Shown one piece after another: positions 1-64,000 of a stretch of 64,000 nt of DNA. The translations under genes and the position numbers were made by a program. The stretch is taken from the IMG/VR virus record IMGVR_UViG_3300043449_002710, positions 62,001-126,000 of that record. The stretch is one strand, 5' to 3'. The notes under the pieces are model-generated. The model ran no database searches. It saw nothing but the letters and a program-made list of their open reading frames with translations, and was not told the origin of the DNA. Positions within the stretch are counted from its first letter, which is position 1. Each line of letters opens with the position of its first letter.

Positions 1-105
1 TGGGAAAAAATCCGCCGCCAATCCAGCGAATAGACTGAGTTTTTATCCTGAATTTTTTTGTTGATAAATATATTTATATTGATAATATCTTGATAAGGAG
101 TCGCT

Positions 106-366
106 ATGAGAAACAAAGCCTTTATTGAGTACGTTTTAAGCTTTTATGGTCCTGCTGGGATCTATGGGCGCGAGTTGATTTTTGGCGGGGGAGTTTCCGA
201 AGAGGAAGTCGTGGCAGCCCTTAAAGTTCGGAAGAAGAACAAGAAGGTTCCTTTTGACGGGGACTCGTTGGATCGCGAGATTGTGCGCGATATCATGCTT
301 TATCTCCGAGGCAAAAAACACGATCTAGAATATTCCATGAAGCCCTATTTTAGGGGCGCGAAATAA
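106..366 (+). CDS. hypothetical protein
   Basis: 86-aa ORF with AAGGAG RBS just upstream; first of three tightly packed small + strand ORFs. Confidence 0.6.
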   Translation: MRNKAFIEYVLSFYGPAGIYGRELIFGGGVSEEEVVAALKVRKKNKKVPFDGDSLDREIVRDIMLYLRGKKHDLEYSMKPYFRGAK

Positions 367-379
367 TCAGGGAGGAAAG

Positions 380-691
380 ATGAAAAAATCATCGTTAAAA
401 AAAATCATAAGGCTCAAGGCCGACTTCATCGTCCAAGCCGCCAAGATGGAAGGCATCGACCTCCCGCAGTATATGCGCCAGATCGACGAACTAGCCAACA
501 AGGCACAGCAAATGCCTACCCGGGGCTTCAAGCAACGCGAGCGCAGAGACGCTGTTTACGCAGAGATTGATCAGAAGATCAAAAAACTCATTCTCCGCCT
601 CGGTAACGCTGTGCTCGATTCTTATCATTTCTGCGGAGCCAACGAGGCGTTGTTGTCAGATGAACAAGTGAAAGAGCTTTTTGGGAAATGA
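380..691 (+). CDS. hypothetical protein
   Basis: 103-aa ORF, GGGAGG RBS, stop overlaps next start (ATGA). Confidence 0.65.
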   Translation: MKKSSLKKIIRLKADFIVQAAKMEGIDLPQYMRQIDELANKAQQMPTRGFKQRERRDAVYAEIDQKIKKLILRLGNAVLDSYHFCGANEALLSDEQVKELFGK

Positions 692-1047
692 CCATGAAGG
701 TTTTTGTCTACAAGAACTTGAACAGAGATTGCTGGAGTATCCGCTCCGTGGAAAGCGGGCTTGTCGTTTCTTACCGGCATAAAGTTCTTCTGCGCGATTG
801 CGTCTTCAAGGTCGGTGAAGGGGGTAGGCAAAGAGTCGTCAAACTCAAATCCAAGTTCGTTCATGCGGGGGTCCAAGGTTTTGTCACCACCTCGCAGGTT
901 GAAGAAAAAAATTGGGTTCGGATCAATTACAATCCCTATAAGGGTCCTGACTTTTATGAAGTTGAAACTGGCAAACCGATTGTCTCAGCCAAGTTTGTTC
1001 AGTTCCGAGAAGATGGCGTTTATGCCATCGGTTTAGAGTGGAGGTAA
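688..1047 (+). CDS. conserved phage hypothetical protein
   Basis: KVFVYKNLN..CWSIR...GRQRV..K.K.VHAGV.G pattern recognised from small phage proteins of unknown function. Confidence 0.7.
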   Translation: MTMKVFVYKNLNRDCWSIRSVESGLVVSYRHKVLLRDCVFKVGEGGRQRVVKLKSKFVHAGVQGFVTTSQVEEKNWVRINYNPYKGPDFYEVETGKPIVSAKFVQFREDGVYAIGLEWR

Positions 1048-1110
1048 AATGTTTATTTTGCTGTTTTTCATACTTTTTTACGGAGCCCTTTTTGGAGTAG
1101 CCGTATTTCT

Positions 1111-1404
1111 TTGGGAAATTCATCCCATCCTCGGAATCATGTTCGCGATTTGGTTTTATCACGATTTGCAGAAGGGAAAGAAAAAATGAAATACTATTGG
1201 GCTGTCGGATTGAACTTTGATTACGATATTCTGCTGCTCGAAGCAGGGGATGAACCCTCGTCTCAAGCGCACGCTTCGATCAAAGGCCCTTTTAAAAATC
1301 TCTCTGACGCAAAAAAACAAGTGAGGGAATGGATCTCTAGTGACCGAAGCCATCTTCAAGACCAGCTTGAAAACATTAACAGCCTAAAAAAAGATTCATT
1401 TTAA
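1111..1404 (+). CDS. hypothetical protein (likely start ATG 1186)
   Basis: ORF track; ATG at 1186 follows a purine-rich tract. Confidence 0.5.
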   Translation: MGNSSHPRNHVRDLVLSRFAEGKEKMKYYWAVGLNFDYDILLLEAGDEPSSQAHASIKGPFKNLSDAKKQVREWISSDRSHLQDQLENINSLKKDSF

Positions 1405-1749
1405 AGCTTCAAACTCTTCTTTAGGCAATCTAAAAAGCCTCAACAGGCTTTGAACCTTGATTGTGTACTTTCCAAAATCCGGGTGCGGCAGGTCGATCCA
1501 ATAAAAGACCAGAAGCTCTTGGGTCAGAGTCCTCAAATGCAATAATGCGCTTGGGTCGCACTCTGGGATTTTTGGAAATTGCGTGGGATACATCTCTTGG
1601 ATCTGAAGCGTGAGATCCAAAATATCGTAGCATTCGACAAATTTTTTGACTGGTTCTACTTTGTAACAAGACCGAATCAGGCCCATCGTATCTTGTTTTA
1701 AGTCCTTCAATATCGTCTTCTCATCCATGAGTTTGACAATCTGAGCCAT
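1396..1749 (-). CDS. hypothetical protein
   Basis: 117-aa ORF with AGGAG upstream on the minus strand; converges with the preceding gene. Confidence 0.55.
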   Translation of the reverse strand: MAQIVKLMDEKTILKDLKQDTMGLIRSCYKVEPVKKFVECYDILDLTLQIQEMYPTQFPKIPECDPSALLHLRTLTQELLVFYWIDLPHPDFGKYTIKVQSLLRLFRLPKEEFEALK

Positions 1750-1828
1750 ATCTTCAATTTTTACTCCTACCTATTTTTAACAATAATCTGAAAACGGTAA
1801 AATCAAAGATAGACTCTTATTATCTAGG

Positions 1829-3925
1829 TTGAGGTGTGTACTTGTGCCGACCATCCATTTTAAAGATTGTTCCATTCAAGGGGATCTCGCGCAGGCGGTC
1901 TTGGACTTGGAACAACAAATTGGAGATATTGCCAAAGAACTGATCGAGCAGATTCAGTCTATCCCAGTGGACACGAGTTTGATCCCGTCTGGTCATGACA
2001 TTTTAGATCAAGAGATTTTGAAATCTCCCAATCCCCTCACGCAAGATCAGGTTTCTAACAATACAGGAATACCCAAGTCTGAACCCACGATCACAGACGA
2101 TGAGGATCGGCTCGCTGAACTAGGCCTCATTCTTTGCAAAGGGGTTTTGTATCTCGCTGACAAATCGAGCAATATTGAGAACTATCGAAGGCTTTACTTT
2201 TCGGTGGGCTCCAATATGGACACCTTTTTTTCAATCCTCAACTCGGGGAATCCTTTTGTCGTCGTTCAAACAAGGCTTCATGTGAAATCCTTGACCTATA
2301 AACCTGGGGGTTGGAACCTGACTGAGGTCAGAAAGATTTTTAATAATCCGGCCATCGAAAATATTTACTCGGCTGGGGATGAAAAGACCTACGCCGTAGT
2401 GCCAGAGTTTTTGTCTTATAACGAATCTGTCGATGCCATATCCCGAAAGACGAGTATCCCAGAAAATCAAATTTTGTCTCAGGTCTTCTGGTTAGGTCAA
2501 GTGGATCAGAACTCCCAGACGGTTGCAGAGCTGATTCGCTTAGGAATCACCGGCAATGAACTTACTGCGACTCTTTTTGGCGAAAGACTTTTAGAGACCA
2601 TCCCTAGTGCCGCAGACTCAGTTCGAGGGGCTGCAGCAATCTCTACAGGTAAAGCCATCGCTCAGCTCCAGCTTTTGAATCAAAGGTTTGCCAAACTCGA
2701 TTCTTTCTCCAAAGAGAGCCTGAAGTCAGATGCAAAGGTTTCCATCAGCGAAGCTAACTATGATTGGTTTTTAAATGCCAAGATCGCCCGCTTCTGGCCC
2801 ACAGTCTTGTCTCGAACTCAAGACATCACCGATTTCCTTTCTAGGAACACAAAAAGCGATCTAGATTACTTGTTCACCGAGAAAAGAAAAGTTTTAGGCA
2901 TCGATTTTCAAGCCACCAACAAAGAGATCCTGGATCGATTAAAGCAAGTGAGAAACATCTCCTCTGGAAGCAGCACGGTGAGTTCTCTTCTTGTGAATGA
3001 CCTCACTTTGCTTGTCGATCCAACCATAGACGTTTCCAACCAAAAGCTCATTCAAAATTTCTGCGCTGTTGGTCAGCTTCAAAGCAAGCTTCCTGTCAAA
3101 GTGGATCAAGTTCAAACCGCTTTAGCCTGTTTGAAACAGTCCTTAGTTTATCCTCATCAGCCTGAGACACCTTCTCCAACCCCTCTTGCCGGGTATGCAA
3201 GCTACGATTCTCCAGCTTCAATTATTAACCGCCGAATGGATTTTGGGGTCACTTTCAATGTCGATAAAATCCTAGAGCAGTTAACCAAAGTGGCCAATGA
3301 TCTTTCTCATCCTATCAAAATCACGGTAAACGCAATCGTATCGGTGATGAGAACTTTGAAACAGTCCATTGATAATGTTTATAATATTTTTTTGCCTCAA
3401 GTGGAAAAGCTACTGGCTCAGATCGAGGGCTTTCTTTCTAGGTTCATGGCTTTTCATGGGACGACAAGCTTAGACTCCTCTGTTCTCAAGTGCTCTCTGG
3501 GATTAGATATCCAGGTCACTCTTCCCATCTTGGATCAACTTGAGACTTTTTTGACTCTTTTAAAAGTGGCCATCGGATCGGCTTTAGCTAAAATCAATCA
3601 AGCGGTTTCTAATCTGTTGAAAAAGCTTCTTTGTATGCCGATTAATTTTCTGAATTCCTACATCACTGGAGTTTCTAGTTCTTTACCCGCTTTTTGCCAA
3701 ACCAGTAAAATCACTTTACCCTCAGAGATAGAAGTCCTTTTGATTGAGCTAAGGGATATTTTTCAGGCTCAACAACTCAATACGGTCGCTTTTAATCGGG
3801 ATCTAGTAAAAATGGGTGCAACAGTACAGGCGTTGCCTTTGAAGCTTGATCAGTTTAGAACAAGCTTATTGTGTGACTCGCCTGCCGCTAGCAACTTTTT
3901 TAAGGCTAGTAAATTTATTCTTTGA
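1829..3925 (+). CDS. large hypothetical protein, probably virion/baseplate-associated; helical C-terminal third
   Basis: 698-aa ORF heading the baseplate operon; overlaps next gene by 4 nt. Confidence 0.6.
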   Translation: MRCVLVPTIHFKDCSIQGDLAQAVLDLEQQIGDIAKELIEQIQSIPVDTSLIPSGHDILDQEILKSPNPLTQDQVSNNTGIPKSEPTITDDEDRLAELGLILCKGVLYLADKSSNIENYRRLYFSVGSNMDTFFSILNSGNPFVVVQTRLHVKSLTYKPGGWNLTEVRKIFNNPAIENIYSAGDEKTYAVVPEFLSYNESVDAISRKTSIPENQILSQVFWLGQVDQNSQTVAELIRLGITGNELTATLFGERLLETIPSAADSVRGAAAISTGKAIAQLQLLNQRFAKLDSFSKESLKSDAKVSISEANYDWFLNAKIARFWPTVLSRTQDITDFLSRNTKSDLDYLFTEKRKVLGIDFQATNKEILDRLKQVRNISSGSSTVSSLLVNDLTLLVDPTIDVSNQKLIQNFCAVGQLQSKLPVKVDQVQTALACLKQSLVYPHQPETPSPTPLAGYASYDSPASIINRRMDFGVTFNVDKILEQLTKVANDLSHPIKITVNAIVSVMRTLKQSIDNVYNIFLPQVEKLLAQIEGFLSRFMAFHGTTSLDSSVLKCSLGLDIQVTLPILDQLETFLTLLKVAIGSALAKINQAVSNLLKKLLCMPINFLNSYITGVSSSLPAFCQTSKITLPSEIEVLLIELRDIFQAQQLNTVAFNRDLVKMGATVQALPLKLDQFRTSLLCDSPAASNFFKASKFIL

Positions 3926-4491
3926 GCGTGGCTATGGCTATAGATGTTGTTCTCACCCCAGAAGATCAAGCAAAAGTCGAAGCGAATCAAAAGTCGGATG
4001 ACAAGCTACCGTCTTATTATAACGCTGACATCAAACAAGACGCCCAGATCTCTCGTGACTTTGAAGCCTTTTTAATTTTATCCCCGACCGCATTGAAAAC
4101 GTCCGCGCTTTCTTGGATTCAAAAAGCAAAGGCTTTGAACCGAGCCAACCAATTACGGGATGAGTTGACTCAACTTTCAATCAATCAGGAATTAAAAAAC
4201 GCGCAGGCAAAGATAGCGGCTTACGACCTTCAGCTTCAGTATTTTAGCGACTTCAGAAAAAACTTCCAGTCGCAGACCGCTTTCGCTGGGGTAGCCGAAG
4301 TCCAAAAATTCCTATCCGATCTGCAGCGCGTAATTGGGGAATTGGTTGTGGCTCGGGAGCGAGCTTATTTCGATCAGACTGTGTGCAAGGTGTTCTTAGA
4401 CTTCGATGCGCAAGCTGCGATCACCGATGACCAAGTGCAAGAACTCCAATCCTGGTCAGCGGTTATTTCCGAATACCTAGGCGTAGGTTAG
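3922..4491 (+). CDS. hypothetical coiled-coil protein
   Basis: 189-aa helical ORF coupled to the upstream gene. Confidence 0.65.
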   Translation: MSVAMAIDVVLTPEDQAKVEANQKSDDKLPSYYNADIKQDAQISRDFEAFLILSPTALKTSALSWIQKAKALNRANQLRDELTQLSINQELKNAQAKIAAYDLQLQYFSDFRKNFQSQTAFAGVAEVQKFLSDLQRVIGELVVARERAYFDQTVCKVFLDFDAQAAITDDQVQELQSWSAVISEYLGVG

Positions 4492-4501
4492 TTTTAAGGG
4501 T

Positions 4502-4939
4502 ATGAGCGTTACACTGAAAGTCTCTGATGGCCATATTGTCATCAGCGCAACCACAGGGGTTTTGGAAACAGTCTCAGGCAATAGCAAAGCGTCACAAGAT
4601 CTGGCCGAGTGCTTACTTCAAGAATATTCATCCTCGCAGAATTATGGCTCTTATCTGAAGGCGATTATTACTAACCCCAACCCGCTTGAGGGGGCATCCG
4701 AGCTTTTGGTGCGGCACTATGTGGCAGAAGCCGTTAAGCTTCTCGATGCAGCGCAACTGTCCGATCCGGCCATTACTTCCGATGAAAAGCTCACCCAGAT
4801 CACTCGCCTTGAAACCGCCTCCGATGACAGCGGGACAGTGGGGTTTTTCGTCCAAGTGGCTACCGAAGACGGCGGTGCATCGGTTCAAGCATCTGCGGTC
4901 CAAGCGACATCGCTCAATCATCTTACCGAGGGGTTTTGA
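4502..4939 (+). CDS. baseplate wedge protein, gp25/W-like
   Basis: 145 aa; position directly before baseplate J; G.L..V.G..K..QDL..CL pattern typical of gp25/W. Confidence 0.6.
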   Translation: MSVTLKVSDGHIVISATTGVLETVSGNSKASQDLAECLLQEYSSSQNYGSYLKAIITNPNPLEGASELLVRHYVAEAVKLLDAAQLSDPAITSDEKLTQITRLETASDDSGTVGFFVQVATEDGGASVQASAVQATSLNHLTEGF

Positions 4940-4942
4940 TCT

Positions 4943-6355
4943 ATGGCTGCTCGAACTCAACCTGAAATCCTCCAAAGTTTCCAAGACTCCGTGACGTTGA
5001 CCGACCCGACTGCTGACACCCAGAAAGGCCCGCTTTACTCGCTCGTGGGTTTACCCCTCTCGCAAGTCTTGGCCCCCGTCGAGGAAGCCGTAGACACGTT
5101 AGAGCAGACTTATTCGGCGGCCTTCGTAAAGACAGCCACCGACGATCAGGCTCAAGCCTTTTTGACCAACTGGGGGGAAAGCGCCGGAACTGGAAACCCA
5201 TCCACTGTTTTAGTTTACTTTCTCAAGTTCTCTCGACCCTTGGTATCTGAGGTCATTGATATTCCAGTGGGCACTTTGATCGGAAACGCCGACAAAACGC
5301 TGCAATACATTACGGTCGAAGCAGGTCAGATCCGTGGCGATCAAGCGGACAGCTATTATAATGCGGTGCGTAGATCTTACGAGGTTGCTTTGCTTTGTCA
5401 GGCGGTGGCCAACGGCCCACAGTATGACCTTCCGATTGGGTTGATCAATACAAAGGTTTCCCAGATCGCGGGAATTGACGCGATTGAGAACCGAGAACGA
5501 GCCAGCGGCGGTATCGCAGCCGAAAGCATTTCTAGTCAGATTGATCGCGTGCAAAACAAGTTCTTAGGGACCGCTATCAATACGGCTTCTGGGAATGAAT
5601 CTCGGATTCGAAACTACAACCCTGCTCTTGTGCTCGACGTGAAAGCCGTCTTGTCTTCGGATAAGATTCTTTTCAAACGAGTCTCATACACCCCGGCTGT
5701 AGATTATTACATCTTAGGGACACAGCCTGTGACCGTTAACGAAAGCTATACGAGCTTGATGGGTGGCGAAACCGAAATCACTTTGAAAAATGTCCCTAGC
5801 ATTTCTATCAATAGTGTGAAGATCAACAACGTTCCGATCACGAACTTCACCTTGATCTCGGATACTTCTCCTGAATACGGTGGGTCTTCCAAGGCTCAAG
5901 ATAAAGTTTTGATCCTCCCTGCCTTGATGGCGGGCGATGTGGTGGTGATCAACAACACTTATGATTCTTTATTTTCCAAAATTCAAAATGAAATCTTCTC
6001 GGCTGAAACCAAGCTCTATGCCACAGATGAGCTAGCAAGGGCTTTCAAAGAAATTCCGCTCAATATCGAGATTCAAGGAAAAGCGCTCCCAAGCTACGAC
6101 CCAACGGTGGTCGCCAATTCTGTTAAAGAGCAGCTTCAAACCCTCCTTGAGCCTGGGTATTGGCAAGAAATGTTTCAGCCCAATGATGTCTTGCAGGCTT
6201 TGAAAACGGCGGTCCCAGGTCTTTCGTCTCCGGTATTCTTGAAATTTCAGAGATCGACACTGGCCACCTCCAACATTGAAACCGTGGTGTTAAACGACAA
6301 CGAAATCGCGACTTATAGCTCCACTCATGTCGTGGTCACTATCAAGAATCTTTAA
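4943..6355 (+). CDS. baseplate J-like wedge protein
   Basis: IPVGTLI...LQYITVE, V.CQAVANGPQY, I.G...IENRE.ASGG...ES...Q..R baseplate-J motifs. Confidence 0.85.
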   Translation: MAARTQPEILQSFQDSVTLTDPTADTQKGPLYSLVGLPLSQVLAPVEEAVDTLEQTYSAAFVKTATDDQAQAFLTNWGESAGTGNPSTVLVYFLKFSRPLVSEVIDIPVGTLIGNADKTLQYITVEAGQIRGDQADSYYNAVRRSYEVALLCQAVANGPQYDLPIGLINTKVSQIAGIDAIENRERASGGIAAESISSQIDRVQNKFLGTAINTASGNESRIRNYNPALVLDVKAVLSSDKILFKRVSYTPAVDYYILGTQPVTVNESYTSLMGGETEITLKNVPSISINSVKINNVPITNFTLISDTSPEYGGSSKAQDKVLILPALMAGDVVVINNTYDSLFSKIQNEIFSAETKLYATDELARAFKEIPLNIEIQGKALPSYDPTVVANSVKEQLQTLLEPGYWQEMFQPNDVLQALKTAVPGLSSPVFLKFQRSTLATSNIETVVLNDNEIATYSSTHVVVTIKNL

Positions 6356-6363
6356 AGGGCAAC

Positions 6364-8187
6364 ATGCTGGACCCAATCAGGCCATTTCAAATCAAAACGC
6401 CTCTTCGTGGATATGACGACCTGTTTGACCAGTTGACAGGATCAATCCCTGCGGGTGATTTTTACGACACCAACTTAGGCTATCCTATTGTCGCTTGGTC
6501 GGTGAAACCCGTAGGTTTCTTTCTCGAAACCAATATTCCAGGGATTCCCATTCAAGTCGAGACGATGCGGATCGGCGATTACCACCCTGGGGTGGACGAA
6601 GGGAATCTCGTCAAATCCGTTTATTTCGTGCCCGAACTCGACCGCACTTTTTTCCAAGTGAGCTTGGGTCTTGGGCTTAACCGGATTATCGCAACTGAAT
6701 TGGTTCCCAATGGTCGGGTGGCCATCTTAGACGTGATGGCAACACCGAACGCCGTCTTGTTTGAACCTTTCGGCAGGGAAATTTTCAAGCCAGTTAATAT
6801 TTACAACCAGCAAAAAAACGCGATTTATTCCGCGTATGCCACAAGGCTTTCAGATCAGGTCATTAAATTCAGGGATCTACTTTCTGAAATTCAGTCTTTG
6901 AAGATCCTTTCAACAAAAATGTTGATCCGATCCAATGTCCATTTCCCGGGCAGGCAGATCGGGTTGAAGGATTTTATCCAGTCTTTTTCTTTTAATACCC
7001 CTGAATTTGTCTCGATGCGTGCGTCTTCTACCTACGACATTGAAGAGTCTCGCATCCAAAGAGTCCAGCAAAACTCAGCCGGTATGGAAGCTCATATTTG
7101 GTTTCCCAATCGAGCCGTCACTCGCTGGCTTGCTTTCACTCGGATGGCCGACTCCTTCAGAAATCATTACAAGTTCAAAAACATTCGTGACGATAAAGTG
7201 GAACTTGTTTACAAAGGAAAGCATCAGACTCATTTATTTGATTATGACTCGGCTGGCGCTAACTTTCTGACCAATCTGTCGATCACCGATTGCTTTGAGA
7301 ACATCGATATGTTCATGAGTTCTCAAATCAATTCGCGCTATTTCTTTTTCATGTGGACTTATACTTTTGATCTGTTCATTTCCGATCCAAGTCCATTGGC
7401 AGATCCTGTTTTAGACCCTTGGGGAGATGGTTGGGTAGGCTATAGTTTAACAGGCCGTTTCGATACCGACACGATTGGTGGACTCGATTCTTCGGTTCAG
7501 CCCGCTCTTTTTGCGCCTCGCAATTTCACGGTTTCAATCGGATCTCCCGCTTTGTTCACTCTCACCTCCCATGGATTTGTGGGGGGAGAAAGAATTCAGC
7601 TTCTCACCACAGGATCTTTACCCACGGGTCTGACCACGCAGCAAGATTACTTTGTTCTTTACGTCGATTCGAATACTTTTTCCGTGGCCACCACCCCGGG
7701 CGGGACAGCACTCAACACGACAGGAACTCAATCTGGAACGCATTCGATTGCCATGAATCTTTATGGCAGCGGTGATACCCCAGGACTAGCCGTTTATTAT
7801 AAAGGCCCTTACACTCAGTGCTTCAATACCATGAGTACCGATGTGGATTTCACTTGCCCAATCGGAGCCTCGGGGACTTTGGAAAATTATGTCGCAGGTT
7901 CTATCAATCACTTGGCAATCGATTTCCCTCTGAACTTGACCGACCTTTCCGTGGGAGATTCCTATTCGGTTGTGGTCAAATTCGCCGACTCTAATAATCA
8001 AACAGTTTCATCTGGAACTGGTATGATTCAAATCGAGGAAAGTAACGGTGGGACAATTCAAAACGTGACTGTTCTTTCAAACGGCTACGTCTTGGCGACG
8101 ATTACCCCTACTCAGACAGGATCGATTTACTGGAGTCTTTCTTCGGGATCTCTCACCGGGCAAAGCTTAGTTTTCAACGTGACTTAA
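6364..8187 (+). CDS. baseplate wedge protein (gpI/gp7-like position) with adhesin-type beta module and Ig-like C-terminus
   Basis: Follows J in W-J-I order; contains an FT..SHGF..GERIQL.TTGSLPTGL....DYFV...D.NTFSVATT module common in phage structural proteins. Confidence 0.55.
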   Translation: MLDPIRPFQIKTPLRGYDDLFDQLTGSIPAGDFYDTNLGYPIVAWSVKPVGFFLETNIPGIPIQVETMRIGDYHPGVDEGNLVKSVYFVPELDRTFFQVSLGLGLNRIIATELVPNGRVAILDVMATPNAVLFEPFGREIFKPVNIYNQQKNAIYSAYATRLSDQVIKFRDLLSEIQSLKILSTKMLIRSNVHFPGRQIGLKDFIQSFSFNTPEFVSMRASSTYDIEESRIQRVQQNSAGMEAHIWFPNRAVTRWLAFTRMADSFRNHYKFKNIRDDKVELVYKGKHQTHLFDYDSAGANFLTNLSITDCFENIDMFMSSQINSRYFFFMWTYTFDLFISDPSPLADPVLDPWGDGWVGYSLTGRFDTDTIGGLDSSVQPALFAPRNFTVSIGSPALFTLTSHGFVGGERIQLLTTGSLPTGLTTQQDYFVLYVDSNTFSVATTPGGTALNTTGTQSGTHSIAMNLYGSGDTPGLAVYYKGPYTQCFNTMSTDVDFTCPIGASGTLENYVAGSINHLAIDFPLNLTDLSVGDSYSVVVKFADSNNQTVSSGTGMIQIEESNGGTIQNVTVLSNGYVLATITPTQTGSIYWSLSSGSLTGQSLVFNVT

Positions 8188-8364
8188 ATCTTTTTTCAAT
8201 CGATCGATTTTTTCTTTCGATAGGTGATGTCTATTGGCGAAGCAAGAAACGCAGGCATACTCGTCGTAGACTTCGCCTTTTCTAATACCATGAGCGGCGT
8301 AGTGAACGGGCTGTTTTCTACAAAACTGACACACTTCTGGGATGCTTATCGTTGGTTTTGGCAC
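8167..8364 (-). CDS. small CxxC...CxxC (Zn-ribbon-like) protein
   Basis: CQFC...CVSC in a 65-aa ORF. Confidence 0.5.
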   Translation of the reverse strand: MPKPTISIPEVCQFCRKQPVHYAAHGIRKGEVYDEYACVSCFANRHHLSKEKIDRLKKDLSHVEN

Positions 8365-8543
8365 GGCGCGTTTCTAACATCAAAGAATTAGTATTCAAAA
8401 TACAATTCCCATAAAAAATACAAAACTAAACTAGACAGTAAAAGGAACATACAGTCTTGTTTGTCCAAGCCTAAGAGCAACATTAACTGAGAATAACCTG
8501 TCTTTGTTCTTAGGTTATTTTAAGAATCAGGGAGATCCTACCG

Positions 8544-9392
8544 ATGGTCAAATTTTATACTCTCCACAATGCGGCTGGTTTAATTCGTTCTAACAAGTTT
8601 CACGACAAGGCAGACGCCGTCTGTGTGGGCTCTTTTAGAGCAGAGTATTTGAACTTTCCGATCAAAATCTATGAGCATAAAGACGATGAAAAAACCTGTG
8701 TCTTGGTCTGTAACCCAGATGGCTCGGTAGAAAAACCCAAAGCTTGGGGAACGGAGATTCATGACCTAGGCAATGCGACCTCGGGCGTTTCAAATCGAGA
8801 AGCCGCGCACATTCTTCTTTCGGCCTTTGATGAACAGCCGATCACTACTTTCAATTTGAAAGCTCAGATCACTGAAGCTCAAGTCTCCGAATTGGAAAAA
8901 GCCACTGGGTGTGACATTGGCATGACCGCATCGGATTCTTTCAACGCTTATACACAAGAACCCAAGACCATCCATGCGATCGAAACTCAGCTTGTGGAAT
9001 GGGGTTTGGAGCTTTATCGTGTGTCTGAAGCTACTGTGAAAAAGAACAAAGCACACGCTGCGATGGAAGCTTCCGAGATTGAGCCTGCGCTTGAAAAAGA
9101 ATTTGCTCAAGCTTCAACCGAAGTGACGGCAGCCCGCAAAGGACATATCGAAGCGAGAGCCTCCCGGTTACCCGAACTTCGTGTTCGCGCCACGATGAAA
9201 TTTGGCGGTGGTCTGAAGTTCACCGCTCATTGTGAAAAAATTCCAGCAGAAGGAAAGAAAGCCCCAGCGATTGCAGTTTACGTCGATGGGTCAAAAGTTG
9301 GAGAAGTCAAAGATGAGCGCGGAGCTGCTCGTTTGATTTCTGAACACGCTGAAAAAGCATTCGGCAAGTTCTTGAAGAAAGAATTAGCCTAA
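8544..9392 (+). CDS. hypothetical protein
   Basis: 282-aa ORF, GGGAG RBS, TTATTTTAA motif upstream. Confidence 0.7.
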   Translation: MVKFYTLHNAAGLIRSNKFHDKADAVCVGSFRAEYLNFPIKIYEHKDDEKTCVLVCNPDGSVEKPKAWGTEIHDLGNATSGVSNREAAHILLSAFDEQPITTFNLKAQITEAQVSELEKATGCDIGMTASDSFNAYTQEPKTIHAIETQLVEWGLELYRVSEATVKKNKAHAAMEASEIEPALEKEFAQASTEVTAARKGHIEARASRLPELRVRATMKFGGGLKFTAHCEKIPAEGKKAPAIAVYVDGSKVGEVKDERGAARLISEHAEKAFGKFLKKELA

Positions 9393-9411
9393 ATTTAGTT
9401 AAAAGGTCTGT

Positions 9412-9861
9412 ATGGCAATCTCAGTTATCGCGGCATTGACGGAACTTGGAAGGCACCATATCGCGGATATGACGATTAGCGGTCGGGGCTTTCAAATCAC
9501 AAAATTCGTGGTGGGCTCAGGTGGGCATGACTCGGGAGATCCCACGGTTCCGCTCACGCCTAGCCCTACGGTGATTGCCTTACCCGATCAGACCTTTGGA
9601 CCCAAACTCTTGGTTGTTCCTGCTGCGCCCTATACGGGAACTTTGGTGACTCCGTTTTGCCCTCAGTTCACGGCCTTGCTCGATTACACTGAAGCCAACG
9701 GGTCGATCTCCAACTACGGGTTGATTGCTCAGGTTGTGTATTCTCCAATCCCAGGCGATCCCCTTTTAGGAACAGAGTTTTTGTTTGCGCATGGAAACAC
9801 CCCTCTGAAGGAAAAAACGGATTCTGATCAGTTTCAGATCACCATCACGCTGCAGACTTAA
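9412..9861 (+). CDS. tail-collar/fibre attachment-like protein (DUF3751-like)
   Basis: LTELGR..IA...I.G..FQITKFVVGSGG N-terminus; paralogue of 17407..17877. Confidence 0.55.
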   Translation: MAISVIAALTELGRHHIADMTISGRGFQITKFVVGSGGHDSGDPTVPLTPSPTVIALPDQTFGPKLLVVPAAPYTGTLVTPFCPQFTALLDYTEANGSISNYGLIAQVVYSPIPGDPLLGTEFLFAHGNTPLKEKTDSDQFQITITLQT

Positions 9862-9872
9862 AAGGAATCACA

Positions 9873-12800
9873 ATGCTCAGGACGCTGCTACATTTCAGAA
9901 ATTTTGATTCCACTCAAGACCTGAACTCCACGTTATCAGGTTTTTTCAAACGCGGGATCGTGACTGGTGGGGAAGTATTTCCCGTCCCCGGTGTATTGGC
10001 CGTGGATATCGCACCGTTCAAGCTCATCGGGCAAGACGGGATGGTGGTTCTTGAAACGAGCAACCTGACTCGCGTCTCAGTCGTGGCCGGTCAGACCAAT
10101 GTCGTTGTGTTTAAATCCAAGTACATCCCAAACTCGGCTCCGATTGCACAATTTCAGGTTTTGGAACTATCCGCTTATCAAGCTGATCCGGAGATTGCTT
10201 ATTTAACTGTTTTTGCTATCTTGGATCTTCCACCTGGAATCACTCAAGTCATTTCTTCTCAGATTGATTATTCCTCTCGGGACGTAATCGACGCGGTTTG
10301 TAGAATGACATTGAGGGGGGTTTTAGCTTCGACAAGCTTTTTGCCCCCCATTCATAATCGCCCAGGCGATGCTTACATCATCAATCAGAATCCCCCAGGC
10401 CTGCACGTTTGGGATGGGGTGAACTGGATCAACATCACCGACACTTCCGCTTTGATGGCGCTTCTGACCGCGCATATTCAAAACGCTCGAACCAACGAAA
10501 AGCATCTCACCGATCAGGAAAAAGAAGCGGCAGCCGGGACCTCGGGTTCTCCTTCTGACACCAATCGTTACGTGACAGATTTGGATGCACGTATCCCCAC
10601 GATTTTTCAGACCCAAGCTTTGGTGGGATTCCCGGGTTCTCCCTCCACGATCAATCCTTTTATCACCTCAGATTATTTTTTAGCTCAGCCTCAATCTAAG
10701 CAATTCACCGCTGCGCAGACGGTGCCTTATATTGAGCTGTATCCGAATGACGGGCCTTTTTTCATCGGCCTTGAAGATGTCACTTCGGTTAAAAAATATT
10801 TTAAACTTTATCACGCGACCGAATCTCGTGAATACGTCAATAGCTTAGGCGAAGCCGTCACGATCTCGGCCATCCAAAAGACCAATGGCTTGCCTGTCGA
10901 TCCTCTTTCCGACCCCACTGACAACAATGGATTTTATGCGGGTCAGTTGAATCTGGTTCTGACAGGAACGGTGGATCTTCCGGTTCGAGTGGTCTATGGC
11001 CAGAAAAAACCGTTTGCCAATATTTTAGATCCTTCCAAGAATTTGTTTAAGGGATCTTTACTGGTTCCTCAACCGGCCTCGGCTGAAATGAGCCAAGAGC
11101 TTTTAGTTCGGTTGAAAGATATTTCAGGCCGCTTGTTTGATGACCCCATGCAAACAGGCGAGAGCAACGTGGAGTTGAAAGACTCTGTCGATTGGCTTGA
11201 TTTGAGATTCACTCAGCTTAAGCTCATTGAAAATACAGGCAACGCAACCCGGGTGAATGTGACAGGCGTGGATGTGAACATGCCTGACTCCAAGCTTGAG
11301 ATCTCGGTTTTAAAAAATCTCCAAATCAACTTCTCAGGCTGTGAGATTCAATTCTCGGGCGGTAGCGCTGGGAATATCTACGAGTCTGACGGCGTTACTC
11401 TTCTTTCCACTTTCGCGGCGGTTACTCCGCCTGTGGGCGAGTATCAGTATTATTCGGTCAGCTTGCTCCCAGGATCTGCGGATTCCACCAACAGGCTTTC
11501 TCTTCAAGTTATTGTGGAGGCGGCTACCGCAGCGGGGGCTTCTCTCAATGCAGCGCCTAGGGCTTCGTTCATTGCAGGTGGTTGCCAGATCGGACAATTC
11601 GCCGTTCACAACAATGCGGGCACTGTGGAGTTGGCTCAGATCCTTCAAAACGGAATCGGCTCAGGATACCCGGGTGGAATCCTAGAGGCTCAGCCTTATG
11701 ACATTCCGCCAGCCGATGGGTTTCAAGCGATCGTCGTTGAAAAGTTTGAGCAGATTCCAACCGATACCAATAGCGGCGTGAAATCAACCAACGCCACTTA
11801 TGATCCGCTCAATCAGCTCTATCAGATCTCTTATGATCGAACCCCGACGATCACGACTTACGGAATTGATTTTACTTTAAGCGGAGCACCTAGCTTTGAA
11901 TTGAAAGTTGGGGATGTGGTTTTTGCGGCTGGCGTGATCCGAAAGATCGTTAGCGTTGATCCTTCTCAGACCGCAGGTCAGTTAGATGCGGTTTTCTCTC
12001 CCGATCTTTTTGGCGCTTTCTGTATGTTGAGCCAAGGCGTTTGGACCAAGGACTTGGTCAACTATGGCAAAGTTTCAGATGGAAATCTTTTCAGCTCCAT
12101 CTTTGGAGCTACCACGATCTCTAAGATCAATGTCTCCTATTTGGATTCGAAAGCTGCAGGCGATCCGGTTTATGACATTCAGTCCACAGCTTTAGTGGTC
12201 TGTGCGGCTTCCAATAGCGGCTTGATTTCAGATATAACTGATCCCAACAGCACTACCTACTCGCCTTACTATCAGCGTCCTTATGGGATGAATCAGATTT
12301 ATGATTACCCGCTGATTGAGAACGCCACTTCGCAAAGACTGCATCTGGCGTTTTTCGCTAACCCAAGCATTGTCCCGGCTAGCGGCAGTTGTAACCTGCT
12401 TGAGTATCAGTGCTCATTGTATGTGGATACTTTGGTCTACAATGGCGGGTTACTCAACTCGGCTTACTGTTTATCCGATGGGAGCGGTATTTCCAACAAT
12501 TGCTTACCACCGACAGTAGTAGGCGGAAAAACAAGACTTCAGTTGAATTTCCCATACGTCTTGCAATCGAACCCAGGTCAAGTGGGCTGCGATTTGGAAG
12601 TTTATTTGGATGGAAAGAAGATCCCACGGTACTACTCAGGCCTGACGGGCGCGTACTGGAAGGAGATCTCGACCACTACTAACACGATCGAATTTCACAC
12701 CGATCTCTCAGCTTCGGCTACTCCGATTCAAGTGGAGCGCAGGCAAGGTTACAACGACAGCAGCTTAGTCAATTCGTTAAGACTTTCCGCTATGGCTGAC

Positions 12801-13154
12801 GCGATTGTCGGATCAACCGTACAGAAGGCCTCGGGCTTGGCTACCCACGACTCCCTACAAGCCGCGCACGACGATACTCCAAGTGGCGGAAAGATTCTTT
12901 TCTTGAATCAAACGATTGTTGAAAACTTCAACTGGACCAAATCGGGAATCACAATCGAAGGCAAAGGCTACGGCAGCGTCTTGCAAGGCAACCTAACCAT
13001 GTCGGCAAGCTCGTGCATGGCGCTTGGGTTTAAAGTGGGTGGTGACATTAACTTGGCCGGAAGCAATGACAGTTTCTTCAGGCTCTGGATGGGTTCAAGC
13101 GGAACTTTCACCCCAGGCGGGGGTGGCAACCGTGTCGATATTATCGCAGAATAA
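9873..13154 (+). CDS. long tail fibre / receptor-binding protein
   Basis: 1093 aa, beta-rich; N-terminal G..V......LAVDIAP anchor motif; C-terminal beta-helix-like segment. Confidence 0.7.
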   Translation: MLRTLLHFRNFDSTQDLNSTLSGFFKRGIVTGGEVFPVPGVLAVDIAPFKLIGQDGMVVLETSNLTRVSVVAGQTNVVVFKSKYIPNSAPIAQFQVLELSAYQADPEIAYLTVFAILDLPPGITQVISSQIDYSSRDVIDAVCRMTLRGVLASTSFLPPIHNRPGDAYIINQNPPGLHVWDGVNWINITDTSALMALLTAHIQNARTNEKHLTDQEKEAAAGTSGSPSDTNRYVTDLDARIPTIFQTQALVGFPGSPSTINPFITSDYFLAQPQSKQFTAAQTVPYIELYPNDGPFFIGLEDVTSVKKYFKLYHATESREYVNSLGEAVTISAIQKTNGLPVDPLSDPTDNNGFYAGQLNLVLTGTVDLPVRVVYGQKKPFANILDPSKNLFKGSLLVPQPASAEMSQELLVRLKDISGRLFDDPMQTGESNVELKDSVDWLDLRFTQLKLIENTGNATRVNVTGVDVNMPDSKLEISVLKNLQINFSGCEIQFSGGSAGNIYESDGVTLLSTFAAVTPPVGEYQYYSVSLLPGSADSTNRLSLQVIVEAATAAGASLNAAPRASFIAGGCQIGQFAVHNNAGTVELAQILQNGIGSGYPGGILEAQPYDIPPADGFQAIVVEKFEQIPTDTNSGVKSTNATYDPLNQLYQISYDRTPTITTYGIDFTLSGAPSFELKVGDVVFAAGVIRKIVSVDPSQTAGQLDAVFSPDLFGAFCMLSQGVWTKDLVNYGKVSDGNLFSSIFGATTISKINVSYLDSKAAGDPVYDIQSTALVVCAASNSGLISDITDPNSTTYSPYYQRPYGMNQIYDYPLIENATSQRLHLAFFANPSIVPASGSCNLLEYQCSLYVDTLVYNGGLLNSAYCLSDGSGISNNCLPPTVVGGKTRLQLNFPYVLQSNPGQVGCDLEVYLDGKKIPRYYSGLTGAYWKEISTTTNTIEFHTDLSASATPIQVERRQGYNDSSLVNSLRLSAMADAIVGSTVQKASGLATHDSLQAAHDDTPSGGKILFLNQTIVENFNWTKSGITIEGKGYGSVLQGNLTMSASSCMALGFKVGGDINLAGSNDSFFRLWMGSSGTFTPGGGGNRVDIIAE

Positions 13155-13721
13155 TTGAGGTGGCTTGTGGGGAGATTAATTTCATCAACAGTTCCAACGG
13201 GGACAGTCAAAGCGTACTCAGGCACCACAGCCCCTCCTGGCTATTTACTTTGCGATGGATCTTTGCAAGGCACGACCCTTTACCCTGAGTTATTTGCCGT
13301 TATCCAATATAAGTATGGTGGCTCAGGTCTCAATTTCAGAGTTCCAGATTTAAAAGGCCGCGTGGTTGTCGGTAAGGATGACATGGGCGGTATTGCTGCT
13401 AATCGTATAACTGTATTAGGTTCTGGAATCAATGGAACACAGCTTGCGGCAAGTGGTGGATCGGAAACTCACGTTTTAACCACAGCCGAACTTCCAGCTC
13501 ACGATCACACAGCATCTGCAACGATCACCTATGCAGCCATGCAGTCTGCGGTTACTGCAGTTGTTCCTTTGATTAAATTTGCAGTCGAATCAGGAACCTC
13601 GGGGACGGTAGGCACAATTGCTTCTGACAGTGCGAGTATTGATATTGCCGATACCGGAAGCAATCAGGCGCACTCTAGCACTCAGCCATCCATGATAATG
13701 AACTACATTATCAAGTATTGA
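13155..13721 (+). CDS. phage tail collar domain protein
   Basis: PTGTVKAYSG...PPGYLLCDGS......YPELFAVI...YGG....F.VPDL.GRVVVG and GGSETH.LT..ELPAH.H, QPS...NYIIKY. Confidence 0.9.
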   Translation: MRWLVGRLISSTVPTGTVKAYSGTTAPPGYLLCDGSLQGTTLYPELFAVIQYKYGGSGLNFRVPDLKGRVVVGKDDMGGIAANRITVLGSGINGTQLAASGGSETHVLTTAELPAHDHTASATITYAAMQSAVTAVVPLIKFAVESGTSGTVGTIASDSASIDIADTGSNQAHSSTQPSMIMNYIIKY

Positions 13722-13733
13722 GGAGATTTTTTC

Positions 13734-14543
13734 ATGCCTAAGCTAACCCAACTTGATAGTAAAAGATTGATCAGACAAAGGCAGCAGATGCCTTTTAACG
13801 TCTTGCCGAAACAAAGCGTGGATGCGGCTCAGTTATCTCGTTCGGCGATAGCTTACTTGATGCAAGCCGATGCAATTGTAGGAACAAGTATTGAAGTGGC
13901 AAATGGCTTTGCCAACTATACCAACTTGACTGATGCTTATAACGACACCCCAGCCGGTGGTACGATCGTCATTACCAAAGACGTAACCTTGTCTGATAGC
14001 TTGACTATCTCCAAGCAGATCAGTGTTTTTGGTTTTGGCATCAGCTCCAAGCTCAGCGGTTCGATCACGGTTGCTACCAACAGCACTTACTGGACAGGGG
14101 TGAACTTCACAGGAACCCTGAACCATAACGCGGGGACCAACAACAACGTCTACAACGATTGCTTTTTTACAGCAGACCCCAGATTGACGGATTCTGGATT
14201 TTTAAATCACTTTAGCGGAAATATTCCTTTTGAGCAGACTGAGTATAATAACGGAACGATTAACACCGCCACTTTGACAATTGGCTGGGAAAGGTCCCAC
14301 AACCAAAGGCTGACTACTGGATCTACCAACATTACGAGCTTAACTTTCTCGAACGGGATTCCTGGGGCAAGTTACTTGTTGAAAGTGATTCAAGGGGCCA
14401 CGCCTCGAAGCATCACTTGGCCAGCAAGTGTCAGGTGGCCTTATTCCCTTCCTCCGATTTTGAGCGGCGCAGGTAAAATCGATTTAGTGACCTTTTATTA
14501 CGATGGGACCAATTATTTCGGAAGCTTTGTTACAGGCTATTAA
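13734..14543 (+). CDS. tail fibre protein
   Basis: DAIVG...beta-helix segment shared with 9873 gene; C-terminal LTFSN...GASY.L.V.Q...RSITWP.SV.W...P.LS....D.VTF domain typical of phage fibres. Confidence 0.75.
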   Translation: MPKLTQLDSKRLIRQRQQMPFNVLPKQSVDAAQLSRSAIAYLMQADAIVGTSIEVANGFANYTNLTDAYNDTPAGGTIVITKDVTLSDSLTISKQISVFGFGISSKLSGSITVATNSTYWTGVNFTGTLNHNAGTNNNVYNDCFFTADPRLTDSGFLNHFSGNIPFEQTEYNNGTINTATLTIGWERSHNQRLTTGSTNITSLTFSNGIPGASYLLKVIQGATPRSITWPASVRWPYSLPPILSGAGKIDLVTFYYDGTNYFGSFVTGY

Positions 14544-14551
14544 GGATTGAT

Positions 14552-15586
14552 ATGCCTTTACCGTTTTTCATGCTGACAAAACCTTCTTGGCCTTACGGAT
14601 CGATGGGCCATCTTGTGGTTTCGAATGGTCAAACTGTTACCTTATCCAACGGAACAGTTTATGATTATGCTAGTGTAACTGTTGATGCTGGTGGGATACT
14701 TCAATTTTCAGGTTCTGGATTTGCTTTTTTGGGTGTCAGCGGAAATTTGGTTGTCAACGGAACTATAAAAGCTTTTTTCGATGTCCCTGGTGGTTATACG
14801 CAAACAGTATCTGGTCCAAATTCTATTGGGGTTTTAAATACCGCCTTGGGTGAATCTCTTTCTTTTACTCTGCCTACGCAAACGGGCGGAAAAGGTGGAT
14901 ATGGTCCTTACATGATCTATGGGGATTGGTCCAATAATGGTGGATCACGCGGAAATCAAAACTCTGGACATGGTGGTGGCGGTGGTGGTTCTGCTTATTA
15001 CTACCATGAAGTGGATGGTGGGAGTGATTATTATTCTGTAGGGGGTATAGATAATAAAGTAGCCAAAGGTCCAGATGGATTAGATGCAACTGCTGCAGGT
15101 CCTGGGGGTCGTGCTAAAATAGCTAAATATAATAATGGTTGGGGAAATCCTCCTATTTCTAGCTATTACGATCAAGGCTATGGTGGGGCAGGTGGTGCGC
15201 GTGGAATTCATGGTGGGGCCATTTACATAAAAGTTGGCGGACTTTTATCGGGGTCTGGTGCAGTAATAGCCGATGGAAGTAATGGCGCTGATGGCGAGAG
15301 TGGTGGTGGTGCTAGCTCTTTGTATCCAGACGATACAGATCCAGATGATAGCACTGGCTTGCACTCGAAGGCCGGTGGTGCCGGTGGTGGCGGCGCTGGG
15401 GGTTCTGGTGGGGTTATTGCTGTGAAAGTTAGAAGTGGATTTTCTTACGGGCCAGGTTTTGTTCTTTCTTTTAGATTTTCAGCAAATGGTGTTCTTTTCG
15501 CAGCAAGAGCAGGTACGGCAGGGGCTAGCCCGGCTAGCGATGCAGTAGCAGGTGTTGTAGGTTCTACGACTATCGCTAATTATTAA
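14552..15586 (+). CDS. glycine-rich virion/fibre-associated protein
   Basis: GGGGG and GAGGAGGGGAGGSGG tracts; directly follows a fibre gene. Confidence 0.65.
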   Translation: MPLPFFMLTKPSWPYGSMGHLVVSNGQTVTLSNGTVYDYASVTVDAGGILQFSGSGFAFLGVSGNLVVNGTIKAFFDVPGGYTQTVSGPNSIGVLNTALGESLSFTLPTQTGGKGGYGPYMIYGDWSNNGGSRGNQNSGHGGGGGGSAYYYHEVDGGSDYYSVGGIDNKVAKGPDGLDATAAGPGGRAKIAKYNNGWGNPPISSYYDQGYGGAGGARGIHGGAIYIKVGGLLSGSGAVIADGSNGADGESGGGASSLYPDDTDPDDSTGLHSKAGGAGGGGAGGSGGVIAVKVRSGFSYGPGFVLSFRFSANGVLFAARAGTAGASPASDAVAGVVGSTTIANY

Positions 15587-15618
15587 GTTTCATTCTAGGA
15601 ATGAATGGAGGGACGAAT

Positions 15619-16044
15619 ATGGAAATGGGTCAATTGTTAGCGCAGGTTTTGGATTTTTTTAATCACTTTGGAGATATGCCACTGCCTGGAAAAATCTCAG
15701 GTTTGGTTTTGCTTCTCCTCTCGCTTTGGAAGACTTCTTTCTTGCAGCCCTATTGGAAACAATTGGGTGCTTGGAGAGCCTTGGTTCCTCCGGTCTTAGG
15801 CATCATCTTGGCTTTGGTTAACGTAAGACCATTGACTCTTGAAACTCTCGCTCAGTCCGCCATGGGTGGAGCCTTGGCGATTGCCTTGCACGAGATGTTT
15901 ACCACCGTGAAATCCATCCCAGGATTAGGTGGGTTTTACGTCCGACTGATCAATGCAGTGGAAGCTTTCTTGCGTTCGCCTAACGCTATTCAGGCTCAAG
16001 CAGTTGCAGCCAACGCAGAAGAACCTAAAAAACTCGAAGGCTAA
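15619..16044 (+). CDS. multi-TM membrane protein (holin candidate)
   Basis: About three hydrophobic segments; GGAGGG RBS before ATG 15619. Confidence 0.5.
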   Translation: MEMGQLLAQVLDFFNHFGDMPLPGKISGLVLLLLSLWKTSFLQPYWKQLGAWRALVPPVLGIILALVNVRPLTLETLAQSAMGGALAIALHEMFTTVKSIPGLGGFYVRLINAVEAFLRSPNAIQAQAVAANAEEPKKLEG

Positions 16045-16066
16045 TTTTTAGATTTCCTTCTCGGAG

Positions 16067-16103
16067 ACAAAGGCCACCCCTCAAAAGGTGGCCTTTGTTT
16101 TTT
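16067..16103 (+). terminator. Rho-independent terminator
   Basis: ACAAAGGCCACC / GGTGGCCTTTGT 12-bp stem followed by a T run. Confidence 0.85.
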
Positions 16104-16136
16104 GACTGAATTGGTAAAATCTTAAAAGGAGCGGCT

Positions 16137-17006
16137 ATGCGAAAAATCGGGCTTATCTCTTTTCTTTTCTTAATTTCTTCATGCACTTCATTTCAGCTAC
16201 GCCCAGATCCAGCGCCAAGCCCGATTGATCCGAATATTTCCCAAGCTCGGTTGGAATTCCAAGGCTGCCGAGCAGAAGATTCTCAGATCGGAACGATTGC
16301 GTGTCTGCCTGGGGATAAGCTTTCGATCGTCACTGAATTTCCAGGCACTGTGATTTATTTTTCTTCAGGCGATAAATGCTCTGTGCGAGTCGAAGCTCGG
16401 GCTACACTTCCTAAAACTGAAATTCAATTGCCCACTTTCGATTCCATCTGCCCTTTGGTAGTCTACTACCTTCCTGACTACCCTAAGGCTTCAAGTTCAG
16501 TTTATCCGATCAAAGGGCTTTTCGGAGAAGTCTCTCTTCAGCCTGACTCCAAATACGAACCGTTTGGGAACTTCTCGATCACGACAAGCGAGATTTTAAA
16601 GATTCAATTCCCAAACGCTGTCAGAGGCGCTTTCATCTCTAGGCAGCTCAGTAACCCGCAAACTTTTGAAGGCGATACCTTGGCTATGAAACCCGCTCTG
16701 GTGGGCTTGGATCTGATTCAAGTGAAGCTTTGGATGGCCGATGGAAGCAATCAGTTCAAAGTGGTGCCGGGGAATTTCTTCTCGCCCTTTGCGCTTCAGA
16801 TTCTTTTTGATCCGGTTTTAAAACCTAAGAAACTAGAAATCACTTTCCCAGAAGTGGTTTCGATTGTGACCGTCAATCATGAGATCCACACTGAGCTTAA
16901 GCTTAAGCTTGAGCCTGATTTCACAGGCGAGATCAGAGCCTATACCGTTCAAGGCAGAACGCTTTTAGCGAAGTATTCGAAGGGAGTATTACAATGGGTC
17001 CGCTAG
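16137..17006 (+). CDS. putative lipoprotein
   Basis: MRK + hydrophobic stretch + LISSC lipobox; additional Cys residues. Confidence 0.65.
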   Translation: MRKIGLISFLFLISSCTSFQLRPDPAPSPIDPNISQARLEFQGCRAEDSQIGTIACLPGDKLSIVTEFPGTVIYFSSGDKCSVRVEARATLPKTEIQLPTFDSICPLVVYYLPDYPKASSSVYPIKGLFGEVSLQPDSKYEPFGNFSITTSEILKIQFPNAVRGAFISRQLSNPQTFEGDTLAMKPALVGLDLIQVKLWMADGSNQFKVVPGNFFSPFALQILFDPVLKPKKLEITFPEVVSIVTVNHEIHTELKLKLEPDFTGEIRAYTVQGRTLLAKYSKGVLQWVR

Positions 17007-17380
17007 GTTTTCTTTTTTGGGTGTCTCCTACCGCTTCTCCTAGCCCTTTAGTTTCTCCAACTCCGCTTCCAAGCCCTGAAGTGGTTTCCTCTTCATCGAG
17101 TCTGCTCGATTCGACGATCATCGCCAAGCTTGTGTTGTCGGCTCTGACTGGGGTGATCGGGAACCCCATCGTGGGCGGCCCGGTGATGATTGCCGTGATG
17201 GGCCTCATCTATTACGCTTGGACTTATATTAAAAAGCAGCTTCGCGACATGGAAGTCAAAAGGGCCAAGGATCAGACTTTAGAAGGCCAAGAAGACTTTA
17301 TTCGCAACCAAGTCACTCAAAACAAAAACAATACAGAAAAGGATAATGAGGGAAGAGATCAGCTCGAAAAGATGCCCTGA
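16994..17380 (+). CDS. membrane protein with Pro/Ser-rich N-terminus and charged C-terminal tail
   Basis: Central hydrophobic segment; overlaps the lipoprotein gene end. Confidence 0.6.
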   Translation: MGPLGFLFWVSPTASPSPLVSPTPLPSPEVVSSSSSLLDSTIIAKLVLSALTGVIGNPIVGGPVMIAVMGLIYYAWTYIKKQLRDMEVKRAKDQTLEGQEDFIRNQVTQNKNNTEKDNEGRDQLEKMP

Positions 17381-17406
17381 TCTTAATTCTCTATTATTTT
17401 TACTTC

Positions 17407-17877
17407 ATGGCGTATATTTACACCTCTCCGTCCGACAGCATTCAGGCCTACTTAACTGATTACGCCCGTCAACTTATTGCACGCGCCACCATCGGCGAGG
17501 TGGTTTATCAGGTTGTGGGTTTTTCGGTCGGCAGGGGTGGGTACGATATTTATGATCCTGTTTTAGTTGAGCCTGTGGACACAGCAGCTCAAACTTTGGA
17601 GGATCAAGTATTCCCAGACGCGATCAATTATGCGCCGTTTGCCGCCATCGAACAGCCTACAACAACTTCTGTCATGTATGCGTGTAGGCTTCCTAGCACA
17701 CCTGCTCCGACCAACGCGGATTATGGATTAGGTGAACTTGGGGTCTGGGGTAAAATTCTCGTCTCCAACGTTCCTTCTGAGGTGAATGCTACGTTCTTGT
17801 TTGCGGCAGCGCACTTTCCGATCCGTGCCAAAACTTACCGTGATGCTTGGCTTCTTCGCGCCGTGGTGCAATTTTGA
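17407..17877 (+). CDS. tail-collar/fibre attachment-like protein, paralogue of 9412..9861
   Basis: LTDYARQLIA....G.V.YQVVGFSVGRGG...LGELGVWG...FLFA..HFP...KT aligns with the 9412 product. Confidence 0.55.
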   Translation: MAYIYTSPSDSIQAYLTDYARQLIARATIGEVVYQVVGFSVGRGGYDIYDPVLVEPVDTAAQTLEDQVFPDAINYAPFAAIEQPTTTSVMYACRLPSTPAPTNADYGLGELGVWGKILVSNVPSEVNATFLFAAAHFPIRAKTYRDAWLLRAVVQF

Positions 17878-17883
17878 GGAGGC

Positions 17884-19407
17884 TTGATGGGTAAGTATGC
17901 CGAGATCCTCAAGCTTTTAGAGAAATCGGTCCCAGAATACACTTCTTTGAAAGTCGTGCCTCGGGGGGCTCCTGTTTTCCCTGACCTTTTGATGTCAGGG
18001 GAACTTCGCTTTGGCCGTAGGCTTGGGGCTAATTTCTCGGTCATCAATCCTGACAATCAGGTCACGCTGGCTAAAGACGCCATGATTGATGAGCAGGTTT
18101 TAACCTTGTCTCGAATCCTTCCTTGGTTTGAAGCGGGTGCTTTGGTGAGCTTCAACGAAGTCGAGATGATGGAGATTCAGGATTGGGACCCGAGTCAGAA
18201 TACCTTGGTGGTCTCAAGTCCATTGAGCGCCAATAGGCCTTCTGGAACCAAGCTGACTCTTTGGGCAACCCCGTTAACCGTTCATGTGACCGCTGCCTTA
18301 GGGGATGAACAAGTTTTAGTCCGCTCGCGTTACAATCTGTTGAATGGAGATGTGCTGACGTTTCCGGTCAATGAGCTTCTTTCGAGTTTGACCCAACGAG
18401 AAGTGACTTTGGCTGAGTATGCCGGAAACTCTGGGGACTCCGAGTTTCCCCATCTTTACTTACTGCATTTAGATAGCGCCTTACCGATTGAGCTGAGAAC
18501 GACTTCGCGGATTTATCTCAGGGCATACCCAGGCTATTTGTCGAAGGTTCTCAAAGTCCCTAAATTGAAGTTTGCTCAAATGGGCCCTTTCCTTTTGGAC
18601 TATGTGGCAAGTCCTTTGGACTCTATCCCAAGTTACAAAGAAGTTTTCAGCATTCGAACCTTCAACACCGTATCTGTTCCGATCGAAGGTGCGGTCGATA
18701 GCTTAGTCACGGTTCAAAAAAACCATCCTGTGCCACAGCGCCCGATCACCGCTGATAATATGGTTTTTTGGCAGGTCGTTCGAGGCTCGGGAGGCTTTGC
18801 CACTCCGAATCTCTATCGGATGATTTCTGACAAGTACGGCAAGGCGAAAGTCTATACTCGACTGGTGCCGAGCCTCCCTGCAGGCCATAGTTGGAAGCTC
18901 AAAGTCAGGCCTCAAGCCAACGGGCTATTAAGATTTAGAACTTTTCCTAGCGGGACTTTTCAAGACTTTGTCTTACAAGACCATGTCACACAGCAGGTGA
19001 CTTTGACGATTCCACCTGGGGATAACTCTGACCGGATTGAAATCCTCGTGCGGCTAGACACTCCTAGAAAAGAAGTGACTTTGTCGGATGCCAACTACGT
19101 GGGTGAGATCGTCTCGAACTTTCAATACGGCTTGGTACTGAAAGTTATCGGCCAAACCAATTATCAGTCTACTAGCGTTATTTTAAAACCCTATTTCCTA
19201 TCGTTCTCGGATGTCACTGGTAACTACAGTGAAGGAGAAAAATATAATAGCGGGATGATCTACGGCTTTGAAAACGGGTTCAAGCCCTTGAAAGTTACCC
19301 CCATGGGCAACTACCAGAGTCCGGTCCTTCCTCCGGTTTATTTCTCTTTTGATGACCTGCCAGATCCTTATTCTGGTGGATTCGATGTGGGTCAATTTTT
19401 TGAGTAA
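17884..19407 (+). CDS. virion structural protein (hypothetical)
   Basis: 507-aa beta-rich ORF within the tail operon. Confidence 0.6.
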   Translation: MMGKYAEILKLLEKSVPEYTSLKVVPRGAPVFPDLLMSGELRFGRRLGANFSVINPDNQVTLAKDAMIDEQVLTLSRILPWFEAGALVSFNEVEMMEIQDWDPSQNTLVVSSPLSANRPSGTKLTLWATPLTVHVTAALGDEQVLVRSRYNLLNGDVLTFPVNELLSSLTQREVTLAEYAGNSGDSEFPHLYLLHLDSALPIELRTTSRIYLRAYPGYLSKVLKVPKLKFAQMGPFLLDYVASPLDSIPSYKEVFSIRTFNTVSVPIEGAVDSLVTVQKNHPVPQRPITADNMVFWQVVRGSGGFATPNLYRMISDKYGKAKVYTRLVPSLPAGHSWKLKVRPQANGLLRFRTFPSGTFQDFVLQDHVTQQVTLTIPPGDNSDRIEILVRLDTPRKEVTLSDANYVGEIVSNFQYGLVLKVIGQTNYQSTSVILKPYFLSFSDVTGNYSEGEKYNSGMIYGFENGFKPLKVTPMGNYQSPVLPPVYFSFDDLPDPYSGGFDVGQFFE

Positions 19408-19416
19408 GGTAAAACT

Positions 19417-19911
19417 ATGGCGAAACCGATTTCTAAACCAGACTGGACAGCAAGCAACTCAATTGAACCATCGCCAGAGAAGAAAGCTGCGGGTTGGGGA
19501 ATTGGTGAAAAACCTTACTCTACCCACTTCAACTGGCTTTTTAAAAATGTCTCCGAGTGGGTAGACTACTTAGATACAGATGTCGGCGACATGATCGCGG
19601 AGGAATACTCACGTGCTCTTGCCGCAGAAACCACTTTGTCACAAAACGTTTCAGATCTATCTCAAAGTGTTGTGGAAGAGACCTCTCGCGCTTTAGTTGC
19701 CGAGCAATCTTTGAGTGCTCGAATCGATAGTGGTGGCGGCGGTGGGTCGGTAATCGAATCGGGTTTCGTTTTGCCCACAGTGGATTCTTCCTACAGAGGG
19801 AAGTTTTTCTTGGTTAAAGGCAGCCCTGGGGTTCCAGACACGCTTTACTTTTGCGCCAAGGATTACCTTGACGCATACAAATGGTTTGAAGTCGTTTTGA
19901 TGAATGTTTAA
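19417..19911 (+). CDS. short tail-fibre-like protein
   Basis: KPDW....EPS..K.A.GW..GEKP....FNWLF N-terminus typical of fibre anchors; coiled-coil middle; LPT.D..YRGK...V.G..GV.D.LY.C C-terminus. Confidence 0.65.
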   Translation: MAKPISKPDWTASNSIEPSPEKKAAGWGIGEKPYSTHFNWLFKNVSEWVDYLDTDVGDMIAEEYSRALAAETTLSQNVSDLSQSVVEETSRALVAEQSLSARIDSGGGGGSVIESGFVLPTVDSSYRGKFFLVKGSPGVPDTLYFCAKDYLDAYKWFEVVLMNV

Positions 19912-19926
19912 TGGAGCTGAGAGAAC

Positions 19927-22368
19927 ATGCTTGATCAATTTTTGAAAACCGGTGGCAGTGATAAATTTTACCCAAATAGAAGCATTGTTTCTACACAAAG
20001 CTGTGTTTCTAAAGTTGGTAATTTGGCAGACAGTGCCCGCGTCTTTCGCTACCAAAAAGTAGATGTCCCTGTAAAATTAGGACACCGTTTAAATACGAAC
20101 GGCGGTTATTTAATCCCAGACGGCAAGACCTTCGCCATGGCTTACTCTAGCATTCAAGCGAATGGCGGTCCTGTGGGTACTGGTAAGGCTGCTTGGGCTT
20201 ATATCACGATTGGTAGCGGCTTGTTTTCAGATGGGGATACGATCACTTTCGGGACTAGAACGCTGACTTTAATCACATCGGGATCTTCAAGCGAAGACGT
20301 TTTGCTCATTGACGATACTGATCCGCATACCCAGCTTGATCAGATTAAAACTTATTTTTTAACGAGCGGTTTAGTTCCTTACACGAGTTTTCAATGTGAT
20401 TTTCATGGCATTATCCCAAATACTTTAGTTCTGAATGGAAATGCTCTCAACTCTAGTTTGGACACGACTGTAATTTCAGTAACATCTACAAACCCAGCAA
20501 TTTCAGTGAATTCTAACGCTGGAGTTTTCCACCCTTGGAAAGCTTGTGATCTTTTAAAAGATGTTTTTATTGTTTCTCCAAGACTTTTGTACTCGTACAG
20601 GCCAGATGATAATGTCCAAGGCGGAACTACTGATCCTTATTTTAATTCCTTGGAATACGATCTGGAAGCTGATCAAGTTATTAGAAATGTGTATTTCGGA
20701 TTACAACTGATAAGCAACAAAACGAAAAATTCTGGTTTTTATCTTCGGAAGAACACAGTTAAAAACGCTTCAGTCAGGCTCCCATACACAAATGAAGTTT
20801 ATAATTACGTTGAATTTATTTCCAAAATTCCAGGTACTGCTGGAAATTCTTTGACAATATCATTCGTTACACAGCCTGCAGTTCAGTATCAGCCTAGAGC
20901 TTCTTATTTTACGGCATCTGGCAATAACATCACTTTTCATTTAGCTTCTTCCTATTACGGCCAGGTAGTTTATAGTTATTCGGTTGAAGCTTTGTATCAA
21001 GCTTACGAAAGAAGTGAACCCGAAGTTCAAGCTCTTTTCTCTGTCAGTGGGGCTGGCAGTTTACCTGCCTTAGAGGTGGCTTCTTTAGTTCCTTTCTCTG
21101 GAGGAGAAAACTCGGCTGGATCGGATTACTGTAGAAATGCTTTTATTGACTATTACGTTTCTGGGATTTTAGATTCCGAATCGGGTGTGGGGGCTGCGAT
21201 TGCGCCTCCTGAAATGGCAGAGGATGGAACTTCTCGAATTATTCATGACGCCCCAGGCTCAGCTTGGGGGAAATATGGTTGTTTTGTGGCGAGATATCTC
21301 CCTGAGAACACCCCTATTCATGCTTACGCTCAAATTCATGACCTTTGGTTCACAGCAGTAACTGGTGGAGTGGCAGGAAACAGTATTACTATTGAATACA
21401 CTTCTGGAGGCACGGCTGGGAGCGAATCCGTTTCGGTGCTAGGCAATGCTATTACAGTTCAGATTGAAGATGGAATTAGCACCTCAGAAACTATTTTTGA
21501 TGCTTTGACTACAGGCCCCTCTGCAGCCGCTGTGAGCGCTTTGGTTAAAATCAAAAAAATGGGATTGTCCAACGATGCTCCGGTTGCGGCCATGGCTTCA
21601 CCGGTTTCTTTAGTTAAAGGAAGCGCAGGGTACACGACACCTTCTGGTTATGTTATTGTCCCTAGATTAAACGCAAGCGTAGTCACTTACACTCGATATT
21701 TTGATGTTTATTGGTCGAGCGATTTAAACACCCCTTCTAGTTTTAAATATTGCCAGGGTTTTAGTATTTCCTTTCCTTATTGGAATCCGCATTATAATGT
21801 AACTTCCTTTAGAGAATCTTTCGAGATTAAAGATGGGTACGATCTAATCGGTCCTTACGTGTCTTTTATTTATCGCAATAACCAGCAAGAATTTCGCATT
21901 CGTCCAGATACCAAAGCTTCCTTAAATTATAATTCTACACATTGGGAAGCGGTTACACCTGGATTTGCTGGGTCGGATCTTAAAATTCAGATCTTAGGTA
22001 CAAAGACGGTTGGGAATGAACTCGTGACTATGGTTGGAAACCTAATCAAAGTCGAAATTCAAAATGGGTTGAGCACCGTTCAAAGCGTTCAAACCGCGCT
22101 GAGTAACAACCCAGCCGCCGCTGCTTTAGTCTCTGTGAGCCCGGCATCTGGATATACGACTGCTAGCCCGGTTACCGTGGGTTCGGATGAATATCTGGTC
22201 GGCGGTAAAGACGCTTGGTTTGTTGATGGGATGTATGGGTTTGGTTACGTATCGTTAACGCCAAGAACTTACGCCATCAACGATGACCAAAACACTATGG
22301 TTCAGATTCCATACGCCAATAAAGATTATATGGTTATGGATACTTTTAGATTAGTAGACTTGGAGTAA
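19927..22368 (+). CDS. virion structural protein with repeated sheath-like modules
   Basis: Three copies of a (S/A)..PG.AGN.(I/L).I motif. Confidence 0.6.
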   Translation: MLDQFLKTGGSDKFYPNRSIVSTQSCVSKVGNLADSARVFRYQKVDVPVKLGHRLNTNGGYLIPDGKTFAMAYSSIQANGGPVGTGKAAWAYITIGSGLFSDGDTITFGTRTLTLITSGSSSEDVLLIDDTDPHTQLDQIKTYFLTSGLVPYTSFQCDFHGIIPNTLVLNGNALNSSLDTTVISVTSTNPAISVNSNAGVFHPWKACDLLKDVFIVSPRLLYSYRPDDNVQGGTTDPYFNSLEYDLEADQVIRNVYFGLQLISNKTKNSGFYLRKNTVKNASVRLPYTNEVYNYVEFISKIPGTAGNSLTISFVTQPAVQYQPRASYFTASGNNITFHLASSYYGQVVYSYSVEALYQAYERSEPEVQALFSVSGAGSLPALEVASLVPFSGGENSAGSDYCRNAFIDYYVSGILDSESGVGAAIAPPEMAEDGTSRIIHDAPGSAWGKYGCFVARYLPENTPIHAYAQIHDLWFTAVTGGVAGNSITIEYTSGGTAGSESVSVLGNAITVQIEDGISTSETIFDALTTGPSAAAVSALVKIKKMGLSNDAPVAAMASPVSLVKGSAGYTTPSGYVIVPRLNASVVTYTRYFDVYWSSDLNTPSSFKYCQGFSISFPYWNPHYNVTSFRESFEIKDGYDLIGPYVSFIYRNNQQEFRIRPDTKASLNYNSTHWEAVTPGFAGSDLKIQILGTKTVGNELVTMVGNLIKVEIQNGLSTVQSVQTALSNNPAAAALVSVSPASGYTTASPVTVGSDEYLVGGKDAWFVDGMYGFGYVSLTPRTYAINDDQNTMVQIPYANKDYMVMDTFRLVDLE

Positions 22369-22374
22369 TGATGA

Positions 22375-23409
22375 ATGAGCACTCCTTATAGTTTAGATAG
22401 TTTTAGCGATTCTAGTGTGGTGGAGACTTTTCCGCCATCACTACCGACTTCTAATTATACGGTGGATCAGATTCTGGCCCAAAAGCCTGAGGGCTTTTTC
22501 TTTAAAGACCCGATCCCACATCTCTCGGATCGTCTTGAGGCTCCAGACATATCTTTGGAAAGATTTGGAACCAGCACGATTCAATTTTATGCGCCTGCTT
22601 ATTCGGCAACTGAAATCACAGATAACTATAAAGTGATCGGTGTAACGTTAGATCTCATTCTAACAGAACCCGTGACGGTGGATTGGGCTGTTACGGGCGG
22701 AACCGCAGTTGATCTTCAAGATTATACGATTGCTGGCGGCACTTCTGGGACTTTGACTTTCAACCGAAATGAATGGATTAAATTCATTCCGGTGAATATC
22801 ATCAGCAATGCTTTAGCTAAACCTGCTAGAACAATTGAATTGACGCTTTCAAATCCAATCGGCTCTGGAAATTATTTTCCAAAATTTGTTTTATACTCAA
22901 ATCCAAGCCCAGGCCAATACGTGCAGATTGCGTATGATCCTGTAAATGATTATTATAATTATCATTACTTCTATTTTGGGACCGATATTACAATCGGAGC
23001 AACAAAAGAAGAAACCGCTCAGAATATAGTTTCTTACTATAATACTGTTCATGGCAATCCTAATGTCGTTGCCACGGCTATCGGAAATGAAGTTCGATTC
23101 GAACTCGATTTCCCAACAGATCGAGATCTCATATTTTCGACAGATAGCCCAAACCTTCTGACTTATCTTGGAAATTATAAATATTTTGTTTCTGGGGTCC
23201 ACGATTGGACTTTGAGTTTAGGGGCAATAGCCCAAACCATCATAACGATCGAAGGGCACCCAGCCCAGCCGGGCGTAACCATGGTTCTATCTTATAACCC
23301 GACTACAAAAACCATTAACCGGGTTTCTCAGATTCCGACTACAAGCGTTATTCAGTTACAAGAAACCTTGGATAATTTCTCTCAAAGATTACAGAACATG
23401 GGTTTCTAA
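22375..23409 (+). CDS. Calx-beta/Ig-like domain virion protein
   Basis: VTVDWAVTGGTA....DY.I.G...GTLTF...E..K.I.V.II Calx-beta signature. Confidence 0.7.
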   Translation: MSTPYSLDSFSDSSVVETFPPSLPTSNYTVDQILAQKPEGFFFKDPIPHLSDRLEAPDISLERFGTSTIQFYAPAYSATEITDNYKVIGVTLDLILTEPVTVDWAVTGGTAVDLQDYTIAGGTSGTLTFNRNEWIKFIPVNIISNALAKPARTIELTLSNPIGSGNYFPKFVLYSNPSPGQYVQIAYDPVNDYYNYHYFYFGTDITIGATKEETAQNIVSYYNTVHGNPNVVATAIGNEVRFELDFPTDRDLIFSTDSPNLLTYLGNYKYFVSGVHDWTLSLGAIAQTIITIEGHPAQPGVTMVLSYNPTTKTINRVSQIPTTSVIQLQETLDNFSQRLQNMGF

Positions 23410-23571
23410 ATGATCATACCTGATTATAGCTTGAGTGATCCGATCGTAATTTATGATAATGTTGCCAAAGGTTTTGCTGTCCCGCAGCTTTCGGTGGAGC
23501 AAATTGAGAACTTGAAGCAGCAACTAGAAGACCTAGAGACTAGGATCGAAATTGCGGAAGCCAGTCATTAG
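23410..23571 (+). CDS. small coiled-coil protein, 53 aa (not in ORF track)
   Basis: My translation: MIIPDYSLSDPIVIYDNVAKGFAVPQLSVEQIENLKQQLEDLETRIEIAEASH; starts right after the upstream stop. Confidence 0.6.
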   Translation: MIIPDYSLSDPIVIYDNVAKGFAVPQLSVEQIENLKQQLEDLETRIEIAEASH

Positions 23572-23600
23572 CTCAATAACCGTGTTATTTTTAATAAGTT

Positions 23601-24137
23601 ATGAAACGAAATCATTTTCTTCAGGCTTTAGCTCCCGATGTGGAGATCCTACTCGAAAAAAGCCCGGTCACTTCCAAGCTTTGGCAAGTGGCTAGAGAGC
23701 TTGATTTCTTCTTTACCTTGCAAGGTAGACCTAGGCAGCGGATTCGGTCTTCTCTGAAAGCCACGAGATCACAGGTGCTCAGTTCCACCGATCCCTGGGC
23801 AGAGATTCAATACCAATCTCTCTATCTGACAGACGACACGAAAGATCGGATCGTGCTGCACGAACCCGCGTCAGATGACCCGACTGTCGGGATTATGGTT
23901 TTAAAAGCCGCTCGTCTTCGTGGTGAGAGCGGTTTGGTCTATTGCGGCAAGGAAGAACAGCTTAAAAGCTTTGCTAGCAAATTAGCCGAGTACGAAGAAC
24001 GCGGTGCAGACTTGAACGAAAAAGATTTCCTTTCTTGCCTGAAGGAAGCGGCTGAAGCCGAGGGCTTGAAAGTTATTTTCGAGCGTTTGTCCCCAGAGCA
24101 CGGTGGGGAAGCCGAGATGGAAGACTGGGAGGATTGA
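23601..24137 (+). CDS. hypothetical protein
   Basis: 178-aa ORF preceded by TTATTTTTA. Confidence 0.65.
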   Translation: MKRNHFLQALAPDVEILLEKSPVTSKLWQVARELDFFFTLQGRPRQRIRSSLKATRSQVLSSTDPWAEIQYQSLYLTDDTKDRIVLHEPASDDPTVGIMVLKAARLRGESGLVYCGKEEQLKSFASKLAEYEERGADLNEKDFLSCLKEAAEAEGLKVIFERLSPEHGGEAEMEDWED

Positions 24138-24508
24138 TGCGAATCTCCAATCGATACCCAGTTCTAAAGAAAGTTTTGGCTGCACTAGAAGCCCCGCTGT
24201 TTTTGAACGCAGACGTAGAAGCGGATTGCTGGGCTGAAACCACGGGTGGGGAAACTATCTTTCATTGTGACCCCAAATCCGCCAATCTGTTACTTCCAGA
24301 AGCCGATGCCCATACCCTAGAGCATCTCAAAGAACTTCCCAAAAGTTTTGGTTTGAAAGTAAAAAAGCATTTTGAAGACGAGCAAGCTCGGGCGGCTTGG
24401 TTTTACTTTGTCTTTGATGTTGAGATTCAAGGAACCGAACAAAAAGATAACGGGATGTATGAACTTCAGTACACAGCGAAGCTGAGAGACTGGAGTTATG
24501 AAACCTAA
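24134..24508 (+). CDS. hypothetical protein
   Basis: 124-aa ORF coupled to the upstream gene. Confidence 0.6.
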   Translation: MMRISNRYPVLKKVLAALEAPLFLNADVEADCWAETTGGETIFHCDPKSANLLLPEADAHTLEHLKELPKSFGLKVKKHFEDEQARAAWFYFVFDVEIQGTEQKDNGMYELQYTAKLRDWSYET

Positions 24509-24523
24509 TCGATTGGGGGAGTA

Positions 24524-26386
24524 ATGCCAGTTACCCCTACCCTTCAGATCGCAGCCGTCTATCAACCTGACTCGGATGAAGTCTGGGTTGATTTTAAAGC
24601 CTTGGCCACGGATCAAGTCACGGTCTTGGTGGCCGATCGAATTGTTGCCAAGCTGAAAGTGGCCTCCAAGGACTTAAATGGCACGGTGACTTATCGAGAT
24701 CTAACTGAGATCACGACCACTAAAGACTATCTTCAGGCCGAGAAGAATTATCTTCTCAAGTTCAGGCATCCAAAAAGAAGAAAAGATTTGTTTCTAAGCA
24801 TTGATGCTCTTTTTGGTTCGGACGTTTTTCAAAAGCAAGTCTCGGTTGGGGAAGCGGCTTCCCCCTACACTGAAATGCAGCTTCCTGACAACGTGCTTTG
24901 GGAAAAAGACACCTTTGATGAAGGCGTGGACTTGGGAGACAATCCAGGCTTTGGTGAGAATTTTCCAAATAACAACCAAGTTGTTCTTGAGCCTAAGCTT
25001 CTAGACTACGCTCAGAAATTTGACTTCACTTTGTCTCAAGATCCTCAAGTCTTTGAGTCCCTGCTCTATCAAGGCGGTGGAAATCGCCTTTTGATGAGCA
25101 ACAAAAACAATTCCTATTTGTTTCAAAATTTGAATCAGTCCCCTTGGGGGTTGTCTTCCTATGCGTTCATGGAACCGCAAAGACAAAACCTTTTGCCCAA
25201 CCCTTTCTTCAATGCAGCTACACAAAATACACCAAACGGTTATCTGGTGGATTCGGCTGGCGCGATTTTAAATCAAACTCTAGCGCCTGATTATTTGACT
25301 GCAACGGGAGCTAAGCTTTGGACCTTACGATTCAGGCAAGCCAATATGTACTCGGCTTTCAATCAAGCTAGAGTATCTCTGAGCGCACCTATCTCAGTTT
25401 CAGAAAACCAGCCCTATACCTTTTCAATCTACACAAAGGTCACCCCTCTTTCGATGACAACCGAAGTTAATCAATTTAAACTTGCCTTGGCTTGGAAAGA
25501 TTCTTTAGGCGGAATTATTCAAACCGATGAAGAAGTCCTTCAGACTTCAAATTTTTCAAGTCTAGGGCTAGCTCAGATGCAGGTTCAATCCCCTATTGGG
25601 GCGGTGGCCGTGGAGCCCGCTTTTTATCTAGGGTCGATCGATGCTGGTGATGACGTTCAGTGGGTATTGTTTGCGCCTCAATTAGAAACGGGCACGCACC
25701 CCACGAGCCGGTGCTCGGGCAGCCGCGCTGAAGACGTGATTGAGATCCCCAACTACACTGCAGCCAATCAAAAGGTTAGGATCGAATTCATCCCAGGATT
25801 TGATTCTGGATTATCCACCGTGGCATTGACCACAGGGCCTTTGCTTCTTTCCTTGACGGCTGCCTCTAAGTTTAGAGCCGAGATTCCAAACTATACGACT
25901 TCCAATCAAGTTGTTTTTGACAGCAATAATACCTCCAATGCCCAACCTTATTTGGGAACCATACTTTATGCTAAAGGCGCTTTAGGGGTAAGCATTGTTG
26001 ATGGAACCACCGTAATTCTAACTGGTACGGCCAATGGCACAATCAGTGGTGGACAATATATAGTGAAAGATTCGCTGCCGGGTTGGTTCTATTTAACCGA
26101 TCTCAATAGTCAGCAAGTTCCATTCACAGGTAATGGTACAGGATCATTTACATTGACCTTTATTTCGGGAACAGCCGCAATCGCTGAAATCCCATTGGTC
26201 TTTTCCGCAGGCGATGTCCTGGATCTGACTGTTCAACACCAATCAGGTGGATTTTTATCTATCTACCAAAGTGGCGATCTTGCGGCTCAAGTTCCGCTCC
26301 CAGCAATCGCAGTCGCCCCATCCCCATTTTTGATCCGAGGGTTTCTAGGGGAGATCCTCAGACTGACGGTTTTCTCTCGGAAATAG
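24524..26386 (+). CDS. virion protein with carbohydrate-binding-like / spike-fibre-type domain
   Basis: RQNLLPNP.F ... YTFSIY.K ... PQLE.G..PTS...SRA.D motifs typical of phage CBM-like domains. Confidence 0.65.
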   Translation: MPVTPTLQIAAVYQPDSDEVWVDFKALATDQVTVLVADRIVAKLKVASKDLNGTVTYRDLTEITTTKDYLQAEKNYLLKFRHPKRRKDLFLSIDALFGSDVFQKQVSVGEAASPYTEMQLPDNVLWEKDTFDEGVDLGDNPGFGENFPNNNQVVLEPKLLDYAQKFDFTLSQDPQVFESLLYQGGGNRLLMSNKNNSYLFQNLNQSPWGLSSYAFMEPQRQNLLPNPFFNAATQNTPNGYLVDSAGAILNQTLAPDYLTATGAKLWTLRFRQANMYSAFNQARVSLSAPISVSENQPYTFSIYTKVTPLSMTTEVNQFKLALAWKDSLGGIIQTDEEVLQTSNFSSLGLAQMQVQSPIGAVAVEPAFYLGSIDAGDDVQWVLFAPQLETGTHPTSRCSGSRAEDVIEIPNYTAANQKVRIEFIPGFDSGLSTVALTTGPLLLSLTAASKFRAEIPNYTTSNQVVFDSNNTSNAQPYLGTILYAKGALGVSIVDGTTVILTGTANGTISGGQYIVKDSLPGWFYLTDLNSQQVPFTGNGTGSFTLTFISGTAAIAEIPLVFSAGDVLDLTVQHQSGGFLSIYQSGDLAAQVPLPAIAVAPSPFLIRGFLGEILRLTVFSRK

Positions 26387-26447
26387 TAAACTCTTGGAAC
26401 AAGAGTATTTTTAGGTTTGAGCGACCTATCAAGGATTGGGGAAAGTA

Positions 26448-29054
26448 ATGGCAAATATCTTAGGCGGTCTCAATTACGATGCTACACTCAGCGCTGAAGA
26501 TTACAAAGCTTATCGGAATTTGATCGAAAATGAGCTTTTAACTCGCTTTTTGCTCTCAGCGGGCTACCCACCCAATACTCTGCCGACCACTGGAATTGTC
26601 GATCTAATTGATCCGGCAGCGATTTCTTCCTCAGAAACGACTCGTCCATTTCTGGTCACGATCTCCGCGCTCGATCCTTTGCAGATCAAAGTCAACCCAG
26701 GCATGGCAATTACGCCAGCCGGGGCAATTATTAAAAGTGATCTGATTTTCTCAAATCCGTTAGCTCGAACTTTAGCGAATGACATCAATGTCATCTATCT
26801 TGAAAGCTCTCTTGTTCTCGGGGGGACGAATCTTCTCAATGACTATCAAGAGAGTCTTTATAGCCAAGAGATTCAAAACCCGACTTCCTTAGGGGTGGTT
26901 CTTCTTTCGGACTGGAACAACACTTCCATTTTCCCACCCGACAGAAAAAAGAACTGTGTGGTCATTGCTGTGGTTTCGGTTGTCCCCACGTCAGCCGGGG
27001 ATTTAGAGCTTCAAATCGATCACACGAGAAATATTTATTCGTTCAATCGTCCGTGGTTTTCGATCCAAGACATTCAGCATCGTTCGCAAGTGGGGGGTGG
27101 AGAAGTCACAACCAATAACCCACACGGAACTTCTTTAAACGATCTTTCAACGGCTGGGAATGTCTCCCTTTTCCAAGGGCTCTTAGATACCGGGGTAGTG
27201 GTTTCTAGGGATACCGCAATCTCAAAATTAACGGGTGCCAAGTATTGCGTGGAACAAATCCCAGTCACTCGGATCAAAACGGATTTAACAGGCTCGATCA
27301 CAGCACGTTCGATCTATGGTGGAGCCGGTTCCAAGTATTGTGAGCTTTTAACTTTCCCCACTCGAATGGGATCGATTTATCAGTCTGGAGTTAAAGCCAA
27401 CCCGATTGTGGCTGAATGGATTGAAGGCACCAACATCTTGGTCTTTGGTTCGGCAGAACCGTTGACTCATCCGCTGGTTGCTGAATACACTGAAGCCAAA
27501 GCTTTAGTTCCTCCAGTTTCAGCCAATAATTCCACGGTTCTTTCCTTTGGAACTCCTCTTTCGAATGAGATTTTGGTCTCAGGCGGTTTGACTCATACGA
27601 CGATTGCAGATCCTACAACCGATCTTGTCGGTTCGGGTCCATTTCCAAGAAGGTACGCGGTTTATCATCAGGCAAATGGAACTTTGGTCACTTATCCGCA
27701 GGTTCTAGTTCCAGCCATCTTCTTGAATGACTTAAACAGTTTCTTAGATACCACGGTGATCTATCCTGGCCGAATCCGAATCGGAATTACCAAGGCAAGC
27801 ACTGTTTCCACCATGAGTTTAGGCTTTGTTTTAAACGGCAAAGACTTATATGGGAATGCTCTTTCTGAAACGGTGACGATCTCAACTGCCAACGGCTATG
27901 TGGATGAGACGTTGCCTTCAACCAACTACGATTCTGACAATCAGCAATACATGACTCAGAACGTGTTTTCAGCGTTGGAAAACATTCAGGTCACTCGGAC
28001 AGATGATGGCCCATTGACTACGATTCAGATTTGGGTGGATTGTGAACCTACGACTTCGTCTGATCTGAATGATGCTATCAAGGTCGCAACTGTATTTTGG
28101 GATGGTCATGGGATCTCGGGCGTGGAAGATGCTCGTATGGTGTCCAAAGGGTTTTATCGACCCGGCCAAGGGCAGCTTATCAAAGCCACCGCAGAAGCCC
28201 TTTTGGATTCAGGAAGGCTTCTTAGTCAACTGACCACTCCCCCCACTTTGAATCAGGACTCAAGTCTCATCTTTTCTGAGGACTTCGAAGATCTGAAAAA
28301 TTTTGATTCTTCTCGTGGGTTTGAAAGCCAGATTGCTTCTGTTGGAACGATCGGATTATTGAACAATTCTGCCATCATTGCTGGCACCACAATCACCTTG
28401 AGGCCAGGGAAAACTTTGACCTTCACCACGTTGGCACCCGCTGTGGCAGGTGAAGTTCAAATCGGGGCAAACCTCACGGCCACCCTCAACAACATCGTGG
28501 CCGCTGTGAATGACCCTGCGTTTGCTTGCAATATCGTGGCAAGCGTTGGCAGCGCAAACACGGTAAAATTGGTGATTCAAGATCTTGTGGGTTCTTTAGG
28601 CAATGCCGTGGATTTGACCACTTCAGCAAGCTCCTCGGCTTTATATGTCGGGGGGTTCAATAGCGGTTTTGATGCCTACGGGGAATGCTACTTAGAGAGA
28701 GCGGTTGTGGGACTGAAATCGATCAAAGTCCCAGCCAATACCAATCTCAACCCCTACAATTACGGTTACAGAAACCGCTACCGATCAAGAGCCTTTGCTT
28801 GCGTGGGGTTGCAGCAGAAATTTGCTATCGCTCTTCATAAACAAAACAAAGCCTACCCGACAAGTATTCGAATTCGTGGGGCGACGATCACTGAACCCAA
28901 CCAGTGGTTACCTTGGCAAATCGCAACTCCCGCTGCGCCTGGATACTTGGGTCTTTACGTTGCTACGCTGTCTTCCTTTGTTTTTAAGGTCCAAGTGGAG
29001 ATCTACGGGGAAGCTCGCGGTTGCTCTGTTTATCAGTTAAAATCAAACGTCTAA
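26448..29054 (+). CDS. large virion structural protein
   Basis: ATG 26448 in the 872-aa ORF; LQIKVNPGMAITPAG anchor motif shared with 9873 and 29067 products. Confidence 0.65.
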   Translation: MANILGGLNYDATLSAEDYKAYRNLIENELLTRFLLSAGYPPNTLPTTGIVDLIDPAAISSSETTRPFLVTISALDPLQIKVNPGMAITPAGAIIKSDLIFSNPLARTLANDINVIYLESSLVLGGTNLLNDYQESLYSQEIQNPTSLGVVLLSDWNNTSIFPPDRKKNCVVIAVVSVVPTSAGDLELQIDHTRNIYSFNRPWFSIQDIQHRSQVGGGEVTTNNPHGTSLNDLSTAGNVSLFQGLLDTGVVVSRDTAISKLTGAKYCVEQIPVTRIKTDLTGSITARSIYGGAGSKYCELLTFPTRMGSIYQSGVKANPIVAEWIEGTNILVFGSAEPLTHPLVAEYTEAKALVPPVSANNSTVLSFGTPLSNEILVSGGLTHTTIADPTTDLVGSGPFPRRYAVYHQANGTLVTYPQVLVPAIFLNDLNSFLDTTVIYPGRIRIGITKASTVSTMSLGFVLNGKDLYGNALSETVTISTANGYVDETLPSTNYDSDNQQYMTQNVFSALENIQVTRTDDGPLTTIQIWVDCEPTTSSDLNDAIKVATVFWDGHGISGVEDARMVSKGFYRPGQGQLIKATAEALLDSGRLLSQLTTPPTLNQDSSLIFSEDFEDLKNFDSSRGFESQIASVGTIGLLNNSAIIAGTTITLRPGKTLTFTTLAPAVAGEVQIGANLTATLNNIVAAVNDPAFACNIVASVGSANTVKLVIQDLVGSLGNAVDLTTSASSSALYVGGFNSGFDAYGECYLERAVVGLKSIKVPANTNLNPYNYGYRNRYRSRAFACVGLQQKFAIALHKQNKAYPTSIRIRGATITEPNQWLPWQIATPAAPGYLGLYVATLSSFVFKVQVEIYGEARGCSVYQLKSNV

Positions 29055-29066
29055 AAAGGAATAAAC

Positions 29067-30170
29067 ATGCAAAGAATTCAACTTGCCATTGGCGATCCTG
29101 TAGATGCGGAAACCATTCAAGAGATTCTTTCATCCTTGGCCCAACCCGGGGTTCTGTTGGGGTTTGATCTCACTGTACCGGGATCTGGAACTTTAGCGGT
29201 TCAACCTGGGGCAGCCTTAACAGATTCCGGCGTTTTGATCGTGGAAGACGAAGCGATCACGATTCCTTTTTCTCCCACCCTTTCGGCGGGCAATTTCACT
29301 CTGTATTATTCCTACATTCCTAGTAATAATTTTGGGGGTAATCCCGCTGTCTTGGTGCTTCAGCCTGGGTTATTTCCAGCCGATAATTTTATCAATGGCG
29401 TTGTACTCGGTTGGCTGAAGTACCCTGGGGGTTCGGTTCAGGTCAACCCTGAAACCATGTATATCCCAGCGCCTAGGATCAGGCTTTCCATTTCTCCGTT
29501 GAAAAGGAAAAACGAGTTTCAAACTCTTTACAGCCCTCTTTCCACTCGTTGGACTCAATACCAACTGGTCGGAGGGCCAGCCTCAAAAACCGCAACTACT
29601 ACAACAGGCTCGAACACAATCATTGTCTCTAGCAATGCCGGGATTTCCGTGGGTCAATTAGTGACCGGAGATGGCATTCCCTTGGATACTTTGGTGACTG
29701 CAATCAGCGGCACGACAATCACTTTAAGTGAGGACGCCACGGCCACTGCGGCTGGGGTTTCCGTTTCTTTCACGATTGTCCCCAAAGTGATCGAAAGCTA
29801 TGATTCGACAACCAAGGTGCCTGTCACGGCTGTCTATAACCCTGATCCCAACATCGCGATTCAAGTGGGCTACATCGTTCCTTTCAGGGTGCCGTTGGAT
29901 GGCTTGGGTCAGGTTGAGCTGTATTTACAGACTGACTATGGCGCGACTGCGGCTATCTTTTTAGCCGACAGCTTAGGTAACGTGCTTTCTCCGAGTACGT
30001 TTAATATTTTTACCAACAACCCGATGAGCCGTCAGGTTTTAAATGTCCCTCAAAACGATTACCTGACTCCCAACTCAGAAATGTTTGTTCAGTTGGTTTT
30101 AAACATCCCGGCCAATTCTTACATCCGATTCAGATCGGTTGGGATCTCTAGCTATACGGACCCGTTCTAA
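29067..30170 (+). CDS. virion structural / fibre-like protein
   Basis: G.DL.V.GSGTLAVQPGAA....G anchor motif plus TTTGSNTI.V....GI.VGQ.VTG.GIP..T.V..I.GTTITLS module; AAGGA RBS. Confidence 0.65.
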   Translation: MQRIQLAIGDPVDAETIQEILSSLAQPGVLLGFDLTVPGSGTLAVQPGAALTDSGVLIVEDEAITIPFSPTLSAGNFTLYYSYIPSNNFGGNPAVLVLQPGLFPADNFINGVVLGWLKYPGGSVQVNPETMYIPAPRIRLSISPLKRKNEFQTLYSPLSTRWTQYQLVGGPASKTATTTTGSNTIIVSSNAGISVGQLVTGDGIPLDTLVTAISGTTITLSEDATATAAGVSVSFTIVPKVIESYDSTTKVPVTAVYNPDPNIAIQVGYIVPFRVPLDGLGQVELYLQTDYGATAAIFLADSLGNVLSPSTFNIFTNNPMSRQVLNVPQNDYLTPNSEMFVQLVLNIPANSYIRFRSVGISSYTDPF

Positions 30171-30171
30171 T

Positions 30172-30447
30172 ATGGCAGCCTGGGGTTATCGTCTAGAGTT
30201 ACTGAAGAGTCAGCTTTCCAAAGATGGTCTAGATGTGCGGTTTCAATCGACCTCGCATCTTCCGACCAGTTTTGAGATTAACCACAAGGTTTTTTATACT
30301 TGTTTTATTTCAGAATTAGATTCCTGGGCTACGATCTATGTATCAGATAAATTGCGAGGGCCGAGGTACTACGCTGCCATCACTGTCTCAGACAATGGCA
30401 AAGTCCATTGCTTGGAACTCAAAAAATTCCTGCATGACTCAAATTGA
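30172..30447 (+). CDS. hypothetical protein
   Basis: ATG at 30172 directly after the upstream stop. Confidence 0.5.
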   Translation: MAAWGYRLELLKSQLSKDGLDVRFQSTSHLPTSFEINHKVFYTCFISELDSWATIYVSDKLRGPRYYAAITVSDNGKVHCLELKKFLHDSN

Positions 30448-30916
30448 AAACTCTCTCATCATCTTGCGATTTCATTACGGGAACCGAGGTTCTTCAAACC
30501 CGATCATTAGTTCCACGATGGGTCGTGCAGCGGTGATCAACCATGCGTATCAAGGCAAGATGCCGCAGCCCTATACTTTATGGCTATGCCGAATTGATCG
30601 AGAGATTTCAAAAAACAAAGAACGTGGCTGTTTTGTGGTGACCCCGGTTCGAGAAATTGCCCCTGAAAAAGTTCTGAGATTAGTCCCAGGGACTTATGAC
30701 TTGGAGATTCAAAACTATAACGTGATCTGTAGGCCAAAAATTGAGGGGTATTATTGGATCGCACCCAGCTCAATTAAAAAGCTCTACATCAAGTCGGGGC
30801 GAGCAGAAATTCTATATCAGAGCGTGATTGTGCCCCTCAAGATTATCGAGGGGTTACCTGAACTTTCTGGTTATAAGACCGAGGCTGAAGAGGCCGACGA
30901 ATTACCAAAAGATTGA
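30434..30916 (+). CDS. hypothetical protein
   Basis: Internal ATG 30434 of ORF 30338..30916; overlaps the upstream gene end. Confidence 0.55.
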   Translation: MTQIENSLIILRFHYGNRGSSNPIISSTMGRAAVINHAYQGKMPQPYTLWLCRIDREISKNKERGCFVVTPVREIAPEKVLRLVPGTYDLEIQNYNVICRPKIEGYYWIAPSSIKKLYIKSGRAEILYQSVIVPLKIIEGLPELSGYKTEAEEADELPKD

Positions 30917-30949
30917 TTTTCAAGGCGCAGTCAAGGTAACGAGTGCGTC

Positions 30950-31171
30950 ATGGAAAAGACTCAGATTCATTATTGCATTCGCGATCCAGAAACCAATGAA
31001 CCACAAATTCTCATGGTAGATTACTTCACGCATGTCCCAAGAATCGGGGAAACTGTTCTTCTACCCAATCTCGGACGTTTGTATTTAGCTAAGGTTGAAG
31101 AAATCTGTACGCACGTACCACATCGTTTTGTGGCCGTTTTACTGAAGATTTTAAATGAGGTTGAGAATTAA
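30950..31171 (+). CDS. hypothetical protein
   Basis: 73-aa ORF, HVPRIGETV motif. Confidence 0.55.
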   Translation: MEKTQIHYCIRDPETNEPQILMVDYFTHVPRIGETVLLPNLGRLYLAKVEEICTHVPHRFVAVLLKILNEVEN

Positions 31172-31401
31172 GGTTTTTTCTTGGGGTGCAAAATAGCGAC
31201 ACCCTTTTCTTTGAGCATTTCAAACTTGGTCTGCTCGTACATGGCTTCAGCCCCATGTGTCTGGTAGTTCAAAGCAAGCTTAGCGAAAATATCTAAGAAC
31301 TCATTTAACAAAGGATTCTTGGTAACGTCTTCGTCTTCCACCCGGAGGAGTTCCTCTAGGGATGCGCGGAGCTTCCAGTATTTTTTCTCCTGCCAGTTCA
31401 T
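31168..31401 (-). CDS. hypothetical protein
   Basis: 77-aa convergent ORF. Confidence 0.55.
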   Translation of the reverse strand: MNWQEKKYWKLRASLEELLRVEDEDVTKNPLLNEFLDIFAKLALNYQTHGAEAMYEQTKFEMLKEKGVAILHPKKKP

Positions 31402-31560
31402 ATTTAAAAATTAACCCGAAAAGCGACAGATTGTGAATTTGATGCCTTGCGTCGAGTAAATTCACTTGCTTGGGGCGGATTTCTTTCTTACGCTGACTTT
31501 CATAACAGGCCGCACTTAGGCATATCGCCGCATTTAGGCCGCAACAGAAAGGTCGGATTT

Positions 31561-32847
31561 ATGTCGATGTCCATGTCCATGGACGATAGTGGTGAACTGC
31601 GCAAACAGAAGTTCGGAGAACGCGAACCGCGCTGGGATGAAAAAATCAAGTGGTACGAGATCCCAGATGATGCCACGCCACACGCTTATCGCTTAATCGC
31701 TCGCCCCGTTTACTACGCTCAGCACTGGATTCAAACCCGCAAGCAAGATGGCACGAATGGAAAACCATTTGCTGCTCTCTGCAAGAATTACGACTCCGAG
31801 AACAGCAAGTTCTTCGACAACGGCTGTAAGATTTGTGAGTTTGTTGATACGGCTTACAAGTCGATGCGTGAGGCGGAAAAGAATAAGCCTCCGAAGAAAG
31901 ACGAGAGCGGAAAAATCATTCCACCGAGGCTCCCTGACAACATCAGCCGTCTTCGTAGACGTGTGACCATGGCTCACAACTGCATTGTTCGCGAAGACCA
32001 AGAACAGGGTCCTCCCTCGAATAACGCGACTAACTGGTCTTTTGTCCATGCAATCAGGCTCCCTCAAGGTGTGGCTGACTCTGTCGTGGATCTGCAAGTC
32101 AAATTCGGGGCTCCCAATCCGGCTGGAGGCAAGTATGGTTTTAGCCACAAGGATTTCGGAAAAGATATCTACCTGAGCTACAACTCCCAGGCCGGAACCC
32201 CAACAGCTATGTATAGTGTGGTTGTGGGTCCAAAAGATCCGCCCACTCCTTTGACTGCTGATGAGTTGAAACACGGCCCGCATCTGGTCAATTTCTTGGA
32301 GCATCTGAACGGCAAGTACCCCAAGGATGAAACCCTTGAGGAAGCCTTGCGTAGAAATGGCTATTACGATTGGCTTGAAAAGATGAATGCTGCAGCCAAT
32401 CTGAGTCAGATTGAAAGGGTTTCTCCACCTGTTCAGGTTACTGCTCAACCCCAAGCGCACAGTGCTTTTGATGACGGTGGTGGAATGACTCATTCGTCTG
32501 GGGTAGCTCCAGCTCCCGCTAAGATGGGAAATTTCCAAGCTCCGCCCGAAGAAGATGACGTTCCGATGGATTTCCCACCGGTACAACAAGCTAAACCCGC
32601 CCCTCAAAAAGCTGCTGCTTCGGCACCAGCTTCCAACGGAAGCGATATCCAAACCAAACTTCAGGCTTTTGCAAACGAAACGGGTAAGGCCTTAACGGCT
32701 TTCGAGAAGGATTTATCCGATGTCAGTTTGAAATTTTATAAACCTGGATTGAACGTTCCTGCGTGCTTTACTCAATACTCAGCGAACGACAAAGCGGTTT
32801 GTAAAAAATGCCCAATCCGTCTGGATTGCATGATGACGGATAACTAA
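31561..32847 (+). CDS. single-stranded DNA-binding protein, T4 gp32-like
   Basis: Y..QHWI...G.PF...C.NY....CKICE pattern, KDFGKDI.L, low-complexity Pro/Ala linker; located upstream of recA. Confidence 0.65.
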   Translation: MSMSMSMDDSGELRKQKFGEREPRWDEKIKWYEIPDDATPHAYRLIARPVYYAQHWIQTRKQDGTNGKPFAALCKNYDSENSKFFDNGCKICEFVDTAYKSMREAEKNKPPKKDESGKIIPPRLPDNISRLRRRVTMAHNCIVREDQEQGPPSNNATNWSFVHAIRLPQGVADSVVDLQVKFGAPNPAGGKYGFSHKDFGKDIYLSYNSQAGTPTAMYSVVVGPKDPPTPLTADELKHGPHLVNFLEHLNGKYPKDETLEEALRRNGYYDWLEKMNAAANLSQIERVSPPVQVTAQPQAHSAFDDGGGMTHSSGVAPAPAKMGNFQAPPEEDDVPMDFPPVQQAKPAPQKAAASAPASNGSDIQTKLQAFANETGKALTAFEKDLSDVSLKFYKPGLNVPACFTQYSANDKAVCKKCPIRLDCMMTDN

Positions 32848-32858
32848 GGGGAATTGTC

Positions 32859-33167
32859 TTGGGACTGTCTCGGAACGCAACTGCAGCGGAAGTCTTGAAG
32901 TATATCGAAACTAAGCCTGTGGCGATCCTGCTTTTTGTGGATCAAACCAAGTTTAATGTCGATTATTCGAATTTCCCTTGGGTGAAATCCGAGGCAGTCA
33001 TTGTGGATATCGACTCGGAGATTCTCGATACTCTTCAGATAGGGAAAGTTCCTCAATTCCGATTTTTTGTGCGTGGGAATGAAGTGGCTTCCTTGGTGGG
33101 GACGGTATCTTATGAAGAATACTCTGAGCTTAAGACCAAAGTCTTAGGTAAGACACGGAGCTATTAA
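32859..33167 (+). CDS. thioredoxin-fold protein lacking CxxC
   Basis: VDID....LQIGKVPQFRFF..GNEV..LVG thioredoxin C-terminal signature; no Cys in the protein. Confidence 0.65.
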   Translation: MGLSRNATAAEVLKYIETKPVAILLFVDQTKFNVDYSNFPWVKSEAVIVDIDSEILDTLQIGKVPQFRFFVRGNEVASLVGTVSYEEYSELKTKVLGKTRSY

Positions 33168-33170
33168 ATC

Positions 33171-35549
33171 ATGGCAAAAACTAAGAAAGAAAAGGCTGAG
33201 TCTGCTCGCGAAGAGCGGTCTAAGGCCAGGGAAAAGAACGCCTCGAAGGCACAAGCAGATCTGATCAAGGAATACCGCGCTAAGATGCAAGCCTCGATCA
33301 ATCAGATCACCAAGAAACTCGATTGCAAGGCAATGGGTTTTGAACCACCCCAAGGAACCAATGGCGCGGTGAGCACAGGGGTTCTTTGCGTGGATCTGAT
33401 CACGGGTGGGGGGTTCCCTAAGCACCGTATGTCCACGGTGGCTGGAGACTCAGGCGCAGGCAAATCCACTTTAGTAGGCAAATCCGAAGGTACGGCTCTT
33501 CAGACGGGATTGATCTGCCATCATCTCGATCTCGAAGGCGCGGCTGACTATACCTGGATGCTCAAAAACGGAACTGACATGAATCTGTATTTGGGTAAAA
33601 GAGGCCAACCCAAGACTCTTTATTACATCCCAGATCTTCCATCTGGAGATGCTTCTTTCAGGTATATGTCTCGCGTCTTGGATGAAGCGATTGCAAACGG
33701 GGCTGAAGACCTCCCGTTTCTTTCAAATATCTTTTATCAAGACTCGATCCCGGCTTGTATCCCAGAGTCCATGCTTGAGAACGATGAAAAGGGCAATTCC
33801 CCCGACCTTGCGGTATTGACCTCTCGCGAAATTCCTCGCGTTAGAATGAAGCTGAAAAAAGCCAACGCAGCCTATGTTGCGATCAATCAAATCCGCGAGA
33901 ATCCCCGTGCGATGTTTGGTTGTTTGCATGGAGATACTCGAATTCGATTCGTAGATGGGCGAGTCCTTAAAATTAGGGATATTGTAAATCAAAAAATTGA
34001 AGGGGATATTTGGAGTTTCGATGAAAAATCTCAAACTCTAGTGCCTAAGAAAATTTTGAATTGGTTCAATAATGGCTATAGCTCTAGAGAACATTGGGTT
34101 TCGATTCGAACAGAATCTTTAGGTTCTCAACGTGGACATTATGACATTACGGTTACCCGTAACCATAAAATGCTTACCCCTTCTGGGGAATGGGTAGAAG
34201 CAGCTAGTCTCAAAGTAGGCGATAATTTGGTTAGCCAATACGAGGATCGAATTAACGGTACGTTGAGATCCTTTTTACTAGGTATGGCTGTAGGGGATTC
34301 GTCTCTGCACGAAAAATATAATCGTGGAGCCCTCACCCTTTGTAATAGGGAGCAACCTGAATACTTAGAATGGAAAGTAGACAAGTTAACCAAAGCGGGT
34401 ATTGAGTTCAAACAATACGGGGATCATGTTTTTATCTCTAAGCCACGCGCCGACTTTGAAATTTTAAGGCGGGAAACAACCAGAAGAAACCCGCTCAAGG
34501 TCTTGGATCAAATGACACCGCTGAGTATGGCTCTCTGGTTTATGGATGATGGATGTTATCATGGGAATACCCCGTTTTATAAAAATGAAAAACCTTATTT
34601 CAAACATGATGGATTCCTTTCTTTTAAACGCCTGAGAGAAGATCCGACCACTTTGGCTGGGATTGAAAAGTTTTTTAACCAAATGGGTTACTCAGGTTCA
34701 CTTTCTTCAGAGGGGGGATATCTTTTCAGTGCCGAAGGTTTTAGGAAACTCAGTCAGGATATCAGTCCGTTTGTTCCGCCTTGCATGTCTTATAAGCTCC
34801 TTCCAGAGCATAGGAATAATTACCAGGACTTTGACCTTTCTTTTGATGTGAAACAAAAAGTAGTCCCGGTAAAAATTCTTTGGGTTCGAGAGATTTCCGA
34901 CAAGAAGTCAAAAAGCTTGGGGAAATTCGATTTAGAGATTGAAGGAACCCATAATTATGTCGCTTGTAGTCAATACGGCGGTGTGGTTGTTCACAACTCG
35001 CCAATCTATGAGCCCGGGGGAAACGCACCTACTTTCTATGCGGATTTGAAGCTTTGGCTCACTCGAACCGGAAAAGCGAAAGCTTTGGACTTCAAAGGCG
35101 AGCACAAGATCACGCCCAAGGATTCCAAACTCTTTAAAGCCATGGGGGTTTCGATCGAGCAAAACCCAGATGGCACGGAAGACCGCTACTTCTACACTCA
35201 CGTCAAGACCGTCAAAAACCGAGTCTTCCCACCTTTGAAGGAAACTTACTTCAGAATGTGGATTGAAGAAAACGGTGGGGTGGGTCGCGGCATCGATCCG
35301 GTCTGGGATGTGATTCGTTTCTTTGAAGAGATCGGAATGTTGACTTTCGAGAGTATGAAAGAAGTTGTGCTCAAAGGTCAGATCTATGATTACTATGATC
35401 TGAAAAAAGAGATCCTCTCCAAGCCCGATCTTTATGAAGAAGCACGTTCACTTCTGGATTCAGGCAAAGCCTTCGATCTTTACTTCAACCGCTTGAGAGG
35501 CGGTGGTTTGGAAGTCGGTAACCCAGACCAAGAAGACGACGAAGAATAA
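33171..35549 (+). CDS. recA: RecA/UvsX-like recombinase, intein-containing
   Basis: STG...VDL..GGG.P, Walker A GDSGAGKST, Walker B-like FYQDSI, INQIREN..AMFG|SPIYEPGGNA..FYA. Confidence 0.92.
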   Translation: MAKTKKEKAESAREERSKAREKNASKAQADLIKEYRAKMQASINQITKKLDCKAMGFEPPQGTNGAVSTGVLCVDLITGGGFPKHRMSTVAGDSGAGKSTLVGKSEGTALQTGLICHHLDLEGAADYTWMLKNGTDMNLYLGKRGQPKTLYYIPDLPSGDASFRYMSRVLDEAIANGAEDLPFLSNIFYQDSIPACIPESMLENDEKGNSPDLAVLTSREIPRVRMKLKKANAAYVAINQIRENPRAMFGCLHGDTRIRFVDGRVLKIRDIVNQKIEGDIWSFDEKSQTLVPKKILNWFNNGYSSREHWVSIRTESLGSQRGHYDITVTRNHKMLTPSGEWVEAASLKVGDNLVSQYEDRINGTLRSFLLGMAVGDSSLHEKYNRGALTLCNREQPEYLEWKVDKLTKAGIEFKQYGDHVFISKPRADFEILRRETTRRNPLKVLDQMTPLSMALWFMDDGCYHGNTPFYKNEKPYFKHDGFLSFKRLREDPTTLAGIEKFFNQMGYSGSLSSEGGYLFSAEGFRKLSQDISPFVPPCMSYKLLPEHRNNYQDFDLSFDVKQKVVPVKILWVREISDKKSKSLGKFDLEIEGTHNYVACSQYGGVVVHNSPIYEPGGNAPTFYADLKLWLTRTGKAKALDFKGEHKITPKDSKLFKAMGVSIEQNPDGTEDRYFYTHVKTVKNRVFPPLKETYFRMWIEENGGVGRGIDPVWDVIRFFEEIGMLTFESMKEVVLKGQIYDYYDLKKEILSKPDLYEEARSLLDSGKAFDLYFNRLRGGGLEVGNPDQEDDEE
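33921..34997 (+). mobile_element. intein with LAGLIDADG homing endonuclease, 359 aa
   Basis: Starts C(LHGDTRI), ends VVHN followed by Ser; block B VTRNHKMLT; endonuclease blocks LLGMAVGDS and ALWFMDDG. Confidence 0.93.
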
Positions 35550-35584
35550 TTATTCTCTGCCTTAAGCCACAGAGGCAAGAGATG

Positions 35585-35633
35585 TGGCGGCTCGGCGTTT
35601 ACTTTCCTTTCTTCCGCTGGGCCGCCATTTTTT
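35585..35633 (+). terminator. probable Rho-independent terminator after recA
   Basis: TGGCGGCTCGGCG / CGCTGGGCCGCCA 13-bp stem with two G:U pairs, followed by TTTTTT. Confidence 0.6.
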
Positions 35634-35705
35634 GGGAAGTAGCTTATATGGGAGAGCACGGAGCCTAGGGCCGATGAGCGGATTCGAGCGCCGCCTTCCC
35701 AACCA
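35633..35705 (+). tRNA. degenerate tRNA-like element (pseudo-tRNA), shortened anticodon arm, encoded CCA
   Basis: Acceptor TGGGAAG/CTTCCCA + A + CCA; D-arm GCTT/GAGC; T-loop TTCGAGC; anticodon arm only 15 nt. Confidence 0.65.
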
Positions 35706-35720
35706 TTTTTAGTAAAAGAG

Positions 35721-36215
35721 ATGAGAGAGGAAATAAAAATGGAAGTTACGATTGATGTCAGAAAACTGATGACTACACTTGAGGTCATGAACCCCGAAGC
35801 CGATTTCACGCTCACCAAAGTTTATCTCTTTGACTTGGCGATGGGAAAAGAAGCTGAAGTTAAAACCCCTGCCAAGCGTGGTCGCCCCAAGAAAATTGAA
35901 GAACCTCAGATCGAAGAGTTTGTTGAAGAAGAAAAAGAACCTGAGCACGAGCAGTTGGAGCTGAATAAGATCTTATCTCCTAAGCCCAAGGCCCATTTGC
36001 CCAAAACACAAGTTGTGGTGAAAACGAATAAGACCTTAGGCAAGCCTACTCGTGAGGAAACCTTGGCCAAGAGAGCTGAGATGGAAAGACTTCGTAATAT
36101 TCCGACCAAGGAGCTTTTAGCTCAGCTCACTTCGGAAGTCCCCCGCGATGGCAATCAGTTCACAAGCGAAGGCATGGATAGCATTAGCCCAGGTGGGGAT
36201 ATTGAAATCGGTTAG
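35721..36215 (+). CDS. hypothetical protein with AT-hook-like KRGRPKK
   Basis: 164 aa, charged, low complexity. Confidence 0.65.
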   Translation: MREEIKMEVTIDVRKLMTTLEVMNPEADFTLTKVYLFDLAMGKEAEVKTPAKRGRPKKIEEPQIEEFVEEEKEPEHEQLELNKILSPKPKAHLPKTQVVVKTNKTLGKPTREETLAKRAEMERLRNIPTKELLAQLTSEVPRDGNQFTSEGMDSISPGGDIEIG

Positions 36216-36340
36216 TTTTTAATGAGGGGGGAATATGACCACACGTGAACAATTTAGGGAAATGATGAAACAAAGACCGGCTTCCACAGAGAAAACCCCC
36301 ATCCTAGGGGTGTACGAGGAAGAAGAAAAAGAAGAAAGAA

Positions 36341-36601
36341 ATGACCAAGGAGATCAACAACCTACCGAAGAAAAAACCGATGGGTAAAAGAAAAAGAAAT
36401 GAAACCGTGGATGATCTAGCCGCTTGGTTTATCGTTTTCGCTGAAGCCCACTACAACGGTCAAGACGCAAAGTGTAAAAGCATTTTGACTAACGTGCAAG
36501 CGATGCTAGAACAAGGCTTAGAATTACCGACCTCAGTTGCTGAAAAGATTGAAAACTATCGCTTAAGAATGATGATCCCCTTGGGGAATGATCCACATTG
36601 A
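36341..36601 (+). CDS. hypothetical protein
   Basis: ORF track; start uncertain. Confidence 0.5.
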   Translation: MTKEINNLPKKKPMGKRKRNETVDDLAAWFIVFAEAHYNGQDAKCKSILTNVQAMLEQGLELPTSVAEKIENYRLRMMIPLGNDPH

Positions 36602-36610
36602 GAAGTATTT

Positions 36611-37312
36611 ATGCCCATTAACTTACCTGCTCCGCATCAAGACAAAAGGTTGAAGTGTGAAACCTGCAAATGGATGTACGTAGGTTACGAAGGCAAGACG
36701 TGTCGCCAACTCAGGCAAGTGGAGTTGAGCACGCCAGCTTGTATTGAATACCAGATTTATCGGGCGACCCCTTTTCTCGCAGTGGAGCAAGACAAGTGGA
36801 TCAAGGAGATGGAAGCTTCCATCGAGGTTTTTTCTAAAGACTACTTGAAAGGCAAAGAGCGAGAACTAGAAACTTACCTGATGTATGAAGACTTCGACGA
36901 GAAAGATCCGCGTTCGTACATGAGCGAGGAGACGATGCTTCATCTTTGTCACCGCTTTGAAGTGTGCCAGAATTATATGGAGCGGGTCATGGAGTTAAAG
37001 AATGAGCTAGGCAGTAAGAAAGCTCAGCTTCTGAGTCTCCAAAAAGACGCAAGCGCTTATCTCTTCACCCAATACACGGAGCAGCTCAGGGCTTTGAAAA
37101 ACGAATCCGAGCGGTCCAATTTTTATAGGAACGCCATGCCCAAGCTTTCAAGAGCGCTCGATGAAATAGAGGCGGTCTTAGAGCAGGTGGTTTCTCTGCA
37201 AACCAATCTCAAAGACACCTACTTTTCAATGCGCCAAACCCAAGAGGGGGCTTTGGAGATCTGGAAGTCTCGGGTTCAAAGCCTAGATATTGCCAAACGC
37301 GCCCATCTCTAA
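36611..37312 (+). CDS. Cys-rich N-terminus plus long helical domain; possibly a UvsY-like mediator
   Basis: CETC..C...C cluster then coiled coil; near recA. The UvsY assignment is inference only. Confidence 0.45.
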   Translation: MPINLPAPHQDKRLKCETCKWMYVGYEGKTCRQLRQVELSTPACIEYQIYRATPFLAVEQDKWIKEMEASIEVFSKDYLKGKERELETYLMYEDFDEKDPRSYMSEETMLHLCHRFEVCQNYMERVMELKNELGSKKAQLLSLQKDASAYLFTQYTEQLRALKNESERSNFYRNAMPKLSRALDEIEAVLEQVVSLQTNLKDTYFSMRQTQEGALEIWKSRVQSLDIAKRAHL

Positions 37313-37321
37313 AAAGGGGTT

Positions 37322-37675
37322 ATGTCAAAAACCGAAGACGTGAAATTTTATTACGATCAAGCTCTCGACTTTTTAGCCAAAGCCAATCATACAAAAGCGG
37401 GGGAATACGTCAAAGACGTGTTGGTGGAGAACTGCGAGGCGGAGAAGGAATGGCATTCTGGCTTGACCTCTTTTCTAACCTTCATCCAGCAAAACGGTCT
37501 TGAGATCGAAGCCCCCACCAAATGGATGCAAGAAGTCGGTAGCAAGCTTTTTGAGATCCGATTTTTGATGAAAATGATTCATGCTTCGGGTCTAGGCAAG
37601 TATGAAGAACAAATCCTGAATTACGAAATCGAAAGACGCTGGAAGCCTGGATCTGGTCAACAAGGTAACAAATGA
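37322..37675 (+). CDS. hypothetical protein
   Basis: 117-aa ORF, AGGGG RBS. Confidence 0.6.
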   Translation: MSKTEDVKFYYDQALDFLAKANHTKAGEYVKDVLVENCEAEKEWHSGLTSFLTFIQQNGLEIEAPTKWMQEVGSKLFEIRFLMKMIHASGLGKYEEQILNYEIERRWKPGSGQQGNK

Positions 37676-37998
37676 ATTTCTTTATTGCGATGCTTTGGGC
37701 TTTTTCTGGAAGAACCACCGACTGTTTCCTTGTCGGTTCTGTCTATTTGAGATTTGAAAACGATGACCACATTGTAGGCACCGTAGGCGAGCAAGAGATC
37801 TCCTTAGGTAGATACTATGATTTTGTCTATGGCGATATCAAAGGTGCAGAGACTCGATTGGTGATTGAGCATTCAACAAACGGGGATCGGCTCAGGGGAC
37901 GTGTCGGAAATTATCACGTGGATTGGAAAATCAATACCGCAAGAAATATGGTTTTAGACTACCAGCCTTGTGTCAATGAAGGCGAGGTTCTGCCGTGA
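37672..37998 (+). CDS. hypothetical protein
   Basis: 108-aa ORF with overlapping start/stop. Confidence 0.6.
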   Translation: MNFFIAMLWAFSGRTTDCFLVGSVYLRFENDDHIVGTVGEQEISLGRYYDFVYGDIKGAETRLVIEHSTNGDRLRGRVGNYHVDWKINTARNMVLDYQPCVNEGEVLP

Positions 37999-38465
37999 AA
38001 CCCCAAGTCGTTTTGACTTTTGGTGGCGCTTGGGCGGATCTTTTTGAGGCTTCCTTGGCCAAGAAGCTTGCTGGGATCGTGCATCTACCCATCGGTAACC
38101 CGAGGTTTCAACTCACCCCAGAAACATTAGAGCAGATTGTTGGCGAGAAAAAAGAAAATGCGGATTCTATTTTAGAAAGAATCAATTCCTCTTCTCGGCA
38201 AGCCTCCGAGATTCTCTTTCGGTTGAGCTGGTTTATGTCATTCGCCGATATGGTTTTTATCGACTGTGCGCTTCTCGATACCGCGATTGGCCATCAGATT
38301 TTAATCGACGCGCAACGGATGGAGGTCCCCACCTTTGGGGTTGGGGTGGACAATCGATCCTCCCCTTTGGCAGCAGCTTTCTTGAAAGCGATTGTCTATC
38401 CCTCTCAAGCCGAGGACTTGGTGAGATTGGTTTTACAGCAAACGGCGCAAGATGGATCTTTATAA
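37995..38465 (+). CDS. hypothetical protein, possible nucleoside-deoxyribosyltransferase-like fold
   Basis: ADMVFID....DTAIG.Q...A....VPTFGV resembles the NDT-family core but lacks the usual Glu. Confidence 0.4.
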   Translation: MKPQVVLTFGGAWADLFEASLAKKLAGIVHLPIGNPRFQLTPETLEQIVGEKKENADSILERINSSSRQASEILFRLSWFMSFADMVFIDCALLDTAIGHQILIDAQRMEVPTFGVGVDNRSSPLAAAFLKAIVYPSQAEDLVRLVLQQTAQDGSL

Positions 38466-38787
38466 ACATTTCAACCGTACTCGGATGGTGGTTTGGATCA
38501 GGATTTCGGCTGATCCCCATGCCAAGGCTCGCGGTTTCAGTATTGAGAACCGAGAGTTAAGGGTGAAAGGCTACGAGCCTATTTTCGGTACGATGGAAGA
38601 CTTCAGAGGCTCGACCATGCCTGGGAAGTTCTGGGTAGTGGAAGCTTCCGAAGTTTACCGAGTCATCCCAGAGATGAGAAAGTTTCCTATCCGAGAAGAG
38701 GCTTGGTTTTTTCCTTTTGAGTTTTGTGATTCTTTTGTAAGACCTGATTATTACTTGAGCACTAAAATCGTCCATCACGAACTATAA
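38452..38787 (+). CDS. hypothetical protein
   Basis: 111-aa ORF overlapping the upstream gene. Confidence 0.55.
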   Translation: MDLYKHFNRTRMVVWIRISADPHAKARGFSIENRELRVKGYEPIFGTMEDFRGSTMPGKFWVVEASEVYRVIPEMRKFPIREEAWFFPFEFCDSFVRPDYYLSTKIVHHEL

Positions 38788-38801
38788 ACGGTCTTATTTT
38801 T

Positions 38802-39200
38802 ATGGGTATGAAAAACAGAGCCTACTTAGCCATGGATTTGGATCGCTTGATTGAAGAGCATAAAAAACTGGTCAAAGATCTAGAATCGGCTGACGAGAAA
38901 GTTCTAAAAGATGAACTGACCGAACAGAAAAAAGAATTAGAGCACTATATCGATTTAAGGCGGCAGCACACGCATAGCGCCGAAGAAGTGTTTTCGGTTC
39001 TTGTTCAGAAAGTAAATCCAAAGACGCATCGCAGAGAATGGGCCTTGCTCTCCAAGAACAAGGACAAAGTGCTCAAGTGGTTCGGGGTGCAAAAACCTTC
39101 CGAAGAGACGGTTAAAAAAGAAGAGAAACGAGTTCAGTTCTGGAAAAGTCGTTCCCATCTTTACCCCACTTTAAGTCGATTGATGTCTGAAGTTTATTGA
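38802..39200 (+). CDS. conserved phage hypothetical protein
   Basis: W.LLSK...K.L.WF....E..K.E..VQFWK motif seen in large-phage proteins; TTATTTTTA upstream. Confidence 0.65.
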   Translation: MGMKNRAYLAMDLDRLIEEHKKLVKDLESADEKVLKDELTEQKKELEHYIDLRRQHTHSAEEVFSVLVQKVNPKTHRREWALLSKNKDKVLKWFGVQKPSEETVKKEEKRVQFWKSRSHLYPTLSRLMSEVY

Positions 39201-39207
39201 GTCTTGT

Positions 39208-39293
39208 GGAGAGATACCCAAGCGGCCAAAGGGACCAGACTGTAAATCTGGCGGCGTATGCCTTCGAAGGTTCGAATCCTTCTCTCTCCACCA
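39208..39293 (+). tRNA. trnY: tRNA-Tyr (GTA)
   Basis: GGAGAGA/TCTCTCC acceptor, CCAGA-CTGTAAA-TCTGG anticodon arm, long variable arm, GGTTCGAATCC, encoded CCA. Confidence 0.97.
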
Positions 39294-39343
39294 TTAAAGT
39301 TGTCTGTTTCAATTTTAAAATTTTATGTTAGTTCTTTTGGTGT

Positions 39344-39419
39344 TCAGGGATAGCTCAGTTGGTAGAGCAACCGGCTGTTAACCGGTTGGTCGGGGGTTCG
39401 AATCCCTCTCCCTGAGCCA
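39344..39419 (+). tRNA. trnN: tRNA-Asn (GTT)
   Basis: TCAGGGA/TCCCTGA acceptor, ACCGG-CTGTTAA-CCGGT anticodon arm, GGTTCGAATCC, encoded CCA. Confidence 0.97.
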
Positions 39420-39514
39420 CTTATACTTCTTTCACTTCTTTTTGTTTCCACCCCATCCACTCAGCATAAAATATCAGATTATCTTAGTAGTAGAACCAAT
39501 CCGTGGGGTGCCAA

Positions 39515-40234
39515 ATGGCTCTTTTGAATGTTCCGGCAAGTGTGGTGAAAGGCGTTCCAGCTCAAGTAACTCTGATTAAGTCAGACGTGCTTTTATTGCC
39601 AGAAGTTCAAGCCGACAGTTTTTGGACCCAAAACGGCGGAGAAGACATCTATCAAGTCTGGGTAGACTACCGCTCTAGCGTGGGTGCTCAGCGCAAGGTT
39701 TTGATTTTCAATTTTTCAGACGCTAACCCAACGACCTCTGTCGAGTTTTCCACTAAATCTAGACCTCAGTTTGAGATCTCCAAAATCACCTTAGTCGATT
39801 TCGACGGCGGCAAACTGGTCATCAATCGAGACGCTCTTCTCGTTACTTTCCCCACTCTAACTAATACCAATATTTCTCCTCAGTCAGAATCACCCCCACC
39901 CACTTGGGGCCCAGAGCTTTCTGGCTATTTCCTTCCAGATAATTGCGATCCGATAAATGACGAGATGTTTATTACCGCAGATATAGCACCGCCCGAATTT
40001 GGAGATCTTCAGTACGTTGTGAATGGCAGAGCTGTAAAATTTGCTGGAGTTAATTTGCCTGGTGGAATGGTAGCTGGTCAAATTTATTACATCGGTTCTG
40101 CAACCGCAAACAGCAATGTTTTTTACGGTATCAATCGCTGGCGTAAAATTTATCGAGATGCGGCTCTCACTCAACTGTTAGACATCACGAGCAGTGGATC
40201 TGGTGTGATTAACGCCACTGTTGCATTAGCTTAG
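39515..40234 (+). CDS. modular virion-type protein, family X copy 1
   Basis: Shared ~120-aa N-domain with 40255 and 53115 genes; C-terminal LPGGMVAGQIYYI...LLDITSSGSG module. Confidence 0.7.
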   Translation: MALLNVPASVVKGVPAQVTLIKSDVLLLPEVQADSFWTQNGGEDIYQVWVDYRSSVGAQRKVLIFNFSDANPTTSVEFSTKSRPQFEISKITLVDFDGGKLVINRDALLVTFPTLTNTNISPQSESPPPTWGPELSGYFLPDNCDPINDEMFITADIAPPEFGDLQYVVNGRAVKFAGVNLPGGMVAGQIYYIGSATANSNVFYGINRWRKIYRDAALTQLLDITSSGSGVINATVALA

Positions 40235-40254
40235 TTTTTAATAGAGAGGTAAAA

Positions 40255-41163
40255 ATGTCTCTTTTAAGCGTCCCACAAGTAACCAAAGGCAATCGGGCTC
40301 AAATTGCTTTGATCAAAGCGGATGTTCTCGCATTACCTGAAGTCCAAGCCGATAGCTTCTGGACTCAAAATGGTGGAGAAAATATCAGGCAGGTCTTGGT
40401 AGATTACCATTCTACGGCTGGAGGGCAGAGAAAAATTCTCACCTTTAATTTTGCCGATAGTACCCCTTCCGATTTTATTTGGTTTTCTGAAAAAGCGAGG
40501 TCAGACTTTCAGATCCTCAAGATCGTTTTGATTGACTATGATGGAGGTAGACTTACCATCAATCGCAAGAAGCTTCTGGCATCTTTCCCCAATCTGACTG
40601 CAGAAGACATCTCCCTAACACTATCTATCCTAGAAACAGTTCCATTTTCTTCATTGAATGATTATGGAAACTTGGCTCACTGGTCCGAAGGTGGAGAGGC
40701 CCAAGTTGTCACCCCAGGCGCAAATGGGATTTTTTCAAAAATAACCATGGCCTTAAAACGTGACCACTTTCGCTCGTCAGCGACAATGAATTCTAATCCT
40801 TCTCCATCTTTTGATGTTAACGTTAAAGTTTATGAATTTATTGGTGGAGCAATTGGACAGTTAATTGGAACATCCGAGCCCATTAATAGCGAAACTTTTA
40901 ATCAGTATCTAGGTGGTTTTACTTTTACAGATTCAGATCTTGTTACATTTAATTTTCTCTCATCCTTTTCTTTGGAATCAGGGACGAGCTATCTTGTTGT
41001 TTTAGCTCCCCTTAATACAGTGCCTACAGGAGGAAGCATTGTAGTCGGCGTGGCCGATCAATCCTATTCCGGTGGCGAAGTCTACGAATTTGATGATTAT
41101 TTAGCTATGATAAATGCATCCTCTTGGGGGCCTGGCTACGCAATTTATTTAAAGATTCAATAA
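40255..41163 (+). CDS. modular virion-type protein, family X copy 2
   Basis: LPEVQADSFWTQNGGE identical to copy 1; different beta-sandwich-like C-terminal domain. Confidence 0.7.
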   Translation: MSLLSVPQVTKGNRAQIALIKADVLALPEVQADSFWTQNGGENIRQVLVDYHSTAGGQRKILTFNFADSTPSDFIWFSEKARSDFQILKIVLIDYDGGRLTINRKKLLASFPNLTAEDISLTLSILETVPFSSLNDYGNLAHWSEGGEAQVVTPGANGIFSKITMALKRDHFRSSATMNSNPSPSFDVNVKVYEFIGGAIGQLIGTSEPINSETFNQYLGGFTFTDSDLVTFNFLSSFSLESGTSYLVVLAPLNTVPTGGSIVVGVADQSYSGGEVYEFDDYLAMINASSWGPGYAIYLKIQ

Positions 41164-41266
41164 ATAATAATTACATCGATTTACCTGTCATTTGGAACGG
41201 TGATGGCACTAAATTCTGTGATTTACAGACCAATGTCAACATGACTAACCTGGACGTAAATGGTTT

Positions 41267-41545
41267 TCACTTCTCCTCCAGTTCGTCAGAACTGACCAGC
41301 GCGGCTCTGGCGTCTTTCAGCATGTTGTCGATTAAAAATCTGCCCATGTGAAATGCGACGATAGTGCGAATCGTGGGGTCAAACTCTTCAAGATTGCGTG
41401 GAGGACAAAAATCTTCGGAGTATGCGCGACGGTAATTTTTGAGATACTGAATGACTTCTTTTAAAGTTTCTGTACGTTCGCTCATTTCCCCTCCAGAGCT
41501 GATCGGCCCTTTTTTATTGTATGATTCCGCCTGCGCCTGTTCCAC
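41267..41545 (-). CDS. hypothetical protein
   Basis: GGAGGGG RBS before internal MSERTE start. Confidence 0.5.
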   Translation of the reverse strand: MEQAQAESYNKKGPISSGGEMSERTETLKEVIQYLKNYRRAYSEDFCPPRNLEEFDPTIRTIVAFHMGRFLIDNMLKDARAALVSSDELEEK

Positions 41546-42602
41546 CCGTCATTGGAATCAATCCAACTCCAGCACTAAAACTTCCGTTGATGGTCCCAGG
41601 CAAGTAGGAACCTATGGCATGAGCTTGGGTGTAATCCATCAAAGCCGCATAGAAAACATTTTGAAGCGGGCCTTCTGCTCCGGTTTGAGACTTTACCTGA
41701 CTTGCGCAATCTTCCCCAATCAAAGTCCCGCCTGAGATATAGGTGTAAGTGACCTCGATAGTAGTATGTGTGTCCACAGAGAAAAAAAGATTCTTTCCAC
41801 GAAACTGAGGAGCAAGCGTAGTGTTATTGGAAACTCGACTGATGCTTAAGGGGAGCTGAGTCAAGGTCACACTGTTTCCAGCAAATTGATTGGGCTCAAA
41901 GGACTCGACCGTGTCTACCGAAACATCATCGATTAGATCCCAATAAGTATAAAACACTTGGATCGGCAACGGGACACTTTGTAGGGGAGTATTACTGAGA
42001 GTGACTGTCTTGCCTAGGAATGAAAAAAGTAAATCGCTGGCTGTGACTCGGATCGAATCCGGGTCCACAGGCTGATGATTTAATGCCACGTATTTCTGCC
42101 CTACGATCCCGGTTTCATCTCCAGTGGAGTCGGTTAAGAAATCTGAAATCTTAAAGGAAACCGTTTCTTCTTGCAGCTTGTTGAAAGTGCCTTTGACGCC
42201 ACTCCCAAGCGTTAAGACCCCAGGGGAAAGCGGGGTGTTGGTGGATACCCCAAGGATAGTCCCAAAGGCGAAACTCATCTTGCCCGAGTTCATCACGTAA
42301 TTGATCACAGCCGTATTCTCTGGCATCACAAGCGGGCCCTTCAAAGCGGGAAGCGCAATCGCGGTCATCAGAGCCGGGATCAAAGTCGCTTTCCCCTCGC
42401 TAGCCGATCCTGTGACCACATTCAGTAGGCTCACCGCTTGAACCGTGCCAGAAGCGTTATTTAAAATCCCGGCCTTCAGACATGCACAAAATCCTTCGGC
42501 ATACGCAACCATCGCTTCAGGAAGCTGAACCTGACCATCTTTGTCAGGGGGTGCCCCCAAGACTCGGTAGAGAAGCTCGGCTAAGTCTTGGGCTATGAGC
42601 AT
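41514..42602 (-). CDS. virion protein downstream of spike gene
   Basis: 362 aa, coupled to the spike-like gene; LNHQPVDPDSIRV motif also found in the sheath. Confidence 0.55.
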   Translation of the reverse strand: MLIAQDLAELLYRVLGAPPDKDGQVQLPEAMVAYAEGFCACLKAGILNNASGTVQAVSLLNVVTGSASEGKATLIPALMTAIALPALKGPLVMPENTAVINYVMNSGKMSFAFGTILGVSTNTPLSPGVLTLGSGVKGTFNKLQEETVSFKISDFLTDSTGDETGIVGQKYVALNHQPVDPDSIRVTASDLLFSFLGKTVTLSNTPLQSVPLPIQVFYTYWDLIDDVSVDTVESFEPNQFAGNSVTLTQLPLSISRVSNNTTLAPQFRGKNLFFSVDTHTTIEVTYTYISGGTLIGEDCASQVKSQTGAEGPLQNVFYAALMDYTQAHAIGSYLPGTINGSFSAGVGLIPMTGGTGAGGIIQ

Positions 42603-43771
42603 TAAAAAGACCCTTTGAGAGGTGCCAAACGGGCTGCAAGCTGGGCGTAGGTCGCAACCCCGGTGATTGGGGCCCCAAACCCAACGGCAGTCTCAATCGA
42701 AAGCGCCTGGAGGGTTTGAATTAAGATATCCACTAATTCGACCGTATCGTTGCCTAGCGCCACCTTACTGCCTGTGAGTCTGAGCTTGGCTCCCGAGCCC
42801 TCTAAAAACGCCTCAGAGGCCGTAGCACGGTAGTTTCCTTCGACGGTTAGGGTAGAGTCTCCCCCCACGGTCGTTTCTTGATCCACGCCCACCTGAAAGC
42901 TCAAATCCCCATCTGGGATCTGAAGCTCATACCCCGTCTCTGCTGTCGAAGGTAAGGAGACAAGCCAGTTGCCGTTTTGGTCAATCGCTTGTTGAGCAAA
43001 TTCGTCGGTTGTTGTGTACCAAGTCTTCTGAGATCTCAGAGGGACGGATGTTGAGGAATGCAAAACTTCCACTCCAAGATCGTCGTAGACATGCCCTTCT
43101 TGGGATTTGAATAAAACGGCGGGGGCAGACCCTGCTGGGTTTTTCAACTGCAGGTAGTGCTCGGCCAAGAACTTCTTATTCTTCTGCGGGAAGAATTCAT
43201 CGATGGCTGAACTCCAGCGTTTGATCACCCCAAGTCTCTCTTCGTCACCCATTTGCCCGACATCGTGAAATAAAAGCTCGCGCTTGAAGGTGGGGGCAGA
43301 ATCACTTTTGCTTTGATTGTCACGAGAGAGCTGGCTTTTAATCGTGGCACCAGATCTCAAATCCAAGTGTCCTCGCTTGCTGAAATAAGCCAAAGCCCCA
43401 CCCGAGGAAGCCAGATCATGTTCACCGGGTTCTAGGGTCCGATAAAGATTCAGGCCTTTTGTATAGTCTTGGGATCTTTTCCCTGGGGACATCGGCATGG
43501 TCTTGATCGCTTCGGCTTGCCCGGTGTCGAATCGGTTTTGCATCAAAAAACGAGATCCGGTTTCGGGCACAGATCTGATCCAACTTGTCAGCCCCGTGAA
43601 GGGGTGCTGAATCGGCATTTTTCTTTCGCGAGTCGGACCAAAAGAAACCCCCATCTCATCCGCATCACTTTGAATGGAAACCACTAGGCCTTCAAAGGGA
43701 CCTAGTTTTCCTTGCTCATAAGCTTGGGTGCGGGCGGCTTCGCGTGACGCTATCTGGATTGGAGTTTCCAC
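42602..43771 (-). CDS. baseplate central spike / puncturing protein (gp5/gpV/Mu gp45-like)
   Basis: N-terminal G.VVSI...P...SWIRSVPE.GS OB-fold-like pattern; C-terminal VG.D..TTVGGD..LTVEGN beta-helix repeats. Confidence 0.65.
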   Translation of the reverse strand: METPIQIASREAARTQAYEQGKLGPFEGLVVSIQSDADEMGVSFGPTRERKMPIQHPFTGLTSWIRSVPETGSRFLMQNRFDTGQAEAIKTMPMSPGKRSQDYTKGLNLYRTLEPGEHDLASSGGALAYFSKRGHLDLRSGATIKSQLSRDNQSKSDSAPTFKRELLFHDVGQMGDEERLGVIKRWSSAIDEFFPQKNKKFLAEHYLQLKNPAGSAPAVLFKSQEGHVYDDLGVEVLHSSTSVPLRSQKTWYTTTDEFAQQAIDQNGNWLVSLPSTAETGYELQIPDGDLSFQVGVDQETTVGGDSTLTVEGNYRATASEAFLEGSGAKLRLTGSKVALGNDTVELVDILIQTLQALSIETAVGFGAPITGVATYAQLAARLAPLKGSF

Positions 43772-43866
43772 AGCAGAACCTTCTTAAAGTTAAAAAGCAG
43801 GGGTCTCATCCATGAGACCAAAGTCCTCCATGACTTCCTGCTCATTAAACAATAAACTTATATTTG

Positions 43867-43914
43867 ATTAAGCTTCTTCAAAGGGCTGTTATTAAGCTTC
43901 TTCAAAGGGCTGTT
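43867..43914. repeat. perfect 24-bp tandem duplication
   Basis: ATTAAGCTTCTTCAAAGGGCTGTT at 43867-43890 and 43891-43914. Confidence 0.95.
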
Positions 43915-44551
43915 CTGGTTGAGCGTGTAGCTCAGCTAATGCCGATTCTGCGAAGCTCCGAATCGTGGTTTCGTTTTTACATTGGCTAATGATAAAAGCG
44001 AAATCCGCTTCATTCAGGGCGGGCTTCATTCTTTTGAGCTGCAAGAGTGTATCTTTGGAAGACTTCTCTTTGGATTGGAAGGATACGATTAGGCCTTTTA
44101 CTTTCAAAGAGACCTCATCGGAATCGTCACTCTGATTGAGTACGTCTGCGGCTGAAAGAACCGGGCCTTGAGATTTTTTGTTCAAGCGCTCCATGGTATC
44201 TCTCACGGCATTGGAAGGAGCACTGTCCGAATAGACGGACATGGAAAGCGCTTTCATTTGCTCTTTGGCTTCCTTGGTATTCAACTGCTTCATAGCCGCT
44301 TCTGGATCGACCAAAAGCAAGGTCTGATTGAAAAGAAGGCGGCGGATGTCTGTGCTCTCGCGAATCGAATCGCTAGAAAACTGTGCCGAGACATTGATAG
44401 GAATATCGGTCGGAGGAATCTTGAGCGTCTGATTTCTTCCGTTTTTATCCTTCAAAGCGATAACCAGCAAAAGCTGGGTCTTCAGTGCGTTGTTTCTCAC
44501 GAACACAGGTTTTTTGTTATCGAGTAAATCGTCCAAATCGAGCTTTCTCAT
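43892..44551 (-). CDS. hypothetical protein
   Basis: 219-aa ORF, GGGGA RBS. Confidence 0.7.
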   Translation of the reverse strand: MRKLDLDDLLDNKKPVFVRNNALKTQLLLVIALKDKNGRNQTLKIPPTDIPINVSAQFSSDSIRESTDIRRLLFNQTLLLVDPEAAMKQLNTKEAKEQMKALSMSVYSDSAPSNAVRDTMERLNKKSQGPVLSAADVLNQSDDSDEVSLKVKGLIVSFQSKEKSSKDTLLQLKRMKPALNEADFAFIISQCKNETTIRSFAESALAELHAQPEQPFEEA

Positions 44552-44610
44552 TTAGTCCCCTTTTCAAATACAGTTTGAATTAGTTTTACTAATTCGAGTG
44601 TTATTTTTAA

Positions 44611-45435
44611 TTGGGGAGGCTTACCCTTATGGATTTACTCAAGAAAATGACCGAATTTTTCTCGGGTCTTTATCTGCAAGCAATCACCAAGCAAGAACCC
44701 GCGAGGCCAAATCCTGAAGTCACCCTCTCGGCTATTAGGGAAGCCATCGATCCCAAAGAAGCCCCTTTAGAAGTGATCGCTCAACCCCCAGTAGCTGAAG
44801 TCACAAAGCTCACCAATTTACCCGAACAAGTCTTGTGGTGCCCTTTTGCGGTGAAACGTAAAGAAGCGATGACCACTCGCGGCAAGTACAGAAAGGGCTA
44901 CCCTGAAGGGGCAATCGTTCACTTTACGAGCGGCTCATCGGCTGAAAGTTCCTTTCAGCATGGGTTGAGATCGGGGTATTGTTTTTTTGTCATTCATGAG
45001 GATGGAACGATCTGGCAATCTTTTCCATTAGACTCTTGGGGTTATCATGCGGGCGAATCCTTCCACCCTAAATTAGGCAACGGGGTATCTCGTTATCTAG
45101 TTGGGATTGAAATTTCAAATGCTGGGGTTTTGACAAAAAAACCAGACGGTACTTTTGAAACTTGGTTCGGAAGATTGATCCCATCTTCTCAGGTCAGGCA
45201 TATCCCTAAAAAAATGGAAAACATGCAGCCTGGATATTATGCAAGATACACAGAGAACCAAGAGCAGAGTTTAAGAAAATTGGTTCAATGGCTAAAGATG
45301 AACCACCCCACGGTTTTTGATTACTCTTTGGTTCTTGGGCACGATGAGGTTGCGCCACAAAGGAAATCAGATCCCGGTGGGGCTTTATCCGTCACCATGG
45401 TTGACTTCAGGGATTCTTTGAAAAAGAGCGTCTAA
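44611..45435 (+). CDS. N-acetylmuramoyl-L-alanine amidase (Amidase_2), probable endolysin
   Basis: IVHFT, FVI..DGTI.Q......YHAG, VGIE, LGH.EVAP.RK.DPG Zn-amidase motifs; likely start ATG 44629. Confidence 0.88.
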   Translation: MGRLTLMDLLKKMTEFFSGLYLQAITKQEPARPNPEVTLSAIREAIDPKEAPLEVIAQPPVAEVTKLTNLPEQVLWCPFAVKRKEAMTTRGKYRKGYPEGAIVHFTSGSSAESSFQHGLRSGYCFFVIHEDGTIWQSFPLDSWGYHAGESFHPKLGNGVSRYLVGIEISNAGVLTKKPDGTFETWFGRLIPSSQVRHIPKKMENMQPGYYARYTENQEQSLRKLVQWLKMNHPTVFDYSLVLGHDEVAPQRKSDPGGALSVTMVDFRDSLKKSV

Positions 45436-45741
45436 TTATCGGCCTTTTCTTTTCTTAGACAGCCGCTCTTCGGTTTCATCGTGTGCATCAGCCGGGTCGT
45501 ATTTAGGCTGCTTTTTCTTTTTGTCTTTTTTAACTTCTCTCGAAATGGCATCCGAGATCTTTGTGATGTGAACGGCGTTGACGGTGATCAGGGAATTTCT
45601 ACCTGCTTCGGGAGGTATCTTCACTAGCCAGTGAGTGCCATAGGCGATTCCAACTAATTCGCCTAGACCCGTGTAACCTGATTTAGAACAGGTGACTTCT
45701 ACGCAATCTCCTTCGTTCAGGAGCTTCATGCTTACCACCAT
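45436..45741 (-). CDS. hypothetical SH3-like/basic protein
   Basis: 101-aa ORF, GD.VEV...G.GELVG pattern, Lys-rich tail. Confidence 0.5.
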   Translation of the reverse strand: MVVSMKLLNEGDCVEVTCSKSGYTGLGELVGIAYGTHWLVKIPPEAGRNSLITVNAVHITKISDAISREVKKDKKKKQPKYDPADAHDETEERLSKKRKGR

Positions 45742-45854
45742 CCTTGGTAATTTAAAGGGAAAAGTAGAAATGGGAAGTTTCCATAGCCCTACGACCCTTA
45801 AGTAGAAAATAAGTGTGAAAATGTTGTACTTTTACGTCCCGAGAAGGAATAAAT

Positions 45855-47519
45855 GTGGGGATGAGGCATAACCAAAAATACACAACTGAACAGATCAATA
45901 CCTTGATCTTAGCTCGGGGTTATTTGGTTGACCCGGAATTTGTGTGGTTGGGAGCTAACAAAAGCGATATTTCTTTTTTTTGTCCCCGCCATGGCAAGAG
46001 GACTACACATTGGTCCAATTTCCGAAAAGGAAAAAGTTGTAAGTTGTGCGCTAGCGAGCAACAAGCTCAGAAAAAAATCAGTAAAATCGATTGGCCTACC
46101 CGGGTTAACGAACTTTTAAATGAAAGAAATTTTAGCCTGCTAGAAAGACCTGAAACACTTTATTCTTTCGCTAAAATAAAAGTACGCTGTAATGTGGATC
46201 AGCACGAGTGGTGGACTTGCTACAACCACCTAAAAGCGCACAAAAAAGGTTGTTTGGTTTGCGCGGGTTTATTGAAAACTTCTTTTACCGAGGTTAAAAA
46301 GAAACTGCAGGAAGAAGAGTTTAAAGTTACTGGGGATCTTCTTCCTATTACTTTCAACAGCCAAACTCCAATAGAAGTGATTTGTCCCCAAGGGCACGCT
46401 ACAACCACCAATGCAAACAAAGTGCAGCGAGGTTATGGCTGCAAATATTGCGCTGAAAAAGCACTCACCCAAGAAGAGGTCATACAACGCCTTAAAACAC
46501 GTGGGTTCACAAGCACGGATTCGTACAAAGGAGTGCATACTCCAATGCACTTAGTTTGCGAAAATGGGCACGATGTTTTTAAGTCCTACATGGCGATATG
46601 GCATGATGAAACTCAGTGCTCCTCTTGTCGTCCCCCTTATTCATCTAAGCCGGAAGAAGAAATTTCCTCTTGGCTGAAGACTCTCCTCCCAGAAAACGAT
46701 ATTTTAAGAAGCGATCGGATTCTTTTGGATGGGAATGAAGTGGACATTTACATTCCTTCCAAAAAGCTGGGGATTGAATTCAATGGTCTTTATTTTCATA
46801 CAGAAATTGCCTTGATGCGATCGGGGCGCACACTTCTGGAAGCTCAAGCTTACCATCAGAGTAAAACGGTTCGTGCGGCCCAAAAAGGGGTTCAGCTCAT
46901 CACCCTATGGGATTTCGAATGGGAGATGCGGCAGCAGGCTGTGAAAACAAGATTGAAATCTCTGTTGGGCCTAAATTCATTTAGAGTGGGTGCAAGAAAG
47001 ACCACACTCAGGTCTTTGAATAAAAATGAGTGGAGAACAGTTCGGGATTTCCTAAACACTTACCACATTCAAGGCTCAGCTTCTTTTAAGTATGCTTACG
47101 GGCTTTTTTTAAAAGACGAGTTGGTCAGCGTCATGACTTTTCAAAATCACCACAGACAAAACGTGGATAGAGGCACTTTGGTTTTGAATCGTTATTGTGT
47201 GAAAGAAGACTTTTCTATTAGTGGAGGAGCTACAAAACTCTTTCAATATGCACACAAAGAACTGTCATGCCCCATCTTGAGTTATTCTGACAATCGTTGG
47301 TCCACGGGTGATGTGTATGAAAAATTGGGATTTACTGCCATCAAAAGATCCAGGCCTGATTATTTTTACTCTTTTAGGGGGAAGGGACCTTTTTCGAAGC
47401 AGTCATTAAAGAAAACGCCCGAAGAAAGAAAGTCTGATAAAACAGAACGGGATTTGCGATTGGAACAGGATTACCAGCGGGTTTGGGACTGCGGAAAGAT
47501 CACTTGGCTTTATAAATAA
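45855..47519 (+). CDS. putative free-standing homing endonuclease (Hef-like): Zn-ribbon repeats + PD-(D/E)XK + GNAT-like domain
   Basis: Four C..GH...C..C repeats; S.PE.EI, EVDIYIPSKKLGIEFNGLYFH; C-terminal YSDNRWS.G.VY..LGF..PDY...DCG. Confidence 0.75.
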   Translation: MGMRHNQKYTTEQINTLILARGYLVDPEFVWLGANKSDISFFCPRHGKRTTHWSNFRKGKSCKLCASEQQAQKKISKIDWPTRVNELLNERNFSLLERPETLYSFAKIKVRCNVDQHEWWTCYNHLKAHKKGCLVCAGLLKTSFTEVKKKLQEEEFKVTGDLLPITFNSQTPIEVICPQGHATTTNANKVQRGYGCKYCAEKALTQEEVIQRLKTRGFTSTDSYKGVHTPMHLVCENGHDVFKSYMAIWHDETQCSSCRPPYSSKPEEEISSWLKTLLPENDILRSDRILLDGNEVDIYIPSKKLGIEFNGLYFHTEIALMRSGRTLLEAQAYHQSKTVRAAQKGVQLITLWDFEWEMRQQAVKTRLKSLLGLNSFRVGARKTTLRSLNKNEWRTVRDFLNTYHIQGSASFKYAYGLFLKDELVSVMTFQNHHRQNVDRGTLVLNRYCVKEDFSISGGATKLFQYAHKELSCPILSYSDNRWSTGDVYEKLGFTAIKRSRPDYFYSFRGKGPFSKQSLKKTPEERKSDKTERDLRLEQDYQRVWDCGKITWLYK

Positions 47520-47549
47520 AAAAGGAGGGGAGTTTCCTCCCCTCCTTTT
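47520..47549. terminator. bidirectional Rho-independent terminator
   Basis: AAAAGGAGGGGAG-TTTC-CTCCCCTCCTTTT perfect inverted repeat between convergent genes. Confidence 0.9.
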
Positions 47550-47562
47550 AATGCTAAGCGTC

Positions 47563-50535
47563 TTACTTCAAAGCTACGCCGGTTGAGAAGTCATTGCTGT
47601 TCAGAGCATAAAGTCCGAACAAGCGCTTGATGACGTTTCTCGAATACCAAGCATAGTTGAAGTAAAAGAGAGTCGGATCGTTCTTGTCTTGGAAGACAAT
47701 GATGTCCTTGGTCGGATCGAAGTTTCTGTCGTTTCCATCGGCGTCTTGATACTGCCCGATGAGACCGCGAGCCAGAAGACCCCTTAAGATCGAAGCCAAT
47801 TTGCCACGGACAATCGATTTGGCAGCCGTTCCAGAAGCCGGGGTGATGCCCACCAAAGAGGCCATTTCTCTCACCACAACTTTCGTGACAAAATGCCGCT
47901 GAGTCATGACCTGGATCAGGTTGAAGTCCTTGGCGGTATCGACCGTCATGTCTTCACCCCAAGTGTAAACGCCAGGGCTGCCATTGACGTAGTTGATCTG
48001 AGCTTGACCGAGAAGCATGATCTGATCTTTCCGATACATCTCAATCGTGTCAAAGCCGTTGACCAACTGACCTAAGAGGTCTGTAGCAGGGTCAGCGAAA
48101 CTTGCCACCCGAGCCGCACCCGCGAGAGCCACAAACGAACCGTCCAAAGTCACGGTCGTTGTCAGGCCGTTGTCGAGCACGATGGTCTTGGTAGCACGAG
48201 TCGGGGCCACCAAGATTCGAGAGCCGTGAGCAGCCGAATCGCCTGCCACCTGAAGGGTTTTGCGGGCTGTGAAGACCAGAGTGCCTTCGGTATTTTCGTC
48301 TCCGATCGGAGTGCCAATCGGCATACCGAACCAGACCAGATTCGGACGCTGTTCGAATGGATCGTTTCCAATCAGATTCTGATTGAGAACTTCAGACAGA
48401 GCCGCAGGGTAATTCAATAAGCACAGATCCGTAATCCGAGGATAGTTCTTGACCGATTGAACAGCGGCCACGAAATCGGGAATCGAGTACACACCAGAGC
48501 CATCTGTATTCTTAGGTTGAATCAGATAGACGCCTGGGGCGTTGTTGTTCCAAGCAATTTCGTTGCCGATATACAGGTCATTGTCCACAGCAGAAGGAGC
48601 CGCAAAATTACGACCGTCTTCCAAGCGGAGGACCAGATACGGGGTGTTGTAGAAAGACTCTGGACGTAAGAACAGAGTCGTCAGGTAATAAGCCTGACCT
48701 GGATCTGGCTCAGCGCCTTTGGAGGTGTAGGTCACTTTAACTGCAACAGCCGGATCTACTGTGAAGTAGACAAACGGAGTTCCAAACACCCAGTTGAAGC
48801 TGATCTCAGCGTTCGTGTTGTAATTCTTCACACGAATCGAATCATGGTCGGTCGGAACTTTGGAGAGGATCAAATAGCGTTGACCGGCTACTCCTGTGAT
48901 CTGACCGTTCATATCCGTCTTGTAATCGGTGAGCTGACGGATATCTTCAGTCTTGGCTTTCAAAGACCAATCCAAAACGTTGGAAATGAAGATCGCGTAC
49001 TCGAAGATATCGAGGGTAGCGTAGCTTTCCGTGTTTCTGAAAGCAATCGAGACGTTGTCTGGGAGCAAAGCGTAACCGTCTTTGCCAGCAACCAACGGAT
49101 CAAATTCAGCCGTGAAAGTTCCGAAGCGTCCTTCGGTGGTGCTTGTGGAGAAGCCACCGAACAAAGTGACTGCGTCACCCGCCACAATCGGAGCTTGCAG
49201 AGTGAGTTTGTACTCGCGAGCGTCTTTGGCTGTGTAGTAGATGCGAGGAGCCTTGGCGACGATCTCCCAGGTTGTTCCCACAGCAGCAGCCGTAGGGCCA
49301 ATCACGAAATCCAGCTTCACGCCGTCTACCAGTGTAGGCGAAAGGGAAACGAGGTTGTTTTCAGTGACGGTGAAAGAACCCGAGATCGGAAGAACGTCCC
49401 CGTAACGAGCCCAAACAAATTGCATCACCCGAGCCGGGGTCACGCCCGATACGCTCATGAGCTTGATGCGGTATTTGTTGTTCCGAGCGTGGGTGTAAAG
49501 AGCTTCAGGGTTGATCTGGATTCTGAAGTCGTTCTGAAAGCCACCGACGACATAAGGGGTTTCAATGGTGGCGAACTGAGCATTGCCGTAGCGGCTGTCG
49601 ATTTCGACCATGCCTGGGCCGTGCGCTGTTACAACAAACGAGTCACCTGCGACAAAGTTTGCACCGTTGAAATTGAAATCCAAAGCTAAGCCAAATTCCA
49701 AAGCCCCTGACAGCGAACCCGTTTCATTGATGGTGAAAGTCGGGAAAGTGTCGAGTGCAGCAAGCGGAACCGGAGGAGCGGCATAGTTACCACCCGAAAG
49801 GGGTGTTGCAGTCCAGTGGAAAGTAGCGGTACGAGAACCCACAGCGCCCGAAGCGCTTGTGCAGGTCACCGTGTATTTTCTAGAATAAGCGTGAACAAAG
49901 CTTGCTGTTGGAGAAACCAGAGCAGAGCCTGTGGAGCCCGGCTGCAAAGTCGCGGCCACGGTTCCGAAGTAAGCTGCCGGATGTACGTTGGCGGCGTCCG
50001 CAGTCACTGGGCTGAAAGAAGCCGGGACAAAGTAATCTTTGTATTCTGTGTATTGGCTTGAATCCAACTGATTGCCAATGAACCGGATCTGACGGATCTC
50101 AGAAACCGGGATCGGGTCCTGAACCGCACGATCATTCGATTGGTAATCGAGGTAGTAGGTCGCCAATGCGTCAAACGACTCATCTCGAATCTGAATCGAG
50201 AGGTATTTGCCGCCTGTTGAAAGATACTGCCACTCTTCTTGGCGAAGCTCGGTGCCGTCTTGTTTGAACAAGCGGTTGGGCTTCAGCTTTGCGCCTGTGG
50301 CTTCGTGGAGCAGCAGAGCGACATAAGGGGCGGAGTTAGAAAACGTCAACTGCTCGCCTTGGATGAAGGCCCTGATGATCGGGCTGTTTTTAGCTACAGC
50401 TAAACGAGATCCCTTGGCGATGATGGCCGGGATACGGGCATCAGCGGAAAGATTCGTGCTTTCAGGGTTCAGAATCTGCCCCACATAAGCGCCCGGTTCA
50501 GTGTAACGGGATGTTGTTAATGTCAAATTAGCCAT
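47563..50535 (-). CDS. tail sheath protein
   Basis: EPGAYVGQI N-terminus; C-terminal DGSFVA.A.AA, L....V.GF, GV..WGED.T, IQVM...FV...R sheath domain; 990 aa. Confidence 0.88.
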   Translation of the reverse strand: MANLTLTTSRYTEPGAYVGQILNPESTNLSADARIPAIIAKGSRLAVAKNSPIIRAFIQGEQLTFSNSAPYVALLLHEATGAKLKPNRLFKQDGTELRQEEWQYLSTGGKYLSIQIRDESFDALATYYLDYQSNDRAVQDPIPVSEIRQIRFIGNQLDSSQYTEYKDYFVPASFSPVTADAANVHPAAYFGTVAATLQPGSTGSALVSPTASFVHAYSRKYTVTCTSASGAVGSRTATFHWTATPLSGGNYAAPPVPLAALDTFPTFTINETGSLSGALEFGLALDFNFNGANFVAGDSFVVTAHGPGMVEIDSRYGNAQFATIETPYVVGGFQNDFRIQINPEALYTHARNNKYRIKLMSVSGVTPARVMQFVWARYGDVLPISGSFTVTENNLVSLSPTLVDGVKLDFVIGPTAAAVGTTWEIVAKAPRIYYTAKDAREYKLTLQAPIVAGDAVTLFGGFSTSTTEGRFGTFTAEFDPLVAGKDGYALLPDNVSIAFRNTESYATLDIFEYAIFISNVLDWSLKAKTEDIRQLTDYKTDMNGQITGVAGQRYLILSKVPTDHDSIRVKNYNTNAEISFNWVFGTPFVYFTVDPAVAVKVTYTSKGAEPDPGQAYYLTTLFLRPESFYNTPYLVLRLEDGRNFAAPSAVDNDLYIGNEIAWNNNAPGVYLIQPKNTDGSGVYSIPDFVAAVQSVKNYPRITDLCLLNYPAALSEVLNQNLIGNDPFEQRPNLVWFGMPIGTPIGDENTEGTLVFTARKTLQVAGDSAAHGSRILVAPTRATKTIVLDNGLTTTVTLDGSFVALAGAARVASFADPATDLLGQLVNGFDTIEMYRKDQIMLLGQAQINYVNGSPGVYTWGEDMTVDTAKDFNLIQVMTQRHFVTKVVVREMASLVGITPASGTAAKSIVRGKLASILRGLLARGLIGQYQDADGNDRNFDPTKDIIVFQDKNDPTLFYFNYAWYSRNVIKRLFGLYALNSNDFSTGVALK

Positions 50536-50624
50536 CGGATCTCTCCCTCAATACCTTTTTGAAGAAACTTTCTCTCTCTCTTAAAATAATGCAGATTTAA
50601 GAGTACCTAAAATTTTCTAATAAC

Positions 50625-51128
50625 TTACTTCATTAGTTTTTCGGTTAGCCACGCAATCAGAGCGGTGGTTAAAAAAATACCTAGCGTGGGGCCTAAAATT
50701 GTTTTCACGGTGTCGATGATTTCATCGAGCAAACTGACTTCTTGAAACCCTTTATCCGACCAGTTTTTTAGGAGCTTATTGATCTGTACGGTTTCGACTT
50801 TCAGGCTCTTGGTGTTTTGAACGACCACGTCATCGGCCACGAGTCGGAGGATCTTATATTTTTCTTTGGACTTAGCGGACGAGGAGAAGGTCTTGCCTGG
50901 GAGGATCGAGTAGCGATTCAAAGGTTTTGTGGCAGCTACGATCCGGTTGCCCGAGCAATCCATTTCATTCAAAACAATCTGTAGATGCTCTTTTTCTTTC
51001 TCTTTGGCATCGGAAAGAGCTGCGTGGATTTTTGGGGCTATCGACTCATAGAAGAAAGGTCTAGTCACTTGCTTTTGATCCATCCAATCAGTCCGGTCCA
51101 GAAGAGCATGAAGATCCCGTACATCCAA
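50625..51128 (-). CDS. hypothetical protein with C-terminal TM anchor
   Basis: C-terminal ILGPTLGIFLTTALIAWL. Confidence 0.6.
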   Translation of the reverse strand: MDVRDLHALLDRTDWMDQKQVTRPFFYESIAPKIHAALSDAKEKEKEHLQIVLNEMDCSGNRIVAATKPLNRYSILPGKTFSSSAKSKEKYKILRLVADDVVVQNTKSLKVETVQINKLLKNWSDKGFQEVSLLDEIIDTVKTILGPTLGIFLTTALIAWLTEKLMK

Positions 51129-51364
51129 GTGCGGTCACGTTTGATCTGAACAATCTCTTTTTCGTTGTCTTGAATCTTTTTACTAATTAAGCTTTGATTC
51201 TCTCGGATGAGTTTTTCTAGCTCAGAGTAATTGGCTCTTCTCTCTTGGCTATGCTGCTCTAGGATCTCTTTCAAAGAGCACAACTCTTTTTGAGTGATGA
51301 GCGTTCGCTCATCAATTCTACCCAATTTCTCTTGGAGATCGGATAAATTCCGAGATGACGACAT
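51065..51364 (-). CDS. coiled-coil protein with C-terminal TM (holin/XhlA-like candidate)
   Basis: LGRIDER..coiled coil..WMYGIFMLFWTGLIGWI. Confidence 0.5.
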   Translation of the reverse strand: MSSSRNLSDLQEKLGRIDERTLITQKELCSLKEILEQHSQERRANYSELEKLIRENQSLISKKIQDNEKEIVQIKRDRTWMYGIFMLFWTGLIGWIKSK

Positions 51365-51376
51365 AATTCAACCCCT

Positions 51377-51712
51377 TCAAACCATCTTCCCTGAGATTTT
51401 AAAGGCTGCGTACTTGGCCACTTCTTGTGACTCGAAAGGCCCTTCTAGGAAACGGAATTCGGAATTCTCCAATCCTGCTTCCACGGGTTCGAAGGATTGA
51501 AAGACCAAAGGGTTTTGATTTTTGTCCTTCGGAAATCCCACGTACCAGTCCGAGATACATGCTTTGGACACATAGATTTTTTGGGCGTGATTCTTTGCAT
51601 ATTGAACGGATCTATTCATGGCATGAGATAAGACATCAAACCGTGAGATGACCACACCACAATGCTTCAATTCGTATCGACCTTCTTCGTTTCTATCCAA
51701 AAGCAAGCTCAT
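51377..51712 (-). CDS. hypothetical protein
   Basis: 111-aa ORF. Confidence 0.55.
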   Translation of the reverse strand: MSLLLDRNEEGRYELKHCGVVISRFDVLSHAMNRSVQYAKNHAQKIYVSKACISDWYVGFPKDKNQNPLVFQSFEPVEAGLENSEFRFLEGPFESQEVAKYAAFKISGKMV

Positions 51713-51787
51713 GAATAGAAAATAACTCGAACTGAACTTATTTTAAGAAAGGAGCAAAGGAAGGCTCCCAGAAAGCAGAAATGACCG

Positions 51788-52024
51788 GTGCTAAGACACA
51801 AGAAGGATAGTACGATTATCGCTTACTTGCTCAAGGACAAAAACGGGAATTATTTTCACGCGGAATTAGAGGATATCACGGAAGACGGGCTGATTTTTAA
51901 AGTAACGGATAAAGAACTAGCTCAAAGCGGTCATTTTCCAGACAACTATATTGACTCAAGGTACTTGGATGCTTTGGGTCTAACTCTGATTTGGGTTCTG
52001 GAAGAGCCCATGCAAGAGCACTAA
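51788..52024 (+). CDS. hypothetical protein
   Basis: 78-aa ORF divergent from 51712, ends at a terminator. Confidence 0.5.
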   Translation: MLRHKKDSTIIAYLLKDKNGNYFHAELEDITEDGLIFKVTDKELAQSGHFPDNYIDSRYLDALGLTLIWVLEEPMQEH

Positions 52025-52057
52025 AAAGAAAGCCCCACGCCTTTCGGTGTGGGGCTT
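52025..52057. terminator. Rho-independent terminator (U-tract on minus strand)
   Basis: AAGCCCCACGCC-TTTC-GGTGTGGGGCTT stem with an A run on the left. Confidence 0.8.
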
Positions 52058-52066
52058 AATCAAAAA

Positions 52067-53115
52067 TTAAAGATTGTAGGTACTCATGAGAGAAGCTTCG
52101 ATCGATGCACGATCAGTATCTCCCAGTGCTTTATTATAAATACGGAATTCGCAGATCTTGGCATTTAACCGATCCTGATCTGTAAAACCTCTTTGCCCGA
52201 TAGCTGTTTGACCTATGCCATTAGATGGCATGGGGAAACCGGCTCCTTGCAGAGCTTTCAAATCATAGCTTGCCCAACTGCTAACTGTGTATCTCAATGT
52301 TCCATTTTTATACACTTTGAGAGAATTTGAACTTTGGACGATTGAGACTAGAGAGTTTCCAGACCAGTTTGAAAAGCTGTCCACAGGATCAAGACTAGCT
52401 GGTTCAGTTTGTGAGTAAGACATCTGCTTAACAGCATAAACATCAGTAGTAATTGGACAGATCGGCGACCAGGAAAGCCCCAAAGAATTGGTAGAATGAC
52501 CAATCAGATCTTGGTAGTATTCCGAAGAAACCCAGTCAGCCACAACAGCAAAAATTGTAGCTTCAGAACTAGAAAACATCGAGGCCGAGCCAATCGCGTT
52601 TGGAAACACGAGACCGCCAGAACCAAATACCATTCCAGGATATCCATTCAAACTTGTAGCCGTGGTAATTGTTCCATCAACAGTCGGAGTTTGAATCGGG
52701 GAGTCTGACACCATATTCAGGATTGTAAGCCGTGAGCATTGAAGCTGGGATAGTATAGACGCCATTGTCGTAAGAGGTTCCAGTAATCTGATAAACTAGA
52801 CCCGATAAATCGATGCCATCTGTCATTATCGACAAGAAGCACTTTTTCTACAATCCAGGCATCTTTGGCAGAAGAAGAAAATACAATACTCGAAATTGGA
52901 TTGTTCTGCGAGTAATCAAATTTGAAAACTTTCGTTTGTCTTCCTGTTATAGACGCATAATGAACAAATACCGATTTAATATCGTTGTTGGATAAAGAAT
53001 TATCTCCCGTTTGAGATACGTAGTTCGCTAAGATAGTGGGGATTTGATTTTTGTTTAAAAAAACTGGGACGGAAGCTCCTTTCGAAGGAGCTGTAGGGAA
53101 ATTTAATAGATTCAT
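52067..53115 (-). pseudogene. family X copy 3, apparently split by frameshifts; C-terminal LamG-like domain
   Basis: N-domain homologous to 39515/40255 ends abruptly at LVDND (~52822); protein-like sequence continues in a second frame (52826-52677), then in ORF 52765-52067 (LNGYPGMVF, ICEFRIYNKAL...R..IE..L). Confidence 0.55.
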
Positions 53116-53130
53116 TTTTCTTTTCCATTC

Positions 53131-53163
53131 AAAAAAAGTGGCGCAAATTAGAATTTGCGCCAC
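53131..53163 (-). terminator. Rho-independent terminator after tail tube gene
   Basis: GTGGCGCAAATT / AATTTGCGCCAC 12-bp stem then 7 U on the minus strand. Confidence 0.85.
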
Positions 53164-53182
53164 ATAATTTAAAAAATTTTAA

Positions 53183-53704
53183 TTAAAGGACCTTGATGCG
53201 AGAAACGTAGGCGAGCTGGCCAGAGATCTTGTGGATGTAGTTACCGTCAGCGGTCCAGGCTTCGGGGTTTTTGGTTTTGAGCCAGCAACCCGAATACTGA
53301 TAAATCCGATAAGGATCAGTTCCTTTGTAAAGATATTCTTGCACCACAAAAGGACGGGTCTGATCGGTCAGATCCGTGAACACGTCTGCGTAGCCCAAGG
53401 TCTTCTCAAGTTCCTGATCCCAGACTTCGGTGCGAGCGAAGCTCACTGTGAAGCCGGTTGCTTTGCCAGGAACATAATCCACAGGCTTACCCATGGTGAC
53501 TTTGGAAAGCTCATACACGTGCTCGCCATCGCGGTTGTAAGCGCCTTCAGGCTGCCAGGAGTTGATGCGGCCCACAAGATTTCCGCCGACAACCAAGGCG
53601 GCCCCATGGTAGGTCATTGTTGACGGAGAACCCGGGTCGTTAAAATCAATGGATGCGGTCTGGACCCCAAACTTGTTGGTGGCAAAAGGGCTCGGATTTG
53701 GCAT
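53183..53704 (-). CDS. tail tube protein
   Basis: 173 aa; VG.I.S..P....EHVYEL...P.DYVPG....V...RTE.W, PF...E....Y.Y.GCW pattern of myophage tube proteins; near the sheath gene. Confidence 0.75.
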   Translation of the reverse strand: MPNPSPFATNKFGVQTASIDFNDPGSPSTMTYHGAALVVGGNLVGRINSWQPEGAYNRDGEHVYELSKVTMGKPVDYVPGKATGFTVSFARTEVWDQELEKTLGYADVFTDLTDQTRPFVVQEYLYKGTDPYRIYQYSGCWLKTKNPEAWTADGNYIHKISGQLAYVSRIKVL

Positions 53705-53819
53705 GGAAAAGTTCTCCTAAATTTTTAAACTTTTTCTTCTACTCAAATAATAAGCTAGAAAATCGAGCGAAGTTAAAATTGAACTGGTTCTCATCTTTAT
53801 TATAGTGTACTGTTAAAGT

Positions 53820-55583
53820 ATGTTATTTGAAGATGCTTTAAGAGTTGCAAAAACTGCTGGATTGAAAGTTCTAGAAACTGGGCTTGTCAATTCTGCAAAA
53901 AGACAACTGATCGATGTTGTCTGTAAGGCTGGGCACTCACGTAGAATGCCTCGCAATAAATTCAGCAACAGACCCCCTCAAAATTGTCCTGTTTGTTTAA
54001 AAGAACAAGGCCCTGATCTGGATAAAATTCTAACTGATCCTAAAATCAAAACTAGGTTAGATGAGGGGTATCATCTCAAAAAAGCTTTTTCCGAAGATCA
54101 TGAAATCCAGTTAGAAGTTGTCTGCCCACAAGGTCACACCTATTCTATTGCTAAATGGAAATTTACTAAAGGGACTCAATGCGGCTCTTGCTCAGGTAAG
54201 AATCGGGACCTTACTTTTTTTAACATCAAGCAAGAAATGGAAGCCGAGGGTTTTGAAGTTTTATCGAAGGAATATCAAAATCAGTATCAAAAGCTCCATC
54301 TGATTGACCCTGACGGTAACGAACAATGGATCTCGGCAGATTCTTGGAAACGCGGTTATAGGTCAGAGCGAGGACCGACTCAGCAGACTAGAGACCGCAC
54401 AATCGAAGAAGTAAAAAAAGATTTTGAAGCCGAAGGCTATCAGCTTTTGGAAACCAAATTTATCAATGTTAAAACTAAAATGAGAGCAGTATGCCCTAAA
54501 GGGCATGAGTTTCGAGTGCATTGGAATCATTGGAAAGATGCTGGCGTTAGGTGCTCGGTTTGTTTTGGCACCCCTATGATGACTTTAAAAGAAATTCAAG
54601 AGCATCCAGAAACTATCCAATCTGGTTACCAAGCCTTACGCCGAGAGCGGATTGGTGCTCGTTTGGGTTGCGTTTTTTTATGTCCAAAAGGTCATGAATG
54701 GACTTCCACTCTCCCAGATTTTTTTTCAAAAAAATACCGATGTTCCTCTTGTAACCCGAAGTCTAGCTTGGCGGAATTGGAATTCCTAGAAGAAGTGAAG
54801 AAAACATATCCATCGGCAAGAAAAAGTTTGGATTTCGGTTTTGAAATCGACATCTACATTCCCGAGTTAAAATTAGGAATTGAGTATTGTGGTCTTTATT
54901 GGCATTGCGAAAAAGAAAAACAACCTAATGCACATAAGGACAAGTTTTTAAAAGCTCAAAAAAATGGAATCAAGCTGTTGACCATTTTTGAAGACGAGTG
55001 GTTTTATAAAAAAGAAATTGTCTTGCGAAGAATCTTGAGATCCAAAAAGATCTCGGCTCGCGAAACTCAATTCAAAGAGATATCTAAAGTGGAGGCAGAT
55101 AAATTTTTTGAGGAGAATCATCTTCAAGGAAAATCAGCTACTACAACAAAACAGCATTTTGGTCTTTTTTATCTAGGGTCTTTAGTTGGTGCTATTGCGT
55201 ATGGACCCCACCATAGAAAGGATACGGGAGAATGGGTGCTAAGCCGACTTTGTTTTGGAGAATTTGATATTGTCGGGGGTACGGAAAAGTTATTCAAAAA
55301 CAGTCTGCGTTATTTACCTAAAGTCAAACTAATCTCATGGTCCGACAACAGGTATTCTAACGGGTCAGTCTATGCGAGACTAGGTTTTATCAAAGAGGAG
55401 GATTTAGGTCCCGATTACTCTTATGTGAAACCTGGGCATTCCCCAATTCGGGTTTCCAAGCAATCCATGAAAAAAACCAAAGAAGAGCAAGCATCAGGGA
55501 AAACCGAGCACGAACTCCGATTAGCGCAGGATTGGTACAGGATCTACGACTGCGGCAAAATCCGGTGGGCTTACCCACGCTGA
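53820..55583 (+). CDS. putative free-standing homing endonuclease (Hef-like), paralogue of 45855..47519
   Basis: Four intact and one degenerate CP.GH...C..C repeats; SLAE.E, FEIDIYIPELKLGIEYCGLYWH; SWSDNRYS.GSVY..LGF..PDY...YDCG. Confidence 0.75.
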   Translation: MLFEDALRVAKTAGLKVLETGLVNSAKRQLIDVVCKAGHSRRMPRNKFSNRPPQNCPVCLKEQGPDLDKILTDPKIKTRLDEGYHLKKAFSEDHEIQLEVVCPQGHTYSIAKWKFTKGTQCGSCSGKNRDLTFFNIKQEMEAEGFEVLSKEYQNQYQKLHLIDPDGNEQWISADSWKRGYRSERGPTQQTRDRTIEEVKKDFEAEGYQLLETKFINVKTKMRAVCPKGHEFRVHWNHWKDAGVRCSVCFGTPMMTLKEIQEHPETIQSGYQALRRERIGARLGCVFLCPKGHEWTSTLPDFFSKKYRCSSCNPKSSLAELEFLEEVKKTYPSARKSLDFGFEIDIYIPELKLGIEYCGLYWHCEKEKQPNAHKDKFLKAQKNGIKLLTIFEDEWFYKKEIVLRRILRSKKISARETQFKEISKVEADKFFEENHLQGKSATTTKQHFGLFYLGSLVGAIAYGPHHRKDTGEWVLSRLCFGEFDIVGGTEKLFKNSLRYLPKVKLISWSDNRYSNGSVYARLGFIKEEDLGPDYSYVKPGHSPIRVSKQSMKKTKEEQASGKTEHELRLAQDWYRIYDCGKIRWAYPR

Positions 55584-55584
55584 T

Positions 55585-55794
55585 TCACTCGATCAAGCCT
55601 TGGAAGTGCTCCCAAAACAGATCCGAGATTTGCTGGTAGATTTTGATGGCGTCCTCGTCGAGGTCTCCGTACTTTAACTGGCTGCGCAAAGCCTTTGAGA
55701 AGGCCCAGGCGGCGGAAGAAAGAGCGCCCGCCTTTTGAGTGAGTTCAAACTCTTCTTTTTCCTCAGGTAGGTTGAATTCCAGAATTGCTTTCAT
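55585..55794 (-). CDS. conserved phage hypothetical protein
   Basis: MKAILEFNLPEE.EEF...G....W.....LR...KY pattern common in phages. Confidence 0.7.
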   Translation of the reverse strand: MKAILEFNLPEEKEEFELTQKAGALSSAAWAFSKALRSQLKYGDLDEDAIKIYQQISDLFWEHFQGLIE

Positions 55795-55894
55795 GAGAGC
55801 CGCTCGTAAAATAATATAGAAAATTCTTGAGAAGATTTCAAAGATTCTATAGTTTTTCTAAATAACATTATTTTCATAGCAGGTGTGAGCCCAA

Positions 55895-56188
55895 GTGAAA
55901 ACACAGGGCCATTCGGGCTCACACCCCTACGCAGGGGTTTGGGGTATGCTTCCATCTTGGCTGATTTGTCTTCTAGCGATCAATACCGCATCAGATCGAT
56001 GGGGTGTCTACCCTGGAATTGGCCTGTTGTTTTGCCAGCAATTAAATTCCCCCCTCGGGTTAGATCTCCTCGACGAAGAAGGCATCTTCCAAGATTCATA
56101 TGACGCAGACGACTCAGACGACTCAGATGAGGAAGATGAAATCGAAACGTGCCGTGTCGTTACGGCGCAGCCTCTAATCAGGGTCTGA
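55895..56188 (+). CDS. small protein with acidic tail (start possibly ATG 55946)
   Basis: DSYDADDSDDSDEEDE tract; start uncertain. Confidence 0.4.
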   Translation: MKTQGHSGSHPYAGVWGMLPSWLICLLAINTASDRWGVYPGIGLLFCQQLNSPLGLDLLDEEGIFQDSYDADDSDDSDEEDEIETCRVVTAQPLIRV

Positions 56189-56202
56189 CTTATATTTAGG
56201 GT

Positions 56203-57264
56203 ATGTCCAAAATTCAAAACGAAGACATTAAAAGCGTGGCCGAGCTTACTCTTCAAGGGTTGACCGAATCGAGTCTGCCGCACGATGATAAAGTCTTTTT
56301 GACAGCCAATTCACTCAACAAAACTTTATACCAAGCCATCGTGGATGGTGACCTATCGGGGGCAGCGAGCGGAGAGATGAGAAAAGCGCAATACTTTACG
56401 TCGAGCGGAAATTTCACGGTCCCTTCCAATGTCTACGTGGTCTATGTCACGGCCTGGGGCGGCGGGGGTGGTGGGGGCGGGGGCGGAACCTATTCCACGA
56501 ACTCGGGCGGTGGGGGCACGGGTGGAGGCGGGGGCTATTTTATCTATGACCGTTCGGTTTCAGTTACCCCAGCCGAAGTAATTGCAGTCACTATCGGGGG
56601 CGGCGGGGCCGGGGGTTCTTCTAGTGCAGATGGTTCCTCAGGCGGAAATACCTTGTTTGGTTCTTATTTGACGGTTCGAGGGGGCGGTAGCGGTTCCGCA
56701 GGGTCTAATGGAAACGTGAGTAATGCCGCAGGCGGGAGTTTTGTAAAACTCGGAATCACCGCAGGCGGAGGTGGTGGAAGTGGCTACACTGGCCCAGGGG
56801 GTGCGTCTTTAGGAAATTTGGGGGGAACTTCTGTCAACGGCTATGCAGGTTTTGGCGTGGACGGTGGTAGTGGATTGGGCGGCAAACAAGGCCCTGGGGG
56901 CCTTGGGGGTATCTCCTATTCGAGCACGACTAGGAAAGGTTCTGGCGGGGGCGGGGGTGCATCCGGTAGTGGGGGCGGTGCAGGGGGAAGCCTAGAGATC
57001 AATGAAATCGGAATCTGTGGGATCGGCGGGACGGGCGGAACCGGCGGCAATCTAGCCAACGCTTACTGTGGCGGGGGCGGGGGCGGCGGGGCCGGATTCA
57101 ATGGGGATGGCGCAAACGGAGGCTCCTCTGCCGCAGGGAGTTCAGCCTTAAGCAACAGCGGCGCAGGCGGAGGCGGTGGAGCGGGCGGGATCTCCACGAG
57201 TGTGAATGGATATTCAGGGGGCGCAGGCGGATCTGGCGGGTTGATTGTCTATTGGTTTGAGTAA
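56203..57264 (+). CDS. glycine-rich domain virion/fibre-like protein
   Basis: FTSSGNFTVP..V..VYVTAWGGGGGGGGG ... GGAGGSGGLIVY, the phage glycine-rich domain. Confidence 0.75.
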   Translation: MSKIQNEDIKSVAELTLQGLTESSLPHDDKVFLTANSLNKTLYQAIVDGDLSGAASGEMRKAQYFTSSGNFTVPSNVYVVYVTAWGGGGGGGGGGTYSTNSGGGGTGGGGGYFIYDRSVSVTPAEVIAVTIGGGGAGGSSSADGSSGGNTLFGSYLTVRGGGSGSAGSNGNVSNAAGGSFVKLGITAGGGGGSGYTGPGGASLGNLGGTSVNGYAGFGVDGGSGLGGKQGPGGLGGISYSSTTRKGSGGGGGASGSGGGAGGSLEINEIGICGIGGTGGTGGNLANAYCGGGGGGGAGFNGDGANGGSSAAGSSALSNSGAGGGGGAGGISTSVNGYSGGAGGSGGLIVYWFE

Positions 57265-57303
57265 ACTTGAGTTATTTTTAAGGGGCTGACTTGAGGACAA
57301 AAC

Positions 57304-57633
57304 ATGGCTAACGCCCCGACCCCTTTAAAATCCGAACGACTTTTGCAGGTAGCGCGAGCTACACTGGAAAAGGGGGATTTAGATTTGGCCAAAGAAATCA
57401 CAGTTTTAGCTCTGAGATCTGAAGACGCCGTCGAAGCTTTAGACAAATTGCTTCCGACCGTTCCAGAGCCTGAAATTCCTGAAGACGAATTAGAATTGTC
57501 GGATAATCAGGTGGCCAAAATTCGAGCTGTAGCCAACGAGCTTTTTGATCTGAAAAAGCAGAAGCTCGCCCATACTATCCTTGCCCGGTTGGATCGCATT
57601 GACGCAGCTAAGAAAAAACGCAAGTCGTCATAA
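57304..57633 (+). CDS. hypothetical helical protein
   Basis: 109-aa ORF, GAGG RBS, TTATTTTTA upstream. Confidence 0.65.
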   Translation: MANAPTPLKSERLLQVARATLEKGDLDLAKEITVLALRSEDAVEALDKLLPTVPEPEIPEDELELSDNQVAKIRAVANELFDLKKQKLAHTILARLDRIDAAKKKRKSS

Positions 57634-57795
57634 CTACTACCGCAAGGGTTCCTGGGATGACCCCAGGAACCCTGATAATTAGAGAGAGAGGAGTAGTATG
57701 CGAAGATGGTGCAAAAGATAAGCCCAACGCACAAGGGTCCCCCAAGCTAGCGGTCTGACTAAATACAATTTCTATTCCGACTTATTTTTTATAGT

Positions 57796-57972
57796 ATGCG
57801 TATTCAAATTTGCCCAGAATGCCATGTCGCTTTATTAGAGCCCTACCCGCATCGGCAAACTTTGCCGCCTTGGATGAAATGCCCGTGCTGCGGGTACACT
57901 GAGGCCGCGCAAGAACGAGAAGCGGCAGAATCAGATCTGAATTCAAGAGAGTCTAAAAATAGACCTGGGTGA
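57796..57972 (+). CDS. small Zn-ribbon protein, 58 aa (not in ORF track)
   Basis: My translation: MRIQICPECHVALLEPYPHRQTLPPWMKCPCCGYTE...; TTATTTTTTA just upstream. Confidence 0.6.
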   Translation: MRIQICPECHVALLEPYPHRQTLPPWMKCPCCGYTEAAQEREAAESDLNSRESKNRPG

Positions 57973-57974
57973 GG

Positions 57975-58139
57975 TTAATTTTTTGTGCAGTTGCAATAAC
58001 AGCATTTAAACCCGAAGTCGTTTGAGTTCTTGCAGACTTCACAGACCCACTTTGAAAACAAAGGATCGATTTCCACCTGACACTTAGGACGATTTGAAAA
58101 TTCTTTTTGGCTGTCGTCGGTGATTAGCTCAGGTTTCAT
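57975..58139 (-). CDS. small RanBP2-like Zn-finger protein, 54 aa (not in ORF track)
   Basis: My translation ends KWVCEVCKNSNDFGFKCCYCNCTKN. Confidence 0.55.
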   Translation of the reverse strand: MKPELITDDSQKEFSNRPKCQVEIDPLFSKWVCEVCKNSNDFGFKCCYCNCTKN

Positions 58140-58277
58140 CTTTTCATCTTTTTTCTTTTCCTGTAGTTCGAGGATCGGAATGCCTCACATCTTTTACAGA
58201 TCTGTGCCCCGGTCTTCGTATGCCTTCTGATGTTGTTCTCTAAAAGAGCGTGCCCTCTTTTACAGAATTCGCGTTCT

Positions 58278-58526
58278 TTAATCGGAGATTTCTCGGACAC
58301 GATAAGAAGTTTTCCTTTCAGACTGAACCAAAAATTTCCGAGGCGTGTCGTGCTTAGTATCTTTTAACCAGATCCCGCGTTCCGATCTGAAGTCGGTCGC
58401 TAAAAGATCCAAGGTGTGGCTCTCCATAATTTCCTGGGCGGTTTGATGATAACCGTAAGGGGACTGCCAAAGCTTGGCTTTCTCGGATTCCCACTCCCCG
58501 AAACAATAAAGATATTGAAATCTCAT
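58278..58526 (-). CDS. hypothetical protein
   Basis: 82-aa ORF, GGGGA RBS. Confidence 0.5.
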   Translation of the reverse strand: MRFQYLYCFGEWESEKAKLWQSPYGYHQTAQEIMESHTLDLLATDFRSERGIWLKDTKHDTPRKFLVQSERKTSYRVREISD

Positions 58527-58607
58527 GGTTCCCCTGAATCTAAAATGTGTTTTAGGCTGAAAAGCTTATTTCAAATAAGCTTTGATGACTAGGTTATTTT
58601 TTAGGGG

Positions 58608-58946
58608 ATGAGACCTTTGGACACCTTAACCGATCGTTATCCTCTAATCGCGGCAGTCCTTGCGGATCTTCCTCTGCCTAAATTGAGTAAGCCTCAATTC
58701 TGGAAACGAAACTTTGTTCAAACTAAGAACCGACCCGCTAAAAGACTTGGAATTGAACTGAAGACTTTCTTCGATTGGAACAGAAATAAACACCCTAGGG
58801 GTTCTTATGTGACCCCCAAAGATTTGATTCGAATCCTGAATATGAGCGACAAGGAAAGGGTTCGAATCCCGATGGTCATTGAATACCTGCTCGCTAGAAA
58901 AACCATTCAAAAAACCAGTATCCCTGACAAGTATCGACTGATCTGA
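58608..58946 (+). CDS. hypothetical basic protein
   Basis: 112-aa ORF, AGGGG RBS, TTATTTTTTA upstream. Confidence 0.6.
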   Translation: MRPLDTLTDRYPLIAAVLADLPLPKLSKPQFWKRNFVQTKNRPAKRLGIELKTFFDWNRNKHPRGSYVTPKDLIRILNMSDKERVRIPMVIEYLLARKTIQKTSIPDKYRLI

Positions 58947-58955
58947 GGAGGAGAG

Positions 58956-59249
58956 ATGCAGTACGGGAAATTGATCAGTTTAAAAACCCAAAAGACTTGG
59001 CAAGGGTATTATTCTAATCCGCCTTGTCCTGGGGAGACTTTCCTCTTGTCAGGAGATGCCGATAGCCTTAGTTTTCAAACCACGGTTGTTTTCAGAGTCA
59101 TTAAGATCCCATCCCAACTGAGAAAAGTAACCCTCTTCACTCAAGCTTATCCTGAGCAATCAAGGCCAGGGGATTATTTCTTTGTCACCCAAGAAGAATC
59201 CTTTTTGCTTCAGCCCTACTCTCCACCATTTACTAATGATGCCGCTTAA
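58956..59249 (+). CDS. hypothetical protein
   Basis: 97-aa ORF, GAGGAG RBS. Confidence 0.6.
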   Translation: MQYGKLISLKTQKTWQGYYSNPPCPGETFLLSGDADSLSFQTTVVFRVIKIPSQLRKVTLFTQAYPEQSRPGDYFFVTQEESFLLQPYSPPFTNDAA

Positions 59250-59260
59250 TTTAGTAAAAA

Positions 59261-60181
59261 TTGATAATGAAGAAATGTCGGTTTCCTGATTGCCCTGCCA
59301 CCAAACTTCAGCGTTTTGGCCTATGCAATAAACATCGGAAATGGGTTGAAAAAGGTTATTACTCGGAAGACCTTCGGCTTTTAAAACCCATGACGAGGAC
59401 GAGTACCCCCACGGTTTGCAAAATCAAGGACTGCAAAAACCCCCACGCCTCTCTCGGGTTTTGCGTGAAACATTACCGCAGATTTAAAGATGGGATTCTC
59501 GATGCAAACGGTGATCAGCTTAGGGAATTCAAACGCCCGATCAAATACCCCAAAGACATGGAATGCTTTTTGTGTGGGAAAAAAGGAAAGATCGTCAAAG
59601 GGTTTTGCCGGTTCCATTACCCTCAGTATTTAAAAGGCATCATCGACTACGATGGGGTGACATTAAGAAAATTAAAACGAGTGCAACGATACGAAAGTTG
59701 GCAGACGTGTAAAGCCAAAGGGTGCCGGAAAAAACCCAGAGCCAAAGGCTGGTGCAATTCCCATAAAGCTTCTTTTGACCGTGGGCTCTATAATCTCAAG
59801 GGCGAGAGGCTGGCTCCCTCGTTTGCTAAAAACAAAGACAGGCCTTGCTCTACTCCTCAATGTGGCCAGCCCGCTCACTGTAAAGGGCTATGCAGGCTTC
59901 ACTACAATCGGCAACGCACAGGCTATCTCGGGCCTGCTGGGTTTAAAAACGTGGGCCACCCCTGTAGTGAAACAGGGTGCTCAAAAGAAGCCTATTGTCG
60001 AACCCTTTGCGTGCAGCACTATTTCAAATGGAAGAGAAAGAATTCCCCTAAAACCAAGGCAAATCCTTCCGGTCAGATTTCTTCAGGTACTCTAGAAAAC
60101 TCGATTGCTTCTGATCTCGAACAGAAAGAATCGGGTTTTGAATCGGCCACTCGATCCGAAGCTCTGGGTCATTCCACATGA
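59261..60181 (+). CDS. six-repeat CCCH zinc-finger protein
   Basis: Six C-x(2-4)-C-x(8-10)-C-x2-H units; highly basic. Confidence 0.75.
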   Translation: MIMKKCRFPDCPATKLQRFGLCNKHRKWVEKGYYSEDLRLLKPMTRTSTPTVCKIKDCKNPHASLGFCVKHYRRFKDGILDANGDQLREFKRPIKYPKDMECFLCGKKGKIVKGFCRFHYPQYLKGIIDYDGVTLRKLKRVQRYESWQTCKAKGCRKKPRAKGWCNSHKASFDRGLYNLKGERLAPSFAKNKDRPCSTPQCGQPAHCKGLCRLHYNRQRTGYLGPAGFKNVGHPCSETGCSKEAYCRTLCVQHYFKWKRKNSPKTKANPSGQISSGTLENSIASDLEQKESGFESATRSEALGHST

Positions 60182-60614
60182 TCCCGCCCTCGGTTTTGGG
60201 ATTATAGAGCTGATCGACTTTGTAAAGGACATCGGCAGGCTCATCACCTAAGACGCAAAAGCCATGAGCAAAGCCTGCTGGAATCCAAAGAAGCTTACCA
60301 TTCATGTCGCTCAATTCCACGCCAACATGCTTTCCAAAAGTGGGACTATCGACGCGGATATCCACCGCGACATCCCAGATCCTGCCTCGGATAACGCCCA
60401 CAAGCTTTCCTTGCGCGGGTTGTTCTTGGTAGTGAAGCCCTCGGAGGATGCCTGGGGCCGAGCGGGAATGATTGTCTTGGGCGAAAAGGGCGGGAAGCCC
60501 TGCCTCCAAAAACTTTTCCTTTTGGAAGCGCTCCACAAAAAAACCTCGCTCATCGCCGTGGAGGTTCAACTCGACCAATTTCAGTCCTTCTAGTCTAAGA
60601 GAGGTGACTTTCAT
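60048..60614 (-). CDS. rmlC: dTDP-4-dehydrorhamnose 3,5-epimerase
   Basis: D.RGFF.E, QDNHSRS..G.LRGLHYQ, DVAVD.R..SPTFG, LWIP.GFAHGF. Confidence 0.96.
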   Translation of the reverse strand: MKVTSLRLEGLKLVELNLHGDERGFFVERFQKEKFLEAGLPALFAQDNHSRSAPGILRGLHYQEQPAQGKLVGVIRGRIWDVAVDIRVDSPTFGKHVGVELSDMNGKLLWIPAGFAHGFCVLGDEPADVLYKVDQLYNPKTEGGIMWNDPELRIEWPIQNPILSVRDQKQSSFLEYLKKSDRKDLPWF

Positions 60615-61464
60615 ATTCTTCCCAGCAATCGTCTAAGCCTCGTTTCCAAGGCGGAAGTTTAACTCCTAAAGTCTTAAAAACCTTTTCCGTGTTCAATTTA
60701 GAATTCTTGGGCCGTTGAGCGCGAGTCGGAAACTCGGCACTTTTAATCGGTCGAACCTTTAAGGGGATTTTTGCTCGGTGAAAAATGGCTTGGGCAAACT
60801 CATACCAAGATGTCTCCCCCGAATTACACAGATGATAAACCCCACTAGGAAACTCGGGAAGATCAAGCGCTCGATCCAAAGCTCTCAAAGTCGCTGCAGC
60901 TAAATGCGGAGCATAAGTTGGGGCACCGACTTGGTCAAAGACAATTGAGATCTCAGACATCTTTTCGCCAAGTCTCAGCATGGTTCGAAAGAAATTTTTT
61001 CCGTAAGCATCATAGACCCAAGAAGTCCGAAAGATGAGGCTCTTAGGAGCCCGCTGAAGAACCGAGGCTTCGCCTAGAAGCTTGGCAGCCCCGTAGGCAT
61101 TGATGGGCTTCGGTATATCGTCTTCGCGCCAAGGCAGAAAACCTGTGCCCGGGAAAACATAGTCTGTCGAGTAATGGATCAAGGGGATCTCTCGCTTGGC
61201 GCACCAATCGGCTAAAATCCCTGGCGCGTAGGCGTTCACCGCGAGATTGATTGAATTGTCCTGCTCCGCTTGATCGACTTGAGTGTAAGCCGCCGCATTG
61301 ATGATCGCTTTAGGCGGCTCTGGGCAAAGCCGAGTTAAATCTGCCTCCAAATGATCGAATAAACGAAAGTCGAGCTGCTGAGAATTAAACCCAACGCCTT
61401 CTGACCCCAGAAGATGGAGCAAAGCTCTTCCCACTTGGCCTGAGGCTCCAAGCACCGCAATCAC
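60595..61464 (-). CDS. rmlD: dTDP-4-dehydrorhamnose reductase
   Basis: [47 protein letters not shown]. Confidence 0.96.
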
Positions 61465-62339
61465 AGCACACGTCCTTCCTTGAGCACTTGCTCCAAATAA
61501 GTCCCGTAGGAAGTCTTACTATGGCGATCGGCATGAGCTTGAAGTTGATCCTCGGAGATGAATCCGTTTCGGTAGGCGATCTCTTCGAGACAGGCGATCT
61601 TCAAGCCTTGTCTTTTTTCAACCGTCTGCACAAAAAGTGAAGCGTCTAAGAGTGAGTCATAGGTTCCGCTATCGAGCCACGCCACCCCACGCCCCATTTT
61701 ATTGACCCTCAAGGCCCCTTGCCCTAAGTAGATTCGATTGATGTCGGTGATCTCCAATTCCCCGCGAGCCGAAGGCTTTAAGTTTTTCGCGATCTCCACT
61801 ACCTGCGAGTCATAGAAGTAAAGCCCGGTGACAGCCCAATTCGACTTGGGAAATTTTGGCTTTTCCTCGATACTCAAGGCTCTGCCTGTTCGGTCAAACT
61901 CGACCACCCCATAACGCTCAGGGTCGCTGACATGGTAGGCATAGATTTCAGCACCAGACTGAAGTTGGGTGGACAGTTGAAGATTTTTTCCCAACTGCTC
62001 AGAGTGAAAGATGTTGTCGCCTAAGATCAAACAGACTGGGGAATCTTGTAAGAACTCAGCCCCAAGCACAAAAGCCTGGGCGATCCCCTCAGGCCTAGGC
62101 TGTTCGACATACGAAAGCTCAACCCCAAAATCCGAACCATCCCCTAAGAGGGTTTGGATGCGGGGCAGGTCTTGAGGTGAGCTGATCACTAGGATCTCTC
62201 GGATGTCTGCAAGCATCAGAGTTGAAAGTGGGTAATAAATGGCGGGCTTGTCATAGACGGGCAAAAGCTGTTTGTTCACCGCTTTGGTGAGCGGGTAAAG
62301 CCTTGTCCCACTTCCTCCAGCCAAAACAATCCCTTTCAT
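61461..62339 (-). CDS. rmlA: glucose-1-phosphate thymidylyltransferase
   Basis: [58 protein letters not shown]; ATG 62339 overlaps the rmlB stop. Confidence 0.97.
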
Positions 62340-63352
62340 TTGGATCTCCTCATCGTCACTGCCTGACACCAAGCCTCGTTTTCGAGATACCACTGCACGG
62401 TGTCTTTCAACCCCGCTTCAAAATTCGAATACTTGCGCTTAAAACCTAATTCTCGCTCCGCCAAAGAGTCGTCAATCGCATAGCGGTGGTCATGACCTAG
62501 CCTGTCTGTCACGAATTTGATCGCGCTTTCATGCGGTTTCCCATCGGAGCGCGGGTGCATTTGATCGAGTTCTTGGCAAATCGTTTTGACGACCTCTCTA
62601 TTGTTTCTTTCGGATCTTCCGCCAAAACAATAAGTGGCCCCAGGTCTTCCTTTTTCCAAAGCCAAGGAAATGCCTCGGCAGTGATCCTCGACATGAATCC
62701 AGTCTCGAATATTCCCACCGTCTCCATAAAGAGGGAGGTATTTGTCGGAAAGAGCGCAAGTGATCATGTAGGGAATGAGCTTCTCTGGGAATTGTCTTGG
62801 TCCATAATTGTTTGAGCAGTTGGTGATGATTGTAGGCAGTCTATAAGTATGATGCCAAGCGCGGACCAACATATCACCTGAAGCTTTGGAAGCCGAGTAA
62901 GGAGAGTTAGGCAGGTATGGGCTTTCTTCTGTGAAAAATCCTGTTGAGCCTAAAGAACCGTAAACCTCATCGGTTGAGACTTGGAGAAACTTGAAGTCTT
63001 TTTTCCTGCCTTCGGTATTCCAATATTCCAAAGAAGCCTGCAAGAGAGTGAAGACGCCTTGGATATTGGTTTCGATGAAAGCAGACGGATGATCAATGGA
63101 GCGATCGACATGGGATTCTGCAGCGAAGTTCACCACCGCATCCACAGAATATCGATTCAAGATCCCGCTCACCAAAAAAGAATCACAGATGTTCCCTGTG
63201 ACAAAGTCTAGCTCCAAGCCCTCTAGGTTTTCTCTGTGTCCCGCGTAGGTCAGAGCATCGAGCACGACGATCTGATCGCCTTGCTCTAGTCTTTGACGAA
63301 CAAAGGTGCTTCCAATAAACCCAGCCGCCCCAGTCACAAGAAGAGTCGCCAT
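62336..63352 (-). CDS. rmlB: dTDP-glucose 4,6-dehydratase
   Basis: [60 protein letters not shown]. Confidence 0.97.
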
Positions 63353-63378
63353 GACTAGGGTTTTACTAGAATCGCTAC

Positions 63379-63750
63379 TTATTTTTTATCGGCTGCATCC
63401 ATTTGGCGGCAGATCTTCTTGGCCCAAGACCAACCCGCATTTCCGCCCCAGAGAAGCCAAGCCACGTACCCCGCAGTCGTGTCATCGCCTTTGTATTTTA
63501 AATCGTCGGATTGATGGCGATCGAAGTAAGCTTTCATCCTACGCACAGTCGAAGGGGACAGAACCTTCCGATTGGAAAGATCCCTAGCTCTAGCGACACC
63601 CACTTCGGTCCCACCGCGATTGAGTTTCTTTCTTAACTCCAGCCCTCTTTTGGCATTGGAAGCCATCTGCTCAGTAGGTTTGAAGTTAATATGCTTATAT
63701 TTTTCAGGCGAAGAAGCTAATATTTTTTCTAGTGTGGGGTATTTAGACAT
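63379..63750 (-). CDS. conserved phage protein (RGLELR...GGT.VG.ARA...WGG.AG domain)
   Basis: NA.RGLELR....GGT.VGVARARDL...LS..TV.RM..YF.RH...AW.LWGG..G..W, a domain I recognise from phage genomes; function unknown. Confidence 0.7.
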   Translation of the reverse strand: MSKYPTLEKILASSPEKYKHINFKPTEQMASNAKRGLELRKKLNRGGTEVGVARARDLSNRKVLSPSTVRRMKAYFDRHQSDDLKYKGDDTTAGYVAWLLWGGNAGWSWAKKICRQMDAADKK

Positions 63751-63765
63751 AAACTAACAATAAGC

Positions 63766-64000
63766 TTATTGTTTTTTCACCCCGTAGAAATATAAATCCC
63801 TAGGATAAGAATTCACGAAAAAAGCAAACTCACTGAAAATGGCGTCCACGTGCAAGACTTGGCGAATATCTTTTTCGGTCAAATTCTTATAGTAATCAAA
63901 CCAATCGCCATGCGCCGCCAAGAGCGGGGCAGAGTTAGGATCTGTCCTGCGCGTGCCGTGTTCTGGCCTGCCTTCAGTTGCGCAGGTGAAAAGAAACAAC
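63766..64000 (-). CDS. C-terminal part of a probable class I SAM-dependent methyltransferase (5' end outside window)
   Basis: FTCAT.GRPEHGT.RT.P..AP.....DYY.NLTE.D...DLYF.G.K matches the C-terminus of a methyltransferase family I recall from glycan-related loci. Confidence 0.55.
   Translation of the reverse strand, partial: LFLFTCATEGRPEHGTRRTDPNSAPLLAAHGDWFDYYKNLTEKDIRQVLHVDAIFSEFAFFVNSYPRDLYFYGVKKQ

What the first reader, a model, noticed from the sequence alone, without database searches (positions are those of the whole stretch)
45855..55583. Tail sheath-tube block bracketed by two paralogous Zn-ribbon/nuclease/GNAT-like genes
Seen: two ~570-aa paralogues in the same orientation, opposite to the structural genes. 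One is tail-to-tail with the sheath gene (shared terminator), the other head-to-head with the tube gene. Both have tandem C..GH..C..C repeats, a Vsr/DUF559-like EIDIYIP..KLGIE..GLY.H nuclease and a conserved C-terminal domain. Established: free-standing phage homing endonucleases such as Hef/Seg/Mob sit next to the conserved genes they cleave. Inference: each targets the neighbouring sheath or tube allele of competing phages, or together they mobilise the whole ~8 kb tail cassette.
Basis: partly seen in the sequence, partly recalled or inferred. Interest (0 to 1): 0.7.

Follow-up and report, generated by a model that had tools for sequence, protein, structure and literature searches.

The report
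Hef-type homing endonuclease genes beside tail genes
Two selfish-looking nuclease genes of the known phage Hef family sit next to the tail sheath and tail tube genes of an uncultured 223-kb freshwater phage; each is missing from the same spot in close relatives, so this is an ordinary though tidy case of free-standing homing endonuclease genes, not a new mobile tail cassette.

Summary
Two + strand genes, HefA (45861-47519, 552 aa) and HefB (53820-55583, 587 aa), are 35% identical. Each has four C-x2-4-H...C-x2-C zinc modules, a Vsr/EDxHD-type nuclease and a C-terminal GNAT domain whose best structural match is phage Mu Mom. They flank a 990-aa sheath gene and a 173-aa tube-fold gene on the opposite strand.

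They belong to the known Hef family: phrog_559/3339, E about 1e-100. HefA is 33% identical over nuclease plus GNAT to phage U5 Hef, annotated as a homing endonuclease and cited in the literature as cleaving nrdB. The family is very large (24,023 clusters).

Both genes are single-gene presence/absence polymorphisms. The sheath-site copy is present in 3 of 9 relatives' lineages and absent from the nearest one. The tube-site copy is present in 2 of 5. Each site has its own Hef lineage, and a third copy lies next to the prohead protease gene.

The idea that the pair mobilises an 8-kb cassette is not supported. In two relatives sheath and tube lie 41-48 kb apart, occupancy of the two sites could not be compared within any one relative, and no repeats bound the block. 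Cleavage targets were not testable. Verdict: new members of a known kind, low to moderate interest.

The parts
45861..47519 (+). HefA, a Hef-family free-standing homing-endonuclease gene (552 aa from the ATG; an in-frame GTG at 45855 would give 554 aa)
   Evidence: phrog_559 E 1.8e-100 and phrog_3339 E 2.7e-81. 33% identity, E 3e-31, to phage U5 Hef over nuclease plus GNAT. Orthologues at the same site in L004 (52%) and L013 (49%), absent in six other relatives.
45861..46625 (+). HefA N-terminal array of four CHCC zinc modules (aa 1-255), presumed DNA-recognition region
   Evidence: Motif positions. AF2 shows repeated helix plus beta-hairpin modules, pLDDT mostly 80-95. Only a weak Pfam DUF4379 treble-clef hit. 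This is the least conserved part between orthologues, 45%.
46626..46970 (+). HefA Vsr/EDxHD-type nuclease domain (aa about 256-370)
   Evidence: The family profile hits PDB 3r3p (I-Bth0305I) at E 2e-8. E265, E293, D295, E306, H313, H332, K335 and E353 are conserved in 94-100% of 150 family members, and all are present.
46971..47516 (+). HefA C-terminal Mom-like GNAT domain (aa about 371-552)
   Evidence: Foldseek top hit is Mu Mom 8bv8, E 1e-6. VIA-align gives Z 12-14 to GNATs, with 146 residues aligned to Mom. hhalign to Mu Mom gives 93% probability.
47520..47549 (.). Bidirectional intrinsic terminator shared by HefA and the sheath gene
   Evidence: 13-pair stem with 7 GC pairs and a 4-nt loop, A-run on one side and T-run on the other. 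Hef-less relatives have a different hairpin after the sheath stop.
47563..50535 (-). Tail sheath gene (990 aa, unusually long)
   Evidence: Structure-based matches to Phage_sheath_1/1C clusters. 28 relatives at 56-67% identity.
50625..51712 (-). Three small genes (111, 99 and 167 aa) that precede the sheath gene; the 111- and 167-aa genes have homologues in most relatives, the 99-aa gene was matched only in L014 and L019; function unknown
   Evidence: tblastn to L004, L006-L008, L013-L015 and L019.
51788..52024 (+). Conserved 78-aa gene divergent from the sheath operon. It marks the operon's upstream edge in relatives.
   Evidence: Homologues in L004, L007, L008, L013, L014 and L019.
52067..53163 (-). 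Two genes (232 and 148 aa) downstream of the tube gene. No homologue within 10 kb of the sheath in relatives.
   Evidence: No tblastn hit in any sheath locus. Genes of similar size (149 and 226 aa) follow the tube in one relative.
53183..53704 (-). Tail-tube-fold protein gene (173 aa), followed by a terminator-like hairpin at 53138-53163
   Evidence: for the fold. 68-87% identical in 85 relatives. Hairpin.
53705..53819 (.). Divergent intergenic region between the tube gene and HefB
   Evidence: Promoter-like hexamers on both strands. These are consensus matches only.
53820..55583 (+). HefB, a second Hef-family gene (587 aa): zinc modules about aa 1-311, nuclease about aa 312-408, GNAT about aa 409-587
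   Evidence: phrog_559 E 1.1e-93. PDB 3r3p E 0.007, Pfam Mom 24.8 bits and MTES_1575 19.6 bits, all below the cut-offs. An orthologue (528 aa, 57% by tblastn) sits at the same place upstream of the tube in L009; it is absent in three other relatives.
45436..45741 (-). 101-aa gene that directly follows the sheath gene in Hef-less relatives; it marks the far edge of the HefA insertion
   Evidence: 67% identical to the 94-aa gene that starts 56 bp after the sheath stop in L019. Homologues also in L004, L013 and L014.

Best explanation
HefA and HefB are two independent, free-standing homing-endonuclease genes of the Hef family.

Architecture (shown): each protein combines a variable N-terminal array of zinc modules, a Vsr/EDxHD-type metal-dependent nuclease, and a Mom-like GNAT domain. 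Recognition of a long DNA target by the zinc array is inferred.

Inferred mechanism, by analogy with phage U5 Hef and other T-even free-standing endonucleases: during co-infection with a related phage that lacks the gene, the enzyme cuts the rival genome at a conserved sequence in or next to the adjacent gene (the sheath 3' end or downstream junction for HefA; the tube 5' end or upstream junction for HefB). Repair from the Hef-carrying genome then copies the endonuclease gene and the flanking tail-gene allele into the rival.

Each gene acts at its own site. The pair is not a unit.

Shown here: family membership, domain folds, intact catalytic residues, single-gene presence/absence at both sites, site-specific lineages.

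Inferred: cleavage, target position, homing.
For: Family:
- phrog_559/3339 hits at E 1e-70 to 1e-100.
- 446-461 phage records hit, many annotated as Hef-like.
- U5 Hef aligns at 33% identity, E 3e-31.
- Taylor et al. 2011 place Hef in the Vsr-like EDxHD homing family (PMC3239194).

Nuclease residues are intact in both copies.

Mobility signature:
- HefA-type genes are present in the window, L004/L005 and L013, and absent in L006, L007, L008, L014, L015 and L019.
- In L019, the nearest relative (sheath 67% identical, sister to the window with 96% support), the sheath stop is followed after 56 bp by the homologue of the window's 101-aa gene. The window therefore has a clean insertion of about 1.77 kb holding only HefA.
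- At least 2 state changes are needed on the sheath tree.
- HefB-type genes are present in the window and L009. Three other relatives carry a methyltransferase, a Fic gene or small ORFs at that spot.

Site-specific lineages, each with 100% SH-aLRT support: HefA with the sheath-site copies, HefB with the tube-site copy, and a third genomic copy with a second L004 copy.

Other points:
- The third copy lies beside the prohead protease gene.
- GC content is lower than the genome: 40.5-43.2% against 46.2%.
- No intron RNA is nearby.
Against: - No cleavage or homing was or could be observed.
- No target site could be inferred from comparing Hef-plus and Hef-minus alleles.
- The sheath-site Hef has diverged about in step with its flanking genes (52% against 40-64% for window vs L004; 73% against 59-80% for L004 vs L013). 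The record is therefore also compatible with old vertical inheritance plus losses, and with the gene being kept for some benefit to the phage.
- The function of the conserved GNAT domain is not explained by a simple homing model.
- The only sequencing run found holds one Hef-plus contig and shows no Hef-less variant, but contigs cannot show absence.
Confidence: 0.72

Rival explanations
1. The proteins are single-chain restriction-plus-modification enzymes. The Mom-like GNAT domain acylates adenines in the phage's own DNA, and the fused nuclease degrades unmodified host or superinfecting-phage DNA. This is the prediction of Iyer et al. 2021 for REase-Mom fusions in jumbo phages. Their position next to tail genes would then be incidental.
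For: - Iyer et al. describe exactly this fusion in jumbo phages and propose this role (PMC7824862).
- The GNAT domain is Mom-like by structure and profile.
- The counterparts of Mom's essential R111, D149 and R151 are conserved in 147-150 of 150 family members, and S124 in 122 of 150 (essential residues from PMC13219725).
- The sheath-site gene has stayed intact across deep divergence.
Against: - The U5 Hef record is annotated as a homing endonuclease, and a review cites Sandegren et al. 2005 for its cleavage of nrdB. The primary paper could not be read.
- Presence is patchy, one gene at a time, with site-specific lineages. Up to 11-12 matching places per Campylobacter phage genome look like selfish spread rather than a defence module.
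- Both window copies have replaced the Ser that aligns with Mom S124 (T in HefA, E in HefB; each is rare in the family). Mom S124A is the inactive mutant used for the crystal structure.
- U5 Hef has N at the position of Mom D149.
Confidence: 0.15
2. The two genes act as a pair and move the whole sheath-to-tube segment (about 8 kb) between phages as one cassette.
For: - In this genome they do bracket the segment, in the same orientation.
- Homing endonucleases can co-convert flanking DNA, and nuclease genes are reported at boundaries of genetic exchange between phages (PMC10448857; title and abstract only).
- The window and L009 share only the Hef-tube pair, set in otherwise different surroundings.
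Against: - Sheath and tube are 41.5 kb apart (L006/L011) and 47.8 kb apart (L008/L012) in relatives. The tube is also absent from a 106-kb contig that carries the sheath.
- Each site shows its own presence/absence pattern, and no relative could be scored at both sites.
- The genes are different lineages at 35% identity, with no shared DNA repeats.
- Identity to relatives shows no step at the block's edges.
Confidence: 0.04
3. The genes are domesticated DNA-binding proteins (for example regulators of tail-gene expression) that no longer cut DNA.
For: - They lie next to highly expressed late genes.
- They share a terminator (HefA) or a promoter region (HefB) with those genes.
- They have been retained over long divergence.
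Against: - All conserved nuclease residues are intact in both copies.
- Most relatives make the same tail genes without them.
Confidence: 0.05

Closest known systems
Hef of T-even phage U5 (GenBank AY262133; Sandegren, Nord and Sjoberg 2005, cited)
   Same: - Nuclease plus Mom-like GNAT core: 33% identity over about 250 aa, E 3e-31.
- Similar length (544 aa).
- Free-standing gene between two conserved genes.
- The family-typical motifs (ELDIYIP, LAIEY.G.YWH, YH..K, FE.EW, ARK, NH.QG, GGASKL, RIWDCG) are shared.
   Different: - U5 Hef sits between nrdA and nrdB, on the same strand as them; the window copies sit by tail genes on the opposite strand.
- Its N-terminal half has no CHCC zinc-module array.
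Hef-like homing endonucleases of Campylobacter phages (CP30A, NCTC12673 Hef58, F-series) and of Bacillus, Aeromonas and Xanthomonas phages
   Same: - Full-length architecture including the zinc modules: 80-99% query coverage at 26-32% identity.
- Several matching places per genome (up to 11-12).
   Different: - Different hosts and different insertion sites.
- None is close (under 35% identity).
F-LimVIII of Dickeya phage LIMEstone1
   Same: A Hef-like free-standing endonuclease gene listed with the tail tube gene as its neighbour or target (PMC3296691).
   Different: - It is in a T4-related Vi1-like phage.
- Its activity is also untested.
- No sequence comparison was done here for that particular copy.
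I-Bth0305I, prototype of the EDxHD (Vsr-like) homing endonucleases (PDB 3r3p)
   Same: Nuclease fold and the E, D and H active-site residues; the family profile hits it at E 2e-8.
   Different: - It is intron-encoded, with a NUMOD/HTH N-terminus and no GNAT domain.
- Its last motif residue, D222, aligns with a near-invariant His (H332) in the Hef family.
Phage Mu Mom (PDB 8bv8) and the REase-Mom fusions of jumbo phages noted by Iyer et al. 2021
   Same: - GNAT fold, with Mom as the best Foldseek hit.
- Counterparts of R111, D149 and R151 are kept.
- The nuclease-Mom fusion architecture has been described.
   Different: - Mom is a stand-alone enzyme.
- Pfam Mom scores are below the gathering cut-off.
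- The S124 counterpart is T in HefA and E in HefB.
- No evidence of DNA modification here.

Membership tests
Hef-type free-standing homing endonucleases | Significant full-length similarity to the family profile | tested here: met
   phrog_559 at E 1.8e-100 (HefA) and 1.1e-93 (HefB). phrog_3339 at E 2.7e-81 and 1e-69.
Hef-type free-standing homing endonucleases | Homology to the prototype, U5 Hef | tested here: met
   BLASTP of HefA against U5 Hef: 33% identity over 267 columns, E 3e-31. tblastn of HefB: E 1e-17.
Hef-type free-standing homing endonucleases | Free-standing (not in an intron or intein), intergenic, and sporadically present among related genomes | tested here: met
   - No Rfam intron within 15 kb.
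- Clean single-gene indels at both sites.
- At least 2 state changes on the sheath tree.
Hef-type free-standing homing endonucleases | Site-specific double-strand cleavage of the Hef-less allele and preferential inheritance in mixed infection | not testable with these tools
   This needs biochemistry or phage crosses. The allele comparison gave no candidate site.
EDxHD / Vsr-like nuclease fold | Sequence or structure match to I-Bth0305I or Vsr, with the E, D and H catalytic residues | tested here: met
   - Profile against 3r3p: E 2e-8.
- D295 aligns with D196, and H313 with H213.
- E265, E293 and E306 are conserved.
EDxHD / Vsr-like nuclease fold | Final Asp of the EDxHD motif (I-Bth0305I D222) | tested here: not met
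   The aligned family position is His (H332, 142 of 150), followed by an invariant K335. This is a family-wide variation that U5 Hef shares.
Mom family of GNAT enzymes (Pfam PF25680) | Score above the Pfam gathering cut-off | tested here: not met
   HefB scores 24.8 bits against a cut-off of 27.1. HefA has no hit.
Mom family of GNAT enzymes (Pfam PF25680) | GNAT fold closest to Mom | tested here: met
   - Foldseek rank 1 is 8bv8, E 1e-6.
- VIA-align Z 12.3 with 146 residues aligned.
- hhalign probability 93%.
Mom family of GNAT enzymes (Pfam PF25680) | Residues essential for Mom activity (R111, S124, D149, R151) | tested here: inconclusive
   R444, D477 and R479 are kept in both copies. The S124 counterpart is T in HefA and E in HefB, against S in 122 of 150 family members.
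Mom family of GNAT enzymes (Pfam PF25680) | Adenine N6 modification of DNA | not testable with these tools
   No modification-aware data. The only run found is held as contigs.
Contractile-tail sheath and tube (the neighbouring genes) | Sheath fold and tube (Hcp/gp19) fold | tested here: met
   - Sheath: ESM Atlas structural matches.
- Tube: AF2 model plus Foldseek.
- Neither reaches a Pfam threshold.

The most novel reading that the evidence does not exclude
The Mom-like GNAT domain of Hef-type endonucleases may be catalytically active. These enzymes would then be bifunctional: they would cut rival alleles and also chemically mark (momylate) or otherwise protect their own target sites. That would explain how a 'selfish' gene stays intact across deep divergence.

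A second, weaker reading: HefB and the tube gene moved together as a unit into the sheath neighbourhood of this genome. That would make the endonuclease the agent of a 40-50 kb rearrangement of structural genes.
Probability: 0.15. Interest if true: 0.6.

Novelty: new member of a known kind. Interest (0 to 1): 0.3.

Why it matters
- For this genome, it explains two opposite-strand interruptions of the tail gene region and identifies three mobile nuclease genes beside conserved virion genes (sheath, tube, prohead protease).
- It gives clean filled-site and empty-site pairs (window against L019; window and L009 against L011 and L012). These could be used to map the targets of two uncharacterised Hef enzymes.
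- More broadly, the same protein family carries two incompatible published labels: homing endonuclease, and restriction-plus-Mom modification enzyme. Nobody appears to have tested the GNAT domain. With about 24,000 sequence clusters, this is a large and experimentally almost untouched family of sequence-specific nucleases with modular zinc arrays.
- None of this is specific to, or newly revealed by, this window.

Tried and rejected
1. DNA-level relatives in the phage collection: none. Exact-peptide search of IMG/VR with the sheath: none. Relatives came only from the protein databases.
Sheath-tube distances rest on contig coordinates from four look-ups.
3. Looking for co-conversion or a target site. 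Sliding identity along the sheath and codon-level comparison of Hef-plus and Hef-minus alleles showed nothing; divergence is too high.
4. Population polymorphism in reads. One run, held only as contigs, shows a single identical Hef-plus contig, which is uninformative about absence. The second read-laying run was not used.
5. NCBIfam: no hits. Pfam on isolated domains: only sub-threshold zinc-finger and GNAT hits.
6. Intron or ribozyme context: none.
7. Repeats bounding a cassette: none.
8. The Sandegren 2005 primary paper is not held. What is said about U5 Hef activity comes from a review and the GenBank record.
9. Considered and rejected:
- HNH nuclease (the PHROG label): no HNH motif, and the fold is Vsr-like.
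- Recent tandem duplication: the tree rejects it.
- Complex prediction with DNA or CoA was not run, because it cannot establish specificity.

Full report
**Context**

The window is bases 62001-126000 of a 223,260-bp IMG/VR virus record, CheckV completeness 81%. The record comes from a freshwater metagenome. It has no DNA-level relative among 50,697 deposited phage genomes.

**What is there**

Around the finding, a minus-strand run of virion genes is interrupted by plus-strand genes.

- The two long plus-strand ORFs are HefA and HefB. HefA runs from 45855 (GTG) or, more likely, 45861 (ATG, the start used by the public gene call) to 47519. HefB is 53820-55583.
- They are 35% identical over 423 residues, E 3e-60.
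- Each has four C-x(2-4)-H...C-x2-C motifs about 60 residues apart.
- Each then has a nuclease motif and a conserved C-terminal domain.
- HefA converges on the 990-aa ORF 47563-50535. The 43-bp spacer holds a 13-pair GC-rich hairpin with an A-run on one side and a T-run on the other, a terminator usable from both directions.
- HefB diverges from the 173-aa ORF 53183-53704 across 115 bp.

**The tail genes**

- The 990-aa protein has no Pfam or PHROG hit. Its stored ESM Atlas model aligns with sheath clusters (Phage_sheath_1/1C) at TM 0.75-0.82 normalised to the hits.
- The 173-aa protein scored 0.97 to 'phage tail protein' clusters. An AF2 model built on 40 homologues (pLDDT 70.5) gave only tube-fold hits: phage 812 tube at E 4e-6, PVC/AFP/eCIS tubes, T4 gp19 and Hcp.
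- So the sheath and tube calls hold. Whether the 173-aa protein is the major tube subunit or a tube-like accessory is not settled. Its 68-87% identity across the clade suggests a core subunit.

**What the two genes are**

- Both match phrog_559 and phrog_3339 over their whole length, E 1e-70 to 1e-100.
- tblastn finds homologues in 446-461 phage records, many annotated 'Hef-like homing endonuclease'.
- The hits include the prototype. The U5 record AY262133 carries hef (544 aa) between nrdA and nrdB. HefA aligns with it at 33% identity, E 3e-31, across the nuclease and C-terminal domains.
- Hef is cited as a homing endonuclease that cleaves nrdB (PMC2988022). I could not read the primary paper.
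- An exhaustive HMMER scan found 24,023 50%-identity clusters at E <= 1e-3. This is a very large family.

**Domains**

An AF2 model of HefA built on 150 family members is confident: pLDDT 92, pTM 0.71.

- *Nuclease.* A family profile hits PDB 3r3p (I-Bth0305I, the prototype of the Vsr-like EDxHD homing endonucleases) at E 2e-8. Taylor et al. had already assigned phage Hef proteins to that family (PMC3239194).
  - D295 and H313 align with the catalytic D196 and H213.
  - E265, E293, D295, E306, H313, H332, K335 and E353 are 94-100% conserved in the family and present in both window proteins.
  - The last Asp of the EDxHD motif is replaced by His family-wide.
- *C-terminal domain (aa about 379-552).* It is a GNAT fold.
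  - The best Foldseek hit is phage Mu Mom (8bv8, E 1e-6), followed by over a hundred further matches at E <= 0.001; all 50 listed are acetyltransferases.
  - VIA-align gives Z 12-14. hhalign to Mu Mom gives 93% probability.
  - Counterparts of Mom's essential R111, D149 and R151 (PMC13219725) are nearly invariant in the family and present in both window copies. The S124 counterpart is Ser in 122 of 150 members, but Thr in HefA and Glu in HefB.
  - Iyer et al. 2021 had already noted jumbo-phage Mom domains fused to restriction-type nucleases, and read them as restriction plus modification (PMC7824862).
- *N-terminal zinc modules.* They have only sub-threshold Pfam similarity to a treble-clef finger. 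They are the fastest-evolving part.

**Are they mobile?**

Protein searches found a clade of uncultured phages with sheaths 56-67% identical and tubes 68-87% identical. I fetched their contigs.

*Sheath site.*
- A Hef gene sits convergent right after the sheath stop in the window, in L004/L005 and in L013 (550 aa; 52% and 49% identical to HefA).
- It is absent in L006, L007, L008, L014, L015 and L019.
- L019 has the most similar sheath (67%) and is the window's sister on the sheath tree (96% SH-aLRT). There the sheath stop is followed by a hairpin and, 56 bp on, by the homologue (67%) of the window's 101-aa gene 45436-45741.
- The window therefore differs by one insertion of about 1.77 kb that holds only HefA.
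- At least two gains or losses are needed on the tree.

*Tube site.*
- A Hef gene (528 aa, 57% identical to HefB by tblastn) sits divergent upstream of the tube in L009.
- Three other relatives carry a methyltransferase, a Fic gene or small ORFs at that spot.

*Lineages.*
- On a tree of the nuclease-GNAT core, HefA groups with the sheath-site copies and HefB with the tube-site copy, each with 100% support.
- Several unrelated metagenomic proteins are closer to HefA than HefB is.
- So the two are distinct lineages, each tied to its own site, not a recent duplication.

*Third copy.*
- A third, more divergent member (604 aa, phrog_559 E 2.5e-55) has cysteine-free N-terminal repeats.
- It lies outside the window at G000:190865-192679. 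It is opposite in strand to its neighbours and divergent from the head maturation protease gene.

*Composition.* All three copies are somewhat AT-rich: 40.5-43.2% GC against 46.2% for the genome.

**Limits of the homing reading**

- Hef divergence tracks that of the flanking genes. Any transfer was therefore ancient, or the pattern reflects ancestry plus losses.
- I found no co-conversion tract or candidate target.
- The only public run holding this sequence is stored as contigs and shows one Hef-plus form.
- Cleavage and target identity remain inference by analogy.

**The cassette idea**

- In relatives where both genes lie on one long contig, sheath and tube are 41.5 kb apart and on opposite strands (L006/L011, 250 kb), or 47.8 kb apart (L008/L012, 236 kb).
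- A 106-kb contig carrying the sheath has no tube gene.
- The tube's neighbours differ in every relative. The genes flanking Hef-tube in L009 map about 47 kb away in this genome.
- The window and L009 share only the Hef-tube pair. This hints that this pair can travel together, but it does not make the sheath-to-tube block a unit.
- No repeats bound the block, and no intron RNAs are present.
- The close sheath-tube spacing is a peculiarity of this genome, and the bracketing looks coincidental.

**Verdict**

- These are new members of a well-populated, already named family. The zinc-array, nuclease and Mom-like GNAT domains each have published or annotated precedents, and there is a published precedent for a Hef-like gene next to a tail tube gene (PMC3296691).
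- The unresolved and more interesting question, what the Mom-like domain does in a homing endonuclease, belongs to the whole family and not to this locus.

Noticed in passing
G000:C1:190865-192679 (-), outside the window; locus L017:4366-6177 (-): A third Hef-family gene (604 aa). Its N-terminal repeats have lost the cysteines (repeated F-x-D-x-x-[YF]-G-E-[WY]-W ... H-P-K-R units). It lies opposite in strand to its neighbours, next to the head maturation protease gene and downstream of two PAPS-reductase-like genes. Its nearest relative is a second Hef copy in L004 (42%), which sits at a different site.
   Followed up: partly
window 50535-53183, compared with L006/L011 and L008/L012: Sheath and tube genes are 2.6 kb apart here but 41-48 kb apart in two relatives with near-complete contigs. 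The tube's surroundings differ in every relative examined. Only the Hef-tube pair is shared between the window and L009.
   Followed up: partly
window 44611-45435 (+): An Amidase_2 endolysin-like gene (274 aa) on the opposite strand, between the 219-aa and 101-aa genes. The same slot holds non-homologous cell-wall enzymes in relatives: Peptidase_M15_3 in L004 and L013, CHAP plus PG_binding in L006, CHAP in L015. L019 has a patatin-like gene there instead.
   Followed up: partly
window 47563-50535 (-): The sheath protein is 990 aa, about twice the usual size, and escapes all Pfam and PHROG sheath models. The sheath-like core is split between the N- and C-terminal parts, with about 500 residues of inserted domains. 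The C-terminal 100 residues are the most conserved part (70-81%).
   Followed up: no
window 56203-57264 (+): A glycine-rich protein (Pfam Gly_rich_2; PHROG tail fibre / tail fibre assembly) in a local GC-rich stretch (55%), just beyond HefB.
   Followed up: no
relative contig cVvah72p (62.8 kb, no DNA served), about 10 kb upstream of its tube gene: A 1023-aa product with weak Hint_2 and LAGLIDADG_3 hits. This suggests an intein with a homing endonuclease in a relative, so other classes of mobile nuclease may also circulate in this phage clade.
   Followed up: no
window 53128-53173: A strong hairpin plus T-run immediately after the tube gene stop. It overlaps the GTG start assigned mechanically to the 148-aa ORF, so that ORF's true start is probably further downstream.
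   Followed up: no
window 41514-42602 (-) and sheath genes of relatives: A short stretch (aa 151-220) of the 362-aa protein matches an internal part of the sheath proteins of relatives (35-58% identity over 36-84 aa). This may be a shared inserted domain.
   Followed up: no

What the first reader, a model, noticed from the sequence alone, without database searches (positions are those of the whole stretch)
46950..47519. C-terminal GNAT/Mom-like domain fused to the nuclease: possible self-protecting nuclease-modifier
Seen in both paralogues (also ~55060-55583): FL..YH.QG...YGLF..DELV.V.TF...L.R.C...GG..KLF...SYSDNR.S.G.VY..LGF. This has the layout of an acyltransferase (GNAT) fold and recalls phage Mu Mom DNA-modifying enzymes. 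Inference: a single polypeptide with DNA-reading Zn ribbons, a nuclease and a DNA- or protein-acylating domain could act as a one-gene restriction-modification-like selfish element rather than a simple homing endonuclease.
Basis: inference. Interest (0 to 1): 0.6.

Follow-up and report, generated by a model that had tools for sequence, protein, structure and literature searches.

The report
Mom-like GNAT domain on Hef-type endonucleases
Two genes of an uncultivated freshwater jumbo phage encode Hef-type homing-endonuclease-like proteins whose last ~190 residues really are a GNAT acyltransferase domain related to phage Mu's DNA-modifying enzyme Mom; the fusion is a known, already-predicted kind, but whether the domain modifies DNA has still never been tested.

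Summary
Window 46950-47519 (ORF A, 45855-47519) and 55041-55583 (ORF B, 53820-55583) encode paralogous domains. They fold with very high confidence as a GNAT (pLDDT 95.8). The best Foldseek match is the Mu Mom crystal structure, and profile-profile comparison with the Mom family gives 98.7% probability. Upstream lie four Zn ribbons and a Vsr-like 'EDxHD' nuclease related to I-Bth0305I.

The whole protein belongs to the widespread 'Hef-like homing endonuclease' family (343 phage records).

New here:
- The GNAT is the most conserved domain among syntenic orthologues and is under purifying selection.
- It is predicted to form one rigid unit with the nuclease (pTM 0.90).
- A third gene just outside the window fuses a canonical Mom domain to a GIY-YIG nuclease.

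Against straightforward Mom chemistry, several Mom-invariant residues are replaced. The Ser that is essential in Mom is Thr in ORF A, Glu in ORF B and variable across the family, while a canonical CoA-type Gly-Gly-Ala loop is kept. Catalysis on DNA is plausible but unproven.

Verdict: a new member of a known kind, of moderate interest.

The parts
45855..47519 (+). ORF A: Hef-type endonuclease-like protein. 554 aa from the GTG at 45855; the database form begins at the ATG at 45861 (552 aa).
   Evidence: phrog_559 matches full length at E 1.8e-100.
45855..46640 (+). ORF A N-terminal array of four Cys/His Zn-ribbon units (residues 43-65, 111-136, 177-199, 235-258) with helical linkers. Presumed DNA-reading module and the fastest-evolving part.
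   Evidence: Motif scan. Precomputed PF05265 and PF14311 hits on relatives. 40-45% identity between orthologues.
46641..46949 (+). ORF A Vsr-like 'EDxHD' nuclease domain. Family-invariant D297 (46743-46745) and H315 (46797-46799); near-invariant E295 and E308.
   Evidence: Profile A3 hits 3r3p (I-Bth0305I) at E 1.9e-8. Invariants. PF18741 hit on ORF B.
46950..47519 (+). ORF A C-terminal Mom-like GNAT domain (residues 366-554, plus the stop): the finding itself. Key residues: H404 (47064), R446 (47190), G457-G458-A459-T460 (47223-47234), D479 (47289), R481 (47295), Y488 (47316).
53820..55583 (+). ORF B: paralogous Hef-type protein, 587 aa. Four Zn ribbons (residues 35-59, 102-124, 225-248, 288-311), a nuclease domain (about residues 313-407) and a GNAT domain (about residues 408-587).
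55041..55583 (+). ORF B Mom-like GNAT domain. Glu stands at the position of Mom S124; the His, Arg, Asp-x-Arg and Tyr are kept.
   Evidence: PF25680 gives 24.8 bits alone and 28.7 bits summed in frame. Residue table.
47520..47562 (.). G+C-rich hairpin flanked by A and T runs, between the convergent stops of ORF A and the 990-aa gene. Looks like a two-way intrinsic terminator.
   Evidence: Read directly from the sequence. Not tested further.

Best explanation
ORF A and ORF B are free-standing Hef-type homing-endonuclease-like proteins built from three modules. The first is a fast-evolving array of four Zn ribbons that reads DNA. The second is a Vsr-like EDxHD nuclease that cuts it. The third is a C-terminal GNAT domain that is a divergent sister of the Mu Mom family. 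These points are shown: the fold, the homology and the architecture.

Inferred: the GNAT is an active acyltransferase packed rigidly against the nuclease. It acylates a base, most likely an adenine positioned by the Mom-specific Arg, in or beside the site that the shared Zn ribbons recognise. The resident genome would then become refractory to its own nuclease while unmodified DNA of co-infecting relatives is cut. This is the logic of single-chain Type IIG restriction-modification enzymes applied to a homing or exclusion element.

The donor is probably not used exactly as in Mom. The family keeps a canonical CoA-type Gly-Gly-Ala loop and the GNAT catalytic Tyr and Asp, but does not require the Ser that Mom needs. 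Acyl-CoA therefore looks at least as likely a donor as aminoacyl-tRNA.
For: Fold and kinship:
- AF2 pLDDT 95.8.
- Foldseek rank 1 is Mu Mom 8bv8.
- By VIA, Mom scores Z 12.5 with the longest alignment, 140 residues.
- hhalign of the family profile against a Mom alignment: 98.7%, E 1.9e-16, 174 columns including the insertion between strands 6 and 7.
- Pfam Mom and phrog_1384 are the only specific family hits.

Active-site-like residues across 71 homologues:
- H404, R446, G457 and Y488 are invariant, and D479 is kept in 68 of 71.
- R446 aligns with Mom R111. That residue is essential, is conserved in Mom homologues but not in GNATs generally, and is placed at the adenine cleft (PMC7261163; PMC13219725).

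Selection:
- Among syntenic orthologues the GNAT is the most conserved module (56-60% identity, against 40-45% for the Zn ribbons).
- Non-synonymous difference (pN) is 0.134 with synonymous sites saturated, as constrained as the neighbouring 990-aa structural-module gene at 0.158.

Coupling to nucleases:
- The two-domain model has pTM 0.90.
- Nuclease plus GNAT is the constant core, while the N-terminal DNA-binding modules are swapped between Zn ribbons and HTH.
- The same phage carries a canonical Mom domain fused to a GIY-YIG nuclease, with two full-length metagenomic relatives.

The nuclease is the EDxHD homing type (PMC3239194).
Against: - No biochemical or modification data exist for any member, as far as the held literature shows.
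- The Ser equivalent to Mom S124 (S124A is inactive) is Thr in ORF A and Glu in ORF B. It is not Ser in 21 of 71 relatives, and it is Lys in ORF A's nearest kin.
- Mom-invariant Y59, N121 and E123 are Ile/Leu, Gly and Ala here.
- The R151 equivalent is kept in only 47 of 71.
- Neither ORF reaches Pfam's Mom cut-off as a whole protein.
- Silva et al. report that simple N6-acyl adenines are unstable (PMC13219725), so an acetyl-type mark on adenine might not persist.
- Homing endonucleases generally do not need a modifier.
Confidence: 0.42

Rival explanations
1. The GNAT domain is a non-catalytic, exapted DNA-binding or base-flipping module. It helps the nuclease recognise or distort its target and transfers no acyl group.
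For: The Ser essential in Mom is dispensable in this family (S, T, K, E, G, Q or N). Mom-invariant Y59, N121 and E123 are lost. The invariant Arg, His and Tyr could equally hold a flipped base. The rigid packing on the nuclease fits a recognition role. Homing endonucleases commonly recruit assorted DNA-binding modules (PMC3239194).
Against: A Gly-Gly-Ala loop at the GNAT cofactor site is retained (G457 in 71 of 71, G458 in 62 of 71, A459 in 55 of 71). So are the canonical catalytic Tyr (71 of 71) and Asp (68 of 71). This is not expected of a pure binding module over this much divergence. The family profile still hits CoA-using enzymes by sequence (glyphosate N-acetyltransferase, E 3e-5).
Confidence: 0.28
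2. The GNAT is an active acyltransferase whose substrate is not DNA, for example a host or phage protein, a charged tRNA (as in TacT/AtaT toxins) or a small molecule. The fusion to the nuclease then reflects a combined attack on the host or a competitor.
For: Most GNATs, including the top VIA matches (RimI, Naa10/50), acylate proteins or small amines. Donors and substrates of GNATs cannot be predicted from structure (stated in PMC13219725).
Against: The specific kinship is to Mom, the only GNAT known to act on DNA, including the Mom-specific Arg. The domain is always tied to DNA-binding and DNA-cutting modules.
Confidence: 0.15
3. Genome-wide restriction-modification reading (Iyer et al. 2021). 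The Mom domain broadly modifies the phage's adenines against host restriction, and the nuclease degrades host or superinfecting DNA with little site specificity.
For: Stated prediction in PMC7824862. Mu Mom itself protects against many restriction enzymes (PMC7261163).
Against: Four Zn ribbons, or HTH arrays in relatives, argue for long specific sites. The family prototype is reported as site-specific (PMC2988022). Two to eleven diverged copies per genome fit many specificities rather than one global mark.
Confidence: 0.12

Closest known systems
Hef-type ('Hef-like') free-standing homing endonucleases of phages: phrog_559 and phrog_3339 (for example Pseudomonas phage PA5oct, Campylobacter phages, Acinetobacter T4-like phages, Caulobacter Cr30)
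   Same: Full-length match, 5-553 of a 607-position profile, E 1.8e-100. The C-terminal domain is found in 343 phage records, mostly annotated as Hef-like or homing endonuclease. Same nuclease-plus-GNAT core with variable N-terminal DNA-binding modules.
   Different: At most 40% identical to any isolate-phage copy in the C-terminal domain. The nearest kin are metagenomic (52-61%). I could not check whether the experimentally studied U5 Hef itself carries the GNAT domain, because the paper and sequence are not held.
Phage Mu Mom (PDB 8bv8; Pfam PF25680), the glycyl-tRNA-dependent adenine N6 modifier
   Same: GNAT fold with an insertion between strands 6 and 7. The equivalents of H58, R111, D149, R151 and Y159 are kept in both window copies. 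Best Foldseek match.
   Different: 15-18% identity. Y59, N121 and E123 are replaced. S124 is Thr in ORF A and Glu in ORF B. The Mom loop is replaced by a canonical Gly-Gly-Ala loop. The domain is fused to a nuclease and Zn ribbons, whereas Mom stands alone and forms dimers. Scores fall below Pfam's cut-off.
I-Bth0305I, prototype of the EDxHD (Vsr-like) homing endonucleases (PDB 3r3p)
   Same: Nuclease-domain profile match at E 1.9e-8 over about 98 positions, with the catalytic Asp and His columns invariant. Taylor et al. already placed Hef-type enzymes in this family (PMC3239194).
   Different: I-Bth0305I is intron-encoded, uses NUMOD/HTH modules for binding and has no GNAT domain.
Mom-REase fusions of jumbo phages, predicted to be restriction-modification-like (Iyer, Anantharaman, Krishnan, Burroughs, Aravind 2021, PMC7824862)
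   Same: Their 'five momylating enzymes' of PA5oct correspond to five matches in that genome; the best of them is annotated as a Hef-like homing endonuclease.
   Different: That paper does not mention homing at all and assumed acyl-CoA chemistry. It reports no experimental test.
Type IIG/IIL single-chain restriction-modification enzymes (analogy of logic only; from general knowledge)
   Same: One polypeptide with a shared recognition module, a nuclease and a modifying domain.
   Different: Those use SAM-dependent methyltransferase domains and PD-(D/E)XK nucleases of other lineages. No homology is claimed or tested.

Membership tests
GNAT superfamily | The mixed alpha/beta GNAT fold (strands 1-7 with helices 1-4) | tested here: met
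   AF2 pLDDT 95.8. 230 PDB chains at Z of 8 or more, with the top Z 12-14 all GNATs. 292 Foldseek hits at E of 0.001 or better; all of those listed are Mom or other GNAT acetyltransferases.
GNAT superfamily | Cofactor loop between strand 4 and helix 3 (Q/R-x-x-G-x-G/A) and a catalytic Tyr in helix 4 | tested here: met
   G457 in 71 of 71, G458 in 62 of 71, A459 in 55 of 71, Y488 in 71 of 71. The first position is not Q or R. Binding of CoA itself was not tested.
Mom family (PF25680) | Score above Pfam's gathering cut-off (27.1 bits) | tested here: inconclusive
   ORF A: no hit. ORF B: 24.8 bits as a protein, and 26.3 bits, or 28.7 with neighbouring pieces in frame, in the genome scan. Many relatives carry precomputed PF25680 hits. 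Profile-profile comparison gives 98.7%.
Mom family (PF25680) | Mom-specific Arg on strand 4 (R111), essential and absent from other GNATs | tested here: met
   R446 is invariant in 71 of 71 and aligned to R111 by MAFFT and hhalign. Its role is taken from PMC7261163 and PMC13219725.
Mom family (PF25680) | Ser at the N-terminus of helix 3 (S124), essential for Mom catalysis | tested here: not met
   Thr in ORF A and Glu in ORF B. Across the family: Ser 50, Gly 6, Glu 5, Thr 3, Lys 3, Gln 3, Asn 1 of 71.
Mom family (PF25680) | The His-Tyr pair (H58, Y59) and the N121/E123 loop, invariant in nine Mom-family sequences | tested here: not met
   His is kept (71 of 71), but Y59 is Ile/Leu, N121 is Gly and E123 is Ala.
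Mom family (PF25680) | D149, R151 and Y159 equivalents | tested here: met
   D479, R481 and Y488 are present in both window copies. Family frequencies are 68, 47 and 71 of 71.
Mom family (PF25680) | Helical insertion between strands 6 and 7, required for activity in Mom | tested here: inconclusive
   The model has an insertion with three short helices at model residues 150-172, and hhalign aligns through it. No residue-level superposition was possible and there is little sequence similarity.
Mom family (PF25680) | Transfer of glycine from Gly-tRNA to adenine N6 in double-stranded DNA | not testable with these tools
   Needs biochemistry. No reads with modification signal are available; the only holder is the source DNA run.
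Hef-type / EDxHD homing endonucleases | Vsr-like nuclease domain with the conserved acidic and His catalytic residues | tested here: met
   3r3p at E 1.9e-8. D297 and H315 are invariant; E295 and E308 are at least 90% conserved.
Hef-type / EDxHD homing endonucleases | Full-length similarity to the family | tested here: met
   phrog_559 at E 1.8e-100 (ORF A) and 1.1e-93 (ORF B); phrog_3339 at E 2.7e-81 and 1e-69.
Hef-type / EDxHD homing endonucleases | Mobility: sporadic presence or absence at a site among close relatives, and cleavage of the empty site | tested here: not met
   ORF A's orthologues occupy the same locus in all three related contigs whose context could be read (the two unrelated ones, L011 and L022, plus L023, which matches L022 gene for gene), and diverge roughly in step with the neighbouring gene. 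No empty site was found. The sample is small, and cleavage was not tested.
Restriction-modification-like self-protecting element | Modification blocks cleavage by the cognate nuclease | not testable with these tools
Only the architecture and its conservation bear on it.

The most novel reading that the evidence does not exclude
Hef-type endonucleases are single-chain nuclease / DNA-base acyltransferases. A Mom-derived GNAT, steered by the same DNA-reading module as the nuclease, writes a site-specific acyl (or aminoacyl-derived) mark that makes the carrier genome immune to its own endonuclease. This would be a built-in epigenetic immunity for homing and exclusion elements. It would have evolved at least twice, with EDxHD and with GIY-YIG nucleases, both present in this one phage. 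It might also use a donor or chemistry different from Mu Mom's.
Probability: 0.3. Interest if true: 0.7.

Novelty: new member of a known kind. Interest (0 to 1): 0.35.

Why it matters
Hundreds of phage genomes carry from one to about eleven matches to this domain; those listed are mostly annotated as homing endonucleases or hypothetical proteins. A separate line of comparative genomics calls the same genes 'momylating enzymes'. The two views have not been joined or tested.

If the GNAT domain writes a site-specific DNA mark, three things would follow. It would be the first homing or exclusion nuclease with built-in modification immunity. It would widen the chemistry of phage DNA hypermodification beyond Mu Mom. 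And it would offer programmable, Zn-ribbon-guided base acylation.

If the domain turns out to be a binding module, that would be a clear case of an enzyme fold exapted for DNA recognition.

Mom's donor (Gly-tRNA), structure and critical residues were published in 2026, so the question is now directly testable.

Tried and rejected
- Single-sequence searches of the two domains against PDB sequences gave nothing useful. Profiles were needed.
- hhalign of the family profile against Mu Mom alone was only 60% probable and shifted the His column. It was superseded by the comparison with a nine-sequence Mom alignment.
- The search for related loci with alignment A1 failed for lack of a conserved stretch. 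Single-protein scans of viral contigs gave only 7 loci.
- Scans with the neighbouring 990-aa and 173-aa proteins found no relatives, so synteny came from the look-up of encoding contigs instead.
- A near-identity DNA search of isolate phages found nothing.
- dN/dS could not be computed because synonymous sites are saturated. Only pN and pS are reported.
- Sandegren et al. 2005 and Iyer et al. 2009 are not held, and the supplement of Taylor et al. is not held. I could therefore not verify that U5 Hef carries the GNAT domain. I also could not verify my recollection that Hef cuts its own DNA in vitro, so no weight is put on it.
- Only the source DNA run holds this sequence and there is no RNA.
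- Model coordinates are not exposed. No pocket, electrostatics or residue-level superposition was possible.
- Complex prediction, the search of protein representatives and the atlas searches were not used, because the family was not left open by the cheaper searches.
- Rejected reading 'HNH endonuclease' (the label of phrog_559): no HNH motif or Pfam HNH hit was found, and the nuclease is Vsr-like.
Full report
**1. What is there**

The stated range lies at the 3' end of ORF A (window 45855..47519, + strand). ORF A is 554 aa counted from a GTG; the database copy starts at the ATG at 45861 and has 552 aa. The second copy is the 3' end of ORF B (53820..55583, +, 587 aa).

The two proteins align over 423 residues at 35% identity (E 3e-60). 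The C-terminal domains are 43-45% identical. The window is part of a 223,260-base IMG/VR virus record estimated 81% complete. Its only sequencing-run holder is a freshwater metagenome. No isolate phage is close at the DNA level.

**2. Architecture**

Each protein has four Cys/His Zn-ribbon units in its N-terminal half (weak PF23454 hit; PF05265 and PF14311 on relatives).

A short nuclease domain follows. A 47-sequence profile of the region matches the crystallised catalytic domain of I-Bth0305I (3r3p) at E 1.9e-8. The Asp and His columns are invariant (D297, H315), and E295 and E308 are nearly so. Taylor et al. named this the EDxHD, Vsr-like homing-endonuclease family and already assigned phage Hef-type enzymes to it (PMC3239194).

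The whole proteins match phrog_559 end to end (E 1.8e-100 and 1.1e-93) and phrog_3339, 'homing endonuclease'. The 'HNH' label on phrog_559 is not borne out.

The C-terminal domain alone finds 343 isolate-phage records, up to 11 places per genome. Those listed are mostly annotated as 'Hef-like homing endonuclease' or 'homing endonuclease', several as hypothetical protein, and one as 'putative nuclease/acetyltransferase'.

**3. The C-terminal domain is a GNAT and a relative of Mom**

With a 71-sequence alignment (A2), AlphaFold2 gives pLDDT 95.8 and pTM 0.85.
- Foldseek against the PDB ranks the Mu Mom S124A structure 8bv8 first (E 3.5e-8, TM 0.58-0.60), followed by generic GNATs.
- The Foldseek-independent search gives Z 12-14 for many GNATs. 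Mom scores Z 12.5 with the longest alignment, 140 residues at 18% identity.
- By sequence, the family profile hits glyphosate N-acetyltransferase (E 3e-5) and GCN5.
- Pfam gives Mom at 24.8 bits for ORF B (cut-off 27.1) and only marginal GNAT hits for ORF A.
- phrog_1384, 'Mom-like', covers the whole domain.
- The clearest test is profile against profile. A2 against nine Mom-family proteins including Mu Mom (A4) gives 98.7% probability, E 1.9e-16 and 174 aligned columns, running through the insertion between strands 6 and 7 to the last strand.

**4. Are the catalytic residues kept?**

Mutagenesis of Mom identifies H58, Y59, R111, S124, D149, R151 and Y159 as important. R111 and S124 are essential, and R111 is Mom-specific (PMC7261163, with numbering offset by 10; PMC13219725).

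In the alignment, the correspondences in ORF A numbering are:
- H404 = H58
- I405 = Y59
- R446 = R111
- G457-G458-A459-T460 = N121-S122-E123-S124
- D479 = D149
- R481 = R151
- Y488 = Y159

Across 71 homologues, H404, R446, G457 and Y488 are invariant. D479 is kept in 68 of 71 and R481 in 47 of 71.

The S124 position is Ser in only 50 of 71. It is Thr in ORF A, Glu in ORF B, and Lys in three of ORF A's closest relatives. The Mom-invariant Y59, N121 and E123 are replaced throughout. In their place the family has a Gly-Gly-Ala loop of the kind that binds the CoA pyrophosphate in ordinary GNATs, together with the usual catalytic Tyr.

My reading, which is inference, is that the constellation looks like a working acyltransferase that shares Mom's substrate-positioning Arg but not Mom's exact donor handling.

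**5. Evidence that the domain matters and is coupled to the nuclease**

(a) A model of residues 255-554 (nuclease plus GNAT) has pLDDT 95.6 and pTM 0.90. A pTM that high for two domains indicates a confidently fixed mutual arrangement. I could not inspect PAE or coordinates.

(b) Nuclease plus GNAT is the constant core of the family. The N-terminal modules vary between Zn ribbons, PF24308 and several kinds of HTH. Short forms keep nuclease plus GNAT only.

(c) ORF A has orthologues at the same locus, convergent with a conserved gene of about 990 aa, in three related contigs: L011, L022 and L023 (L023 matches L022 gene for gene).
- Window against L011, identities are 45% (Zn ribbons), 53% (nuclease), 60% (GNAT) and 64% (neighbouring gene).
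- Between L011 and L022, pN is 0.227 (Zn ribbons), 0.139 (nuclease), 0.134 (GNAT) and 0.158 (neighbouring gene), with synonymous sites saturated.
- The GNAT is therefore the best-conserved module and is as constrained as a structural-module gene. A decaying appendage is excluded.

(d) Just outside the window, at G000:C1:128809-130566 (L021:2809..4566, - strand), the same phage encodes a 585-aa protein. It has an N-terminal canonical Mom domain (PF25680, 109.8 bits), a GIY-YIG nuclease domain (31.2 bits) and several HTH repeats.
- None of 323 matching isolate-phage records covers 80% of it.
- Two metagenomic proteins share the full architecture, and a third pairs Mom with another domain.

Mom-type GNATs have thus been joined to two unrelated homing-type nuclease folds, in opposite order, within one genome.

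(e) ORFs A, B and C all have lower third-position G+C (0.42, 0.36, 0.38) than the neighbouring structural genes (0.58-0.60). This is common for mobile endonuclease genes.

**6. What is already known**

Iyer et al. [quoted passage not shown] They also state that PA5oct has 'five momylating enzymes' (PMC7824862).

PA5oct has five matches to the ORF A domain, and the best of them lies in a gene annotated as a Hef-like homing endonuclease. That paper never uses the word homing. The homing-endonuclease literature I could read does not mention the GNAT domain.

Hef of phage U5 is described as a unique endonuclease that cleaves nrdB (PMC2988022, citing Sandegren et al. 2005). The original paper is not held, so I could not confirm that U5 Hef contains the GNAT domain. 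From memory only, and unverified, its abstract says that Hef also cuts its own phage's DNA in vitro. If correct, this would fit a need for protective modification in vivo. I put no weight on it.

The window adds two, or with ORF C three, new and divergent members.

**7. Mechanism, with likelihoods**

Shown: the architecture, the fold, the homology, the purifying selection, and the recurrence of the fusion.

Inferred:
- An active acyltransferase acting on DNA at the site read by the shared Zn ribbons, giving the carrier genome immunity to its own nuclease: about 0.4.
- A non-catalytic DNA-binding or base-flipping module: about 0.3.
- An active enzyme with a non-DNA substrate: about 0.15.
- A genome-wide restriction-modification role as Iyer et al. 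proposed: about 0.1.

The last is a variant of the first; the two differ mainly in site specificity.

Mobility was not demonstrated. No empty site was found, and ORF A looks vertically inherited within its small clade. This fits a domesticated exclusion or competition function as well as it fits homing.

**8. Verdict**

This is a new member of a known kind. Interest is moderate because the biochemical question is open and now directly testable, but the idea and the family are already in the literature.

No alternative genetic code was needed.

Noticed in passing
L021:2809-4566 (- strand) = G000:C1:128809-130566, about 2.8 kb beyond the window's 3' end: A third nuclease-GNAT fusion in the same phage: a 585-aa protein with an N-terminal canonical Mom domain (PF25680, 109.8 bits), a GIY-YIG nuclease domain and several HTH repeats. 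No isolate phage has the full architecture; two metagenomic proteins do.
   Followed up: partly
window 47563-50535 (- strand): A 990-aa protein with no PHROG hit, yet 64% identical to 991-993-aa proteins in related contigs and always convergent with the ORF A orthologue. Probably a major virion-module protein; its function was not determined.
   Followed up: partly
window 47520-47562: A G+C-rich perfect hairpin flanked by A and T runs, between the convergent stops of ORF A and the 990-aa gene. Looks like a bidirectional intrinsic terminator.
   Followed up: no
window 56203-57264 (+ strand): A 353-aa, extremely Gly-rich protein matching tail-fibre and fibre-assembly PHROGs (phrog_863, E 1.4e-18), in a local G+C peak (0.58).
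   Followed up: no
window 44611-45435 (+) compared with L011:6831-7289 and L022:3799-4374: The lysis enzyme upstream of the ORF A locus differs between relatives. It is an amidase/endolysin-type protein in the window (phrog_1794 and phrog_1493) but Peptidase_M15_3 in the related contigs. This is module swapping next to a conserved endonuclease locus.
   Followed up: no
Pseudomonas phage PA5oct MK797984.1 (hit H9, five places): The matches to this domain in PA5oct (the best in a gene annotated 'Hef-like homing endonuclease') appear to be what Iyer et al. 2021 count as 'five momylating enzymes'. The two literatures do not cross-reference each other.
   Followed up: partly
P0012, P0014, P0017 (nearest relatives of ORF A), alignment A2 column of ORF A residue 460: The position of Mom's essential S124 is Lys in three of ORF A's closest relatives, Ser in three others and Thr in ORF A. 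There is rapid turnover at a site that is catalytic in Mom, while neighbouring Gly residues stay fixed.
   Followed up: partly
window 52067-52765 and 52717-53163 (- strand): Two ORFs without family matches overlap by 49 bases in the block between the 990-aa gene and ORF B. Both have low third-position G+C (0.34-0.37), unlike the adjacent 173-aa virion protein (0.60).
   Followed up: no

What the first reader, a model, noticed from the sequence alone, without database searches (positions are those of the whole stretch)
60048..64000. Complete dTDP-L-rhamnose operon (rmlBADC) plus methyltransferase embedded among phage genes
Seen: four intact, translationally coupled genes (ATGA and GTGA overlaps) with all catalytic motifs. 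They are flanked on both sides by phage-type ORFs (CCCH finger gene, conserved phage domain at 63379) and lie near a partial SAM methyltransferase. Established: RmlA-B-C-D make dTDP-L-rhamnose. Inference: the phage makes its own activated sugar, possibly O-methylated, for a phage-encoded glycosylation system. Targets could be virion or fibre glycosylation, rhamnosylated DNA bases (anti-restriction) or host surface conversion. No glycosyltransferase was recognised in the window, so the acceptor is unknown.
Basis: partly seen in the sequence, partly recalled or inferred. Interest (0 to 1): 0.85.

Follow-up and report, generated by a model that had tools for sequence, protein, structure and literature searches.

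The report
Rhamnose-sugar operon in a jumbo phage
A 223-kb uncultured phage carries a complete, intact four-gene pathway for the activated sugar dTDP-L-rhamnose, probably captured from a bacterium; it is real, but similar pathways are already known in cultured phages, so it is a new example and not a new kind of thing.

Summary
Window 60048-63352 (minus strand) carries rmlB-rmlA-rmlD-rmlC. All four genes are intact, overlap at their junctions, and score above NCBIfam's equivalog cut-offs. They sit in one same-strand gene run with a 123-aa phage protein and a 181-aa SAM methyltransferase that the window end cuts.

The window is bases 62001-126000 of a 223,260-bp IMG/VR viral contig. I walked nearly the whole contig and found phage genes throughout and no bacterial O-antigen locus. 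The region is base-identical in a second assembly.

There are six, including two adjacent GT2+TPR enzymes about 51 kb away. Their modelled fold is closest to the peptide and protein glycosyltransferases SunS, ThuS and GmaR.

RmlB groups with Bdellovibrionota-type bacterial operons that share the B-A-D-C order. It does not group with other phage rml genes.

My best reading is that the phage makes its own dTDP-L-rhamnose for phage-encoded glycosylation, most likely of proteins. Host-envelope remodelling is the main rival. DNA glycosylation lacks support.

Novelty is modest. Complete dTDP-rhamnose pathways are already annotated in over 100 cultured E. coli phages and have been discussed in print.

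The parts
62336..63352 (-). rmlB, dTDP-glucose 4,6-dehydratase, 338 aa
   Evidence: TIGR01181 at 436.9 bits against a cut-off of 365.1. GAAGFIG, TDE and YSASK motifs are visible.
61461..62339 (-). rmlA, glucose-1-phosphate thymidylyltransferase, 292 aa; its ATG overlaps the rmlB stop (ATGA)
   Evidence: TIGR01207 at 473.4 bits against 360.65. GGSGTRL motif present. A GAGGAG Shine-Dalgarno-like sequence lies 7 nt upstream.
60595..61464 (-). rmlD, dTDP-4-dehydrorhamnose reductase, 289 aa; its GTG overlaps the rmlA stop (GTGA)
   Evidence: TIGR01214 at 287.4 bits against 224.05, aligned from residue 2. The GTG start keeps the GASGQVG nucleotide-binding motif. The shorter JGI gene call (279 aa) would cut that motif.
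60048..60614 (-). rmlC, dTDP-4-dehydrorhamnose 3,5-epimerase, 188 aa; overlaps rmlD by 20 nt
   Evidence: TIGR01221 at 226.4 bits against 155.75.
63379..63750 (-). 123-aa protein directly upstream of rmlB on the same strand. It is a stand-alone copy of a domain that other phages fuse to the prohead protease or the portal protein.
   Evidence: phrog_2859 at E 2.2e-12. At least 598 IMG/VR matches. Nine of ten sampled proteins carrying the domain also carry Peptidase_S78 (7), CLP_protease (1) or Phage_portal_2 (1).
63766..64000 (-). 3' end (77 codons) of a 181-aa class I SAM methyltransferase. The gene runs to window-equivalent position 64311, beyond the window.
   Evidence: The full gene is L002:9440-9985. 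PF13489 at 43.3 bits, PF08241 at 31.6 bits. Substrate unknown.
59261..60181 (+). Convergent neighbour, not part of the pathway: a 306-aa protein with six C..C..C..H zinc-finger-like repeats. Its 3' end overlaps rmlC by 134 nt.
   Evidence: Translation. No Pfam or NCBIfam family. Called as a 304-aa gene in the Logan assembly but not in the JGI gene calls.

Best explanation
A bacterial-type rmlBADC cassette was captured by a 223-kb tailed phage and kept intact.

Proposed mechanism:
- During infection the four enzymes convert host glucose-1-phosphate and dTTP into dTDP-L-rhamnose. This follows the established RmlA, RmlB, RmlC, RmlD chemistry.
- The phage thereby has its own supply of this sugar donor, independent of the host.
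- The donor feeds phage-encoded glycosyltransferases found elsewhere in the genome. These are two adjacent GT2+TPR enzymes, three further GT2/GT-A-like proteins and one GT9-like protein.
- Because the GT2+TPR enzymes most resemble protein and peptide glycosyltransferases, the most likely acceptors are proteins. Candidates are phage structural or fibre proteins, such as the collagen-like, glycine-rich and YadA-stalk-like proteins on the contig.
- The co-oriented methyltransferase possibly caps the glycan.

Shown here: the genes, their integrity, the phage context, the glycosyltransferase inventory, the fold resemblance and the bacterial-type ancestry.

Inferred: that the enzymes are active, that any of these transferases uses dTDP-rhamnose, what the acceptor is, and what the methyltransferase does.
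For: - Rml identity and integrity.
- Phage context: the contig is IMGVR_UViG_3300043449_002710, 223,260 bp. It carries Baseplate_J, a virion structural PHROG and a UvsX-like recombinase with an intein, and an Amidase_2 lysin.
- Replication genes: DNA polymerase A, helicases, DnaB, clamp loader, ligase and S-AdoMet lyase. I saw no bacterial housekeeping or LPS locus in about 222 kb.
- The region is identical over 20,372 bp in a Logan assembly.
- Glycosyltransferases by Pfam:
  - GT2+TPR, 353 aa: PF00535 at 31.6 bits.
  - GT2+TPR, 367 aa: 24.5 bits.
  - GT2, 191 aa: 57.4 bits.
  - GT2, 259 aa: 26.3 bits.
  - DUF5672 protein, 459 aa: 83 bits.
  - GT9, 308 aa: 30.7 bits.
- Sequence profile of the GT2+TPR family against PDB: GmaR at 6.5e-7, ThuS and SunS.
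- AlphaFold model: pLDDT 95.8.
- Best Foldseek PDB matches: SunS and ThuS S-glycosyltransferases across both domains, E about 1e-15, TM 0.64-0.67, and also GmaR.
- The family is large and mostly viral. It is often fused to a SAM methyltransferase or a second transferase domain. This echoes the methyltransferase next to rml.
- Precedent for virion glycosylation by phage transferases: Freeman et al. 2023, as cited in PMC12619734.
Against: - No glycosyltransferase lies within about 50 kb of the operon.
- In the 80 IMG/VR loci best matching the GT2+TPR family, none has rml genes within 10 kb. The family therefore does not generally depend on a phage rhamnose supply, and its donor sugar is unknown.
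- The methyltransferase shows no specific similarity to the methyltransferase domains fused to GT2+TPR homologues.
- GT9 and the heptose-kinase-like gene are LPS-core-type functions and point towards envelope chemistry.
- No expression, enzymatic or glycan data exist. The host is unknown.
Confidence: 0.45

Rival explanations
1. Host-envelope remodelling. The phage boosts or redirects dTDP-rhamnose, and perhaps heptose, so that its transferases alter host LPS, O-antigen, capsule or S-layer glycans during infection. This could block superinfection or stop progeny adsorbing to debris.
For: - Rml genes normally serve O-antigen and cell-wall polysaccharide synthesis.
- The nearest operons sit in Gram-negative chromosomes with TonB and ExbB.
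- The contig also has a GT9 heptosyltransferase-like gene (30.7 bits).
- It also has a kinase matching D-glycero-beta-D-manno-heptose-7-phosphate kinase (TIGR02198 at 302 bits against a cut-off of 345).
- Large cyanophages with many transferases and RmlC are interpreted this way (PMC12801897).
Against: - By Pfam the contig shows no Wzx, Wzy, WaaL, polyprenyl-phosphate transferase or other membrane-assembly gene.
- The best-characterised structural relatives of the GT2+TPR pair act on soluble peptides and proteins.
- I saw no integrase in the walked regions, which fits a virulent lifestyle, and that gives little time for surface conversion.
Confidence: 0.3
2. DNA hypermodification. Rhamnose is transferred to hydroxymethylated bases of phage DNA as an anti-restriction measure.
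For: - This was proposed in print for the rml pathway of phapecoctaviruses (PMC7552041).
- Diverse DNA-glycosylating viral transferases are known (Pyle et al. 2024, as cited in PMC12619734).
- The contig carries other candidate anti-restriction or DNA-modification genes: an S-AdoMet lyase, a PAPS_reduct protein and Mom-like domains.
Against: - No thymidylate-synthase-like dCMP or dUMP hydroxymethylase and no T4-type DNA glucosyltransferase family was reported by Pfam. This covers all ORFs of 200 aa or more in the window, the selected ORFs of about 190 aa or more that I scanned, and the precomputed gene tables of the rest of the contig.
- The GT2+TPR fold points to protein substrates.
Confidence: 0.07
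3. Nucleotide-pool or metabolic manipulation without a dedicated acceptor. Examples are draining or buffering dTTP and Glc-1-P, or simply keeping host rhamnose-dependent processes running after host shut-off.
For: In phapecoctaviruses the rml genes lie in the nucleotide-metabolism region, next to ribonucleotide reductase and glutaredoxin.
Against: - All four steps down to the finished donor sugar are conserved and tightly coupled. A pool effect would need only RmlA.
- Six phage transferases are available as consumers.
Confidence: 0.1
4. Artefact or passenger. The operon is a chimeric assembly of bacterial DNA into a phage contig, or a recent non-functional hitch-hiker.
For: - The operon GC is 49.6% against 46.2% for the window.
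- Neither the IMG/VR scan with RmlA nor the IMG/VR loci fetched around p123 relatives turned up a related phage carrying the operon.
Against: - Both junctions are identical in two assemblies, although these may derive from the same reads.
- The genes are tightly packed with phage genes on one strand.
- The closest cellular RmlB is only 69-70% identical and the closest genome RmlD is at most 51%. This is not fresh bacterial DNA.
- All reading frames are intact.
Confidence: 0.03

Closest known systems
Complete dTDP-L-rhamnose operon of Phapecoctavirus and Justusliebigvirus (phAPEC8- and phi92-like E. coli phages, Stephanstirmvirinae)
   Same: - Four contiguous genes for the whole pathway inside a large virulent myovirus genome. 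An example is vB_EcoM_UP17: dehydratase, rffH, rfbC, rmlD.
- 152 phage records hold an RmlD relative and 168 an RmlC relative.
- The function in the phage is unknown and only speculated on (PMC7552041).
   Different: - Separate origin. Those phage proteins are only 38-45% identical to ours, and UP17 RmlB falls far from ours in the tree.
- The gene order is B-A-C-D there and B-A-D-C here.
- Their operon sits beside ribonucleotide reductase. Ours sits beside a methyltransferase and a head-protein-type domain.
- Our phage is an unrelated 223-kb lineage with no close GenBank relative.
Bacterial rmlBADC operons of Bdellovibrionota-type and 'Rickettsiales'-labelled MAGs
   Same: - Same gene order in L006, L012, L019 and L025.
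- In L006, RmlB is 67%, RmlA 72% and RmlC 68% identical. The overall best RmlB match is 69-70%, in L005.
- RmlB lies in a clade with 99% SH-aLRT support, made of 14 Bdellovibrionota, 9 Pseudomonadota-labelled MAGs and 1 FCPU426, and is sister to a Bacteriovoracaceae MAG.
   Different: - Those loci are cellular, with gyrA, TonB, ExbB and transaldolase.
- They share no other gene with the phage.
- RmlD is only 48-51% identical.
SunS / ThuS glycocin S-glycosyltransferases and GmaR flagellin O-GlcNAc transferase (GT-A domain plus TPR-like helical domain)
   Same: - The phage GT2+TPR protein (353 aa) has the same two-domain build.
- Foldseek E about 1e-15 and TM 0.64-0.67 to 7msn and 7msk.
- Profile hits to GmaR, ThuS and SunS.
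- A conserved DLDE (DxD-type) motif.
   Different: - Sequence identity is only 14-16%.
- The donor sugars of the known enzymes are UDP-hexoses, not dTDP-rhamnose.
- No glycocin or flagellin gene is nearby. Acceptor and donor are untested here.
Large cyanomyoviruses with many cell-wall and sugar genes (S-SCSM2R, S-SCSM1, P-SSM2) and glycosylated mycobacteriophage virions
   Same: - Big phage genomes that combine nucleotide-sugar enzymes, including RmlC, with many transferases (PMC12801897).
- Phage-encoded transferases that glycosylate capsid and tail proteins (Freeman 2023, cited).
   Different: - The cyanophages listed carry partial rhamnose pathways.
- The mycobacteriophages use host sugar donors.
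- Here the whole four-step pathway is phage-borne.

Membership tests
RmlA (glucose-1-phosphate thymidylyltransferase, TIGR01207) | Full-length match above the curated equivalog cut-off; GGxGTRL nucleotide-binding signature | tested here: met
   473.4 bits against 360.65, residues 2-286 on profile 1-285. [11 protein letters not shown] is in the translation.
RmlB (dTDP-glucose 4,6-dehydratase, TIGR01181) | Match above cut-off; GxxGxxG, TDE and YxxxK of the extended SDR family | tested here: met
   436.9 bits against 365.1. [14 protein letters not shown] and YSASK are present.
RmlD (dTDP-4-dehydrorhamnose reductase, TIGR01214) | Match above cut-off; GxxGxxG and YxxxK | tested here: met
   287.4 bits against 224.05. 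GASGQVG and YGAAK are present.
RmlC (dTDP-4-dehydrorhamnose 3,5-epimerase, TIGR01221) | Match above cut-off; cupin with the catalytic His in an RGLH(Y/F)Q context | tested here: met
   226.4 bits against 155.75. RGLHYQ is present.
dTDP-L-rhamnose pathway (functional) | The four enzymes together convert Glc-1-P and dTTP to dTDP-L-rhamnose | not testable with these tools
   Needs an enzyme assay. Sequence evidence only.
Tailed phage genome (Caudoviricetes) | Virion hallmark genes on the same contig | tested here: inconclusive
   - Found: Baseplate_J at 26.4 bits against 21.1, a virion structural PHROG, a Gp5_C trace, and listing as an IMG/VR UViG.
- Not found: terminase, portal or major capsid family by Pfam or PHROGs.
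- The replication, recombination and lysis genes are phage-type.
Stephanstirmvirinae-type phage rml operon (common descent) | Orthology with the phAPEC8/phi92 operon: closest relatives and the same gene order | tested here: not met
   38-45% identity. UP17 RmlB is distant in the tree, while ours nests among bacterial sequences. The order is B-A-C-D there and B-A-D-C here.
SunS/ThuS/GmaR-like protein glycosyltransferases | GT-A catalytic domain with a DxD motif plus a TPR-type substrate-binding domain; whole-chain structural match | tested here: met
   PF00535 and TPR_2; invariant D85, D87, E88; Foldseek results; profile hits.
SunS/ThuS/GmaR-like protein glycosyltransferases | Protein or peptide acceptor and identity of the donor sugar | not testable with these tools
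   Needs biochemistry.
T4-type DNA glycosylation system | A dCMP or dUMP hydroxymethylase together with a DNA glycosyltransferase | tested here: not met
   No thymidylate-synthase-like or T4 glucosyltransferase Pfam family appears among the window ORFs of 200 aa or more, the selected ORFs scanned elsewhere, or the precomputed gene tables of the rest of the contig. Divergent enzymes cannot be excluded.
Sugar O-methyltransferase | Class I SAM-dependent fold | tested here: met
   PF13489 at 43.3 bits, PF08241 at 31.6 bits.
Sugar O-methyltransferase | Specificity for a rhamnosyl hydroxyl | not testable with these tools
   Only weak, non-specific NCBIfam hits to assorted O-methyltransferases. No BLASTP similarity to the methyltransferase domains fused to GT2+TPR homologues.

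The most novel reading that the evidence does not exclude
The large, mostly viral GT2+TPR family, with its SunS/ThuS/GmaR-like fold and frequent fusion to methyltransferase or second transferase domains, is a general phage protein-glycosylation machine. This jumbo phage, possibly infecting a Bdellovibrionota-type host, has made it self-sufficient by adding its own dTDP-L-rhamnose factory and a methyltransferase. It would then decorate its virion or fibre proteins (collagen-like or glycine-rich) with methyl-rhamnose glycans, as Bacillus does with its exosporium collagen-like protein and Mimivirus with its fibrils.
Probability: 0.22. Interest if true: 0.6.

Novelty: new member of a known kind. 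Interest (0 to 1): 0.35.

Why it matters
Nobody has shown what phage-borne rhamnose pathways are for, although more than a hundred cultured phages carry one. This contig gives an independent capture of the same four-step pathway by an unrelated jumbo phage. That convergence argues the pathway is selected in phages and is not accidental cargo.

The contig also places the pathway in a genome with six glycosyltransferases, a heptose-kinase-like gene and a methyltransferase, which gives concrete candidate consumers to test. If the GT2+TPR enzymes prove to rhamnosylate phage proteins, a very large viral protein family would gain a function. That would matter for virion stability, receptor binding and immune recognition of phages.

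Tried and rejected
- **Large window ORFs.** PHROGs and Pfam scans of 20 large ORFs were mostly blank. They identified no terminase, portal or capsid.
- **Close phage relatives.** GenBank phages show only about 63-73% nucleotide identity over short conserved stretches of the rml genes. IMG/VR queried with RmlA returned only the contig itself and one 48% hit. JGI metagenome contigs queried with RmlD gave 53% at best. The 5.8-billion-protein set holds one 76% RmlD on a 1.7-kb contig and nothing else above 57%.
- **Fusion link.** I tested whether the operon's methyltransferase resembles the methyltransferase domains fused to GT2+TPR homologues. BLASTP at E 1e-3 found nothing.
- **Neighbourhood link.** None of the 80 best-matching GT2+TPR loci in IMG/VR has rml genes. 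None of 79 p123 loci has GT2+TPR. p123 is close to GT2+TPR in only 4 of 80 loci, which is too few to build on.
- **Proteins beside the GT2+TPR pair** (321 aa and others): no similarity to the extra domains of fused homologues.
- **The 183-aa protein overlapping the heptose-kinase-like gene:** no Pfam or PDB match, so a fuller heptose pathway could not be shown.
- **Promoter and terminator scan** around the operon: promoter-like sites were no more frequent than in shuffled sequence, terminator-like sites only about 2 sd above it, and none marks an operon boundary.
- **Rejected: bacterial contamination or chimera.** See the artefact rival.
- **Rejected: the best bacterial hits are themselves phage.** They carry gyrA, TonB and ExbB and share no other phage gene.

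Full report
**1. The observation**

Window 60048-63352 holds four minus-strand ORFs: rmlB 62336-63352, rmlA 61461-62339, rmlD 60595-61464 and rmlC 60048-60614. Each scores above NCBIfam's curated equivalog cut-off for exactly that enzyme: 436.9/365.1, 473.4/360.65, 287.4/224.05 and 226.4/155.75 bits.

The junctions, read from the sequence, are ATGA (rmlB/rmlA), GTGA (rmlA/rmlD) and a 20-nt overlap (rmlD/rmlC). rmlA has a GAGGAG and rmlD an AAGGAAGGA upstream of the start.

The expected nucleotide-binding and catalytic motifs are visible in the translations. The GTG start of rmlD is the right one. The profile aligns from residue 2, and the shorter JGI gene call would remove GASGQVG.

**2. Where the window comes from**

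The 123-aa protein upstream of rmlB is encoded on JGI metagenome 3300043449 contig Ga0451725_0000003. That contig is 223,260 bp and is also listed as IMGVR_UViG_3300043449_002710. The window is record 62001-126000.

The same 20,372 bp around the operon are base-for-base identical in a Logan assembly of SRR35180140. This may be the same reads put through another assembler.

I walked the contig in about 10-kb steps until 1-222,417 of 223,260 bp was covered.

- Beyond the window end lie the rest of a 181-aa SAM methyltransferase, small ORFs, a homing-endonuclease-like gene and a Peptidase_C92 protein. Further on come a bpMoxR ATPase, VWA, S-AdoMet lyase, a sigma-70-like protein, Toprim and fibre-like proteins.
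- Before the window lie helicases, an intein-bearing DNA polymerase A, a TnpB-like gene, an SMC-like ATPase and a ligase.
- Inside the window are Baseplate_J, a virion-structural PHROG, a UvsX/RecA with an intein, an Amidase_2 lysin and two tRNAs.

There are caveats. Most large ORFs have no family at all, and no terminase, portal or capsid was recognised. No GenBank phage is close.

**3. The operon's immediate partners**

The methyltransferase, the 123-aa protein and rmlBADC are co-oriented. The gaps are 15 and 26 nt ahead of rmlB, and the rml genes themselves overlap.

The methyltransferase is a generic class I enzyme (PF13489, PF08241) and its substrate is unknown.

The 123-aa protein belongs to a very common phage family, with at least 598 IMG/VR matches. 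In other phages the same domain is usually the N-terminal part of the prohead protease or the C-terminal part of a portal protein. Nine of ten sampled carriers had Peptidase_S78 (7), CLP_protease (1) or Phage_portal_2 (1). It is therefore a stand-alone head-protein-type module. Its link to rhamnose is unproven.

**4. The missing glycosyltransferases**

None is in the window by Pfam. Six are elsewhere on the contig:

| Protein | Record position | Pfam evidence |
|---|---|---|
| GT2+TPR, 353 aa | 176,698-177,759 | PF00535, 31.6 bits |
| GT2+TPR, 367 aa | 177,743-178,846 | PF00535, 24.5 bits |
| GT2, 191 aa | 194,404-194,979 | 57.4 bits |
| GT2, 259 aa | 201,078-201,857 | 26.3 bits |
| DUF5672 protein, 459 aa (adjacent to the 259-aa GT2) | 201,867-203,246 | 83 bits |
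| GT9-like, 308 aa | about 1.2-2.1 kb | 30.7 bits |

A 319-aa PfkB kinase at about 45.7 kb matches heptose-7-phosphate kinase strongly (TIGR02198 at 302 bits, just under the 345 cut-off). A collagen-like protein lies about 3 kb from the GT2+TPR pair.

**5. What the GT2+TPR enzymes resemble**

- The family has 2,033 members at E 1e-3 or better in the protein collection.
- Its Atlas clusters are mostly Uroviricota.
- BFVD shows the fold in many phages and giant viruses.
- Many homologues carry an N-terminal SAM methyltransferase or a PF04488 transferase domain.
- A 46-sequence profile hits GmaR (6.5e-7), ThuS and SunS in the PDB.
- The AlphaFold model (pLDDT 95.8) matches SunS and ThuS over both domains (E about 1e-15, TM 0.64-0.67) and also matches GmaR.

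All three known enzymes glycosylate peptides or proteins. That is the basis for preferring protein acceptors. It is a resemblance and does not demonstrate donor or acceptor.

**6. Origin**

Among one-genome-per-species bacterial genomes, the best RmlB matches are 69% (an FCPU426 MAG), 67% (Bacteriovoracaceae MAGs) and 57-65% (Bdellovibrio and 'Rickettsiales'-labelled MAGs). Four of these loci have the same B-A-D-C order.

In a maximum-likelihood tree of these 80 sequences plus a phapecoctavirus, the phage RmlB sits inside a clade with 99% SH-aLRT support. The clade holds 14 Bdellovibrionota, 9 Pseudomonadota-labelled MAGs and 1 FCPU426. The phage sequence is sister to a Bacteriovoracaceae MAG at 88% support. 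The E. coli phage sequence is far away.

The set was chosen by similarity to the query, so the tree can only place the gene among its nearest relatives.

Two of those loci, checked by Pfam, are plainly cellular, and none of the loci shares another gene with the phage. The operon is therefore an old capture from a Gram-negative, Bdellovibrionota-like lineage. This hints at the host but does not establish it.

**7. Comparison with what is known**

Complete rml operons are annotated in cultured phages. vB_EcoM_UP17 carries dehydratase, rffH, rfbC and rmlD next to ribonucleotide reductase. Among the 50,697 phage records, 152 have an RmlD relative and 168 an RmlC relative, mainly Phapecoctavirus and Justusliebigvirus and some cyanophages.

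Olsen et al. [quoted passage not shown] They call it peculiar and speculate on DNA glycosylation (PMC7552041). I found no experimental resolution in the held library.

Large cyanophages with up to 13 transferases plus RmlC are read as cell-surface modifiers (PMC12801897).

The present case is thus a new, independently acquired member of a known kind. It stands out mainly for its unrelated jumbo-phage background and its glycosylation toolkit.

**8. Mechanism and rivals**

The confidences below refer to the full statements given in the Rival explanations section.

- **Best (0.45):** the phage makes its own dTDP-L-rhamnose for phage-encoded glycosylation, probably of proteins.
- **Host-envelope remodelling (0.30):** favoured by the GT9 and heptose-kinase genes and by what rml genes usually do. 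Weakened by the lack of any lipid-carrier or export gene.
- **Pool manipulation (0.10).**
- **DNA rhamnosylation (0.07):** no hydroxymethylase found.
- **Artefact (0.03).**

That the four enzymes make dTDP-L-rhamnose I rate at about 0.9 on its own.

**9. Verdict**

This is a new member of a known kind, with interest 0.35.

Noticed in passing
window 33171-35549 (+): UvsX/RecA-like recombinase interrupted by an intein carrying a LAGLIDADG endonuclease (PF00154, PF14890, PF03161). The contig's DNA polymerase A (L090:5851-9915) also carries an intein.
   Followed up: partly
window 45855-47519 (+), 53820-55583 (+); L002:5185-6942 (+): Three paralogous 554-587-aa genes matching phrog_559 'HNH endonuclease', with weak Mom, GIY-YIG and HTH hits. 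They look like free-standing homing-endonuclease genes scattered around the rml region.
   Followed up: no
window 63379-63750 (-): The 123-aa protein is a stand-alone copy of a domain that other phages fuse to the N-terminus of the prohead protease (S78 or ClpP type) or the C-terminus of the portal. In 4 of 80 IMG/VR loci a homologue lies next to or near a GT2+TPR gene (L291, L292, L307, L329).
   Followed up: partly
L090:10539-11498 (+) (record about 45.7 kb) and L117:13817-14743 (-) (record about 1.2-2.1 kb): A heptose-7-phosphate-kinase-like PfkB gene (TIGR02198 at 302 bits, below the 345 cut-off) and a GT9 heptosyltransferase-like gene. They hint at a second, heptose-based sugar module. 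No GmhA, GmhB or HldC partner was recognised.
   Followed up: partly
window 56203-57264 (+): A 353-aa protein made largely of glycine runs (PF21722 Gly_rich_2, 39 bits), 3 kb from the operon. Elsewhere the contig has a collagen-like protein (L093:9081-9920), a YadA_stalk-like 804-aa protein and an Lcl_C protein. All are possible fibre proteins and possible glycan acceptors.
   Followed up: no
window 59261-60181 (+): A protein with six C..C..C..H repeats and no known family. Its 3' end overlaps the 3' end of rmlC by 134 nt. The JGI and Logan gene calls disagree on whether it is a gene.
   Followed up: no
window 39208-39293 and 39344-39419 (+): tRNA-Tyr (GTA) and tRNA-Asn (GTT) genes.
   Followed up: no
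L118:8243-9364 (-) and L118:7427-8236 (-) (record about 213-215 kb): A tubulin/FtsZ-family protein (PF00091, 39.6 bits) next to a DnaJ homologue. The contig also has a sigma-70-like protein, a bpMoxR+VWA+DUF6744 trio, an S-AdoMet lyase, a PAPS_reduct protein and a TnpB-like gene.
   Followed up: no
L094:5009-12364 (+) and L094:14608-19545 (+) (record about 16-31 kb): Two giant ORFs. One is 2451 aa with a weak NUDIX hit. The other is 1645 aa with RNase_T and two GNAT acetyltransferase domains.
   Followed up: no
window 31447-32847 (+): Atlas feature search points to gp32-like single-strand DNA-binding proteins (score 0.93, viral clusters), which fits its position just before UvsX. This is a lead only.
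   Followed up: partly
record positions 1-40 (L117 end): The 73.7-kb Logan contig starts 37 bases before the start of the JGI contig. This may mark a real genome end or repeat boundary.
   Followed up: no
protein P0122: The only close relative of the phage RmlD anywhere searched: 76% identity on a 1.7-kb Logan contig. It may belong to a related phage.
   Followed up: no
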